62,926 nt of DNA, filler included, from Basidiobolus ranarum (GCA_040143965.1; 46 parts of 46 records of this genome joined end to end with filler, not necessarily neighbours in it), one strand, 5' to 3'. Positions 1 to 62,926 are shown, numbered from the whole stretch's first letter. Numbers and translations are program-made. Notes: generated by a model from the sequence alone, not told the origin.

Positions 1-223
1 GACCTTCCATGGAAGGTCGTGGCGGAAGTACTCGATGTGAGTGATTACATGAATGGTTTGGTTTGATGGGTTGTGTCAAAGAACATGAATTCCATATATG
101 GTAATCTGGATGAACTAACACAAGGTTGCCAAGAAGGGAAGGCACAGCAGATATGATGTCATAATCTAATAATTGGGAGTTCTATTTGCAGTGGATCAGT
201 ATGCCAAGATCAGAATTGTGACA
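1..223 (-). mobile_element. LTR family A fragment (5' terminus at 223)
   Basis: Reverse complement matches the start of the full LTR at 21122 (TGTCAyrATTCTGATC); abuts CACTA internal sequence. Confidence 0.75.
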
Positions 224-346
224 GCCCAATCCATGGACACAGAGTAAGTGTCACTATTATTTGGACTAATTTGTTTGTGCAATAATCTGATGTAATTTCT
301 AGGAAAGTTGTAAGACACACTTCTTGGTGAAATTGCTTGCAATGTG

Positions 347-1275
347 CCCTAACAAATATAAAATCAACCAGATCCAGATTGAATCCACCCTTCAAAATAG
401 CTAGACTGTCAGAGAACCATCACAATATCACTGGCTTGTATTCTGCCAGGCATTTTGATGATGTGACAATGGTTTCTTGACAGTAATTTTATGGTACACA
501 TACATGTCAAAACGTTGAAACTCAAATTTGGCATGTGTTATTAAATATCCAGTAATTCTTGAAAAAATATGATTTTCAAATGGCAAATTACTGGGTTTAC
601 TGCTGTAGGAATTCATTTTAATATGCATGACTTTGTTTAGATATTTTAGGCTTTGTATTCCAGCCATAATGAAAATCAAAAAATACAAGAATCTTGTTGT
701 GTTTTGTCTCTACATATTCACATACTTGACTGATTAGACAAAACTCAGCAACATCAATTTGCTTTACCAGCAAACTAACAGTGGAAAAAATGCTAAACAT
801 TTGAAATTTTGAATAGCACTGACACATGGCAAATAGCTGATTCTTGTTACCTTTCACAATCAGAATAAGCTCTTGAGTTTGGCAAATTTTCATCAAGAAT
901 TCAGCCAATATATCCCCAACTTTCAGTCTACAAATGTCCTGCCACAAGTAGATATGTCATTGCTTGAATAGATTACCCCATGGCTAAAACAATAATACTG
1001 CTTATCTCCATCTATCTCACGAAGAAGTCTGTCTTGCAGCTTTCCTAAAAATACCATTGGATTATGACACAAGCAAATTAGTGCAATATAGAGGTACTTA
1101 CTCTCTGTCCATAAATTGGGCTTTGTTGCTGTTATTGTGTTCAAACAAATCAAAAACCTGTGAGAACTTTGAAAATAGCCCTTGTTTGGCAGGTTAATAT
1201 ACTCTGGAGTCTCCTTCACCCATTGCAATACATCCATCACTGCTTTTGCTGCTACATTGTTATCAGATTAGCATA
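347..1275 (-). mobile_element. CACTA/CMC transposon, transposase 3' part and right terminus (decayed)
   Basis: CCCTAACAAATATAAAATC terminus at 347; matches copies at 7149-8070 and 24180-24614. Confidence 0.85.
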
Positions 1276-1375
1276 NNNNNNNNNNNNNNNNNNNNNNNNN
1301 NNNNNNNNNNNNNNNNNNNTTAATTAATTAANNNNNNNNNNNNNNNNNNNNNNNNNNNNNNNNNNNNNNNNNNNN
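1276..1375. other. Artificial contig spacer N44-TTAATTAATTAA-N44 (first of 45)
   Basis: Identical 100-bp block between every contig; contig lengths fall steadily from 1275 to 1265 bp. Confidence 0.99.
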
Positions 1376-1604
1376 GAATTTAGCACTCTTCCAACTGCTG
1401 TACCTGGTTCCAAGGTGAAACTAAGTATTTTTGCCAGTATATCTGACTCTGGAAATGCAGATCTTTGTAAAGGTGTGAAGAAATTGGTAAGTGGGACAGT
1501 AGAGCCCAAACACAATGGCTCCTTTGCTTTTCCCTTGAGTTTACAAACTTCCTGCTCCTTCAGTACTTCTTTAGCTGCTTTTCTTTCTTTTCCAAGTTGA
1601 TATT

Positions 1605-2650
1605 TGTTGAAATTAGGTAAATAGCAACTCATTATTTGGTAGTAGTTTATTCATACTCTGATTATTTAGCATTCAATTCTGTCATTCAGAAACATGTGTT
1701 TATTGCTCTCATTGATTGAAATATCAATTAGGTCACTTTTACCAATTTTCACTATTTTCTCAAAACTTCTCCAAATCACCTCAAATTTTCACGCATGCTT
1801 AACAGGCATGTTTGTTATGATCCAAGCATGTCCAATAGTCCTATTTCATAGTAAACTATAAATAGGACATATTCAAATCAATAAAACTTAAGTGTCTAAT
1901 TCTCAAATCCAAATCTTGTCCAAAACACTTTTAAATCCCCTAAACACTTTTATCAGGTTATGAGCCCCAAGCTAGCTGTTAAAGGAATGTCTACCAGTAC
2001 TATTACCAACGTTTTTGTATCCACAGAGAAGTTTGAAGACATTCACCTTTGGAAGTTTAAGATGCACATGGTGCTAGAAGACAAGGACCTTTGGGGATTT
2101 GTTACAGATGAAGAAATATAGCCAAAGGGATCACCAGAAGCTATCCTTGCCATTCACAAGAAGCAGAGGAAAGCACTCTCTACACTTTGTCTACATCTGA
2201 GAGATTATCATTTGAGGCACATACAATCAGCCAAAAACATCTAAAATGCTTGGGAAACACTTGAGGGACTATATGAGACTAAAAGTGTGGCTAATAGGCT
2301 ATATCTTAGGCAAAAATTGTTCTCAATTCAGATGATTCCTGATGATTCTATGCTTAATCATATAAATCAGATAAAAACTATGGCAGATCAGCTCTCATCC
2401 ATTGGAGCACCTCTAAATGAAGATGACTTAGCCATGACACTAAATGGGAGCCTGCCAGACAAGTTTGGAAACCTCATAATTGCCCTAGAATCAACATCAG
2501 AGCCATTAATAATGGAATATGTTGGAGCTAGGCTTTTGAATGATGAATCAAGGAGATCTAATTCTCAGCAAAATAATGCAGAACAAGCCTTTTTTGGAGC
2601 TGTAAAATGTCTAACAGGCTTCAATAATGGTGCCCCTATTAGGAAATTGA
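1605..2650 (+). mobile_element. Ty1/copia element: 5' LTR family C (1605-1955), PBS GGTTATGAGCCC (1956-1967), decayed gag from 1987
   Basis: TG...CA LTR; gag motifs WKFKMHMVLEDKDLW, ANRLYLRQKLF, SLPDKFGNLIIALE; in-frame stops. Confidence 0.9.
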
Positions 2651-2750
2651 NNNNNNNNNNNNNNNNNNNNNNNNNNNNNNNNNNNNNNNNNNNNTTAATT
2701 AATTAANNNNNNNNNNNNNNNNNNNNNNNNNNNNNNNNNNNNNNNNNNNN

Positions 2751-3900
2751 AAACCAAGCTTGATATGGTGTAGAGTTAGACAGACTACTAGTAAAACTCC
2801 TATTCTTCAGATATACAGCTGTAGCAACAGATTCCGCCCAAAAGTTATGAGATAAATTTTGTGCATTTATCATAGATCTTGCCATTTCTATTATAGTCCT
2901 GTTAGCTTTTCAGCAACTCCATTTTGTTAAAGTGAATATGGATCAGTAGTGTCTTGCCTAATTCCATGAACTTTGCAAAAGTGCCTAAATAGTGTTGATG
3001 TATATTCTCCACCATTATCAACATGTATTTTCTTGATCTTAGTTCCAGTTTCAGTCTCCACAAGTGTTTTAAATTTTCACAAGATAGAGAGAGCTTCTTC
3101 TTTTCTTTTCATAAAGTAGACCCAAGTATATCTTGCATAATTATCAGTAAATGTGATTAAATATCTTTTTCCACCTAATGATAATTTTTGTATTGGTCCA
3201 CACAAATCTGAATGAATTAGATCCAATTTTTTGATAGATTTGATTAAACCAGAGCTCTTGAACAGTTACTTGGCTTGTTTTCCATGTATACAGCCCTCAC
3301 AAATTTCCATTTTGGTTGGGGGTTAATTTGAATTCAAGAAATTAGGCAACTTTTGTTTATTTTGCTCAAATAATCAAATCCAATATGGCCAAATCTCTTA
3401 CCCCATAATTGGATAGTTTCTTGATTGGAAAAGCATATATTTACACACAAACCTCTTGGATTATATGTAAGTTTGTACAAGTTCTAATCCTTTTCTCCCA
3501 AAGCTAAATAATTTCCATTTTGATCAGTGATGGTGCATCCTGACTTATCAAAATTGAATTTTAGCCCTTCTCAGGTGGCCTTGCATACAGATATTAAGTT
3601 CTTGGCAATATCTGGAGCATGTAGTACATCCTTAAAAGTATATACTTTCTCTTCAGAAGCTCCAGTTAAATTCACTTGAATTGTTGCCATTCCAATAGCA
3701 TCCAATGTGCAGTCATCTCCCATGAAAACCTTTCTAATTGGGATTTCTTGATATTCCACAAACCAATGTTTTTTGTTTGTGAAATGTTGGGAAGCTCCAG
3801 AATCAATACAACATGTCTGAGAATCCTTGTTGATAGTCATAGATAAAGCAGATATGAACAAGTGATCTTCTGTTGTGACCACATTCCCAGATTCAGTATG
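2751..3900 (-). mobile_element. Ty1/copia pol (protease, GAG-pre-integrase, integrase), decayed
   Basis: IDSGASQHFT, LIHSDLCGP, FWAESVATAVYLKNR motifs. Confidence 0.9.
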
Positions 3901-4125
3901 CTTTGCTTCTGTTGGAGGATCTTGACATAATAGGGGTAGACTTTGAGTATTAGAAGCAACTTATGATAATGTGTTTTAGTTAGTTTATTCTTAAGAGTAT
4001 ATGGTGACTTGTATGTAGAAAAGTANNNNNNNNNNNNNNNNNNNNNNNNNNNNNNNNNNNNNNNNNNNNTTAATTAATTAANNNNNNNNNNNNNNNNNNN
4101 NNNNNNNNNNNNNNNNNNNNNNNNN

Positions 4126-5399
4126 AGGAAAGTGGCATGGTCTGAGGCAGCAGGGCAAGGTAGATTGGATGGTGGGTCAATTGTGAAACAAGGATGGAAT
4201 CCATAATTTGCAAAGAAAGGAGTTTGCTTTGTTGAGGTATGATAAGAGTTATTGTAAGCAAATTCAGCAAGAGGCAAGAGTTGTGTCCAATTTTCCTGAT
4301 TATAGTCAATAGTGCATTGCAAATATTGTTTGAAAACTTCATTGAGTCTTTATATTTGGCCATCAGATTGGAGATGGAAAGCAGTGGAGAGATTGGCAGA
4401 GATACCCAAAGTATGGAGGAGACTTTTCCAGAATTTGGAAGCAAACTGAGGTCCTTGGTCAGAGATGCTAGTTTCAGGAAATCCATGTAGGCGGAAGATG
4501 TTTTGAGTTACCAATTCTGCTGTTTGTTTTGCATCAATTGACTTGTTGCAGGGCGCAATGTAGGCCATCTTTGTTAGATGCTCAACAATTACCAGAATTG
4601 AATGATATTTGGCAGACAAGGGTAGATCACTTATGAAATCCAGGGATATGGATTTCCACTGCTGATCAGGAATTGGAAGAGGCTGTAGGAGGCCATAGGG
4701 CTGATGTCTTGGAGTTTTCACTCAAGCACAAGTATCACAGGTCAAAACATAAGTCTTGACAAATGCAAACATTTTGGGCTACCAATGATACCTTGATGCC
4801 AACATATATGATTTGGCAACACCAAAGTGTCCTGCTAGTGGTGAGTCATATCTTTCCTGCATGATTTTGAGTCTGGAAGTGAGGTCTGGAATATAAAGTT
4901 GCTTCTTATAAAACAAGAGATCATTTATGATAGAGAAGTGGTGGTACAGGTTCAAGCTTGAGAGGTCTTTGGGTGTTTCCTGGGCTTTCTTGATTGATAT
5001 TACCAATGGGTCTTCAGATTGAAGTTTGTGGATGTTTTCATGGCATGTGCTTGAACTAGGCAGAGAAAAGGCAGTTGCACTATTTTGAAGTTGGTGGGGC
5101 TTTGGTAAGGAAGTATTTTGTTGGCCAAAGGCCTCATCCCCTTCTTTAGGCTGATATTCTGCTTTATGTGATAAGGCATCAGGCTTTCCTTGCTGGCTAC
5201 CTGGTCAACATGTAATCACAAAATCAAAACTGGCAAGAAATAATGTCCATCTTGCTTGACAACAGTTGAGAACTTTGTTGTACTAAAATACTGAAGATTC
5301 TTGTGATCACAATAAACTGTGATTTTGTGATTTGCTCCATCCAAGTATTGTTGCCATTGTTCAAACGCAGCAATAATTGCTAATAGTTCCTTGTAATAG
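4126..5399 (-). mobile_element. Ty3/gypsy pol (RNase H end and integrase), decayed
   Basis: KELLAI, DHKNL, AGHFG, GLLQPLPIP, ISLDFI, PQFASKFW, LAEFAYNN motifs. Confidence 0.92.
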
Positions 5400-5525
5400 N
5401 NNNNNNNNNNNNNNNNNNNNNNNNNNNNNNNNNNNNNNNNNNNTTAATTAATTAANNNNNNNNNNNNNNNNNNNNNNNNNNNNNNNNNNNNNNNNNNNNC
5501 TGACCAGGTCCAATGGAACAAGTCA

Positions 5526-6401
5526 AACGCAACGGGTTAAGGCGACTCCAGAGTATATTAACCTGCCAGCAAAGGGCTCTTTTCAACGTGCTCGCAGGTT
5601 TTTGCATTGTTGGAGCATAATAACAGCAACAAAGCCCAATCCATGGACACAGAGTAAGTATCTCTATAATCGGACTAATTGGCTTGTGTGATTATCTGAC
5701 AGTACTTTTAGGAAAGCTGCAAGACAGACTTCTTGGTGAGATAGATCAACATACACAGTATTATTGTTTTAGCCATGGGGTAACCTATTCAAGCTATCTG
5801 ACAAATCTACTTGTGGCAGCACATTTGTTGACTGCAAGTTGGGGATATATTAGCAGTATTCGTTACAGAAATTTGCCAAAATCCAAGAGCTTATTCTCAT
5901 TGTGAACAGTAACAAGAGTCAGCTATTTGCCAAGTGTCAGTGCTATTAAAAGTTTCAGATGTGTAGCAGTTTTTGCACCATTAGTTTGCTGGTAAAGCAT
6001 ATTGATGTTGTTAAGTTATATCTAATCTATTGAGTATGTAGATATGTAGAGACTAAACACAACAAGATTCTTTTATTTTTTGATTCTCATTATGGCTGGA
6101 ATACAAAGCCTAAAATATCTAAATAAAGGCATGCATATGATTTCAAATTCCTACTGCAGTAAACCCAGTAATTTGCCATTTGAAAATTGTATTTTTGCAA
6201 GAATTGCAAGGTATTGAATAACGCATGCCACAATTGAGGATCAATATTTTAGCATGTATGAATACCATCAAGAAACCACCGTCACACCATCAAAATCCCT
6301 GGCAGAATGCAAGCCACCAATTTTGTGATGTTTCTCTGATGGTTTTGCTCTTTTGGAGGATGGATCCAATCCAGATCAAATTGACTTTATATTTGTTAGG
6401 G
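5526..6401 (+). mobile_element. CACTA/CMC transposase 3' part and right terminus
   Basis: Homologous to other copies; ends ATTTGTTAGGG. Confidence 0.85.
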
Positions 6402-6710
6402 GAATACACTGTAGCAAGTTCAAGTTTTGGGATGTTAGGGACTACAAGGATTACTACAAAGAGGGATAATGAAATGATGATCAGGTGCCCTTCCATGGAA
6501 GGTCTTGGTGGAAATATACTATAGGTGATTTGACATGATTGGTTAGGTATAATGGAATGTTCCAAAGAACATGACCACCATATAAGATATCCTGGATGAA
6601 TAAACACAAGATTGCCAAGAAGAGATGGTACAGCAGATATGATGTCCTAATTAATTAATAGAAGAGTTCTATTTGCAGTGGATTAGTATGCTAAGATCAG
6701 AATCATGATA
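6402..6710 (-). mobile_element. LTR family A fragment
   Basis: Matches 21122-21440 in reverse complement. Confidence 0.75.
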
Positions 6711-6961
6711 GTATCCCCTTCTTTGGTGATGGCTAACAGACATACTAGGGCCAGGTTTTTCTGGGTAGGTTGCNNNNNNNNNNNNNNNNNNNNNNNNNNN
6801 NNNNNNNNNNNNNNNNNTTAATTAATTAANNNNNNNNNNNNNNNNNNNNNNNNNNNNNNNNNNNNNNNNNNNNCTTTTAATAGTGAAGCAGAGTTCATTA
6901 GCGCCTTTAATCAATCACGTCAGTACTCAGTTGCCTCGCATTTTGAAAAGTTGGCCACTAC

Positions 6962-8070
6962 CTGAGATTGTAGCCAATTATGCACAACTATTGTGTGGGA
7001 TCTTTAAATTTCACTCCTGAAACTGAAAAAATTGATTAAAATCAAATCTAACTTGATTATTTCATGATGGTCAGTGAACAATCAATCCCAAATGGATTAA
7101 AATTGTGATGGTTTTCCTACAATAACAATCCTCAAATTTCTGTTAAGGTCATCAGTATCAACATATGCTAATCTGATTAACAATGTATAAGCAAAATCAG
7201 TGATGGATGTAATGAAATGGGTTAAGGAGACTCCAGAGGATATTAACCTGCCAACAAAGGGCTCTTTTCAATGTGCACATGGGTTTTTTGCATTGTTTGA
7301 GCACAATAACAGCAACAAAGCCCAATCCATGGACACAGAGTAAGTATCTCTATAATTTGGACTTATTTGTTTATTTGGTAATCTGTGGTATTTTAGGAAA
7401 GCTGCAAGACAGACTTCTTGGTGAGATAGATCAAGATACACAGTATTATTGTTTTAGCCATGGGGTAATCTATTCAAGCAATGACACATCTACTTCTGGC
7501 ATAACATTTGTTGACTGCAAGCTTGGGGATATATTGGCTGAATTCTTTATGGAAAATTGCCAAAATCAGAGAGCTTATTCTCATTGTGAATGGTAACAAG
7601 AGTCAGCTATTTGCCTAGTGTCAGTGCTATTCAAAAATTCAGATGTTTAGCAATTTTTCCACCATTAGTTTGCTGATAAACCATATTGACGTTGCTGAGT
7701 TATGTCTAATCAGTCAAGTATATGCATATGTAGAGACTAAACACAACAAGATTTTAGTATTTTTTGATTCCCATTATGGCTGGAATACAAACCCTATAAT
7801 ATCTAAATAAAGTCATGCATATTAATTCAAATTCCTACAGTAGTAAACCCAGTAATTTGCCATTTGAAAATTAGATTTTTGCAAAAATATCCAGACATTG
7901 AATAATGAATACCATGAAGACACCATCAAGAAACTGTCAAGAAACCACTGTCACACTATCAAAATCCCTGGCATAATGCAAGCCACTAATATTGTAATAG
8001 TTCTCTGATGGTTTTGCTAATTTGGAGGGTGGATCTAATCCAGATCAAATTGATTTTATATCTGTTAGGG
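6962..8070 (+). mobile_element. CACTA left end (inverted, terminus ~7148) nested in a second copy's transposase 3' part ending in the right terminus (8070)
   Basis: AAATTTCTGTTAAGG junction; TCTGTTAGGG end followed by copia protease sequence. Confidence 0.85.
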
Positions 8071-8808
8071 TCCACCAACACATGTTTTTCATTTGTGAAA
8101 GGTTGGGAGGCTCCAGAATCAATGCACCACATCTGATAATCCTTGTCNNNNNNNNNNNNNNNNNNNNNNNNNNNNNNNNNNNNNNNNNNNNTTAATTAAT
8201 TAANNNNNNNNNNNNNNNNNNNNNNNNNNNNNNNNNNNNNNNNNNNNATTTGTATACCCCTGCCCCAGGAGACTGTCCATCTACAGAGCGGATTCCGCTC
8301 AGCTATGCACCAGTCGATTGAGAGAGACGTGCTCAAATTAGATCTTAAAATGCCGTATTTTGTTCTTTAAGCCTGATCTCAAACGACATTGACTAAAATA
8401 CGGTGGCAATATTCCATATTCCCTAAAATGAAAAAAATCTGGACAAAACAAAGCTGAAAGGTGACCAATCAACTACATCCAATCTGAAAGGTAAACAACA
8501 ACGTCTGAAATGTTCTAGTATAACGGATTAATGATTAATGAATATACATAAAACATTCCGAAAAAAATCTGAAAAAATCCATTGAAAACACACACAAAGA
8601 CCGAATGCGCCCATAGTTTTTGTTGATGTCAATCCCCACCTACAAAAGGTTTCCCACCACTACTCCCTTGATTCTCCTCCAGACTAACTCTTCTTTTTTG
8701 TAGCCTCTTTTCATTTTCCATTGCTAGAATACAACTGTAATTCATATTCCTACCATTTCTTAAAACCGTAACCCCTACTTGTACCACATATTCGTAATTT
8801 GAAGAAAA

Positions 8809-9521
8809 ATGTCCTCCGAGATCTACCAAAGATTTGAAAAGGTCGGTGAAGGTACCTATGGTGTCGTTTACAAAGCTAAAGATCGCAGAACCGGCGAAAT
8901 TGTTGCCATGAAAAAAGTCCGCTTAGAATCCGAAGATGAAGGTGTGCCTACCACCGCCATCAGAGAGATCTCTGTGCTTAAAGCGCTCAAGCACGACAAC
9001 GTTGTTAGGTTGTTACACTTTTCTTCCCCCCAGAGTTATATAGTGTGACACCATATTTCTGATTGCATACTTACTTTATTATTATTTATCGTAGACTTTT
9101 GGATATCGAGCACAACGATACCAAGTTGTATCTTGTTTTTGAGTTCTTAGATCTTGACTTGAAGAAGTATATGGATTTCGTTGGTGCTGAGGGTATGACT
9201 CTTAAGCTCGTCAAGGTAGGCTTGGTTCACGTGTGTTCTCACTGTATGGAATGGTAGTATTAATCATTTGCATTCGTGTGATCTAGAGTTTCCTCTATCA
9301 ATTAATCAAAGGAATGGCATTCTGTCATGCTCGCCGTATTCTTCACAGAGATCTTAAACCTCAAAACCTCCTTATCGACAAAGAGGGTGTGTTGAAGATC
9401 GCTGATTTCGGATTAGCCAGAGCTTTTGGTATTCCCATGAGAAATTATACACATGAGATTGTGACTTTGTGGTACCGTGCACCTGAAGTTCTTTTAGGAT
9501 CCAAGCATTATGCTACTGGTG
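8809..9521 (+). CDS. CDK1: Cyclin-dependent kinase 1 (Cdc2/Cdc28), 3'-truncated; exons 8809-9008, 9095-9215, 9287->9521
   Basis: [53 protein letters not shown]; two GT-AG introns restore the frame. Confidence 0.93.
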
Positions 9522-9621
9522 NNNNNNNNNNNNNNNNNNNNNNNNNNNNNNNNNNNNNNNNNNNNTTAATTAATTAANNNNNNNNNNNNNNNNNNNNNNN
9601 NNNNNNNNNNNNNNNNNNNNN

Positions 9622-10013
9622 TACGAAATCGCTTTAGCTTCCTTCTTGTGTAAAATATTTGATGTACCTTCGGAGGATATGTGTGCAAAAGAGAACTTCT
9701 TCAGTGTGGGAGGCTCTTTTCTAGAAGTCGTATAGTAACTTGATTTTCTTCAACCAATGATTTTATGGATTTATCAAGTAAGTTTCTAATGTATAGATAC
9801 AAAGCAAGAATTATTGAACACTTAAATTTAGCCAAGGTAAAACTACAATTGTAATACGGAAATGCCATGTGTTTTTAACTAATCAATATGTTTCATTACA
9901 GAATTGGCCAGTCATCAGAATTATGCAGTATCCCACTATTTGAGCACTTGCAACACATTGAATGCCCAACCAGAACTATGATCCAGTTGTCCTGTTACAA
10001 GTAGCAGGATCAG
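9622..10013 (+). pseudogene. Decayed NRPS-like (A-T-TE type) gene: carrier (T) domain and thioesterase start
   Basis: Manual splice and translation gives ENFFSVGGSFLEVV*YKARIIEHLNLAK/NWPVIRIMQYPTI*ALATH*MPNQNYDPVVLLQVAGS; carrier-domain motifs; in-frame stops. Confidence 0.65.
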
Positions 10014-10729
10014 GCGTTAGTACTATCGCTATAGAACTATGATCTTGATTCTAACTTACATTGTTTATTATTGGAATGTAGATATAGTATATACTAACCA
10101 CAGTATCCTTAGCTGAACAACATTTAACTAGCAATCGAAACTTGCTTCATGTTGGCGAACAGACATAACATGAGAATATGATTCTAGTAAAGATGTGATT
10201 GAGACAGAGACAGAGCCCAAGGAATAATTTGAGATTCTGCTGGTAACTGTACCTGAACTACTACTTGAGCCTCTGCATGTGACTGTAGTATTGCAAGATC
10301 AGGATGCTCAAAAAAGATATACACACTAAAGCACACTTTCCATTTAATACTCCGAGATACCGAAAAGTTCTACTTTTCTACTTGCCATATCCAAAATTTT
10401 AGCTTGTACCAAAATGCAATTCTGTGGAAATGCAGGGAAGTAATTTTAAAAGAAGTTGTTTGAGTTTTCCCACTACTTGTGTTGCAGAATAACAAGATAA
10501 TACAGTATAATACAACGTCAAAAGTCAAATTATTGGGAGTATCAAAGGGAGATATGAGTACTTCTTCACATTGTTCATTGGCAGGATGCTTCTACAAATT
10601 TCAATGATTGGACAATTATTGACTGCGTCCAGTAGTAGTAAGCAACATTTAACCATTGCATGGTTTATTTTTAATGAGTGCTATTAATGAATATATACTA
10701 ATTACATAATGTGTTGCTAATCACATCTT

Positions 10730-10893
10730 TAGTTACACCTGCCGCACCTTGAGCCGGAGGATTCGGGCTCTTCCGGCTCTTCCGGCGAAGAAGGTTGTTC
10801 TTGTTCGATGGGCTGCGAAGGCTGATATAATGTTTGATCTATTGTCTGTGCTTGATCAAACTGATTCGAATCGGACAGAGCATGGCCTGCTTG
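10730..10893 (-). CDS. C-terminus of an unknown Pro/Glu-rich protein ending ...PEEPEEPESSGSRCGRCN*
   Basis: Open frame from the contig edge to TAA; CpG-rich, gene-like composition. Confidence 0.35.
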
Positions 10894-10994
10894 TNNNNNN
10901 NNNNNNNNNNNNNNNNNNNNNNNNNNNNNNNNNNNNNNTTAATTAATTAANNNNNNNNNNNNNNNNNNNNNNNNNNNNNNNNNNNNNNNNNNNN

Positions 10995-11959
10995 CATGAT
11001 GGCTAGATGTACAGGAGGCCTGCAAAAGAGGTTGGGATCAGCAGAGAGAGTATCCTCAGAGAGAATATTGAATTTGGTGACATGCCAGCCAAGATTCTTA
11101 ACCAGAAATGCAGTAAAGGAGGCCTCAATATTTCTGTCCAAGATAATCTCCAGAACTTTGCCCCTTCTCCATGCCAAGTCAGTCATTTAGTTGGAGTAGA
11201 AATCTTGCCCTGAGTAAAACTACTCTAATACAATATGGGAAGAATCCAAAAGTTCCATTTAGAGGATGATCATAGGGAGTGTCAGGCAAGTCAGGCATTG
11301 GCAGCCTGAGGTAGTACATGATGAATCTATGAAGCTTAGAATAGTCTCTTTGATTCAGTGGGAGTAGATGTACTCCATAACCCAGAACTGGTATCAAAAA
11401 CTGCTTGAGAAGTCTTTGAAAGCCATGATAAGAGGTAGTAGCTGATATAACAGCAAGCAACTTATGAACAGCCTACTTAGCCAAGGCAATTCTAACTCAC
11501 AAGTGTTTCTTCACATCAATGCCAGTTTGAGTAAATGGAAAGCCTAGATTTGTTGCATGGCTCATATAAAGAAGCTGAATATCATACAAGGAAATGGTGC
11601 AACCAATTGGAATTGTGTTGGCAACAGAAAGCTCCAAGTTATTTCTGAAAGGTATCTCTGAATAGTAGCAGTATCCAGCTAAGCCTGAGAAGTAGAAACT
11701 CTGATATGGTCAGCAAGCAAAGTAAGCAGAGATCCAGGGGACAGCTGAGGAATATCATTGAGAAATATCAGAAAAGGCAGAGAACCTAGCACTGAAGCTT
11801 GCACCATGCCATTGGGCACTGGGTATAGGCCACAAGTGAATTCAGGATGGAGGATTCTGGCTTTACTGCTAATAAAGAGCACACTCACTTGCATAGTGAA
11901 TGGCTTGGAAGTTAATGACTGAAGCTTTCTCCACAACAGATCTCTGTCTACTGAGTCAA
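10995..11959 (-). mobile_element. Non-LTR (LINE) reverse transcriptase, decayed
   Basis: DSVDRDLLWRKL; GMVQASVLGSLPFLIFLND (GVPQGS motif); LLADH (FADD); NLGFPF (YLG). Confidence 0.8.
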
Positions 11960-12158
11960 CCCTAAAAGAAATTTGAGGATTGTTATTGTAGGAAAACCAT
12001 CACAATTTTAATCCATATGGGATTGGCTGCTTACTTACCATCATAAAATCAGCACATTAGATTTAATTTCAATCAATTTCTTCAGTTTCAGGAGTGAAAT
12101 TTCAAGATCTTGCAAAATAGTTGCACATGATTGGCTACAATCTCAGCAAACTATGGAT
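11960..12158 (+). mobile_element. CACTA left terminus inserted in the LINE
   Basis: CCCTAAAAGAAATTTGAGGATTG. Confidence 0.8.
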
Positions 12159-12549
12159 ATGCATCACTTTCTCTACGTGCCACTGAGCTCTTCATGCAGA
12201 GGATTAGCCAATGTTACTACTAGTCACTTAATTTGAAAAAAGTGACTGAAGAAAGATATATGTATTGNNNNNNNNNNNNNNNNNNNNNNNNNNNNNNNNN
12301 NNNNNNNNNNNTTAATTAATTAANNNNNNNNNNNNNNNNNNNNNNNNNNNNNNNNNNNNNNNNNNNNAATGTGGGTTAATACTGATAAATCTGAAGTAAT
12401 GGGGGATAATACTAATAGTGTGATATGATTGGCTAGAAAATATGGGTAAGTCAGATAAGGATAATAAAATAGAAATTGTGTAATAGTAATGATATGAGCT
12501 CGGAGTGGAAATAAGTCAACCTGCCAGTGGGTAGCAATGCTACCCCACT

Positions 12550-13640
12550 ACAACGGCAACAAAACACAATCTATGGACACAGTGTAAGTACATCTATAAT
12601 TTGGACTCATTTACTTGTGTGATTATCTGATAGTATTTCTTGGAAAGCTGCAAGACAGACTTCTTGGGGAGATTGATTGATATATGTGGTATTATTGTTT
12701 AAGCCATGTGGTCATCTATTCAAGCAATGACCCCTCTACTTGTGGTAGGACATTTGCTGACTATAAATTGGGGATATATTGGCTGAATTCTTGACAAAAT
12801 TTTGCCAAATTCCAAGAGCTTATACTCATTGTGAATGGTAACAAGAGTCAGCTAACTGCCAAGTGTCAATACTATTTGTAATTTCAGATGTTTAGCAATT
12901 TTTTGACAATTAGTTTGCTGGTAAAGCTTATTGATGTTGTTGAGTTATGTCTGAGCAGTCAAGTATGTGCATATTTAAAGGCTGAACACAACAAGATACT
13001 TGCATCTTTTGATTCTCATTATAGCTGGAATACAAAGCCAAAAATATCTAAACAAAGGCATGCATATTAATTTGAATTCCAACAGCAGTAAATCCCATAT
13101 TTTACCATTTGAAAGTTAGATTTTTGCAAAAATTGGAGGAAATTAAATAACACAAGCCAAATATGAGGATCAATATTTCAACCTAAGTGAATACCATCAA
13201 AGTACCATCAAGAAGCTGCCTTCACACTATAAGAATATGTAGCAGAATGCAAGCACTAACATTGTGATGGTGCTCTGATGGGTCTGCAATTCAGAATGAT
13301 GGATCAAATCCAGTTCAAATCAATTTCATATTTGTTTGGGATTGGTCCTTGTAGTCCCTACCACACCACACTCAAACTTGCCATAGCTTTTTCCCTATTC
13401 AGTATATTGTACTTGTTCTCTGTGATGGGGCCAGATTTGCCGTATATATTATATTGGATAAAGTATTCTAAAATTGGAACAGCAGAATGTGGCACTATCC
13501 AGACCCTCTGGCTTGATCAATTTTGATCACATTCATTCTAATATATTGATCCAAGGTCCAATAAACCCTGGGACAATGAAACAAGTCCATTATATTTTAC
13601 CCTGCAATAAATATGTACACTCCATGTTTCCCTTGATCAC
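12550..13640 (+). mobile_element. CACTA transposase 3' part and right terminus (to 13340), then LTR family A fragment
   Basis: Homology to the other copies. Confidence 0.8.
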
Positions 13641-13740
13641 NNNNNNNNNNNNNNNNNNNNNNNNNNNNNNNNNNNNNNNNNNNNTTAATTAATTAANNNN
13701 NNNNNNNNNNNNNNNNNNNNNNNNNNNNNNNNNNNNNNNN

Positions 13741-15013
13741 GGTGATGGCAACAAGATTAATCAACTTTGACTCTGAAGGATAGATGGGATGTAAGGAAAC
13801 TATTTGGAAGGTTCTATAATCCAGCAATGGGGAAGTGGAGCATAATTGAGAGGCATATTGGCAGATATTGGTAACTTTGGCTACTCTCTCGAATTGATCA
13901 CCATCCTGTCCTAGAAAGATGATCTAACAAACAAGTGTTTGAGATTAGAGAGTGAAAGGCGAGCATTAATGGTCGTGATCAAATACCTCTATGTTGGATC
14001 GTTTAGTCAAAGCATACAGAGTCTTTTTGGTCTCATCCATAGTGATGTATACAATCGGATCTATTCAGCCCAAATGTTAGCAAGATAAAGAGAGAATCAC
14101 CGAACCAATGTGAATAACAAACCATCAGGGGATTTAAGAAAAGCAGGAATAAAGGTAGGTACAAGGGAGGTGTAAGGAGATGAAGTGTGATTGACTTTGC
14201 GACATTTCTTGGTAAACCAGCCCTCTTCACCCTAAAACAGAATACAATCAAGTTACTATAGAACGTGAGTACTTTGTGAACACTATAAAACCATACCTGA
14301 TAGATGAGCTCATAAATGTGGCCATCGTTTCCACACATGAAGATTCGTGCATTCTTGGTGCTAACAATAGAGGTCATGCTGACATTATCGGATGGAATAG
14401 CCATGAGAGTTCTGTATAGAGTCAGATCGGTTGAAATCCTCTCGAGACTAGAGACTTGTGTCGATCCTTCAGAGATAGACAAGCCAAGAAGGATAATTTC
14501 TAAAGGAGTAGCTAATACAAGGACGTATTGAACTTCCTCCACGAATACACCTGATAACATATACAAAATGAGTATTTCAGGGAAAAAAAGGGTGGATGAA
14601 AATGCTCCAGTTAATTACCAGGCTTGGCTTTAGCTAAACCAACACTGACGATGATTTGGTCTTGATCTTCAAAAGTATAGAAATCATTGCTTTGAGGAGC
14701 CAAAGAAAGAAATTAGTAAAGTTTATATGAAAAATAATATTTGGATCTTGAATCGTTACCCGTCTTGATAATTCCATAAAAACAATCTATGATCCACAGT
14801 AATCCAAGCTCGATTGATTTCAGGAAACAATCCCATGAAACATCTACATTGGAGCACTAACGAGTAGAAATTAATGAGAATGCATTCGCGAATGAAACTA
14901 TAGAGAACTCATCTTACAATCGTATTGCTCGAATAAAGCATTTGGAAGGGTTATGATTCGTTTCCTATGGAACAACTGCCAGTCATGAGTTTGTGGCTGT
15001 GAATATTCGCCGG
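13741..15013 (-). CDS. NUP170: Nucleoporin Nup170/Nup157/Nup155, N-terminal beta-propeller, multi-exon internal fragment
   Basis: FMGLFPEINRAWITVDHRLFLWNY, VLATPLEIILLG, RIFMCGNDGHIYELIYQ/GEEGWFTKKCRKVNHT; GT-AG introns. Confidence 0.9.
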
Positions 15014-15113
15014 NNNNNNNNNNNNNNNNNNNNNNNNNNNNNNNNNNNNNNNNNNNNTTAATTAATTAANNNNNNNNNNNNNNNNNNNNNNNNNNNNNNN
15101 NNNNNNNNNNNNN

Positions 15114-15339
15114 ATCCCCATGATATTAATATTCTTTCACTATCTATCCAATTTGTTAAATGGATTGATAATGCTGAACTACTTAAGGCTACTTCTGAAA
15201 AAGCTATTAACCCTAATATTGCTGTCGTTCCGATTAGTGCGCTACTTAATATTTTACTTCCAGTGGCACCTAATTTTCTACCTAATAATCCACTGACTAC
15301 TGCACTAACTAAGGGTAATATAATAATTGTTAAATACAT
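15114..15339 (-). CDS. nad5: Mitochondrial NADH dehydrogenase subunit 5, 5' end
   Basis: MYLTIIILPLVSAVVSGLLGRKLGATGS...NWIDSE...ISWG; AT-rich mitochondrial codon style. Confidence 0.92.
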
Positions 15340-15399
15340 CCCCGTACAGCTACACTCCTATTTCTTAATTCCCTTCCTCATTCTCTTTTACGGTCCCGG

Positions 15400-16386
15400 C
15401 TTCGCATGATTGGTTCCCCCCGTATACCCATCCCCCTTCGAGGGGGGCCCCTCCCCAACCCCCCCCCATCCTCCCCCTCCCCCCTTCCCCCCCCCCTTGC
15501 TTCTCTCCCGGGATGCAGCCAGGGTTTAGCGGGGAGGCAGGGGGAGGGTTTACCGTCCTAGGTTGCGGGGGACCGGTTGAGAGGGGGAGGAGGACAGTGG
15601 GCCATCCAGCCAAGATTCCCCCCCACACCCACCCTTCCGCGCATTGCCCCCCCTCTCCCCCTCCCCCCACCCTACCTTAGTCGGGGGGGGGGTGGTGGGC
15701 CGATCCGTTTGCCCTTTCATACCCCCCCTCGACCCGCCGGGGGGCCACTTAAAGTGGCCCCCCTGAAAGGGGGCGGGGGCCCTAAGGGTGGCCCCCGCCC
15801 ATCTGAGGATGGGGGGGGAGATGGGGGGCACCCCCCCCCCTACTTAAGTATGAGGTGGGAGGAGTCATCATTTGGGGGGGCCACCCGTTAGCCCCCCCCC
15901 CCCCTTCCGGGGGGGGGGGGGGGGGACTTTTCGGGGCCCCCCGGGGAACCGCGGGGGGGGGGAAGCCAGTGTTTGTCGGAGAAGGGAATTGAACCCTTAT
16001 TCCCCATGTATGAAACGGATGTTCTAACCTTTAAACTACCCCGACAATTATTGATGGGCTTCGCAAGGGGAACCAAACTGATTCCTCCCCCGCCCTTCGG
16101 GAAAGGGGTGATTTGCAAAGCATTTCCCCCCATTGTTCCTTTCCCTTCCTTATTGGCCCCCCGAACTGCATAGCCACCTCCCCCCCCTCCAATCTGTGAA
16201 CTGATTTGGGAGGCAGTGAGTCCCCTCCCCCCTTGGTAGGGGGGCAGTTTAGCGAACGGCCGCGAACCCGATCCCTACACCGGGTTCCTTTACAGCCCCC
16301 CCCCCTGGTCCTTCGGCGCATTGCCCCCCCTCTCCCCCTCCCCCCACCCTACCTTAGTCGGGGGGGGGTGGTCCCCCCCCTCGGTG
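15400..16386. repeat. Mitochondrial GC clusters (G/C homopolymer hairpins) with a ~57-bp direct repeat at 15639-15696 and 16316-16372
   Basis: Perfect hairpin GGGGGGCCACT-TAA-AGTGGCCCCCC at 15739-15763; TTCG- and GAAA-capped stems. Confidence 0.8.
15974..16045 (-). tRNA. trnM: Mitochondrial tRNA with CAU anticodon (elongator Met or lysidine-type Ile)
   Basis: Cloverleaf GTCGGGG/CTCCGAC, anticodon loop TTCATAC, T arm AAGGG-TTCAATT-CCCTT; lacks the initiator GGG/CCC stem. Confidence 0.85.
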
Positions 16387-16517
16387 NNNNNNNNNNNNNN
16401 NNNNNNNNNNNNNNNNNNNNNNNNNNNNNNTTAATTAATTAANNNNNNNNNNNNNNNNNNNNNNNNNNNNNNNNNNNNNNNNNNNNATCCTATCCAGTTC
16501 AAATTGACTTTTCTTTG

Positions 16518-17371
16518 TTATGTTTTGGTGTAGAATTACACAGACTTCTAGTAAAACTCCTATTCTTCAGATATATAGCTGTAGCAACAGATTCTGCGCA
16601 ACACTTATGAGATATATTTTGTGCATTTATCATAGATAATGCCATTTCTACTAAAGTCCTTTTAGCTCTTTCAGCAACTCCTTTTTGTTGATGTCAATAC
16701 GGGGCAGTAGTTCCTTGCTTAATTCCATGCACTTTGCAAATGTGATTAAATAGTGTTGAAGTATATTGCCCACCATTATCAGTACATGTTTTCTTAATTT
16801 TAGTTCCATTATCAGTCTTTTCAATGCTTTAAAATTTCTAAAGATAGACAGAGCTTCTTCTTTTCTTTCCATAAAGTACACCTAAGTATATCTTGTATAA
16901 TCATCAATAAATGTGGTTAAATATCTTTTTCTGCCAAAAGATAAATTTTGCATAGGTCCCCATAAATCTGAATGAATTAGATCCTGTTTTCTGAGAGATT
17001 TGATTAAACCAGAGCTCTTGAATGGTTGCCTGACTTGTTTTCCATATATACAACCCTCACAAATTTTTCACTTTGGTTGGGGTGTTAATTTGAATTCCAG
17101 AAATTAGGCATTTTTTGATCACTTAGCTTAAATAATCAAATCCAATATGGCCATAATTGAATAGTTACTTGATTAGAATAACTTATACTTACACATAAAC
17201 CTCTTGGATTATGTGTAAGTTTGCATAAGTTCTGATCCTTTTCTCCCAAAGCTAAATAATTCCCATTTTAATCAGTGATGGTGCATCCTGACTTCTCAAA
17301 ATTGAATTTTAGCCCTTTGGAGGTGGCCTTGCATACAGATATTAAATTCTTGGCAATATCTGGAACATGTA
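16518..17371 (-). mobile_element. Ty1/copia integrase region, flanked by a CACTA right end (to ~16517) and left end (from 17372)
   Basis: Near-identical to 2760-3620. Confidence 0.85.
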
Positions 17372-17446
17372 CCATAACAGAAATTTGAGGATTGTGATCA
17401 TAGGAATGCCATCAAAATTTTAATCCATTTGGGATTGACCATTTAC

Positions 17447-17758
17447 TTAAGGCTACTGAATTGATTTGCTTGATAATCTTGAAAGGCCCTAGTCTTTTAT
17501 GATCAAGTTTAGCACAAGGTCTAGTGGTTTTGATATTTTTCTGGGGTAGCCAAACATAATCTCCTGGCTTAAGATCTGGGCTTGGCTTTCTTTTCTTATC
17601 AGCAACATTCTTGTATTGTGATTGAGCATGCTCCAACTTGGATATTGACTGTTTATGGATGTCCTTAAGGAAAGTGGCATGGTCTGAGGCAGCAGGGCAA
17701 GGTAGATTGGATGGTGGGTCAATTGTGAAACAAGGATGGAATCCATAATTTGCAAAGA
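17447..17758 (-). mobile_element. Ty3/gypsy integrase C-terminal (GPF) region
   Basis: KLDHKRLGPFKIIKQINSVA. Confidence 0.85.
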
Positions 17759-17858
17759 NNNNNNNNNNNNNNNNNNNNNNNNNNNNNNNNNNNNNNNNNN
17801 NNTTAATTAATTAANNNNNNNNNNNNNNNNNNNNNNNNNNNNNNNNNNNNNNNNNNNN

Positions 17859-19130
17859 GAAGAGAAAAATGCAATTCAAGTATGCAGAAAGTGGCTTCAG
17901 AAGAAGAACACTCAACTTGACATTCAGTCTGGTGTTAACCATTCAGATATCTGGGAAGAACTTAATACAGAGTGGCAAAATATTGCAGGGTATCCACCAG
18001 ATAGCTGGAAGAATGTTGATTTAGCAATGTTAATACAATGGTAGGCTTTGATGGAACTATTGATACAAACTTGTGTTGGGTATGAGCTAAACCATAGGTG
18101 TGAAGAACTCTATAAAAATATTCAGGAGAAAATATCAAAGAGACTAGGGATTTCAAAGGTGACAAATTAGTGTTCAAGTGGTAATTGTGTAAAATTTGAG
18201 TTATGTTTTTGGGTATGAAGAACTCTAGAAAAACATTCAGGAGAATATATTAAAGAAACTAGGAATCTCAAAGGTGACAAATTGGCATTTAAGTGCTAAA
18301 TGTGTCAAATTTGAGTTACATTGTTCACATATGCATTGATGAATAGTTTTGCTGAGATTGTAGCCCAGCATGTGCAACTATTTTGCAAGATCTTGAAACT
18401 TCACTCCTGAAACTGAAAAAATTGATTAAAATCAAATCTAACTTGACAACTTCATGATGGTGAGTAAACGGTCAATCCTAAATGAATTATAATTGTGATG
18501 GTTTTCCTACAATAATAATCCTCAAATTTTTGTTAGGGTTAACCTTCCAACAAAGGGCTCTTTTCAATTTGCTCATGGGTTTTTGCATTGTTTGAGCACA
18601 TGATCAGCAACAAAGCCCAATCCATGGACACAGAGTCAGTATCTCTATAATTTGGACTAATTTGTTTGTGTGATAATCTTACAGTATTTTTAGGAAAGCT
18701 GCAAGCCAGACTTGTTGGTGAGATAGATCAACACTTGCAGTATTATCATCTTAGCCATGGGGTATTCTATTCCAGTGATGACACATCTACTGTGGCAGGA
18801 CATTTGTTGACTGCAAGTTGGGGATATATTGGCTGAATTCTTTACGGAAATTTGCTATAATCCAAGAGCTTATTCTCAATGTGAATGGTAACAAGAGTCA
18901 GCTATTTGTCAAGTGTTAGTGCTATTCAAAATTTCAGATGTCAAGCAATTTTTCCACCACTAGTTTGCTGGTAAAGCATATTGAAGTTGTTGCATTATGT
19001 CTGATCAGTCTAGTAGGTTCATATGTAGAGACTAAACACAACAAGATTCTTGTATTTTTTGATTCTCATTATGGCTGGAATACAAAGCCTAAAATATCTA
19101 AATAAAGGCATGCATATTAATTTGAATTCC
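17859..19130. mobile_element. CACTA ORF2 3' end and left terminus (18538) nested in another copy's transposase (18539-19130, +)
   Basis: TTTGTTAGGG junction; homology. Confidence 0.85.
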
Positions 19131-19230
19131 NNNNNNNNNNNNNNNNNNNNNNNNNNNNNNNNNNNNNNNNNNNNTTAATTAATTAANNNNNNNNNNNNNN
19201 NNNNNNNNNNNNNNNNNNNNNNNNNNNNNN

Positions 19231-20501
19231 TGATTTGTATGCAATTATAAGTAAAAACCACAAATTTGCAATCCAGGCCATGGCAAGCAATAATGCTGCA
19301 ATATTGCAATTAATGCAGCATTCTGAAGCAACTAGTCAACAGTTAGAGAGTCACTCTACAATGATACAAGACCTTCAGAATGCTGTACTAGAGCTGCAAC
19401 AACATCCAGCTCCCTCCATCCATTTTCATATAGGATTTCAAGCAATCCCACACCATACATATGAATGTCACCATGACAATCTAGCAGAGCAGTATATGTG
19501 TCAGACCATTAAGCCAATATAATAACCAAAAATTGCTTGGATATATGACAGAAGAAATCTCATAAGAAAACCAGCAAACCAAAAGATTCTGAATGCAGAG
19601 CTGCCATCACTTGCTCTAATGATGAGTGATTTAACATCTTGGAAACTGTGCAGAATCTTGTCCAAATTCACTTTGATTTGAGCCAATTGTGGAAAAACCA
19701 AAAACCAGGCATTACTCTGAAGGTTCTTGACTTACTTCATGTGGCTTATCCTGGGTTTTTGCAAGCAAATGGCAATGGGATAGTATAGGCCTATTCAGCA
19801 AACATCTCAAAAATGTACACAATTATTGACTTGGAAAAGAAACCCTAACAGAAATTTGAGGATTGTTATTGTAGGAAAACCATCACAATTTAATCCATTT
19901 GGGATTGACCGTTTACTTACCATCATAAAATTGTAACGTTAGATTTGATTTTAATCAATTTTTTCAGTTTCAGGAGTGAAATTTCAAGATCTTGCAAAAT
20001 AGTTGCAAATGATTGGCTAAATCCCAGAGAACTATGGATCAACACATGTGCAAAAAACGTAACTCAAATTTTACACAATTACCACTTGATTGCTAATTTA
20101 TCACCTTCAAAATTGCTAGTCTCATTGATATATTCTCCTGAATATTTTTATAGAGTTAGCTACTTCATAATTTTTACTTAGGATTGCATTCATATCATTA
20201 TGGTGTTCTGGCTGCAATTCCCTTATTGTAATAATTCTATCCAAATTTTCTACAGAGGGTTGTTCAATAGTGGGCAAAGTAGCCATTTTGGAAGTTGATG
20301 ATCTTGACAGTGTTTTGGTTGAACTTTGCTCAACTATTGATTTACTACATAATTGGGGGATTCCAATCTCTTCACTTGAACTATTGCTGGAAAAGAACAC
20401 ATCTGGTAAATGATTAATGCTTCATCAGTACTTGAGTTAGTTTCTGGCATGTAAATGCCTTCCAAAGTGGATAGTGGATCACTAGACTGTTCATCAATTA
20501 A
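19231..20501. mobile_element. CACTA ORF2 middle (+, to 19842), nested left terminus (19843-20155), ORF2 N-terminal piece (-)
   Basis: Overlaps 38170-38315 and 37860-38205; CCCTAACAGAAATTTGAGG at 19843. Confidence 0.8.
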
Positions 20502-20601
20502 NNNNNNNNNNNNNNNNNNNNNNNNNNNNNNNNNNNNNNNNNNNNTTAATTAATTAANNNNNNNNNNNNNNNNNNNNNNNNNNNNNNNNNNNNNNNNNNN
20601 N

Positions 20602-21121
20602 CTATATTAGTACAGATTCCACATACTATATCAGTTCACCACTATCAGTCATTTTGAATTTGCAGATAAGCTGGCTTTGGTTCTCTCCAAAGTCTTCACG
20701 TCATTAGTTGCTATAATAAGGTCAAATTCATATAAGGCTAATAGAACTGGTTTGTCTTATCTGGCTTACAGTGAATTTTACAATCAGCATCACACTTTTG
20801 GAATTCAAGTGTTTCTAAATAAGCATTTATCTTGCTATTTCAGGCTCTTGAAGCTTGTTTTAAGCATTAGAGTGTTTTCTGGAGTCTGCAAACTTTGTGG
20901 GATTTTTAGGTCTACATATTCACCTAGCCAGTCCATTTGGATATTCTCAGCAAGCTCACCATTCAAAAAGCAGCTTTTACATCCATGTGATGTATCATAA
21001 GCTGAAATTAAGCTGAAATTGCCAAAATTAATCTAATTGACTAAAACTTTATGACAGGGGCAAAGGTTTCTGTATAATCTACTCCTGCTGTTTGGGAATG
21101 GTCTTTGGCTACCAGTCTAGC
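20602..21121 (-). mobile_element. Ty1/copia reverse transcriptase, decayed
   Basis: ARLVAK, GVDYTETFAPV, MDVKAAF, FADLYGLKQA-like remnants. Confidence 0.8.
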
Positions 21122-21666
21122 TGTCATGATTCTGATCTTGGCATACTGATTCATTGCAAATAGAACTCTTCTATTATTAGATTAAGACATCATATCTGCT
21201 GTGGGATGCCTTCTAGGCAATCTTGTTTTAGTTCATCCAGGTTGCTTTATATGGAAGTCATATTCTTTGGAACATTCCATGAAACCTAACTAATCATGTC
21301 ATCCCACACATAGAGTATTGCTGCCAAGTCCTTCCATGGAAGGCACTTGATCATCCTGACATCATCCATACTTCATCCCTCTGTGTATTTGTCCTTGTAG
21401 TCCCCAATACCCCAACACTTGAACTTGCCACAATATATTCCCTATTCAGTATATTATGTTTCACCCTGCAATTTCTATATAAGCCCCATGTATACCTTGA
21501 TCAGACCTCCATAGGATCAATGCCAGTTATTAATAAAGATTCTTGCCAACATATCTTCCCTGTCCAGTCTTGTCTTGTCTTGTCTTGTGGTCTACACCCA
21601 AGTAATCTCCTGCCTTCTAGCCTCTTGTCATTGTTTCCAGTCCTTGTCCACTTCCTGATTGTGACA
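21122..21666 (+). mobile_element. Complete 545-bp LTR (family A) followed by leader sequence to 21872
   Basis: Inverted ends TGTCATGAT...ATTGTGACA; TATA (CTATATAAG ~21475), AATAAA (~21532), (TCTTG)n; three other partial copies. Confidence 0.8.
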
Positions 21667-21972
21667 GTTTGATCAGACTACTTACACTTGCCTGTAGACT
21701 TCTCTCCATCCCTGTTCTCCAACCTTGAAACCTCCCAAGGTTGGTTTCCCTCTTATTCCCCATCTTTCCCAAGCTTTCCTGCTAAGGGAAAGGTACCTTC
21801 CACCTTTGGATAATTGCTCTGAATGCATCCTTGTTAAGACACTACTAAATATGGATCAGTCTCTTGCCTCTTNNNNNNNNNNNNNNNNNNNNNNNNNNNN
21901 NNNNNNNNNNNNNNNNTTAATTAATTAANNNNNNNNNNNNNNNNNNNNNNNNNNNNNNNNNNNNNNNNNNNN

Positions 21973-23154
21973 GTGTGGTCATCTCCCATGAAGACCTTTC
22001 TTTGGGATTTCTTCAGAATCTACAAACCATTGTTTTTCATTTGTGAAATGTTAGGAACCTCCAGAATCAATATAACATGTCTGAGAATCCTGTTGGTAGT
22101 CATAGATAGAGCAGATATGAACAAGTGATCTTCTGTTGTAATCACATTTCCAGATTCAATATATTTCATCTTTTGCAATTCTTTTAAAGCAATCTTTGCT
22201 TAGATGGCCAGTTCTTTAACAGTAAACACAGAATGTGTTACTTTTCTTCTTAAAGTGCTTTTGACTTTTATAGGATGGTTTCCCATAGCCTATTAAAGCA
22301 TTTTCTTCATTGTTTTGGTTGGATTCTGATTTATGTAAATCTTCATCCAGAAGTCTGCCAAATACATAATTTAAGGTCATTTTTCAGTTCTTGATTCTAG
22401 AGCCATTACTAGGCTCTGAAACTTGTGTGGCAGGCTATTCAGGACTTTAACTATGATATCTTGTTCAGTAGTAGGTACTTCAATGCATTCCATTTCATCC
22501 ACTAAAATAGTGACTCTATTAGTTAGTGATTTAATGATTTCTCCTGGCTTCATCTTTAAGTTAAAGAATTATCTTGTTCAAAGCATCTTGTTGGCAGCAG
22601 AACTTGTTTGGTAGGTGTCTTCCAGGGCTTTCCATATCTTCTTGGTTGTTTTAGCTCTTGAACATTGAATTAGCAATTTGTCTTTAACATTGAGACAAAT
22701 TGTGTTAAAGGCACTTTGTTCTTTTTTAACCTGGAGTAAAACTTTGGTTTCAAATATTTTTGCATTGTTTTCTTCTCCTACAATAGTATCACAAAGTCCT
22801 TTTTCTTGCAGCAGCATGTTCATTTTAATTTTCCAAACTTGATAATTGATTCCATCCAATATTTTGGAAGAGGGAAAAGTTCAATAGATTTGAGAAGTAG
22901 ATATTACAGAGAGTGCAAGCTTGGGGCTCATAACCTGTTAAAGCATTTGGAAGCCTGTTGGAAGTGGTTTAAAGAATTAGAGGAATTGATGGTTTTCACT
23001 TATTGATTGATTGAGTAGAAAGTTGACATATATATTTTGTCAAGATGTAAACAAACTAACATATAGAATATGTTAAAGAAGGTCCCAGGAATATTTGTGC
23101 AAAGTTTGGAGCTTCTAGCATAAGTTTGAAAAATCTATATATCTGAGAACTTCT
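21973..23154 (-). mobile_element. Ty1/copia gag-protease, PBS (22924-22935) and LTR family B (from 22936)
   Basis: DGINYQVWKIKMNMLLQEKGL; CCHC knuckle remnant C..KELAI..DC; IDSG; PBS GGTTATGAGCCC on the minus strand. Confidence 0.88.
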
Positions 23155-23243
23155 TGTTGAAGCTTATTATCTTTATCATATTTGTTATCTCTATCTTTAT
23201 ACACCTAACTATTTCATATATCACATATAAGTTTGTTAACACT
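23155..23243 (+). mobile_element. LTR family E start (also 62746-62926)
   Basis: TGTTGAAG start; two near-identical copies inserted in different hosts. Confidence 0.55.
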
Positions 23244-23343
23244 NNNNNNNNNNNNNNNNNNNNNNNNNNNNNNNNNNNNNNNNNNNNTTAATTAATTAAN
23301 NNNNNNNNNNNNNNNNNNNNNNNNNNNNNNNNNNNNNNNNNNN

Positions 23344-24614
23344 ATATCATTGTATGTATTGGTGACACTCCTGCCATCAGTAAACTTGGAGGTTTTTGTA
23401 GGCACAATGCACTATCTTGCTGTAGATTTTGTCAAATCAATGGAGTTTACTCTAACAGGCATACGCATTACTACTATCCAAATACAATAATAAACTTCAT
23501 GATTTTACCATGAAAGCCCAGTCAGATTGCAACATGATCACTGATATTAATTCACCAAATAGTCAGTCTAACATCAAACTTGGTATTAGCCGTAAGTCTA
23601 ATATTATATTGCTAAAGGGAATCAGCTGGAGCCAGAGCTTCCCATTAGGTACCATGCACTTACTATTCAACAACATTCTGATACTACTTACGCAGCTATA
23701 TAGTGGAAAATTCAATATGAATGAGCCATTTGAGATAGGATCAAAGTATGAATCGATTGGGAAAATGCTTAAAAACATCAAGATACCATCATATTTTACC
23801 AGGACTCCCATCAATATCCATTCATCTAGGTGTTTATTCAAATGCAAAGACTGGAAGTATTGCATTTTTATATATTTGAGTGGATTTTGAAAAGATTTCT
23901 GCGTGATAAGTATTGGCAACATTGGGAGTTGTTTGTCAAAATTGTTAATATATTCTTGCAGCATCAACTCACATTGGCAGATCTCAGGCAGATACAGTGA
24001 CTGTGCAAAGATTTTGTAATTGGATACAAAAAACTTTATTACAGGTTTAAAGAAGATAGACTAAATCTATGCCGGTATTCAATACATTCCCTGCTGCATC
24101 TTTCACAAAGCTTAGAGATTATAGGCCCTTGCTATACATTCTGGGAGTTACCAATGGAGTACACCTGCGGTGAAATGATGCTCCATGTGAAATAATCAGT
24201 ATTACCATATGCTAATCTGATAAACAAGGTATCATCAAAATCAGTGATGGAAGTAATGCAATGGGTAAAGGAGACTCCAGAGTTTATTAACCTGCCAACA
24301 AAGGGCCCTTTTCAATGTGCTCATGGGCTTTTACATTGTTTGACCACAATAACAGCAACAAAGCCCAATCCATGGACACAGAGTAAGTACCTTTATAATC
24401 AGACTAATTTGCCTGATGATAATCTGATGGTATTTTTAGGAAAGCTGAAAGACAGACTTCTTGGCAAGATAGATGGAGATATGCAGTATCATTGTCTTAG
24501 CCATGGGGTAATCTATTCAATCAATGACACATCTACTTGTGGCAGGACATTTGTTGACTGCAAGTTGGGGATATATTGGCTGAATTCTTTATGGAAATTT
24601 GCCAAAATCCAAGA
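23344..24614 (+). mobile_element. CACTA/CMC transposase middle (Tnp2 core end, DUF4218-like region)
   Basis: CIGDTPAISKLGGF..HNALSCCRFC, FPLGTMHLLFNNI, IHSLLHL...IGPCYTFWELPME. Confidence 0.9.
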
Positions 24615-24714
24615 NNNNNNNNNNNNNNNNNNNNNNNNNNNNNNNNNNNNNNNNNNNNTTAATTAATTAANNNNNNNNNNNNNNNNNNNNNNNNNNNNNN
24701 NNNNNNNNNNNNNN

Positions 24715-24986
24715 ATGGAGTTCGCAAGACCACCTTGGATGTATTTGCTCACGATGACTCTGCCTCAGTCCAAGCCACCATGTACCGTATGGCTGAGTTG
24801 ATCTTGAAACGATTCCCTGAAGTCAAGGATGTTCACTACGCCCTACCCAACAGCCATCACTTCACCACCAACCTTGCACCATTTAAGCTTCCTAACTCCG
24901 GTCAAGAAATGACTATATTTTCACCAGTCACTGATTTCTCTGGATACATTACAGCAACTATCGGTCGTCGTAGCAATCGAATTTAA
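24715..24986 (+). CDS. Uricase (urate oxidase) paralogue A, 3' end
   Basis: DDSASVQATMY...YALPNSHHF...SGYITATIGRRSNRI*. Confidence 0.88.
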
Positions 24987-25453
24987 TCAATATCCACTAA
25001 TGTTTATTTTGGAATAATAGCATAATATATCTGAATGAAATCTTCAGAAATAAAGAATTTGAACACATACTTAATTTCGTGTGCCAATAGTTTTCTATGT
25101 AAAGCTTTTAAGCACCATTCACTTTTAGATAGTAATGGTCTCCTTTTTCGCGCTATACATCACTTTTAACTGATCTTAATGTCGATATAGTGTATATATC
25201 TTAACCTACTTAGTAGTGATTTTATTGATGCAATCTCACCAAACATAAAAAGCTCTGGTTGTGTATAATTCCCATATCAAACCACCGTATGTTGACCAAA
25301 AGAAGAGGTACGAAACTCGCAAAAACGGTGTAACGTAAAACAGTCAATAATGTAGATCACTGGTAGTTTTAATATTCAATTTTATTAATGTAATGTTAAC
25401 CTTTTAAAATTAAATAAATCTGATAACAAAATTGATACTGGGTACAATCCGTA

Positions 25454-25985
25454 TTAACGGCGTGCAATGGTTGCTGTGATAAAACCGGATGGGTCACTGA
25501 CAGGTTGGAAAATGCTCATATCCTTGCCTTCATTGGCTAGGTTGAAGGGTTTGAGGTTGACATTGAAATAGTGCTTGTTGGGGAGTGCATAGCTGATCTC
25601 ACTAACATCTACGTGCTGAGCCAACACACTCTCTCCCATCTTATACATGGTGGCTTGTACTGAGGCCGAATCATCGGTAGCAAAGGTACTAAGGGTGATC
25701 TCACGAACACCAGAAGCAATCTCATCAAATGGAATAGACTCAATCTTGGACTTGTCTAAGCTGTAGGTCCACTTAGCATCGACACTGGTGGAGAAGATAC
25801 GATCGTGAGCATCTTGAAGGGTAGTGTATTCACAACGATGGAAGTTGGTGAAGTTTGAGCCAGTGGACTTGAGAACAAGAAGATCCTTAAGGCGAGACTC
25901 GATGGTGACATTACCACTGCGAGAGACAAGCAACTCAACGCGTCTAGTTTCTTCACCATCACGGAAGAAGGAATGAGGGTGAAGC
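25454..25985 (-). CDS. Uricase (urate oxidase) paralogue B, 3' half
   Basis: HPHSFFRDGEETR, LLVLKSTGSNF, DRIFSTSV, SASVQATMY, LPNKHYF, SDPSGFI. Confidence 0.95.
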
Positions 25986-26085
25986 NNNNNNNNNNNNNNN
26001 NNNNNNNNNNNNNNNNNNNNNNNNNNNNNTTAATTAATTAANNNNNNNNNNNNNNNNNNNNNNNNNNNNNNNNNNNNNNNNNNNN

Positions 26086-27356
26086 CAAAGAGACTAGGGA
26101 TTTCAAAGGTGACAAATTAGTATTCAAGTGGTAATTGTGTAAAATTTGAGTATGTTTTTTGCACATGTGTTGATCCATAGTTCTCTGAGATTTTAGCCAA
26201 TCATGTGCATCTATTTTGCAAGATCTTGAAATTTCACTCCTGAAACTGAAAAAATTGATTAGAATCAAATCTAACTTGACAAATTTATGATGGTAAGTAA
26301 ATGGTCAATCCCAAATGGATTAAAATTGTGATGGTTTCCCTACAATAACAATCCTCAAATTTCTGTTAGGGTGTTGTTGTTGAGTTATATCTAATCAGTC
26401 AAGTATGTGCATATGTCAAGACTAAACACAACAAGATTCTTGTATTTTTTTATTCTCACTATGGCTGGAAAACAAAGCCTAAAATATCTAAATAAAGGCA
26501 TACATATTAATTCAAATTCCTACAGCAGTAAACCCAGCATTTTGCCATTTGAAAATTATATTTTTGCAAAAATTGCAAGATATTGAATAATGCATGCCAA
26601 ATTTGAAGATTAATATTTTAACATGTATGAATACTGTCAAAATACCATCAAAAAACTGCCGTCACACCATCAAAATCCCTGGCAGAATGCAAGCCACCAA
26701 TATTGTGATTGTTATTTTACAGTTTTGCTCTTTTGGTGGGTGGATCCTATCCAGATCAAATCAATTTTAGTTTTGTTAGGGAGTATGAAGGAAAAAACAC
26801 AGTGGATATATGCAGAAAGTGGCTTCAGAAGAAGAACATTCAACTTGACATTCAGTCTGGTATTGACCATGCAGATATCTGGGAAGAACTTAATACAGAG
26901 TGGCATAATGTTAGAGGGCATCCACCAGATAGCTAGAAGAATGTTGATTCAGCAACATTAATACAATGGTGAGCTTTGATGGAGATATTGATACAAACTT
27001 GTATTGAGTATGAGCTAAACCTTTGGTATGAAGAGCTGTATAAAAATATTCAGGAAAATATAGCAAAGAAACCAGGGATTTTGAAGGTGACAAATTAGCA
27101 TTTGAGTGGTCAATGTATAAAGTTGGGTTATGTTTTTTGCACATGTATTGATCCATAGTTCTCTGAGATTGTAGCCAATCATGTGCAACTTTTTTGCAAG
27201 ATCTTGAAATTTCACTCCTGAAACTGAAAAAATTGATTAAAATTATATCTAAGTTGATGATTTTATGATGGTAGGTAAATTGTCAATCCCAAATGGATTA
27301 AAATTGTGATAGTTTTCTTATGGTAACAATCCTTGAATATATGTTAGAGTTCCTTA
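26086..27356. mobile_element. Three nested CACTA pieces: left end (to 26371), right end (to 26781), ORF2 stop plus left end (to ~27349)
   Basis: TTAGGG junctions at 26371 and 26781. Confidence 0.85.
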
Positions 27357-27456
27357 NNNNNNNNNNNNNNNNNNNNNNNNNNNNNNNNNNNNNNNNNNNN
27401 TTAATTAATTAANNNNNNNNNNNNNNNNNNNNNNNNNNNNNNNNNNNNNNNNNNNN

Positions 27457-28656
27457 TAGAATTTTGTATCAAACTTGTTGAGCATCTGCTTTTGATATAG
27501 ACTGCAGTGGAGACAGATTCAGCTCAATATTGGTATTCTAACTTTTGTTCATGTAACATTGATCTTGTGATCTCCACTATGGTCCTATTAGCACATCTTT
27601 CAACTCCATTTTGCTGTGGAGTATAAGGTACAGCAGTGTGTTGCTTAATACCATGATTAGAGCAAAAACTACCAAAGTCTTTAGAGCAGTATTCTCCTCC
27701 ATTATCACTGCTTAGTACCCTCATTTTTTGTGCTGATTCTTTCACTACCATTGTTTTGTAATGCTTGAATGTAGCTAAGGCTGCAAATTTTGATTTGGGG
27801 AAGAATACCCAAGTATATCTTGTTTTATCATCAACTAGGGTAACAAAGTAGCTTTTCCCACCAGTTAGAAGTTTTAGATGGGTCCACATTGGTCAGAGAG
27901 AATCAGGGCAAAGTTCTGAGCAGATTTCATATGTCCAGAGCTTGAAAATGGCCATCTGTGATGTATTCCTTATATGCTACCTTCACACATATCTAATATG
28001 GTGCAATTTAAAAAAGCTGATTTTGGATTATTTGGGTCTGTTTTTGTTCCCCAATGTGGCCCAATCTTCCAGGCCACATTTAACAGCTTATTTCACTGGT
28101 TTTTGCCAAGCTTGAATGCCCTCAATGTAATTTGTTGATTCCTTGCTTGTATAAGATTTGAGTTTTGACTCAAGTAGATAATTTGGTAGTATCCTGATCT
28201 TCTATAGTGTATTCAGGCTAGTTGTATTTAAGTATTTGGGAGCCAGTTGGAAGTGATTTGGAGAATTAGAGGAATTGATGGTTTTCACTTGTTCATTTAT
28301 TGAGCAGGAAGTTGACATTTAGAGTTTTATCAAGATGTAAACAAACTGACGTGTAGAAAATGTTAAGGAAGGTCCCAGGAACAGGTGTGGAAATTTGGGG
28401 CTTCTAGCACAAGTTTGAAAAATCTATATATCTGAGAACATCTAAGTTGGTAAAAATATCAAAGTAAATTCCAATTGAGATTAATTGATAATATCTTAGT
28501 GAATTATAAGATAACTAAGTAGTAAGCTATATATGACTATATAGGTGTTTGGGCAATGCTAATTTCAACACTCTCCCTCAACTAAATAGTTGTATAAACT
28601 AATCCCAATAAAGGTCTAAATTTCTCAAATTTGTGTCGAGCTAATGGTTTGGTTAA
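27457..28656 (-). mobile_element. Copia integrase (27457-28200) with an inserted copia 3' end: LTR family B 28223-28570, PPT 28571-28583, RNase H tail
   Basis: SDNGGEY, PYTPQQNGV; AGTTGAGGGAGAG-TGTTG; LTKPLARHKFEKFR. Confidence 0.85.
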
Positions 28657-28726
28657 TAGCCTTGTTCCATTTTATTGAGCCAGATCTGGCCAGCTAAAAA
28701 GTGTGCCAGCACAAATTGGCTTGATT
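28657..28726 (+). mobile_element. Left end of unclassified TIR element (TAGaCTTGTTCCATT)
   Basis: Same end at 55870; inverted ends at ~5525 and 62173. Confidence 0.65.
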
Positions 28727-30196
28727 NNNNNNNNNNNNNNNNNNNNNNNNNNNNNNNNNNNNNNNNNNNNTTAATTAATTAANNNNNNNNNNNNNNNNNN
28801 NNNNNNNNNNNNNNNNNNNNNNNNNNCAAACTACTTCAACAAAATGTATATTCAGCAGTATTATGTGACTATTTGCCACGTATTTATTGACATCTATATT
28901 GCATCATATATATATTTGAATTAGTTATGAGCAACAGTCCAGCATCGTAAGTTTAAACGTAATAGTTGGTAAAAAAAACTACAAATGCGATGATATCTAC
29001 TTGAAATAATTTCCATCAAGATTTTCACATTGTATTGACTTCACGTAATTCATTTGAAAATCCCTTCATCTTCGAATCCTATTTCGTAAGCTACAAATGA
29101 CCACAATCTACAGAAGGCTGTAAGTTTTATCTCTAACTCCTGTTTTGGGTTTCTTAGCTATACTTCATAATAGTTAAATTTCCATAGGCTTGCTATTAGC
29201 GATTTTGGCTGGTGTTACTAATACCAGTTACTATTTTAAGAGCTACTGGGATTTGGCGCCTTCGGGTGTGACCTCTACGGGGTTGGTCCTTCGGCAGTCG
29301 GGCTCTACGACCTCGTGTAGTAGTATTTCTTGATTACCCCTCAAACATCAATGATCATATCCTGGATTTATGACCACTTTCAAACTTTTATCATTTTCAT
29401 CAAACGACTTCTTTCCTGCTTGTGCCTCTCCCCTCTCATAGCTCCCACTCCGACCACTCCAAAGAGGGGGATGCAAGGTTAGATATAAATTAGGCTGGAA
29501 TGCTTCGGAACTAGCTGATGTCCTTGTATAAGTAGTACGCGAGAATGCCTAATTCTCCAAATTCACATGTAACTACTGCGAATCACTATAAAAGTTATCG
29601 TTACTATGTAAGTTAATTTAGCACTAGACCTATAACAGGAAACTTTAACAGGGCGGAATGTATATGTTAGGGTTAAGAAAAATCAACAATTCCAACTTTC
29701 AAATGTTGTAGGTAACATCTCCTCACAAATATGTATAGAATGGTGCATATTCGGGTCGGGCCTAGTATCCGTATCTTCATTCTACTAAAGCACATAACGT
29801 TTTCATGTGCAACAATTATTGGCTACAACTAGCATTAAGGACTCACTTACATGGTTAGTAAGTCTTTATGCTTAGTGACAATTTCACATGTGTAAATCAT
29901 ATTACCGATAACTTTGGAAGATTTCATGTGATTCCATGGGTGATTATAATTACTAATAAAGGAGAATAATTTCGTATTTGATACCTAACATTTATACTAA
30001 AGCTGCCAAATATATATGTATATATTCCTCATCTTCCATCCAAGTTCCGATCTATAGTGAGTAGGAAGCTGGCAGTAGGAGCGAAAGCAAATTGTANNNN
30101 NNNNNNNNNNNNNNNNNNNNNNNNNNNNNNNNNNNNNNNNTTAATTAATTAANNNNNNNNNNNNNNNNNNNNNNNNNNNNNNNNNNNNNNNNNNNN

Positions 30197-31466
30197 GAGC
30201 GTATGGTGATAACAAACACCTTGTATGGAAAGCACTTAAAAGAGAGTCTAGGTAGTACTAAAGACTAGTGACAAGCGATTAAGGGTATGATGCCAAGAAA
30301 TGACCGGTATGGAAAACACTTAAAGTAGAGTCCACGAGCAGCTAAAGACCGCTGATAAATGCCAAAGGCGCTAAATAGTATTGACAAATGATGAAGGGTA
30401 TGGTGATAGCAAATGTCGGGTACGGGATACACTAATAGCGAAGTCTACTAAGAGCTAGAGACTGCTGAGAAAAGACAAAGGGTATGGTGATAACAAACGC
30501 CCGGTATGGGAAACACTTAGAGGAGAGTCTATGAAGTGCTAAAGATGACTGACGAATGACGAACAGTGAGGTGATAATAAATGTGGGGTGTGGGAGAACA
30601 CTTAACGGAAAGTCTACTAAGTCCAAAGACTGCTTACAAGTGACAAAGGGTATGGTGATAACAAACAGCTGGTATGTGAAACACTGAAAGGAGAAGCTAT
30701 GAAGTGGTATAAACTACTTGGAAACGATGAAAGTTATGGTAAGGGTATGGTGCCAAGGAATGAGTGATATGGGAAATACTTAAAGGAGAGTATACGGAGA
30801 GCGAAAAGTATGGTACTAAGAACAACGGGTATGAGAAACACTTCAAACAGAGTTTAGAAACAACTGGTATGGGAAACGCTTAAAGTTGAGTTTAAAAAGT
30901 GCTAGAGGCAACTGACATATGATAAATGATATGGGGCCGTGAAAAGATGGGTATGGAAAACACGCTAAAGATTACTGACAAGTGACAAAGGGTATGAGTC
31001 AAGAAACAAGCGGTATGGGAAACACTTAATGCAGAGTTTACGAAGTGCTAAAGACTACTGAAAAAAGCGAAGGGTTTGGTGATAACAAACAAGCGGTATG
31101 GGAAACATTTACAGGAAAGTCTAAGGCAGTGCTAAATATTACTGACAAGCGATGAAGGGTATGGTACCAAGAAATGGCCGGTATGGAAAACACTTAAAGC
31201 ACATTTTATCAAGGGCTAAATACAACTGACAAGTGATAAAGGGTACGGTGTCAAGAAACAGCGGTTAGAAAACAATTTAAGTAGATTTGTGCCAAAGACT
31301 ATTGACTGAACAATTGATAAGCGGCAAAAGGTACAGTGTCAAGAAACAGCTGGTATAGGAAACAATTAAAGTAGAGTTTATTAAGTGCTAAGGTATACTG
31401 TTAATGACGAAGAATATGCTGAGGGAAAACACTAAAGGGATAGTCTACAAAGCGCTAAAGACTACT
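30197..31466. repeat. Degenerate tandem satellite, ~82-85-bp unit
   Basis: Recurrent AAGGGTATGGTG...GGTATGGGAAACACTTAA...AGTCTA...GTGCTAAAGACTACTGACAAG; related units at 43892-44670. Confidence 0.85.
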
Positions 31467-31566
31467 NNNNNNNNNNNNNNNNNNNNNNNNNNNNNNNNNN
31501 NNNNNNNNNNTTAATTAATTAANNNNNNNNNNNNNNNNNNNNNNNNNNNNNNNNNNNNNNNNNNNN

Positions 31567-32711
31567 GTCAACCCCAAATGGATTAAAATTGTGACGGTTT
31601 TCCTACGATAACAATCCTCAAATTTCTGTTAGGGCAATTAAGGCCTCTGTTCTTTCTGGTTTCTTTCCTTTTGTGCCAGCAGGCTTAGTATGAAGACAAT
31701 GGTTTTGTTATGGACTCTTTGTTATCAGCAAACATTTGTCAACTCATAGCACTTACTGTAAAGGAAGCAGCTTTGATTATTGAGGAGTTGAGATTTCAAT
31801 CTAATCTTAGCAACCAGGTGTTTATTGATTTTCTTACACTTTTACCACAGTTGATTGGCAACTGTTGCTTGCCACCGACCTGGTACAAGTGGAAAGCACT
31901 TGTCAATTATATGACTTATAATCCTTCAGTATTTAATCTACCTACATCTCCAAATAGTTGTTTGGCTTTCACCGGTGATCTGAAAAACCTGAAATCATGT
32001 AGTGTTTGCACACAATTGGGAATTACTGAATCAGGTAAATGTTGTTCTTATTTGGCTTACATACCATTGATTCCCCATCTTAAAGTTTTGATGGAATCAC
32101 CCAAATATAGATCATTGATCCAATACCAAAGTACTCACCGTAAAGTTGATGGTATTAGCAATATACTTCATGGATATCACTACCAGAATCTGAAAAGTCA
32201 AGGTTTCTTTGAGAACACATATGATCAGGCATTTGCATTGGCTCTGGATGGTTTCTCATTAAACAAATATACCGTTTGAAAGGCTTGCTGGCCAATAATT
32301 TTAGTCAACTGAAATCTTCCTCCTTCTGAACAGTACAAGAGTCATAATATTTTGATACTATCCATCATATCTGGACCTATATCACCAGTGCTTATAGATA
32401 GCTTCTTGGAGCCTTTGATTGTAGAATTTGAACAGTTATCTAATGGGGTTCAGATGGGTGAATATTTTATTAAAGCTAATATCATTGTATGTATTGGTGA
32501 CACTCCTGTCATGACTAAATTTGGAGGTTTTTGCCAGCACAATGCACTCTCTTGCTGTAGATTTTGTCAGATCAATGGAGTTTACTCTACAAGGCATATG
32601 CATTGCTACTCTCCAAATACAACACTAAACTTCATGATTTTACCGTCAAGAGCCCGGTCAGATTTCAACATGATCACTGATATCAATTCACCAAATAGTC
32701 AGTCTAACATC
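31567..32711 (+). mobile_element. CACTA left end (to 31634) then transposase Tnp2 (Transposase_21-type) core
   Basis: SPNSCLAFTGDLKNLKSCSVC, YIPLIPHLK, ALDGF, WPIILVN.NLPP, ISGP.SP..IDSFLEPL. Confidence 0.9.
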
Positions 32712-32936
32712 TTATAAATTTCATAGTAAGTATAAAATTATGGATTGAATTTGATTCTAATTGCGAACAATTTCAATTTGTTGAAGAATGGTCTAGAATC
32801 AGTAGTTTTTGTCATGTACAATTAGGTATAGATGGANNNNNNNNNNNNNNNNNNNNNNNNNNNNNNNNNNNNNNNNNNNNTTAATTAATTAANNNNNNNN
32901 NNNNNNNNNNNNNNNNNNNNNNNNNNNNNNNNNNNN

Positions 32937-33390
32937 GATGGTTCTTGGTCAAGTTCTTATTGTCAACTTTGGTGGAGTAGCATTCAATACTATTAGAATC
33001 GGCTGGCTCTACTGGGTAATTTCTGTAGTAATCGGAATGCTTTCTATACCAATAGGTGCATTTATCCGCTTAGTTCCCAACTCTATCTTTGGAGTATCAT
33101 CTGATGAGACGGATTTGGAAAATACTGGACTTCGCCAATGGAACTCACCGTCAAAGCATGTTAGAGACGAACTATCACTAGTTAAGTCTCTTCGTGGAGG
33201 GCGACTTCGTACTGTAAGGCGTAGTCAACACAACCAGGTATTTGCTGCTGCGGTATTTCCCAGTCTAGTGGCCACTGTAGTAGGAGGAGGAAATGCTACC
33301 GAGAATGCTCTTCCATCTGATATGAACGAATCCATGTTCTTTCAGTTTCTTGATGAGCATCAGTCACCAAAAGAGCAAATTCAATCATAA
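32937..33390 (+). CDS. PMC1: P2B-type Ca2+-transporting ATPase (Pmc1/PMCA), C-terminus
   Basis: QVLIVNFGGVAF...W..SVVIGMLSIPIGAFIRLVP...SLRGGRL. Confidence 0.85.
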
Positions 33391-34049
33391 TTAGAAGCTC
33401 TATAGTAGTGCTTTACTGTTACTACGTGAATCAATTTTGATACAATAGGATTTTTCTCTGTTATTCATTCACCTGATACGTTCACATGGTTCCCAATATT
33501 CTGATCTCTCCAGTAACATAGCTCTATCTTTGCATGCAAAAGCCTTCACAGTTATACCAGTGAAATGTATAATTACTGAACTACTTTCACAACCATACTT
33601 TTATTATCAATCTTGATGTTGTAACGTTTATGATTTTTATATTGTTTAATTCCTCGCTTTTTATCATACATCTAATACATCACCCAATGAACCGTCGTTA
33701 TGTTCGAGGTTGATTACGCCATCTAGTACTTGCATTTCATCTGCTCTTCTTTGTAATCTTTATGCCTCGACTTGCTACACGGTCCCCTATGCATTATACA
33801 CTAGCAGTAGACTGCTCACTTGGACCCGTTCAGATTTGATTCGGATTAATGTTTTTATTTGGCTACTAGATTAATGTTACTCATATATAAATATTGCTTT
33901 ACTCTATGATAAAATAATGTTAACGGGGGTGAGGTGAGGACTATTCAATTCGGCGTAGAGTGAAGCACATGCTGTAGGTGTACTTTGAAAGGCAACAAAT
34001 TTAAATAAATTCAATGAAACCAATTGAGATTCATGTCAGAAATGAACTG

Positions 34050-34206
34050 TATATGTAAAAGTATTTGGGGTTTCTAGCACAAGTTTGAAAAATCGATATA
34101 TCTGAGAACTTCTAAGTTGGTGTCAATATTCTAAGTAAATTCCGATTGAGAATAATTGATAATATCTTAGTGAATTATAAGATAACTAAGTACTAAGCTA
34201 TATATG
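34050..34206 (-). mobile_element. LTR family B fragment (also 52098-52345)
   Basis: Matches 28390-28536. Confidence 0.7.
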
Positions 34207-34306
34207 NNNNNNNNNNNNNNNNNNNNNNNNNNNNNNNNNNNNNNNNNNNNTTAATTAATTAANNNNNNNNNNNNNNNNNNNNNNNNNNNNNNNNNNNNNN
34301 NNNNNN

Positions 34307-35576
34307 GTTTCCGGAAGCGCCGAGAGTCTCCAGCTGTACTCGGAGGTTTTCGTTTTCTAGAATAGTGGAGAGTATATTAGTTATTTTTCACAAAGCGTAC
34401 GCATGGCAATACTAACCTGGGTCGAGCGCAAAAGCCTTGGTGAACATCTCCACTCCCATATCGTAACTTTGCTCAGCTTCGTCATCCTCTTCAGCGAGAG
34501 TGCTCTTGAAGATATAAGCTTGGCCGAGCTAAAAATTGTATAGACAATTTCAGTAAAAGCAGAATGCAGCATTCAAAAGATCGACCGAGACTTACCAATT
34601 CTAGGTGATTGGCAGACATGGAATGATTACCGCTCTCAGAGTCGTTGGAGAACATTTGATTAACTTCTGACAAATGACTAATGGCCTCGTTCAAATTTTC
34701 CTTCGGAAATAAAATTGATGAGTCTTCTTTCAAATTGGAATAATGATATTTTCTTGGCATACTTGGATTTTACTGAGGTTAGCTTCCACTTCCTGATCCA
34801 AAGATCTAGCTATGTTTAATGCACACGATCCCCATAAACTGTGGGCAAAAAGATTCTTGTCGAAGAACTCAGCATTGATTTTGAAAGCTTGGTTTAGCAT
34901 GCGCTTAGCATTGTTTAAAGCGGATGTGTCATGATCATTCTCAGCTGTATAGTTCCTGTCAACTGAGCAATATTCGAGAATAACATTGGAAGCATCCACT
35001 AAATCCTCAGCGAGAGATTTATCTTGGGCTTTCTCTAATACATCGAGAGCCTAGAATAAATCATTAAGTATATTAGGGATGCTACAGTCCACACGGACTC
35101 ATTAAAAGATTTGAACTAACCTCGTTGAAGTGTTCGAAGGCTTTGGTGTATGCTTTCTTCTCATCAGAAGGGATATCTCTGATGTTATCTTCCTCTTCAG
35201 AATCTGAATCATTCTGGGTTGAAATACTCTCTTTTTCGCGTAAAATTTTAGCCTACAAGAGTAAAAATAAATTCTTAGAATGACAATATCTCGAGTTGGA
35301 CATGCAGGAATTAACACCTACAGTGGATAAGAAGGCATCACCTAAACCTAATAGGCCCTTTGGAGAGCTCTTATTTTCTTTCAAGACTTCTAGATATTTC
35401 TCGATAGCTTTATCGATGTACTCTTGATAGGGCAGATAGTAACCAAAAGCGGTTAAACAGTTAGCATGTTGAATTTTTTCCTCCTCACTGGGGCTTGAGT
35501 TGCTTTCGCAACCTTTCAGTGATAGCTCAAACAAACGGGTAACTACACCACCACCATGTTCATTAGGTGCTTCGGT
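34307..35576 (-). CDS. Multi-exon helical-repeat protein, possibly Ett1/Nro1-like
   Basis: Spliceable GT-AG exons; LGQAYI.SSTLAEEDDEAEQSYDMGVEMFTKAFALDP resembles the Ett1/Nro1 C-terminus. Confidence 0.45.
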
Positions 35577-35676
35577 NNNNNNNNNNNNNNNNNNNNNNNN
35601 NNNNNNNNNNNNNNNNNNNNTTAATTAATTAANNNNNNNNNNNNNNNNNNNNNNNNNNNNNNNNNNNNNNNNNNNN

Positions 35677-36835
35677 CCCAACAAAAAAGACAGCAATTTG
35701 ATTGGCATTAGAACCACCCTTAGAAATTGCTATACCATGGGAGAACTGTCACAATATTGGTGGCTTGCATTCCACAGGGATCTTGATCATGTGACAGCAG
35801 CTTCTTGACAGTATCCTGATGGTATTCATAAATGTTAAGATATTGATCCTCATATTTGGCATGCATTATTTAATTTCCAGCTATTTTTGCAAAAATCTGA
35901 TCTTTGAATGGCAAATTAATAGGTTTACTCCTCTAGAAACTTGAATTAATATGTTTGCCTTGACTTAGATATTTTTGGTTTTGTATTCCAGCCATAATGA
36001 AAATCTAAAAATACAAGAATCTTTTTGTTTTTTAGTCTCTACATATGCATATGCTTGACTGATCAGACATAACTCAACAACATCAATATGCTTCACCAGC
36101 AGACTAATGGTGGAAAAATTGCCAAATATCTGAAATTTTTAATAGCACTGACCCTTAGCAAAAAGCAGACTCTTGTTACCATTCACAATGAGAATAAGCT
36201 CTTGGATTTTGCCAAATTTCCAAAAATAATTCAGTCATTATATGCCCAACTTGCAGTCAACAAATCTCCTGCCAACAGTAGATGTGTTATTGCTTGAATA
36301 AGTTACCCCATGGCTAAAAAATATTACTGAATATCTCAATATATCTCACCAAGAAGTCTGTGTTGCTGCTTTCCTAGAAATAGTGTCAGATAATTACCTA
36401 AGTAGAGTAGTCCAAATACTAGAGATACTTACTCTGAGTCCATGAATTGGGCTTTAGTGCTGTTATTGTGCTCAAACAATGCAAAAACCCATGAGCACAT
36501 TGATAAGATCCCTTTGTTGGAAGGTTAATATACTCCGGACTCTCTTTAACCCAGTGCATTGCATCCATCACTGATTTTGCTATTACATTTTAAATGAGAT
36601 TAACATACTGTAACACTGATGGTTTCACATGGTGCATCTTTCATCACAGGTGCACACCATTGGGAACTCCCAGAATGTATAGCAAGGGCCTGGAATCTCT
36701 AAGCATTGAGAAAGATGCAGCAGGGAATGTATGAATACTGTCATAGATTTGGTCCATCTTTCTTAAACCTGTAATAAAGTTTTTCAAATCCAATTACAAA
36801 ATCTTTGCAAAGTCACTTTACCTGCCTGAGATCTG
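35677..36835 (-). mobile_element. CACTA transposase 3' half and right terminus
   Basis: Homology to 23980-24614 and 7149-8070. Confidence 0.85.
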
Positions 36836-36946
36836 TGTTGTGCACCAACATACAAAGTTGTTTACTTAAGCCATATCTATACAACTTGCATGAATATCTG
36901 TTTAGTTTATCATTCTTGCTAACTAGTCACCTGACCTTATCCAGTG
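36836..36946 (+). mobile_element. LTR family D start (rest of the LTR at 57564-58289)
   Basis: TGTTGTGCAC start here and GTACACAACA end at 58289; shared CTAGTCACCTGACC. Confidence 0.6.
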
Positions 36947-37046
36947 NNNNNNNNNNNNNNNNNNNNNNNNNNNNNNNNNNNNNNNNNNNNTTAATTAATT
37001 AANNNNNNNNNNNNNNNNNNNNNNNNNNNNNNNNNNNNNNNNNNNN

Positions 37047-37555
37047 AACACCTGGTTGCTAAGATTGGATTGAACTCTCCACTCCATAATAATCAAGGCT
37101 GCTTTCTTTACTGTAAGTGATATGAATGGACTAATGTCCGCAACAAAACCATTGTCATCTTCTTCAACTTCTGATATAATACCATTGGTACTGGAATAAC
37201 CAAGGTCAACATCTAGAAGCAAGACCTCAGAGTTGTCTGGACTTACTGGTTCAACCAAAGTTGCATTTTGATCTACATCATTCTGGTCATAAAACTGTGG
37301 TACCTCCATGGTATCTTGACTTTTGGCAGTGTTATCAAAACTTTGAGGCAAACTACAATCCGTGGAGTTAATAGGCAAAACTAAAGTTGATTTAGTGCAC
37401 TTATTACTGTTGTTATACACCCAGCTTTGTGCAGCTGGTGGCTTTGTACAGTGACCATGCTTGTGATTATTTTTTCTATGAAGCCTCCGGCTTTCATAGC
37501 ACAAGAATTTGTGACAATAATAGCAGGCCTTCTTTAAATGTTTGTATTGCAACAT
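37047..37555 (-). mobile_element. CACTA transposase N-terminus with Cys/His motif
   Basis: MLQYKHLKKACYYCHKFLC...H; overlaps 31690-31820 and 50150-50630. Confidence 0.8.
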
Positions 37556-37767
37556 GAGTGGGATATTGTAGAAAAAGGAACACCTCCCAAGTAAGGGTGG
37601 TATTTTAGGTATAGCCCATCAACATCATCAACTGATTCTGAGACAGTGTCACAGATGAGTCATCAGGGGATTTACAAGATATTTCTGGTATTGGATGGCA
37701 ATTTTGGTTTATTATAAGCTGTTTCTAAGCAATTTCATTACACCAAGTTTACCATCTGAAAATTTCA

Positions 37768-38315
37768 ATGCCATTCAAAAATCATTCAAAATCTAAGTCA
37801 AAATTGGCTTCCAAGCCAAAGCCTGCTGGCACAAAAGGAAAAAAACCAGCAAGAACAGTGGACTTAATTGATGAACAGTCTAGCAAACCACTATCCACTT
37901 TAGAAGGCATTAACATGCCGGAAACTAACTCAAATAATGATGAAGCATTAATCAATTTACCAGATGTGTTCCTTTCCAGCAATAGTGCAAGTGAAGAGAT
38001 TATAATCCCCAAATTACGTAGTAAATCAATAGTTGAGCAAAGTTCAACCAAACATTGTCAAGACCATCAACTTCCAAAATGGCTACTTTGCTCACTACTG
38101 AACAACCCTCCATAGAAAATTTGGATAGAATTATTACAACAAGGGAGTTGCAGGCAAAACACCATAATGATTTGTATTCAATCATAAGTAAGAACTATGA
38201 AGTTGCTATACAGGGCATGATAAGCATTAATGCCGCAATATTGCAATTCATGCAGCATTTGGAAGTAACTATTCAACAGTCAGAGAGTCACTCAACAATG
38301 ATACAAGACCTTCAG
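37768..38315 (+). mobile_element. CACTA accessory ORF2 N-terminus (basic start, coiled-coil-like region), frameshifted
   Basis: Multi-copy; continues at 19231-19842 and 26782-26936 toward the left terminus. Confidence 0.7.
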
Positions 38316-38415
38316 NNNNNNNNNNNNNNNNNNNNNNNNNNNNNNNNNNNNNNNNNNNNTTAATTAATTAANNNNNNNNNNNNNNNNNNNNNNNNNNNNN
38401 NNNNNNNNNNNNNNN

Positions 38416-39684
38416 GCCCTATATAGATCTAAACCAAGGGTGGATCATCTCAGGATCTTTGGTTGCACGGCATATTGCCTAAATTCAGTTAAAAAATGCT
38501 CAAAATATGATCCCAAAAGCAGAAAATGCAAATATCTTGGTTACTGTGATGGATCTAAGGCATAGAGACTATTTGATACTAAAAATTAGGAGTTAATCAA
38601 CTGCCGAAATGTGATTTTTGATGAAAAAGCATATTTTTCACCTAAAATCACAGTTCCAGATCCAGAAAACACAATCAGCACTATTCAGGAAGTGTCTGAC
38701 AGATTTTCAGCTGTATCTGAGCCTTATTCTACTGAAATTCCAGTTCCAATTACATCAGAGGATGATATGGGACCTAGAAGATCATGCAGAAGGAGAAATA
38801 AGCCAGGAAACTAGTGGAACACTTCGAGTACTGTTGTATATGCTTATGCATTATTTTGTGATGGGCCACAGACTCTAGAAAAGGCTCTGGAGTGTCCAGA
38901 ATCAAAATTATGGGAAAAAGCAATGTCTGATTAGTTTTCTTCACTTCAGGACAATAAAATGAGGATTTTAGGTCCTCTACCATTTAGGGAGAAAGCTAAT
39001 AGGTTGCAAGTGGGTCTACAAAGTCAAAAGCTGAGCTGATTAAACCATAGAGAGGTACAAGGCAAGATCAATTGCCAAAGGTTATTCCAAACGCCAGTAG
39101 TTGTTTTAATGAAACTTTGCTCCAGTAGCTAAGTTCAGCTCCATTAGAGCAATCCTGGCACTCTCAGCCATCCATAACCTTGATCTACATCAACTGGATG
39201 TCAAAACAGCCTTTCTGAATTGAAATCCAGAAGAAGAGATCTATATGGAGCAACAGTTGGATTAGTGGCCCAAAAAATCCTGAAATGGTGTGTGAACTGC
39301 AAAAATTGATATATGCACTCAAGCAAGCACTCAGGACATGGTACAACTAGATGGATACCTAATTTGAATCACTGGAAACCCAAAAATGCACAGCAGATCA
39401 CAGTATTTACATCAAAACAGCCAGAAATGGGATCCTTATGTTTGCCATTGTATGTGGATGACTTGATCATAGCTACAAATGATCTAGAGCCTCTTAATTA
39501 GATGAAAAACAGCTTATCAAACTAATTTCAGATGACTGATATGGGTAATTCAAGTTATTTTCTTGGAATCCAAATCAAGAGAGATATACCCAATCAGAAA
39601 ATCATGCTGAATCTGTCTAGATACATCCTGCACATCCTAAAATACTTCAACATGGTGAACAGCAAGCCTTCGTCAACCTCCAAT
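38416..39684 (+). mobile_element. Ty1/copia integrase end and reverse transcriptase, decayed
   Basis: [32 protein letters not shown]. Confidence 0.9.
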
Positions 39685-39784
39685 NNNNNNNNNNNNNNNN
39701 NNNNNNNNNNNNNNNNNNNNNNNNNNNNTTAATTAATTAANNNNNNNNNNNNNNNNNNNNNNNNNNNNNNNNNNNNNNNNNNNN

Positions 39785-40935
39785 AGTGGAACAGAAGCTC
39801 GAGCAGTTTCCTCTAGAATCCAAGTGTTCCATTGTTTGAGTTCGTCACATCCGACTACACCGACATCCGCAGAAGCAGTGCTAGCACAGAACATAGCATA
39901 TTTACATTCTTTACCCCTAAAAAAAATTACAATGGTTAGCTCAAATTATCAATAAAAAGAGAGATAAGCCATTACCAATCCTTAATGGGCTCAATATAAT
40001 AATGAGAGCCTCGGTCTTTAATACCCCAAGGTGCACAGGGATCTTCCAATTTGCTATAACTGATATTTGACTTATCTTCAGTAGATACAATGTACACGGA
40101 ATATTCATGACCTTCCTCTGGATCTCCTGATTGGATATTGTAAACAATATTGAATACTGTATTTTCGAGCCAATATATACTCTCAACTAAAAGGGGAGCT
40201 AACAGATTAGTTTTTTGAAGTCTTTTTCAGTATATCGGAACCATGTACCGTAGTGAGGAGTTTCTACAATCGAAGGTGGCGGTTGAATAGAACCCTTAGT
40301 AGTACCGTCACAAGCTATGAGAAAGACTTCGCTTTGAGTGTTACCACATGCAATTTGTTTGCCTTTTCGTGACCAACAAACTAAAAACGAGTGTTATTGA
40401 ATGTGACTACAAATATGCGCATTTGTTATTTACATACTTGCAGTGTAAGTGCTTCCAACTTGCTGAACCTCGCCAGAAAAATCAACGAACTTTAAATTAC
40501 TATCGCTTAACAATACAGCTAACTGCGTAGGCTTTGCGGATGGATTTGGACGAATGTCTCTAATGGGATTTCCGAGGCTAATTGTTTTATAAGGATCAAC
40601 GTTTCCATTCTACACGTGAAAATTTAGTACTAGCACATAGAAATCAATTCACTTATTGAATCTCACCTGTTGCTTCAAAGTTGGTATGTCATAGAGCAAA
40701 ATATCGCCAGTACTAGTACCAATTACCAAAGTAAGTTCGTCAGCTGAAAGTCGGACATGCTGAACTACACCATTGGAAACAGTAACTTCGGTCTTTGCTT
40801 TGAAATCAGCTGTACTTTGCTTGGTAGCACTTTTGATGGCTTGTCTTAAGGCATCAGTAGTGTCAAAAACAAATCCTAAAATTCGGATTTAGAGGTTGTA
40901 CCAGAATTGATGTATTATAATCAGTCCGTACCTTT
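39785..40935 (-). CDS. NUP159: Nucleoporin Nup159/Nup214 (Nup146), N-terminal beta-propeller, multi-exon fragment
   Basis: CWSRKGKQIACG, VESIYWLEN, EDPCAPWG, ASTASADVGVV...WILEETARASVP. Confidence 0.8.
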
Positions 40936-41153
40936 GTTCGTACCGGCTACGAAATAACGGAGGGGGAGCACAATCGGAAAAGAGACAGCCAAAGTAGAAT
41001 GAGAGAAAACTTGTTTGAATAAAGGGGAACCATCCTCTAAGGCTAAATATGATNNNNNNNNNNNNNNNNNNNNNNNNNNNNNNNNNNNNNNNNNNNNTTA
41101 ATTAATTAANNNNNNNNNNNNNNNNNNNNNNNNNNNNNNNNNNNNNNNNNNNN

Positions 41154-41640
41154 TCACTCTTTAAAGTTACAAATGCTTGTTGGCAAGATGGGTTCCAGTC
41201 AAACAGTTGTTATTTTTGGTAATAGTACTATGACTTATGTTTTGAATTTAGAACAAGTGCCTTTATAGATGATTACACATTCAAAAGATGATGAAAGCTT
41301 TAGTCATAGTGTCTTAGATCTAGTGCTTTTAATGGATATCTTTGAGTATTTATGTACTGAGAATTATTCAAGACCTTGTCTACTTTGCCTAACTTTGATT
41401 GAGGCCCACAAAATAATTTTCCTCTATACTTTCCTGCTATCATGCTATACCTCTTTGGGAAACCAAATCTATCTTTTACTCTTGCTCTAAAATGAACATA
41501 TAAGATTATAAACCTTTTGCCTCTCAGTAATTATCTCTCCTCTGAGTCTCTTGTCAGCAGTGACATATCCTAGCCTTCTGCATGCTCTGCCAACATATAA
41601 CAATTTAGCCATAGGCTTCTGTCATTCTGATGGTGCATGC
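41154..41640. repeat. Repeat related to the subterminal region of the TAG-TIR element
   Basis: 41270-41340 matches 56028-56097. Confidence 0.45.
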
Positions 41641-41669
41641 TTCTTGACCCAAAGTAGGAAATTTTCAAT

Positions 41670-42422
41670 TCAAGAAAAATTAAGTGTCTAAATTACAAAT
41701 CTAAATTGTGTCCAAACACTTCCAAATCCCCTAAACACTTTTATCAAATTATGAGCCCCTAGCTAGCTGTTAAAGAAATGTCTACTAGTACTATTAACAA
41801 TGTTTTTGCATCCACAGAGAAGTTCAATGATGAAGACTTACATCTTTTTTCAAGATGCAAATGGTACTAGAAGACAAAATCCAATGGTGTTTTGTTACAG
41901 AGAAGAAATAGAGCCAAAGGGACCACCAGAAGCTATGCTTGCCTTGAACAAGAAGCAGAGGAAAGCACTCTCTACACTTTGTCTACACATCAGATACTCT
42001 TGCAATTGAGGTAAAAACTCAGGTATAAGTTTCTAACTGCTTGGGAAACACTTGAGGGACTATATGAGAGTAAAAGGCTGGCAAATAGGCTACATCTTGG
42101 GCAAAAATTATTCTCAATTCAGATTAATTCTGATGTTTATACCCTTAATCATTTGAATTGTATCAGAACAATGGCTGAGCAACCCTTATCCATTGGAGCA
42201 CCTCTAGATTGATAAAAGTGTTTAGGGGATTTGGAAGTGTTTTGGACAAGATTGGGATTTGTGAATTAGACACTAAAGTTTTATTGAATTGAATATGTCC
42301 TATTTATAGTTTACTATGAAATAGGACTATTGGACGTGCTTAGATCATAACAAACATGCCTGTTAAGCATGGGTGAAAAGTTGAGGTGATTTGGAGAAGT
42401 TTTGAGAAAATAGTGAAAATTG
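41670..42422. mobile_element. Copia LTR C end plus gag (+), interrupted by an inverted LTR C from 42210
   Basis: Matches 1880-2415; TGATAAAAGTG is the reverse complement of the LTR C end. Confidence 0.8.
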
Positions 42423-42522
42423 NNNNNNNNNNNNNNNNNNNNNNNNNNNNNNNNNNNNNNNNNNNNTTAATTAATTAANNNNNNNNNNNNNNNNNNNNNN
42501 NNNNNNNNNNNNNNNNNNNNNN

Positions 42523-43791
42523 AGAATATTAGACTAAAGAAGGGGAGGAGGACTTTGGCCAACAAAATACTTCCTTACTGAAGCCCCACCAACTTCAAAT
42601 TAGTGCAACTGCCCTTTCTCTGCCTAGTTCAAGCACAATCCATGAAGACATCCTCAAATTTCAATCTGAAGACCCAGTGGTAATATCAATCAAGAAAGCC
42701 CAGGAAACATCCAAAGACCTCTCAGGCCTGAACTTGTACAGCCATTTCTCTATCATCAATGATCTCTTGTTTTATTAGGAGCACCTTTACATTCCAGACC
42801 ACACTTTCAGACACAAAATCATGCAGGAAAGACACGACTCACCACTTGCAGGACACTTTGGTATTGCCAAATCATATATGTTGGCATCCAGGAATTAATG
42901 GTGACCAAAAATGTTTGCATTTGCCAAGACTTATGTTTCCACCTGTGATACTTGTGCTCAAGTGAAGACTCCAAGACATCAGCACTATGGCCTCCTACAG
43001 CTACTTCCAATTCATGATCAGCAGTGGAAATCCATATCCCTGTATTTCATAACTGAGCTAAACATGTCTGCCAAATATGATTCAATTCTGGTAATTGTGA
43101 CTGTCTAAAAAAATGGCCCACTTTGTGCCCTACAACAAGTCACTTGATGCAAAACAAACAGCAGAATTGGTTACTCAAAGCATCTTCCACCTACATGTAC
43201 TCCATGAAACTATCATCTCTGACCCAGGACCTCAGTTTGCTTCCAAATTCCGGGAAAGTCTCCTCCATATCTTGGGTATCTCTGCCAATCTCTCCACTGC
43301 ATTCCACCCCCAATCTGATGGCCAAGCAGAAAGAGTCAATCAAGTTTTGGAACAATATTTGCAATGCACTATCAACTATAATCAGGATAATTGGACAGAA
43401 CTCTTGCCTCTTGGTGAATTTGCCTACCACAACTCCTATCATACCTCAACAAAACAAACTCCCTTCTTTGCAAATTATAGATTCCATCCATGTTTCAAAA
43501 TTCACCCACCATCCAATCTACCTTGCCCTGCTGCCTCAGACCATGCCACTTTACTTAAGGACATCCATAAACAACTAATATCTCAGTTGGAGCATGCTCA
43601 ATCCAAATACAAGAACTTTGCTGATAAGAAAAGAAAGCCAAGCCCAGATCTCAAGCCAGGAGATTATGTTTGGCTACTCTGGAAGAATATCAAAACCACT
43701 AGACCTTGTGATAAACTTGATCATAAAAGACTAGGGCCTTTTAAGATTATTAAGCAAATCAATTCAGTAGCCTTCCGCCTTGAACTCCCAG
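42523..43791 (+). mobile_element. Ty3/gypsy integrase, same family as 4126-5399
   Basis: AGHFG, HPQSDGQAERVNQVLEQYL, GPFKII. Confidence 0.92.
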
Positions 43792-43891
43792 NNNNNNNNN
43801 NNNNNNNNNNNNNNNNNNNNNNNNNNNNNNNNNNNTTAATTAATTAANNNNNNNNNNNNNNNNNNNNNNNNNNNNNNNNNNNNNNNNNNNN

Positions 43892-44670
43892 GTATGGTAC
43901 CAAGAAATGACGGGTATGGAGAACATTTAAAGCACATTTTATTAAGTGCTAAATACAACTGACATGTGGCAAAGGGTACGGTGTCAAGAAACAGCAGGTA
44001 TAAGAAACAATTAAAGTAGAGTTAGTTTATTGAGTGTAAATGACGAAGAATATAGTGATGGGAAACACTCAAGGGATAGTCTACAAAGTGCTATGGATTC
44101 TTGTTCATTTTTATTCAAAACAAAGTTATTGGCGCTTCATCTTAATTTTTATTAAAATCAATAGTTGAACTCCTTATGAATGTCTCATGCAAACAAACAA
44201 AGAGTAAAAAACCTTGTTAATTCCCACATGATTGGCTACAAACTTGTTTACATTAAAACTGCTCATCAAATAGTATTTTTAGTTAGGTTAGGGTTCAAAA
44301 CAAGTCACTTGGTCCTTGACCGTACATAAACAAGTTGACAAGGAACTCAGGTTTGAATGCATTAATGTCAGTATCAGCACGTGGGAAAGGGTTAGGCGTA
44401 ACTATAATACTTCAAGTAAAGTCTACAAAGTGCGTAACATAACTAACCAATGCTGAAAGGTACGGTGCCCTAAACGACGGGCATGGAAATACTTCAAACA
44501 GCATCTAGAAACAAGGGGTATGAGAAACACTTAAAAAATAGTCTTTGAGACACTAAAGACTATTGGCAAATTACAAGGGGTATGATGGCAAGAAACAACA
44601 GGTATGGGAAATACTTCAAGTATAGTCAACAAAGTACGTAAGACTGCTGATAAAAGACAATGGATATAGG
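43892..44670. repeat. Same ~83-bp satellite, interrupted by ~280 bp of non-repeat sequence
   Basis: 43892-44095 matches 31158-31466. Confidence 0.75.
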
Positions 44671-44782
44671 AAACAATGTAACTGTCCACTATTATTTATT
44701 ATTAATTGTTATCATTTCAATTGATTGTTAATGCCTACACTCATTACTACGGGCACTTGCCTTAATCCGAAATAATTTTTGC

Positions 44783-45159
44783 TTATTTACGCTTAGCTCT
44801 GTGTGATTTTTTCAAATATTTTGCACACATATGGTCAAAGGGATTCAATGTGGAGGCAATGTCAGGGCAATAATAGATATTATACTCAAATAGATCTTCA
44901 AAACTCCTTCGTAAGTACTTAGTAGTAATCAAGTGTTGTCGTAACTCAGTAAACTCACTGGTGCTGAATTTCTCAAGGAGCATATTTCCTGTGAAGTTGG
45001 GATATAACAATATACTGTGACCAAAGTAGTTACTGAGAGGAAACAGCCGTTCAGCTTTCTTCAACTGCTGCCTAAATGTCTGGAACTTCAAGTTGTCAAC
45101 TATACTTGCCTTCTTCTTAATCATTGCATAGAGTTCACGTTTAAATCCAATTGGCGACG
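44783..45159 (-). CDS. Hypothetical protein, C-terminal ~125 aa
   Basis: Open from the contig edge (SPIGFKRELYAMIKKK...) to TAA; no recognised family. Confidence 0.4.
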
Positions 45160-45459
45160 NNNNNNNNNNNNNNNNNNNNNNNNNNNNNNNNNNNNNNNNN
45201 NNNTTAATTAATTAANNNNNNNNNNNNNNNNNNNNNNNNNNNNNNNNNNNNNNNNNNNNAAGGTAACGCCGCAGAGTCTAAGACACTAATGAGTGGAGGG
45301 GGAGGGAGCAATTAAGGTAAAAATGGTTTGTCAACAATAGAAATAAGTTGAATGAGATTAGGATTAACATAAAGCATAAAGGGAGTGTGTTTCTGAAGAT
45401 ATTGCTGCCAAAGGTCCACCAAGTATTCCTTGTAGGCAAGGCAGGGCTTCTCAGCTTGT

Positions 45460-45640
45460 TCTATAAAAGAAGCAAATTTCTGGACTTCATGATCTCCCAG
45501 TAGTATTCTCCAGCAAGAAGAAGGATCAGAGAGGAGGGAATCTCTTCAGACATAATCAGAGGGTTCTGACTCTTGCAAATCCTGATGAATAGTCTATTCT
45601 TCTGATAGGGTATTCTAAGACTATATGGTAGGAATCCTGG
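45460..45640 (-). mobile_element. Possible LINE ORF2 C-terminal remnant
   Basis: YYWEIMKSRNLLL resembles the W.IWK.RN motif. Confidence 0.3.
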
Positions 45641-46358
45641 GTTAGGGGGATGATAAGCACCAGAAGATGTAATAATCATTTATCAATTTAAACAAAGTCA
45701 AAAAATAAATATGCCAAGTTAGGATATAAGATTCAAAGATGAAGTCAAGATGCTGACAGAGCTAAGTTTCCTAATAGGGGGGATCCCTGACCTTTGATAT
45801 CTCTGAGGAAGAGACACAGTTTCAAAAATTATAACACAGCCTATTCTAGCTTTCATAATTTTTATGAATTTAGAGAAATTTCTTAGATATTGAATATTTT
45901 TTTAATTTTTGTAAATATGCAAGTCTCTGGGAAATCAAAGTGCAAATGTTTTCTTTCAGACTCTGAAAGCTTTTAAGTATTAAAATTTTACCATAAGTAA
46001 ACTGGCAACTTTTTAGCTCAATAATTCATATATTACTTATTGAGAATATCCTTTATATACTGTTGAATGTAATGAGGAAACTTGATAAACATGATGAATA
46101 AGTAATATATGTAAGAACTTTGTGAGGTTTACAAAATTAAATAAAGAAGAAAGTTAATATTGCATATATCATAATTATATTACAAATTTAGAAATATTGA
46201 AAGTGTTGATAAAAGCTTTCTGCTTAGGGGGGGATGATAAACACCAGAAGGTGTAATATTTATTTATCAATTTATACAAAGTCAATAAATAAATAAGCCA
46301 AGTTAGAATATAAAATTCAAAGATAAAGTCAAGATATTGACAAAGCTAAGTTTCCTAG
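45641..46358. repeat. ~135-bp direct repeat (45641-45777 and 46224-46358)
   Basis: TTAGGGGG(G)ATGATAA...CTAAGTTTCCTA in both copies. Confidence 0.75.
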
Positions 46359-46645
46359 TAAGCTAGGCCTAAGAGTATTCCAGATAGGATGGAGCCAAGA
46401 GTGAAGTATTCCAGAAGGGATTGGGCCTGAGTAGGGTTAGGGTATAGATGTTAGGGGGGAGACAGTCACCAAAAGGTGAAATCTTTATTTCAAACAAAAC
46501 AAAGAAGCCATAACTACTTTTGTAGTTNNNNNNNNNNNNNNNNNNNNNNNNNNNNNNNNNNNNNNNNNNNNTTAATTAATTAANNNNNNNNNNNNNNNNN
46601 NNNNNNNNNNNNNNNNNNNNNNNNNNNTCCCAGAAGCAAAAAAGA

Positions 46646-46729
46646 GAAATTTAAATGATGACGTTACAATAGAAACAGTTATCCCTGTCCGAAAAGACTA
46701 TGTGGATAAAAATTGTAGACTGAAATTTC
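46646..46729 (+). ncRNA. snR38: Box C/D snoRNA, snR38 homologue, copy 1
   Basis: C box ATGATGA 46655-46661; guide CAGTTATCCCTGT plus D' CCGA 46676-46692; D box CTGA 46720-46723; terminal stem GAAATT/AATTTC; T10 follows. Confidence 0.88.
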
Positions 46730-47214
46730 TTTTTTTTTTGATTCGCCATTTTGGGAATTTGTTATATGAAGTATAAAATGTGACTACACTTTGATGAAAT
46801 TTTCCAAATTCATTTTACCAAAAATATGGACCAACTATGAATCGCTTTTGTTACATATTACTTACTAACTTTGGAAAATTCAGTTACTAGTTTACATATT
46901 TCTCAATTAATGTAAATATCTCGATGTTTCCTGATCTCCTCTGACAAACGCTAAATCGTTACAATAAAATTGTAACAGATACATCAACACTAGTTAAAAC
47001 CAGTAGGTATGTTGCATTCCAGACTTATACTGACCTGACAATCCACGTGCTATAAAGCTTCAGTATTTTAATATGTAATCGACGATTTATAGCTTTAACA
47101 CTTACAATTATTAACAAACCAATTATCCTAAGTTATTGTCATTTTCTAATCTCCAGATATTGAATCCTCAGAGATTCCATCCTATTGATAGTATACATCC
47201 AGAGTATGCATTGA

Positions 47215-47223
47215 TTTATATAT
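47215..47223 (+). promoter_or_regulatory. Upstream TATA element of a Pol III-type unit
   Basis: TTTATATAT about 30 bp upstream of the tRNA-like 5' end at 47249. Confidence 0.45.
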
Positions 47224-47248
47224 CCAATAAAAGCCCAATTTAATATGT

Positions 47249-47323
47249 ACTTCTGTGGTGCCCTGGAAAGCGCGTTCAAATAACCATAGAACGGCTGTGG
47301 GTTCGAATCCCATCCCAGAAGCA
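47249..47323 (+). ncRNA. Atypical tRNA-like leader (nominal AAC anticodon) with A box and B box
   Basis: ACTTCTG/CAGAAGC acceptor, GTGC/GCGC D stem, perfect GGTTCGAATCC B box; mismatched anticodon stem and 2 extra C after the T arm; its 3' end also at 46628-46638. Confidence 0.7.
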
Positions 47324-47330
47324 AAAAAGA

Positions 47331-47414
47331 GAAATTTAAATGATGACGTTACAATAGAAACAGTTATCCCTGTCCGAAAAGATCATGTGGATGAAAATTG
47401 TAGACTGAAATTTC
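47331..47414 (+). ncRNA. snR38: Box C/D snoRNA, snR38 homologue, copy 2
   Basis: C box 47340-47346; guide 47361-47373; D' CCGA 47374-47377; C'-like TGGATGA; D box 47405-47408; terminal stem. Confidence 0.88.
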
Positions 47415-47420
47415 TTTTTT
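47415..47420 (+). terminator. Oligo-T Pol III terminator (copy 1 at 46730-46739)
   Basis: T6 and T10 directly after each snoRNA stem; homology between the copies stops here. Confidence 0.7.
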
Positions 47421-47995
47421 GCACTGGCTGATTATGAATCGGCAATATCTGTGGGCGTTAACTCACTCAACATTTATAAGCTAACAATACTCTAAATACT
47501 GATTTGTGAGCTAAAAACCTTCAAACCATTGAAACCCCGGTTTTCGAGTGAGTTCAAGAGCTAAAAGTTAAATCGCGTCTAATCACTACTTAGAATTCAG
47601 TCAGTGGTTACCGCTTAGGAGAGCTTTTGTAAGTAAGAAGTAAGGTGGATTACAATGGATAGATGTTTGGGTGAGAGACATCTATTTGTCGGAGGTTTTG
47701 TATATCAACCCTGAAATCAACTCCCTTAACGATCACTATCTTTTGAGTTACCCAGATCCACCAACGGTGTCACCATTTACGTTCCTCCCTCACACCCCAG
47801 GTTCTACAGATACGACACTTGACCTAGCGATAGCACCAGGACGTAGATGATTCACTACCGTAACGAGTAAGATAAATATCAGAACACTCCTCATANNNNN
47901 NNNNNNNNNNNNNNNNNNNNNNNNNNNNNNNNNNNNNNNTTAATTAATTAANNNNNNNNNNNNNNNNNNNNNNNNNNNNNNNNNNNNNNNNNNNN

Positions 47996-49150
47996 CATGG
48001 GCACAATGTACTATCTTGCTGTAAATTTTGTCAAATCAATGGAGTCTACTCAATCAGGCATACACTATACTACTATCCAAATACAAAACTAAACTACATG
48101 ATGTTCCCATCAAGAGCCTGGTCAGATTTCAACATGATCACTGATATCAATTCACCAAATAGTCAGTCTAACATCAAACTTAGTATTAGCCATAAGCCTA
48201 ACTTGATATTGCTAAAGGAGATTATAGATATGCAGTATTATTGTTTTAGCCATTGGATAATCTATTCAAGGAATGTCACATTTACTTGTGACAGAACATT
48301 TTTTGACTGCAAGTTGGGGATATATTGGCTGAATTCTTTATGGAAATTTGCCAAAATCCGAGAGCTTATTCTCATTGTGAATGGTAACAAGAGTCAGCTA
48401 TTTGCCAAGTGTCAGTACTATTCAAAATCTCAGATGTTTAGCAATTTTTCCATCATTAGTTTGCTGGTAAAGCATATTGATGTTGTTGAGTTATGTCTAA
48501 TCAGTTAAGTATGTGCATATGTAGAGACTAAAAACCACAAGATCCTTGAATTTTTTGATTCTCATAAGGGCTAGAATACAAAGCCTAAAATATCTAAATA
48601 AAGGCATGCTTATTGATTTGAATTCCACAGCAGTAAACCCAATGATTTGCCATTTGAATATTATATTTTTGCAAAAATTGCCAAATATTGAATAACGCAT
48701 GCCATGTTTCAGGATCAATATTTTCACATGTATGAATACCATCAAAATACTGTCAAGAAGCCACCATCACACCATCAAGATCTCTGGCAGAATGCAAGCC
48801 ACCAATCATGTGATGGTTCTATGATGGTTTTGCCATTTCAGAAGGTGGAACCAATCCAGATCAAATCAATATTATTTTTGTTAGAGCATTAGTCCACTCA
48901 TAATACTTACAGTAAATGAAGCAGCCTTGATCATTGAGGAGTGGAAAGTTCAATCAAGTCTTAGCAATCAGGTGTTTATTGGTTTTTGTATTTTTACTAG
49001 AGTTGATTGGCAACTGTTGTTTGACACAGACCTGGTACAAGTGGAAAACACTTGTCAATCACATGATTTATAATCCTTCAATAATTAAACTACCTTCATG
49101 TCCAAAGGGTTGTTTAGCCTTCACCAGTAATATGAAAAATCTGATGTCAT
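47996..49150 (+). mobile_element. Internally deleted CACTA copy with right end (~48886) nested in another transposase fragment
   Basis: Homology; TTTTTGTTAGAG junction. Confidence 0.8.
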
Positions 49151-49363
49151 ATGTATTGCTTCCAAAGCTCTAGCTGGAAGTCTATAGCAACAATTTTAGA
49201 CTGTTTTGTTTCATGCAGCTGTAAAGCTAACTCAGAAACCAAAGGATCATCTTGTATCAATTTNNNNNNNNNNNNNNNNNNNNNNNNNNNNNNNNNNNNN
49301 NNNNNNNTTAATTAATTAANNNNNNNNNNNNNNNNNNNNNNNNNNNNNNNNNNNNNNNNNNNN

Positions 49364-50630
49364 TAATAGTATTGCATATGCCTCATTGGGTAGCCTCCAT
49401 TGATTTGACAAAATCTACAGCAAGATAGTGCATTGTGCGCACAAAAACCTCCAAGTTTACTGATGGCAGGAGTGTCACCAATACATACAATGATATTAGC
49501 TTTAATAAAATATTCACCCATCTGAACCCCGTTAGATCATGGTTCAAATTCCACAATCAAAGGCTGCAAGAAGCTATCTATGAGCACTGGTGATCTAGGT
49601 CCAGATTTGATGGATAGTATCAAGATATTATGACTCTTACACCATTCAGAAGGAGGAAGATTTATGTTGATAATAATTACTGGCCAGCAAGCCTTTCCAA
49701 CAGTATACTGTTTAGCAAGAAACCATCAAGAGCCAATGCAAAAGCATGATCATACATGTTCTGAAAGAAACCTTGACTTTTCAGATTTTGGTAGTGATAT
49801 CTATCAAGTATATTGGTAATGCCATCAGGTTTACAGTGAGTACTCAGGTATTGGATCTATGATCTATATTTGGGTGAACTCATCAAAACTTTAAGACAGG
49901 GAATCAATGGTATGTAAGCCAAATATGAACAATGTTTACCTGATTCAGTGATTGCCATTTGTGTGCAAACAGTAAATGACCTCATGTTTTTCAGATCATA
50001 GGTGAAAGCCAAACAACCATTTGGACTTGAAGGTAGTTTAATTACTGAATAATTATAAGTCATACAATAGATATGTTTTTTCCCTAGTACCAGATGTGTG
50101 GCAAGCAACAGTTGCCAATCAACTGTAGTTAAAGTATAAGAAAACCAATAAACACCTGGTTGCTAAGATTAGATTAAAGTCTCCACTTGTCAATAATTAA
50201 AGCTGCTTCCTTTACTGTAAGTGTTATGAGTGGACTAATGCTTGCCAATAACAGAGAGTCCATAACAAAACCATTGTCTTCTTCCTCAATTTCTGAAATA
50301 CAACCATCAGTACTGGAATAACCAAGGTCAACATCTAGCAGCATGTCTGCAAAGCTGTCTAGACTTACTGGTTTGGCGAAAGTTGCATTTCAATCTGCAT
50401 CATTCTGGTCATATAACTGCGGTAACTTCACTGCATCTTGACATTTGGCAGTGTTACAAAAACTTTGAGGCAAAGTACAATCAGTGAACTCCGTGGGCAA
50501 AACTACAGTTAATTTTATGAACTTATTACTGTAGATATTCACTACGCTTTGTGCAGCTGGTGGCCTTGTACAGTGACCATGCCTGTGATTATTTTTTCTA
50601 TGAAGCCTCTGGCTTTCATAGCACAAGATT
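49364..50630 (-). mobile_element. CACTA transposase N-terminal half, decayed
   Basis: Links the N-terminal Cys/His region to the Tnp2 core. Confidence 0.88.
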
Positions 50631-50730
50631 NNNNNNNNNNNNNNNNNNNNNNNNNNNNNNNNNNNNNNNNNNNNTTAATTAATTAANNNNNNNNNNNNNN
50701 NNNNNNNNNNNNNNNNNNNNNNNNNNNNNN

Positions 50731-51293
50731 GATAGCTCATGATGAGCCTACTCATCCTACTTTGACACCATCTCCCCACGAGACTAACTCAAATACACCC
50801 ATCCATGAATCCTCACCTATCCACAAACCCGAAGAGCCCGTTGAACACTCACCTAGTAAAACATCACATACCAAAGTGCCGACAGAACCGCCTAAGACAT
50901 TGACTAAAGTAACCACAATTATCGATCATGATGGCGTTGTAACAAAGCATTATACATTTATCAGCACCCCAACCCAGGATACCATTAATCTTTCCTCCAA
51001 TTCTCAAGGAGGGACCAGCAAAACAACAGGCATGGCTGTTGGGATTACTGTAGGAGTAGTTGTAGTATTGAGTGCTGTTGGAATCTGGATATTCCGTAAA
51101 TGGAAGCTATCGGTAACTATTGATTTCGATTGTTTGGTAAACTCTCATAAATTTACTAACGTATTGTTCGCACAACTAGCCTTCCAGAAACTTCAAAGCT
51201 AAATTACGCAACAATGACCACTTCCTACCGCCAACGCATTCCATCTTGGACACTGAATCGAATACTGTGTTTTTGCGCGAGTTAAACGATTAA
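50731..51293 (+). CDS. Ser/Thr/Pro-rich single-pass membrane protein (Mid2-like architecture); intron 51113-51179
   Basis: TM segment GMAVGITVGVVVVLSAVGIWIF followed by RKWK; splice gives PSRNFKAKL...FLRELND*. Confidence 0.7.
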
Positions 51294-52733
51294 CTCCCTC
51301 TATTATGTTCATTAAAATATAGAATTTAGAACTTAGATTTCGAATTTATTGCTTTTCTTTCGCTTCCTTCTTGTGAATATACTCTTTTTTAACTCTATCT
51401 TTTCGATCTCTTCTTCTATGTATCTTGCTTAATAAATTCCCTTTTGTTATGGTTATTTTCTCCAATACACCGTTTGAGAATTTAACCGACTCTATAATAC
51501 GCTATCTACACGAGTTATTCACCCAAAGATAATACTGCATCATTTGTAGCTTGAAATTCAATGGGATTCTATGATAATTCTTTTTCTTAGGGACGCCACC
51601 AAATTTGTGACCGCAATATCGGTCATTTTTATTTGCTCGAAATTCACTACTTTCTAACTTGGTGGATTCAATATTGGCTAACAATCACACCTGTATGCAC
51701 TCGCATCCGTGAGTAGTACGTATACCTGCCCTTTCCCATGAGCGATTTGCAACTATAAAATATACAGAATTTTGTTTAGCATGTAATCACAACATCTACC
51801 TAAACATCAAGTTGAATATATTCAACATGTCCGTTCAGTAAGTGGATAATTATCTCGATAATGCTCAGAGTTCCAACCAGTATAGCAGTTCTTACCTCAT
51901 CATTCAGATTATGTAAAATAGCATCTTTAGGTAGTTTGGTATGTCTTAGATTAGATATCCCAGATCAGACGATCAACAAGTATGTCGAGAAAATTATNNN
52001 NNNNNNNNNNNNNNNNNNNNNNNNNNNNNNNNNNNNNNNNNTTAATTAATTAANNNNNNNNNNNNNNNNNNNNNNNNNNNNNNNNNNNNNNNNNNNNTTA
52101 GTATTTAGTTATTCCATATTGAACCAAGATATCACCTCAAGAGGAATTTACTTCGAAGTTCGAAGATATAGATTTTGAAAACTTGTCCTAGAGGCCTCAA
52201 ACTTTGCACACATGTCCTTGGGACCTTCCTTAACACATTCTACACGTTTGTTTGTTTACCCAACTATAAATGTCAACTCAATAAATCAATAAGTGAAAAC
52301 CATCAATTCTTCCTAGTTCTCCAAACCACTTCCAACTGCTCTAAAAGGATAGTGACTCGTACATTGGCAGTTTCTACTACTACCAAGCAAATTGGAGTTG
52401 ATCTCCTTGATCAAATGAATTCCATAATATCTGAATCATATTAGTCATTTCGATATTTTTGCATGCGGTTCTAGAATAAACAATAATAATGAACAACTAC
52501 CTGCTACTGATATTGGGCAATTTATGGGAAATCAATGGTTCGATGATGATGATGGTAGACCCTACCAAAAAGCAATAATGGTGTGAAGAAAAGTGCTTTT
52601 GATTGGAGCTTTTAAAGAGAAAATACAGGTGGAAGAGTGTCAAAAATAGAAAGGGGAAATATATATGAGAAGGACTAATAAGAGGTCGAAGAATGTCCCG
52701 TAAAGATAGGTGGGTGATCGTCATTAAGTAATT

Positions 52734-53272
52734 ATGATCTAATGGGATGGTCGTATAAACCAGTTAGTCCCATAAAGTGCCAGAAGCTACGGGTCCCTCG
52801 AGCATATTCAAACAGGCTTATCAAGCTTTTGGTAACACTTTGTAGACTCCAAAGACCAATACGTTTCAAACGACGATTGCGCTCACGCTCATCTTGAACT
52901 AGTTGCGCAAATGCCTTTCCTACCTCTTCTGAGAGCGAGTCAACTAAACAACTATCATAGATTGTCCAGGACCCATCGAAATTAGACTGAAATTAACCAA
53001 AAGATGTTAGTACTAAAGCGGACGATAACTTCATCCAGGATGAATACTTACTAGGTCCAACTTCAACTGACACTTGATAGGGAGTCGGGGACGGTTGGCA
53101 TTCATATAGGCAACAATGGGACGAATTAAGGCATTGTTGAGGTAAGAGATATCTTGTGTTTGTAAAGGAACAGCGGCTTTGATGTTGTTAAAACGAAGAT
53201 CGAAATTCATGACCAAAGAGGCCTCAGAGTCCGAATCCAATGGGGTTTCGGAATGTTCCCTTCGGCCCCCAT
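52734..53272 (-). CDS. MDM31: Mitochondrial distribution and morphology protein 31/32, C-terminus with one intron
   Basis: SYLNNALIRPIVAYMN.NR..LPI.C / FDGSWTIYDS / RRLKRIGLWSLQ. Confidence 0.88.
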
Positions 53273-53335
53273 CTAATTGGATAAGGCATCAGACTTCTAA
53301 TCTGAGGATTGTGGGTTCGAGTCCCACCGGGGGTG
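53265..53335 (+). tRNA. tRNA-Arg(UCU) with a damaged 5'/D-stem region
   Basis: TCAGA-CTTCTAA-TCTGA anticodon arm; GTGGG-TTCGAGT-CCCAC T arm; about 3-4 nt missing before the D loop. Confidence 0.75.
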
Positions 53336-53464
53336 CATTTTGTACTTTTAGACAAAAGTTATCGNNNNNNNNNNNNNNNNNNNNNNNNNNNNNNNNNNNN
53401 NNNNNNNNTTAATTAATTAANNNNNNNNNNNNNNNNNNNNNNNNNNNNNNNNNNNNNNNNNNNN

Positions 53465-53699
53465 CGTCAAGCCCACCAAACCTACTGCCACTGGAAAGCC
53501 TACCAAGCCTACAGAAACCACTAAGCCTGGCAACGATGGTGACAGGCCTGGCCGTTGCTCTGGCTTTGAAACCAAATGTGTTAATCCCGGTGAATCACGC
53601 GAGTTCAAAGTATGCTCTAATGGATACGAGTATACTCAAAGTTGTGCTCCTGGAACTGTGTGTCGCGGTGGAATTAATCAAGTGACATGTGGTTATTAG
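53465..53699 (+). CDS. Secreted-type protein C-terminus: Pro/Thr/Lys linker and CBM19-like chitin-binding module
   Basis: KPTKPTATGKPTKPTETTKP...CSGFETKC...CSNG.....CAPGTVC...CGY*. Confidence 0.7.
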
Positions 53700-54831
53700 T
53701 TTAGAAACAATATACGAGTGACACTGTTTTATTATTAAATAAAATTATATTGCTCACGTTTCTGAAATACTCTGCTCTTGCAAGGCAATGTTATTAGCAA
53801 TACTCTTAAGCCAAGTTTATTTACCAAGACTAGGCTACATCTATTGATTTTCTGTCTTGGAACTTAATAGGGCTTGAATAATCACTCCGACGTGGCAAGA
53901 TATAAATATAGTCATGTTGGCAAAATCTGTAGCGTAAGCATTACTACATAGTGCAAAAGCGATTCTAAAATGAACCCTCAATTGAATAAGAAAGTAGCTC
54001 CGTACCATCAGTAGAAACATGGCCAGCTATAGTGAACGTGTAATAGTTAGTACGAGCTGATGTTAGACCAGTCAGTAGCTAACAGTTGAGTAAAACTATC
54101 TGCACCCCTACTATCCAGTTCTCGAAATATTTAAGTACATTTTAATACATTATGTCAGATACACCTGTGTTGTAATCACATGAGAATTCTAACTCCAGCG
54201 AGTGATCTCCTAGCTAAGGGATTTTTGCTGGAACTAGCTTTCAAGCATTAAAAGTAAGGATTTAATAAATATTAAACACCGATTATAGCACTTACTATAT
54301 TTGGGCAAAACTATGGAAGTGTGCATAAACGTTCATGTATCAAGTATGTAAAATGCCATTTTCCTCACAAATGGTCTGCCACTAACCAAAAACTACTAAC
54401 GAGATACTGGGACCGGAATACACTAGTTGTACTAACTTTGTTGTATTTTAGGTGGAACCAAGGCCCATAACTACCAAGGTGAAGACTAAATGGAGTGTAT
54501 TTTTATGCCATATATGTAGCATAGATTGCTTTGAAATATAAATGCAAGAACAATACCGGTATTTAATGCCAGATGGAGTTGTCAGAATTTCCACACTAGA
54601 CAAACGTCTGGATCGTATTAGTACTAAATTCAGTGAATCAATGTAACACAAAGGGTAGACTACCTAGCAGTTATCCATGCATTACACAGGGAACATTTTG
54701 TAAATCCTTCGCTCCATCATTATGAGCCACANNNNNNNNNNNNNNNNNNNNNNNNNNNNNNNNNNNNNNNNNNNNTTAATTAATTAANNNNNNNNNNNNN
54801 NNNNNNNNNNNNNNNNNNNNNNNNNNNNNNN

Positions 54832-55869
54832 ATATTGATCCTCAAATTTGGGATGTGTTATTCAATATCCAGCAATTTTGCAAAAATATAATTTTCAAAT
54901 GGCAAGTTACTGGGTTTACTGCTGTAGGAATTTGAAATAATATGCATGCCCTTATTTGGATATTTTAGGCTTTGTATTTTAGCCGTAATGAGAATCAAAA
55001 AATACAAGAATCTCATTTTGTTAAGTCTCTACATATGCACATATTTGACTGATTGGACATAACTCAACAACATCAATATGCTTTACCAGCAAACTAATGG
55101 TGAAAAATTTGCTAAACATGTGAAAATTTGAATAGCACTGACACTTGGCAAATTGCTGACTCTTGTTACCGTTACCATTTACAATGAGAATAAGCTCTTG
55201 AATGTTGGCAAGTTTCCATAAAGAAATTAGCTAACATGTCCCCAACTTGCAGTCAACAAATGTCCTGCCACAAGTGGATGTGTCATTGCTTGAATGGATT
55301 GCCCCTAGGTTAAAACAACAATACTGCATATCTCCATCTATCTCACCAAGAAGTCTGTCTTGCAGCTTTCCAAAAAATATTGTCAGATTAGCACAAAAGC
55401 AAATTAGTCCAATTATACAGGTACTTACTCTATGTCCATGGATTGGGCTTTGTTGCTGTAATTGTGCTCAAACAATGCAAAAACCTGTGAGCACATTGAA
55501 AAGAGCCCTTTATTGGCAGCTTTATATACTCTGGAATCTCCTTAACCTATCACATTACATCCATAACTAATTTTGCAGATACATTGTTCATCAGATTAGC
55601 ATACAGTAATAATGACAATTTCACACAGAGCATCATTTCACCACTGGTGTGCTCCATTGGGACCTCCCAGAATGTATAGCAAGGCCCTATAAACTCCAAG
55701 CATTGTGAAAGATGAAGCAGGGAATATATTAAATAGCAGTATAGAGTCAGTCTATCTTCTTTAAACCTGTAATAAAGTTTTTCATATCCAATTACACAAT
55801 CTGTGCACAGTGGCTGTATCTGCCTGAGATCTGCCAATGTGAGTTGATGCCATAAGAATTTATTAACAA
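54832..55869 (-). mobile_element. CACTA transposase 3' half
   Basis: YSLLHLSQCLEFIGPCYTFWEVPME. Confidence 0.88.
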
Positions 55870-56097
55870 TAGACTTGTTCCATTTTATTAAGCCAGATCA
55901 GGCCAGCTAAAAAGTGTGCCAGCACAAATTGGCATGATTGGGCACTATCCAGCTCGATGTTATTTACTATTTTTGAAACAGTTTATTTTACTTTTGTGGT
56001 ATGTTTGAGAAAAGTACTTTTAGACATTATTGCACATTCAAAAGATAATGAAAGCTCTATTCATAGTGTCTTAAGTCTAGAGCTCTCAATGGATATC
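55870..56097 (+). mobile_element. Left end of the TAG-TIR element inserted in CACTA
   Basis: TAGACTTGTTCCATTTTATT. Confidence 0.65.
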
Positions 56098-56197
56098 NNN
56101 NNNNNNNNNNNNNNNNNNNNNNNNNNNNNNNNNNNNNNNNNTTAATTAATTAANNNNNNNNNNNNNNNNNNNNNNNNNNNNNNNNNNNNNNNNNNNN

Positions 56198-57463
56198 TTG
56201 GTGAGATAGATGGAGATATGCAGTATTATTGTTTTAGCCATGGGGTAATCTATTTAAGCAATGACACATCTACTTGTGGCAGGACATTTGTTGACTGCAA
56301 GTTGGGGACATATTGGCTGATTTCTTTATGGATATTTGCCAAAATCCAAGAGCTAAATCACATTCTGAATGGCAACAAGAGGCAGCTATTTGCCAAGTAG
56401 CAGTGCTATTCACAATTTGAGATGTTAAGAAATTTTTCCACTATTAGTCTGCAGGTAAAGTATATTGATGTTGTTGAGTTATGTCTGATCAGTCATGTAT
56501 GTGCTTATGTAGAGACTAAACACAATGAGATTGTTGTACTTTTTGACTCTCAATATGGCTGGAATACACAGCCAAAGATATCTAAATAAAGGCATGAATA
56601 CTAACTCAAGCTCCTACATTAGTAAACCCAGTTATTTGCCATTTGAAAATTATATTTTTGTGAAAAATGCCTAAAATTAATAATGCATGCTAACTATGAG
56701 AATCAATATTTTGACATGTATGAATGCTGTCTAAATACTGATAAGAGACTGCTGTCACACCATTAACACCCCTGGCAGAGTGCAAGTCACCAATATTGTG
56801 ATAGTTCTCTGACAGTTTTATGCTTTAGAAGGGTGGATCCAATCCAGATGAAATCAATTTTATTTTTGTTAGGACCAGTCAAGTATGGGCATATATAGAG
56901 GCTAAACACAACAAGATTTTTGTATTTTTTGATTCTCATTATGGCTGGAATACAAAGCCAAAAATATCTAAATAAAGGCATACATATTAATTTAAATTTT
57001 TACAGGAGTAAACCCAGTAATTTGCCATTCAGAAATTGTTTTTGGCAAAAGTTACCAGAAATTGATAGCATATGCCATATAGGAGGATCAAAACTTTAAC
57101 ATGTGTGAATGCCATCAAAATACCATAAAGAAACCACCATCACACCAGCACAATCCCTGCCACAATGCAAGCTGCCAATATTGTGATAGTTTTCTCACAG
57201 TTTTGCAATTTATAAGGATGAATCCAATCTGGATCAAATTGATATTAATTTTGTTAGGGAGAGTAAACTACATTGCTTTGACAAAATCTACTGCAAGATA
57301 GTGCATTGTGCCCACAAAAACCTCCAAGTTTACTGATGGCAGGAGTGTCACAAATACATACAATGATATTAGCTTTAATAAAATATTCACCCATCTGAAC
57401 CCCATTAGATAACCGTTCAAATTCTGCAATCAAAGGCTCCAAGAAGCTATCTATAAGCACTGG
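56198..57463. mobile_element. Two CACTA right ends (~56874, 57259) nested in tandem, then an inverted transposase piece
   Basis: GTTAGGA and GTTAGGG junctions. Confidence 0.85.
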
Positions 57464-57563
57464 NNNNNNNNNNNNNNNNNNNNNNNNNNNNNNNNNNNNN
57501 NNNNNNNTTAATTAATTAANNNNNNNNNNNNNNNNNNNNNNNNNNNNNNNNNNNNNNNNNNNN

Positions 57564-58289
57564 TCATACAGAGTCACTTAACTTATATCTTTTCTATACA
57601 ACTTGCATTATAGCTGTTTGGTGTATCATTATTGCTGACTAGTCACCTGACCTCATCCAGTGACTTTATCATGTGACCTATCACCTGGCTAACTATTTAT
57701 TTGCTCATCACTTCTTTCAGATCATAACACCAATCACATGCTCATTATTCAAACAGTATTAACCATCAAGTCATCTGCCTAGACACAAGTCAATATGAGT
57801 CACACAATTCATAACCAATGATCTTTCACTGCCAAGACTTCAGCTGTTGCACAACTCACTAATCTATCTATATATCTATCCAATTGCATTACCTTTTATC
57901 AGAATTAGTCATCTAATATCCTGGTGCTGACTAATTTACAATGCTATCAAAAAGTATAAATAAAGCTAACTGACCCTTTTGGTTTAGTGTGTTTCTCAAC
58001 AAATATAGGATCTCACACTTCTCAGTGTTTCTCAACAAAGTCAATATTCCCCTCTCATTTCTTTCCAAGCCTAGTATTCACTAGCACCTGCAGAACACCA
58101 AGCCTAGCTGCCTAGCAAACCTACTCTCTACCATAACATAGCAACCCACTGCTATTCCGAAGACATATATTAGTTAGATCTGCTCTGCTTATATATCCTG
58201 CTCAAACAGTTCTAAGATTCTGCACTTAACTGTTGCTTTGGTTCAGTAAAGTTCCAGACTTTTTATCCACTTTTCTCTTGTACACAACA
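57564..58289 (+). mobile_element. LTR family D, 3' portion
   Basis: Shares sequence with 36860-36946; ends GTACACAACA. Confidence 0.55.
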
Positions 58290-58929
58290 CTCAGTCTGAT
58301 CAATGCAGTTATTAATAAAGATTAGACTTGCTCCATTGGACTATCATTTTTAGATCAGCAAATTATTCATCCAATCATGTAAGCTTCTAATTGGGTGAGA
58401 ATGTGAAATGGATTGAGCCATATCAAGCCAATACAGCTGCACAAGCTTTTTATTGACAGACATTTTTCATTCAATTGTAGTGAAATTGCTTGTATTAGTA
58501 GGCTATCATTGATTTTTTTGATATATGACAATTTCATGCTATCAGTGTTTCATAAAGACATAGGCAATTGTGATCCAACTAAAGCAATTTATGCTATATT
58601 TAACTGCAATCCATATTGATTTTGCATGATGTGCTAAACAGGAAAGATAGAACAATGTAAGTATTAACAAGAGTATTCAGTAGTTGCCTAGGTTTGAAGC
58701 AGTATTTGCTGATTTGCTTCTGTTACTTTTGTTGTCCCCTTGATATTTCCACAGAAGGAACTTTGTTTGAACCTCAGCACTGAGTTGGTTGATTTCATCC
58801 TGCTAAAGTTCCTCTACCTTGGCCAGCATNNNNNNNNNNNNNNNNNNNNNNNNNNNNNNNNNNNNNNNNNNNNTTAATTAATTAANNNNNNNNNNNNNNN
58901 NNNNNNNNNNNNNNNNNNNNNNNNNNNNN

Positions 58930-60195
58930 CTGCACAAATCCTGGTGAATATCAACATTAATAAGTACTCAAAATTGACTCTAATTTTTGCCTACTGAGTC
59001 CACTGACTGTACTTTGCCTCAAAGTTTTGGTAACACTGCCAAAAGTCAAGATACAGTGGAGTTACCACAGTTATATGACTGGAATGATGTAGGTAGAAAT
59101 GCAACTTTGGTCAAAGTAGTAAGTCCCAAAAACTTTGAGGACTTCCTGCTAGATGTTGACCTTGTTATTCCAGTACTGATGGTAGTATATCAGAAGTTGA
59201 AGAAGAAAACAATGGTTTTGTCAAAGACTCTTTGTTATTGGCAAACATAAGTCCACTCATAACACTTACTGTAAAGGTAGCAGCTTTGATTATTGAGAGT
59301 TTAATCCAATCTTAGCAATGTAGAAATTAGGTAAACAGCAACTCATTATTTAGTAGTTAGTTTACTCAGATTCTGATTATTTAGCACACAATTCTGTCAT
59401 TGAAAAACATGTGTCTATTACTCTAATTGATGGAAATTGCAATCAGATCACTTTTACCAATTTTCACTATTTTCTCAAAACTTCTCCACATCACCTCAAA
59501 TTTTCACCCATGCCTGACAGGAATGTTTGTTATGATCTAGGCACATCCAATAGTTCTATTTCATAGTAAACTACAAATAGGACATATTCAATTCAATAAA
59601 ACTTAAGTGTCTAATTCACAAATCTAAATCTTGTCTAAAACACTTTGGAGTACCCTCAACACTTTTTTTGGGTTATAGCCCCAATCTTGCTGTTAAAAGA
59701 ATGTCTACCAGTACTATCATTAATGTTTTAGCAATCATAATTCAGGCACATACAATCAGCCAACAATATCCAACATGCTTGGAAAATTCTTTAGGGACTA
59801 TATGAGTCTAAAAGTCTGGCTATAGGCTACATCTTGGGCAACAGTTATTCTCAATTCATATCAATTCTGATGATTCTAGGATTAATCATATAAATTGGAT
59901 GAATACTATGGCAAATTAGAACTCATCATTGGAGCACCTATAAATGAAGATGACTTAGTTGTGACACTACTTGGGAGCCTGCCAAATGAGTTAGGGAACC
60001 TCATAGTTGCCCTAAAATCAAGATTGGTGCCATTAACAATGGAATATGTTGGTGCTAAGCTTTTGAATGAGGAATTAAGGAGATCTAATTCTCAGTAAAA
60101 TTATGCAGAACAGGATTTTTTGAAGTTGTAAAACTTTCAACAGGCTTCAATAATGGTGCCCCTAATAGGAAATCAATCATCAGCATATATTGCAA
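58930..60195 (+). mobile_element. CACTA transposase N-terminus (to 59318) interrupted by copia LTR C (59319-~59669), PBS and gag
   Basis: Matches 1605-2650. Confidence 0.85.
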
Positions 60196-60295
60196 NNNNN
60201 NNNNNNNNNNNNNNNNNNNNNNNNNNNNNNNNNNNNNNNTTAATTAATTAANNNNNNNNNNNNNNNNNNNNNNNNNNNNNNNNNNNNNNNNNNNN

Positions 60296-61561
60296 ATGAT
60301 GACAAAAATCAATTTTCTCCTGATCCAATCAGTCAAATTGATTCAAACTAAAACAATTGAGAAAACAGCATTCTTGTGGACCCTTCTACCAGAATTTTGC
60401 CTACTGAAGTGCCCAATTCAATGCCAGAAGTTTTAGTACCTTTATCCCAAATGAGGAGATCAAATTGGATCCAAAATAGCCCTAATTACTATATTAATGA
60501 GTCCCAAAATTTGGCCTATGCCTGCACAGCGGAAATATGTGAACCCCAGACTGTAAAAGAGGCCCTGAATGACCCTCACACAAAATGTTGGAGATCTGCA
60601 ATGGCTGATGAGTACCAGGCTTTATTTGATATTCAAACTTGGATTCTAACCAACTTATCTGATGATAGAAAATCAATTGGCTGCTGATGGGTGTTTAAAG
60701 TTAAATACAACTCTGATGGAAATATAGAAAGGTACAAGGCTAGACTAGTAGCCAAATGCTATTCCCTAACACCAGGAATAGATTATTTAGAAACTTTTGC
60801 TCCTGTAGGAAAGTTTAATTTAATCAGAATGATTTTAGCAAATTCAGCAAAATTCAATTTATTTTACATCAAATGGATGTTAAAACTTCCTTTTTGAATG
60901 AGGAGCTTGCTGAGGAGATCTATATAGACCAGCCAGATGTATTTGTGGATTCAGAAAACCCTAAAAAAGTTTGCAGTCTCTGGAAAACACTCCATGGCTT
61001 AAAACAATCTCCAAGAGCTTGGAATAGCAAGATAGACACTTTTTTAGAAATACTCAAATTCCAAATGAGTAATGCTGACTATAATATCAACTTCAGGCCA
61101 GATAAGACAAACCCAGTTTTAGTAGCCTTATATGTAGATGATCTTATTATAGCAACTAATGCCTTGAAGACTTTGGAGAAAACTAAATCCAGCTTATGTG
61201 CCAAATTCAAAATGACTGATCTTGGTGAACTGACATACTCTTGTAATCCAAATTAAGATAGATAGAACTACCAAAACAATAACTTTAACCAAGTCTGAGT
61301 ATATTGTAGATATACTAAAGAAGTTTGGAATGGAAGAAAATAATCCAGTATCTACCCTAATGGAGACAAATCTTAAGTTGACCAAAAATGGCTCAAATCA
61401 GATGTTCTTGGATTCAAATGAAATCCAGAAAAGTCCTTTTCAGTCTATGGTTGGTAGTTTAATGTATATCATGGTTGGAACATGGCCAGATATTGCATAT
61501 TCTGTGGGAGTTATGTGCCAATATCTTCAAAATTCTGGATCTGATCAAATCATAGCAGTTA
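60296..61561 (+). mobile_element. Ty1/copia reverse transcriptase, decayed
   Basis: [38 protein letters not shown]. Confidence 0.92.
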
Positions 61562-61661
61562 NNNNNNNNNNNNNNNNNNNNNNNNNNNNNNNNNNNNNNN
61601 NNNNNTTAATTAATTAANNNNNNNNNNNNNNNNNNNNNNNNNNNNNNNNNNNNNNNNNNNN

Positions 61662-62173
61662 GCAATCCTATCACTACTATCATATTGCAGATTGATCCAT
61701 CATTGAGTGCTATGATTTGTCACCAGTGTGCCAAAACTATTGGTGTTTTGTAATGCAGGAGCTGTTGTGCCCAATTGAAAATCAGGATACTGTGTTAGTG
61801 AGGGACAAATGATTGGCCTAAAAACATGTGAATCTCTTGGTTATATATTTGATTGGGTAGGTTGCAGTATAAATTGTTTATAGTTACACATTCAGTAATT
61901 TGTAAGTTACAAACTAGGGGATGAACTTACTTTGTCAGTTACCCAAAATTGTTATTTGGCAATACTAAATCAGGTAACTTGGTATGGGCTGGCACAATAT
62001 CTCCAATAAAATCTTTGTGTCCAATTATGGTGGGATAGTGCCATATTGTTCCTTATAGTGTCCAATTGAGTGTTATAGGACCCAGCCATGGTAATTGACA
62101 GATTGTGCCAGATGGTGTACTAGCAGGCTGGATTGAGCGGCACAATCTGACCTGGTCCAATGGAACAAGTCTA
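61662..62173 (+). mobile_element. Right end of the TAG-TIR element
   Basis: Ends CCAATGGAACAAGTCTA; same end at 5500-5525. Confidence 0.6.
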
Positions 62174-62745
62174 GTATATCAAAGAGACTAGGGATTTTGA
62201 AGGTGACAAATTAGCATTCAAGTGGTAATTGTGTAAAATTTGAGTTATGTTTTTTGCACATGTGTTCATCAATAGTTTTCTGATATTTTAGCCAATCATG
62301 CACAACTATTTTGCAAGATCTTGACATTTCACTCCTGAAACTGAAAAAATGGATTATGATTAAATCTAACTTGATTATTTGATGATGGTAAATAAATGGT
62401 CATCCCAAATGGATTAAAATTATGATGGTTTTCCTACAATAACAATCATCAAATTTCTGTTAGGGAGTACTCACTGTAAAGCTGATGGTATTACAGATAT
62501 ACTTGATGGATATCACTACCAGAATCTGAAAAGTCAAGTTTTCTTTGAGAACATGTATGATCATGCGTTTGCATTGGCTCTGGATTATTTCTCACTAAAC
62601 AAATATACCATTGGCAAGGCTTGCTAGCCAATAATTTTAATCAACTTAAATCTTCCTCCTTCTCTTGGGTATAAGAGTCATAATATTTTGATACAATCCA
62701 ACATATCTGGACCTAAATTACCAGTGCTTATAGATTGCTTCTTGG
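62174..62745. mobile_element. CACTA left end (terminus 62465) nested in a transposase core
   Basis: TTCTGTTAGGG junction. Confidence 0.85.
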
Positions 62746-62926
62746 TGTTGAAGTTTATTGTCTTTATCATATTTGTTATCTCTATCTTTATACACCTAAC
62801 TATTTCATGTATCAAATATAAGTTAGTTAACATTACTTAGTCAAATATCACTTGGCTGAAAATTGGAACATATATTATATATATATGTGAATTATGTGAG
62901 AATTAGCAATTACATATTGGAAATTT

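Follow-up and report, generated by a model that had tools for sequence, protein, structure and literature searches.

An snR38-family box C/D snoRNA behind a degenerate tRNA-Val-like leader, probably forming an RNA polymerase III unit

We conclude that the unit described here is probably a snoRNA gene with an RNA polymerase III (Pol III) leader promoter, in which the leader would be a worn tRNA-Val gene and which occurs in at least two neighbouring copies. The anatomy reported below is real and not a product of chance; the polymerase, the joint precursor, its cleavages and the methylation are what we infer from the sequence. The identity of the snoRNA, the B box, an AAC cloverleaf, a junction shared by both copies, the T runs and the lack of a flanking exon speak for the Pol III reading. 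Against it stand the single complete unit, a poor A box, a rare CCGA form of box D', splice-like motifs and the T runs found after intronic snR38 copies.

The window, that is, the whole stretch of DNA analysed (62,926 bases), consists of 46 unlinked contigs of 1265-1275 bp each, sorted by size and joined by N44-TTAATTAATTAA-N44 linkers. The unit lies on the contig at 46628-47895 (1268 bp, GC 35.3%), whose first base, 46628, is base 1 after a linker. The trinucleotide profile of this contig correlates with that of the pooled rest at 0.89, the sixteenth-lowest value of the 46. One contig of the window, with 59% GC, is a clear composition outlier. Composition, assembly membership and one uricase ORF on another contig indicate that the contig is very probably from Basidiobolus, in agreement with the fungal host of the original prediction. 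The uricase ORF (25454-26029, minus strand) shares 95% identity with a Basidiobolus ranarum protein and 81-87% with B. meristosporus paralogues. Further contigs of the window carry a Nup133 fragment and pieces of LTR retrotransposons. The features of the unit and of its second copy are as follows.

46628..46645, + strand: end of the copy 1 leader (9 nt of acceptor strand) and linker, identical to 47313-47330, truncated by the contig start
46646..46729, + strand: snR38-family box C/D snoRNA, copy 1 (Rfam RF00213)
46730..46739, + strand: T10, a putative Pol III termination signal for copy 1, read from the sequence
47217..47223, + strand: TATA-like TATATAT, at -34 to -28 from leader base 1
47251..47322, + strand: tRNA-Val(AAC)-like degenerate leader, 72 nt, called by ARAGORN at 95% of threshold
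47256..47266, + strand: A-box-like TGGTGCCCTGG, weak, with the B box about 42 nt downstream, a spacing as in tRNA genes
47300..47310, + strand: B box GGTTCGAATCC, perfect, in the T arm
47322..47330, + strand: A-rich linker CAAAAAAGA, 9 nt, after discriminator G47321, not CCA, able to pair with the 3' U tail
47331..47414, + strand: snR38-family box C/D snoRNA, copy 2, 84 nt (Rfam RF00213)
47331-47337/47408-47414, + strand: terminal stem of copy 2, 7 bp
47340-47346, + strand: box C ATGATGA of copy 2, read from the sequence and the Rfam alignment
47360-47373, + strand: guide ACAGTTATCCCTGT of copy 2, 14 nt, directly 5' of D'
47374-47377, + strand: box D' CCGA of copy 2
47389-47394, + strand: box C' GGATGA of copy 2 (GGATAA in copy 1)
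47405-47408, + strand: box D CTGA of copy 2
47415..47420, + strand: T6, putative Pol III terminator of copy 2, where the similarity between the copies ends

Both copies were searched with the Rfam family RF00213 (snoR38/snR38; gathering cut-off, 45 bits). Copy 1 scored 46.5 bits, above the cut-off, and copy 2 scored 44.8 bits (E 7e-6 on the contig), 0.2 below it; both matches span the full model, positions 1-91. For comparison, metagenomes were scanned with an snR38 core pattern, yielding at least 115 loci and at least 120 units; these comparators show what is usual for snR38, not what relatives of Basidiobolus do, and outside the guide none is close to this snoRNA. The guide ACAGUUAUCCCUGU is identical to the RF00213 consensus and to that of 120 metagenome homologues among the matches listed. 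Internal distances were also compared among the matches listed: the C-to-guide gap of 14 recurs in 17 of 120 comparator units, and the D'-to-D distance of 27 is the commonest value (21/120). Box D' CCGA is a rare variant, seen in two of the 120 units among the matches listed. The Rfam scores and the conserved guide support an snR38-family box C/D snoRNA with typical internal spacings, the identity that had been proposed, and the C, D', C' and D boxes, the 7-bp terminal stem and the T6 run are all present in copy 2. No further snoRNA or leader unit was found in the window at Rfam E<=1.

RF00213 joins Arabidopsis snoR38Y, human snR38A and yeast snR38, whose homologous LSU targets are Gm2805, Gm4362 and Gm2812, respectively (PMC3511168); the target of yeast snR38 is also given as nucleotide 2815 (PMC8527467). 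The Neurospora crassa homologue, CD23, is intronic and directs Gm2773 via D' (PMC2780460). From the conserved guide and this literature, we infer that the RNA would pair with LSU rRNA at the equivalent of G2815.

The leader is degenerate as a tRNA. ARAGORN made no call on it at default settings, but at 95% of threshold a full tRNA-Val(AAC) cloverleaf was drawn, with mismatches in the acceptor stem (6:67), the D stem and the anticodon stem (30:40) and with C at position 37. The best Rfam match was tRNA-Sec (17.3 bits, 47250-47321, E 0.2 on 95 nt), besides a weak mascRNA-like match. Judged by its sequence, the leader represents a tRNA gene that has decayed rather than a working tRNA; the predicted tRNA-like element is tRNA-derived, although neither default ARAGORN nor Rfam recognises it as a tRNA. 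In the minimum free energy fold, the leader keeps its acceptor, anticodon-like and T arms, and in the fold of 47250-47420 the snoRNA forms a separate domain closed by a 13-bp outer stem, in which the linker and 5' stem pair with the 3' stem and the U tail. The z-scores of these folds, -1.3 and -1.6, respectively, are ordinary and were counted against the Pol III reading. After discriminator G47321 comes CAA instead of CCA, which would permit cleavage by RNase Z.

The B box foreseen by the original prediction is perfect. Its pattern, GGTTCRANYCC, occurs at three sites in the window against an expectation of 0.25, the remaining two being real tRNA genes. The box lies on the same strand as the snoRNA, and its final base is 29 nt before box C; because only 0.25 sites are expected per window, a chance adjacency of B box and snoRNA is very unlikely. 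The A-box consensus is TRGCNNAGTGG, and an A-box-like element was found where one had been proposed, but it is weak, matching about 6-8 of the 11 positions depending on register when read by eye. The TATA-like element near -30 is likewise present, although in a contig of 35% GC it carries little weight alone, and the real tRNA-Arg gene at 53265 is without one.

Among the comparators, the matches listed contained no such leader. A GGTTCRANNCC B box was found within 220 nt upstream of none of the 120 units among the matches listed, and the bare GTTCGA within 80 nt upstream only in three near-identical loci, none of them B-box-like. ARAGORN called no tRNA in these 120 units at default or at 95% of threshold and made one opposite-strand call at 85%, again among the matches listed. 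A pattern linking B box, box C and guide had no matches in genome contigs and none in viral contigs; the collections searched for the linkage, namely metagenomes, genome contigs and viral contigs, are not known to hold Basidiobolus DNA, so that the lack of a relative carrying the linkage, although counted against the Pol III reading, does not refute conservation of the layout.

The T runs of the two copies start 6 nt past box D. Within 47251-47414 the longest T run is 3, so that the 164 nt of leader and snoRNA contain no T4, as had been claimed for the stretch between the two parts. Of random 164-nt segments drawn from this assembly, 33% are likewise free of TTTT, and this was counted against the Pol III reading. 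In the real tRNA-Arg(TCT) gene at 53265-53335, TTTT lies 3 nt past the end of the gene.

An intron of EF-1gamma hosts snR38 in 38 of the 115 comparator loci among the matches listed, and in these a homologous GST_N exon on the same strand stops 37-98 nt short of box C (median, 56). The host was identified as EF-1gamma because in locus L038 the gene runs on into GST_C and EF1G domains; we take it to correspond to yeast TEF4, the intronic home of S. cerevisiae snR38. In locus L070, the intron that carries the snoRNA is preceded by a coding exon of another kind. The unit reported here shares its snoRNA family and its guide with the EF-1gamma-intronic copies, whereas a tRNA-like leader takes the place that the GST_N exon occupies there. 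A tblastn search with the exon peptide (E<=10) found no match in the window, and no Pfam-recognisable exon flanks the unit on its contig. With the intronic arrangement frequent among the comparators and no such exon in the window, the claim that the layout is derived was sustained. The only longer ORF of the contig, 47644-47847, had no homologue in a protein-database search and no Pfam match, and a pseudo-ORF across the leader-snoRNA unit likewise returned nothing from a protein-database search.

The two snoRNAs could instead belong to a unit of RNA polymerase II (Pol II), as part of a polycistronic cluster, as a gene of their own or inside introns of a non-coding host, in which case the tRNA-like element would be a co-duplicated tRNA or SINE relic and the T runs incidental. 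We consider this unlikely. Most fungal C/D snoRNAs are intronic or driven by Pol II, with 45 of 55 being intronic in N. crassa (PMC2780460), and two snR38 copies without a B box share a locus in 5 of the 115 comparator loci among the matches listed. The poor quality of the leader as a tRNA also fits a Pol II unit. A perfect B box 29 nt before box C, with an identical junction in both copies, is nevertheless hard to explain as a passenger. T runs do follow some intronic snR38 copies, such as a T9 further downstream of the snoRNA in the EF-1gamma-type locus L023, but a run of T>=6 no further than 15 nt past box D, as in both copies here, was found in only 4 of 115 evaluable comparator units among the matches listed, three of these four being near-identical loci. 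Around both copies, 5' splice-like and branch-point-like motifs stand in a compatible order, the splice-site-like motifs near the units being GTATGT at 47007, GCTAAC at 47480 and ACTAAC at 46864. The 5' splice-like motifs are, however, equally frequent on the opposite strand, with three on each, and a host-intron reading was rejected in view of this; the contig is also without a Pfam-matching exon-like ORF and without an EF-1gamma exon.

The two copies are direct repeats of 108 nt (46628-46735 and 47313-47420), 685 bp apart from start to start and identical at 105 of 108 positions (97%), as predicted. The three differences lie between D' and C' and inside C', and thus in the snoRNA's 3' half, whereas box C, box D, the guide of 14 nt and the terminal stem of 7 bp remain intact and do not differ between the copies. 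The leader-linker-snoRNA junction is common to both, which was counted for the Pol III reading. Beyond the T run the similarity stops, as had been described: the flanks gave a local alignment score of 10 against a shuffle mean of 12.0, a score reached by 199 of 200 shuffles. A suggestive MAFFT pairing of residual similarity past the T runs failed the shuffle test. No third copy was found elsewhere in the 62.9-kb window. Because of the three differences, the T10 against T6 runs and the unlike flanks, we regard these as two distinct genomic copies.

The opening 70 nt of copy 1 are an exact repeat of copy 2, and since 46628 is the contig edge, this copy was cut by the assembly and not by biology. 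Its leader beyond 9 nt is unseen, not absent, and the number of complete leader-snoRNA units in hand is one; of the tandem dicistronic units originally described, the two snoRNA copies stood, but only one full unit did. Exact matches to sequence elsewhere in the window were found at 10 of the 92 contig ends, indicating that the assembly breaks at repeats. A fixed k-mer overlap was considered as the cause of the contig break and ruled out because, among the other contig ends, the overlap ranges from 27 to 91 nt; given this variation, breakage at repeats is all that can be stated.

The units might also be repeats, SINE-like or dispersed in some other way, that copy a Pol III transcript or module and perhaps do not work as snR38, with a functional copy possibly remaining in an EF-1gamma intron. 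We hold this to be decidedly improbable. The repeat-rich assembly, the contig break inside the unit at the 70-nt exact repeat and the similarity that ends exactly at the putative 3' end of the transcript, with unrelated flanks beyond it, are in keeping with this, as are the rare D' and the unlike C' boxes of the two copies. The parts of the snoRNA listed above as identical are intact, however, and the three differences fall outside them. The copies end in a T run and not in an A-rich tail; no target-site duplication was seen by eye, an inspection that was not rigorous; and the whole window holds only two copies. Such a repeat would, moreover, still imply a Pol III leader-snoRNA transcript as its source. 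It is very improbable indeed that the 685-bp linkage is a wrong path through a repeat, with the copies placed elsewhere relative to each other, for although the first 70 nt of the 1268-bp contig exactly duplicate a stretch further inside it and other contig ends also lie in repeats, the copies differ at three positions, in their T runs and in their flanks, and copy 2 is complete and well inside the contig, leaving the main reading independent of the linkage.

According to the Pol III reading, the decayed tRNA-Val(AAC) gene would act as an internal promoter through its perfect B box, its weak A box and the TATA-like element near -30. Pol III would start a few bases upstream of 47251, read the 72-nt leader, the 9-nt A-rich linker and the 84-nt snR38, and stop in T6 or T10, giving a precursor of about 175 nt. 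Since the acceptor/T-arm helix is kept and CAA instead of CCA comes after the discriminator G, RNase Z could then make its cut after 47321 and RNase P its own at 47251. The ends of the snoRNA would be trimmed to the 7-bp terminal stem and the leader discarded. The mature snoRNP would be expected to methylate the conserved LSU rRNA G that corresponds to yeast G2815, via D' and the +5 rule.

Leaders with tRNA-derived A and B boxes that drive snoRNAs have been described in plants, yeast SNR52, C. elegans UM2 and Drosophila (PMC2527325, PMC2566860, PMC5356446). As precedents in which this design works, plant tRNA-Gly-snoRNA genes, the Yarrowia tRNA-5S genes, the SNR52 and RPR1 leaders and the UM2 transcripts were counted for the Pol III reading. 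The plant tRNA-snoRNA genes are known from Arabidopsis, rice, poplar and grapevine and are processed by tRNase Z (PMC2566860); examples are tRNA-Gly(GCC)-snoR43 in Arabidopsis and poplar and tRNA-eMet-snoRNA in rice (Kruszka et al. 2003, via PMC2566860). Like these, the present unit has a tRNA-type internal promoter upstream and a C/D snoRNA directly downstream on the same strand, with no terminator between the parts (here a 9-nt linker), a single T run after the snoRNA and several paralogous copies. In contrast, the plant leader is a working tRNA and the leader here is decayed, failing default ARAGORN; the snoRNA is of the snoR43 family there and of the snR38 family here, and the kingdom differs. 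Release of the snoRNA by tRNase Z would be plausible here since the acceptor/T-arm helix is kept.

In SNR52 and RPR1, boxes A and B lie within the 5' leaders (PMC5356446). The C. elegans UM2 element, which carries A and B boxes, is co-transcribed with snoRNAs in joint transcripts that were confirmed by RACE and end at T runs (PMC2527325). The unit resembles these genes and those of Drosophila in a putative 5' leader with a perfect B box and a partial A box and in its T-run end, and it would resemble SNR52, UM2 and the Drosophila genes in a snoRNA product whose leader is transcribed and then removed. Acker et al. report that no tRNA-like structure could be drawn from the leaders of yeast snR52, RPR1 and ZOD1 (PMC2566860), whereas a full cloverleaf is drawn here by ARAGORN at 95%. 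Because of this difference, the leader appears to stand midway between the plant and yeast types.

Yarrowia lipolytica has dicistronic tRNA-5S rRNA genes and tRNA-Trp-RUF70 fusions (PMC2566860). In these, as would be the case here, a fungal tRNA gene drives a downstream non-tRNA gene via Pol III, there in many copies (PMC2566860); unlike here, the downstream gene is 5S rRNA or RUF70 and no snoRNA, and the leaders are functional tRNAs. Apart from the fusions of Yarrowia itself, a fungal-genome survey of 2008 reported no Pol III fusions beyond tandem tRNA genes (PMC2566860), and a paper of 2009 describes tRNA-snoRNA genes as exclusive to plants (PMC2780460). The main text of a fungal snoRNAome study (PMC5824354) contains neither 'snR38' nor 'polymerase III', and its supplement may list snR38 contexts for early-diverging fungi. 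Our literature search turned up no description of such a unit, be it with snR38, in Basidiobolus or as a natural fungal gene besides SNR52. The claim of novelty therefore holds for snR38 in the literature found, but not for the tRNA-derived snoRNA leader as such: what is new here is the snoRNA family, the lineage of fungi and the tRNA-like look that the leader retains, the design itself being known from four lineages.

A broader scenario, which we offer as a speculation unlikely to prove right, is that in Basidiobolus the ancient snR38 of the EF-1gamma intron was captured by a tRNA-Val-derived Pol III leader and that the cassette is now spreading within the genome as a self-contained and possibly mobile module. 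It would then be a living intermediate between the plant and SNR52 types, and the first natural fungal one with a tRNA shape competent for RNase Z.

The gain is incremental, because the principle has been demonstrated in other systems. Should the unit be transcribed in the proposed way, it would show that a deeply conserved snoRNA can change both its polymerase and its host. The cassette would also offer a natural means of expressing small RNAs in a group of fungi that is hard to work with. Since the leader still draws a cloverleaf, the idea that leaders of the SNR52/UM2 type are worn-down tRNA genes would gain support, and an early-diverging fungus would be added to the few lineages listed as having tRNA-led Pol III snoRNA genes.

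One tRNA gene in the window served as the reference for what an ordinary Pol III gene looks like:

53265-53335, tRNA-Arg(TCT) gene (40.7 bits with Rfam; not called by ARAGORN)

This is a genuine tRNA gene. A TTTT run was located 3 nt past its end, and no TATA-like element was detected upstream of it. In the spacer between the two snR38 units, positions 46957-46969 match the part of the snoRNA that lies between box C and the guide at 12 of 13 nt. This near-copy could have arisen by chance or could be the remnant of a decayed third snR38 copy.

Two fragments of mobile elements were identified in the window:

2245-2650, Copia-type gag (Retrotran_gag_2)
43101-43847, Tf2-1-like SH3 fragment of Ty3/gypsy type

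These two matches show that LTR retrotransposons are present in the genome sampled by the window. The 3' end of contig 16487-17758 overlapped the 5' end of contig 4126-5399 exactly, end to end, over 91 nt, and several other contig ends in the window matched the interior of other contigs across 27-56 nt. Repeats are where the assembly is fragmented, and some of the window contigs could be joined. Contig 15114-16386 had a GC content of 59%, and its trinucleotide profile, with r = -0.16, did not resemble that of the 45 remaining contigs. A tRNA-Met scoring 60 bits lies on this contig, along with matches below threshold to the alphaproteobacterial sRNAs BjrC80 (36 bits) and ar14. This contig is probably derived from a bacterial contaminant or associate inside the fungal assembly.

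Among the matches listed, a conserved GST_N exon was found 37-98 nt upstream of snR38 in 38 of the 115 metagenome loci (these 38 fall within L003-L114), and in one of them, L038 (1432-2960), the host gene runs on into GST_C and EF1G domains, indicating that the EF-1gamma-intron host of snR38 is widespread among environmental eukaryote contigs. The contigs with this arrangement are probably fungal. Another metagenome locus, L070 (~1545-1930), carries snR38 in an intron that follows a coding exon other than the GST_N exon; the D' box of this copy is CCGA, a rare variant. Judged by eye, the peptide of this exon looks like pyruvate dehydrogenase E1-alpha. The snR38 snoRNA appears to switch hosts.
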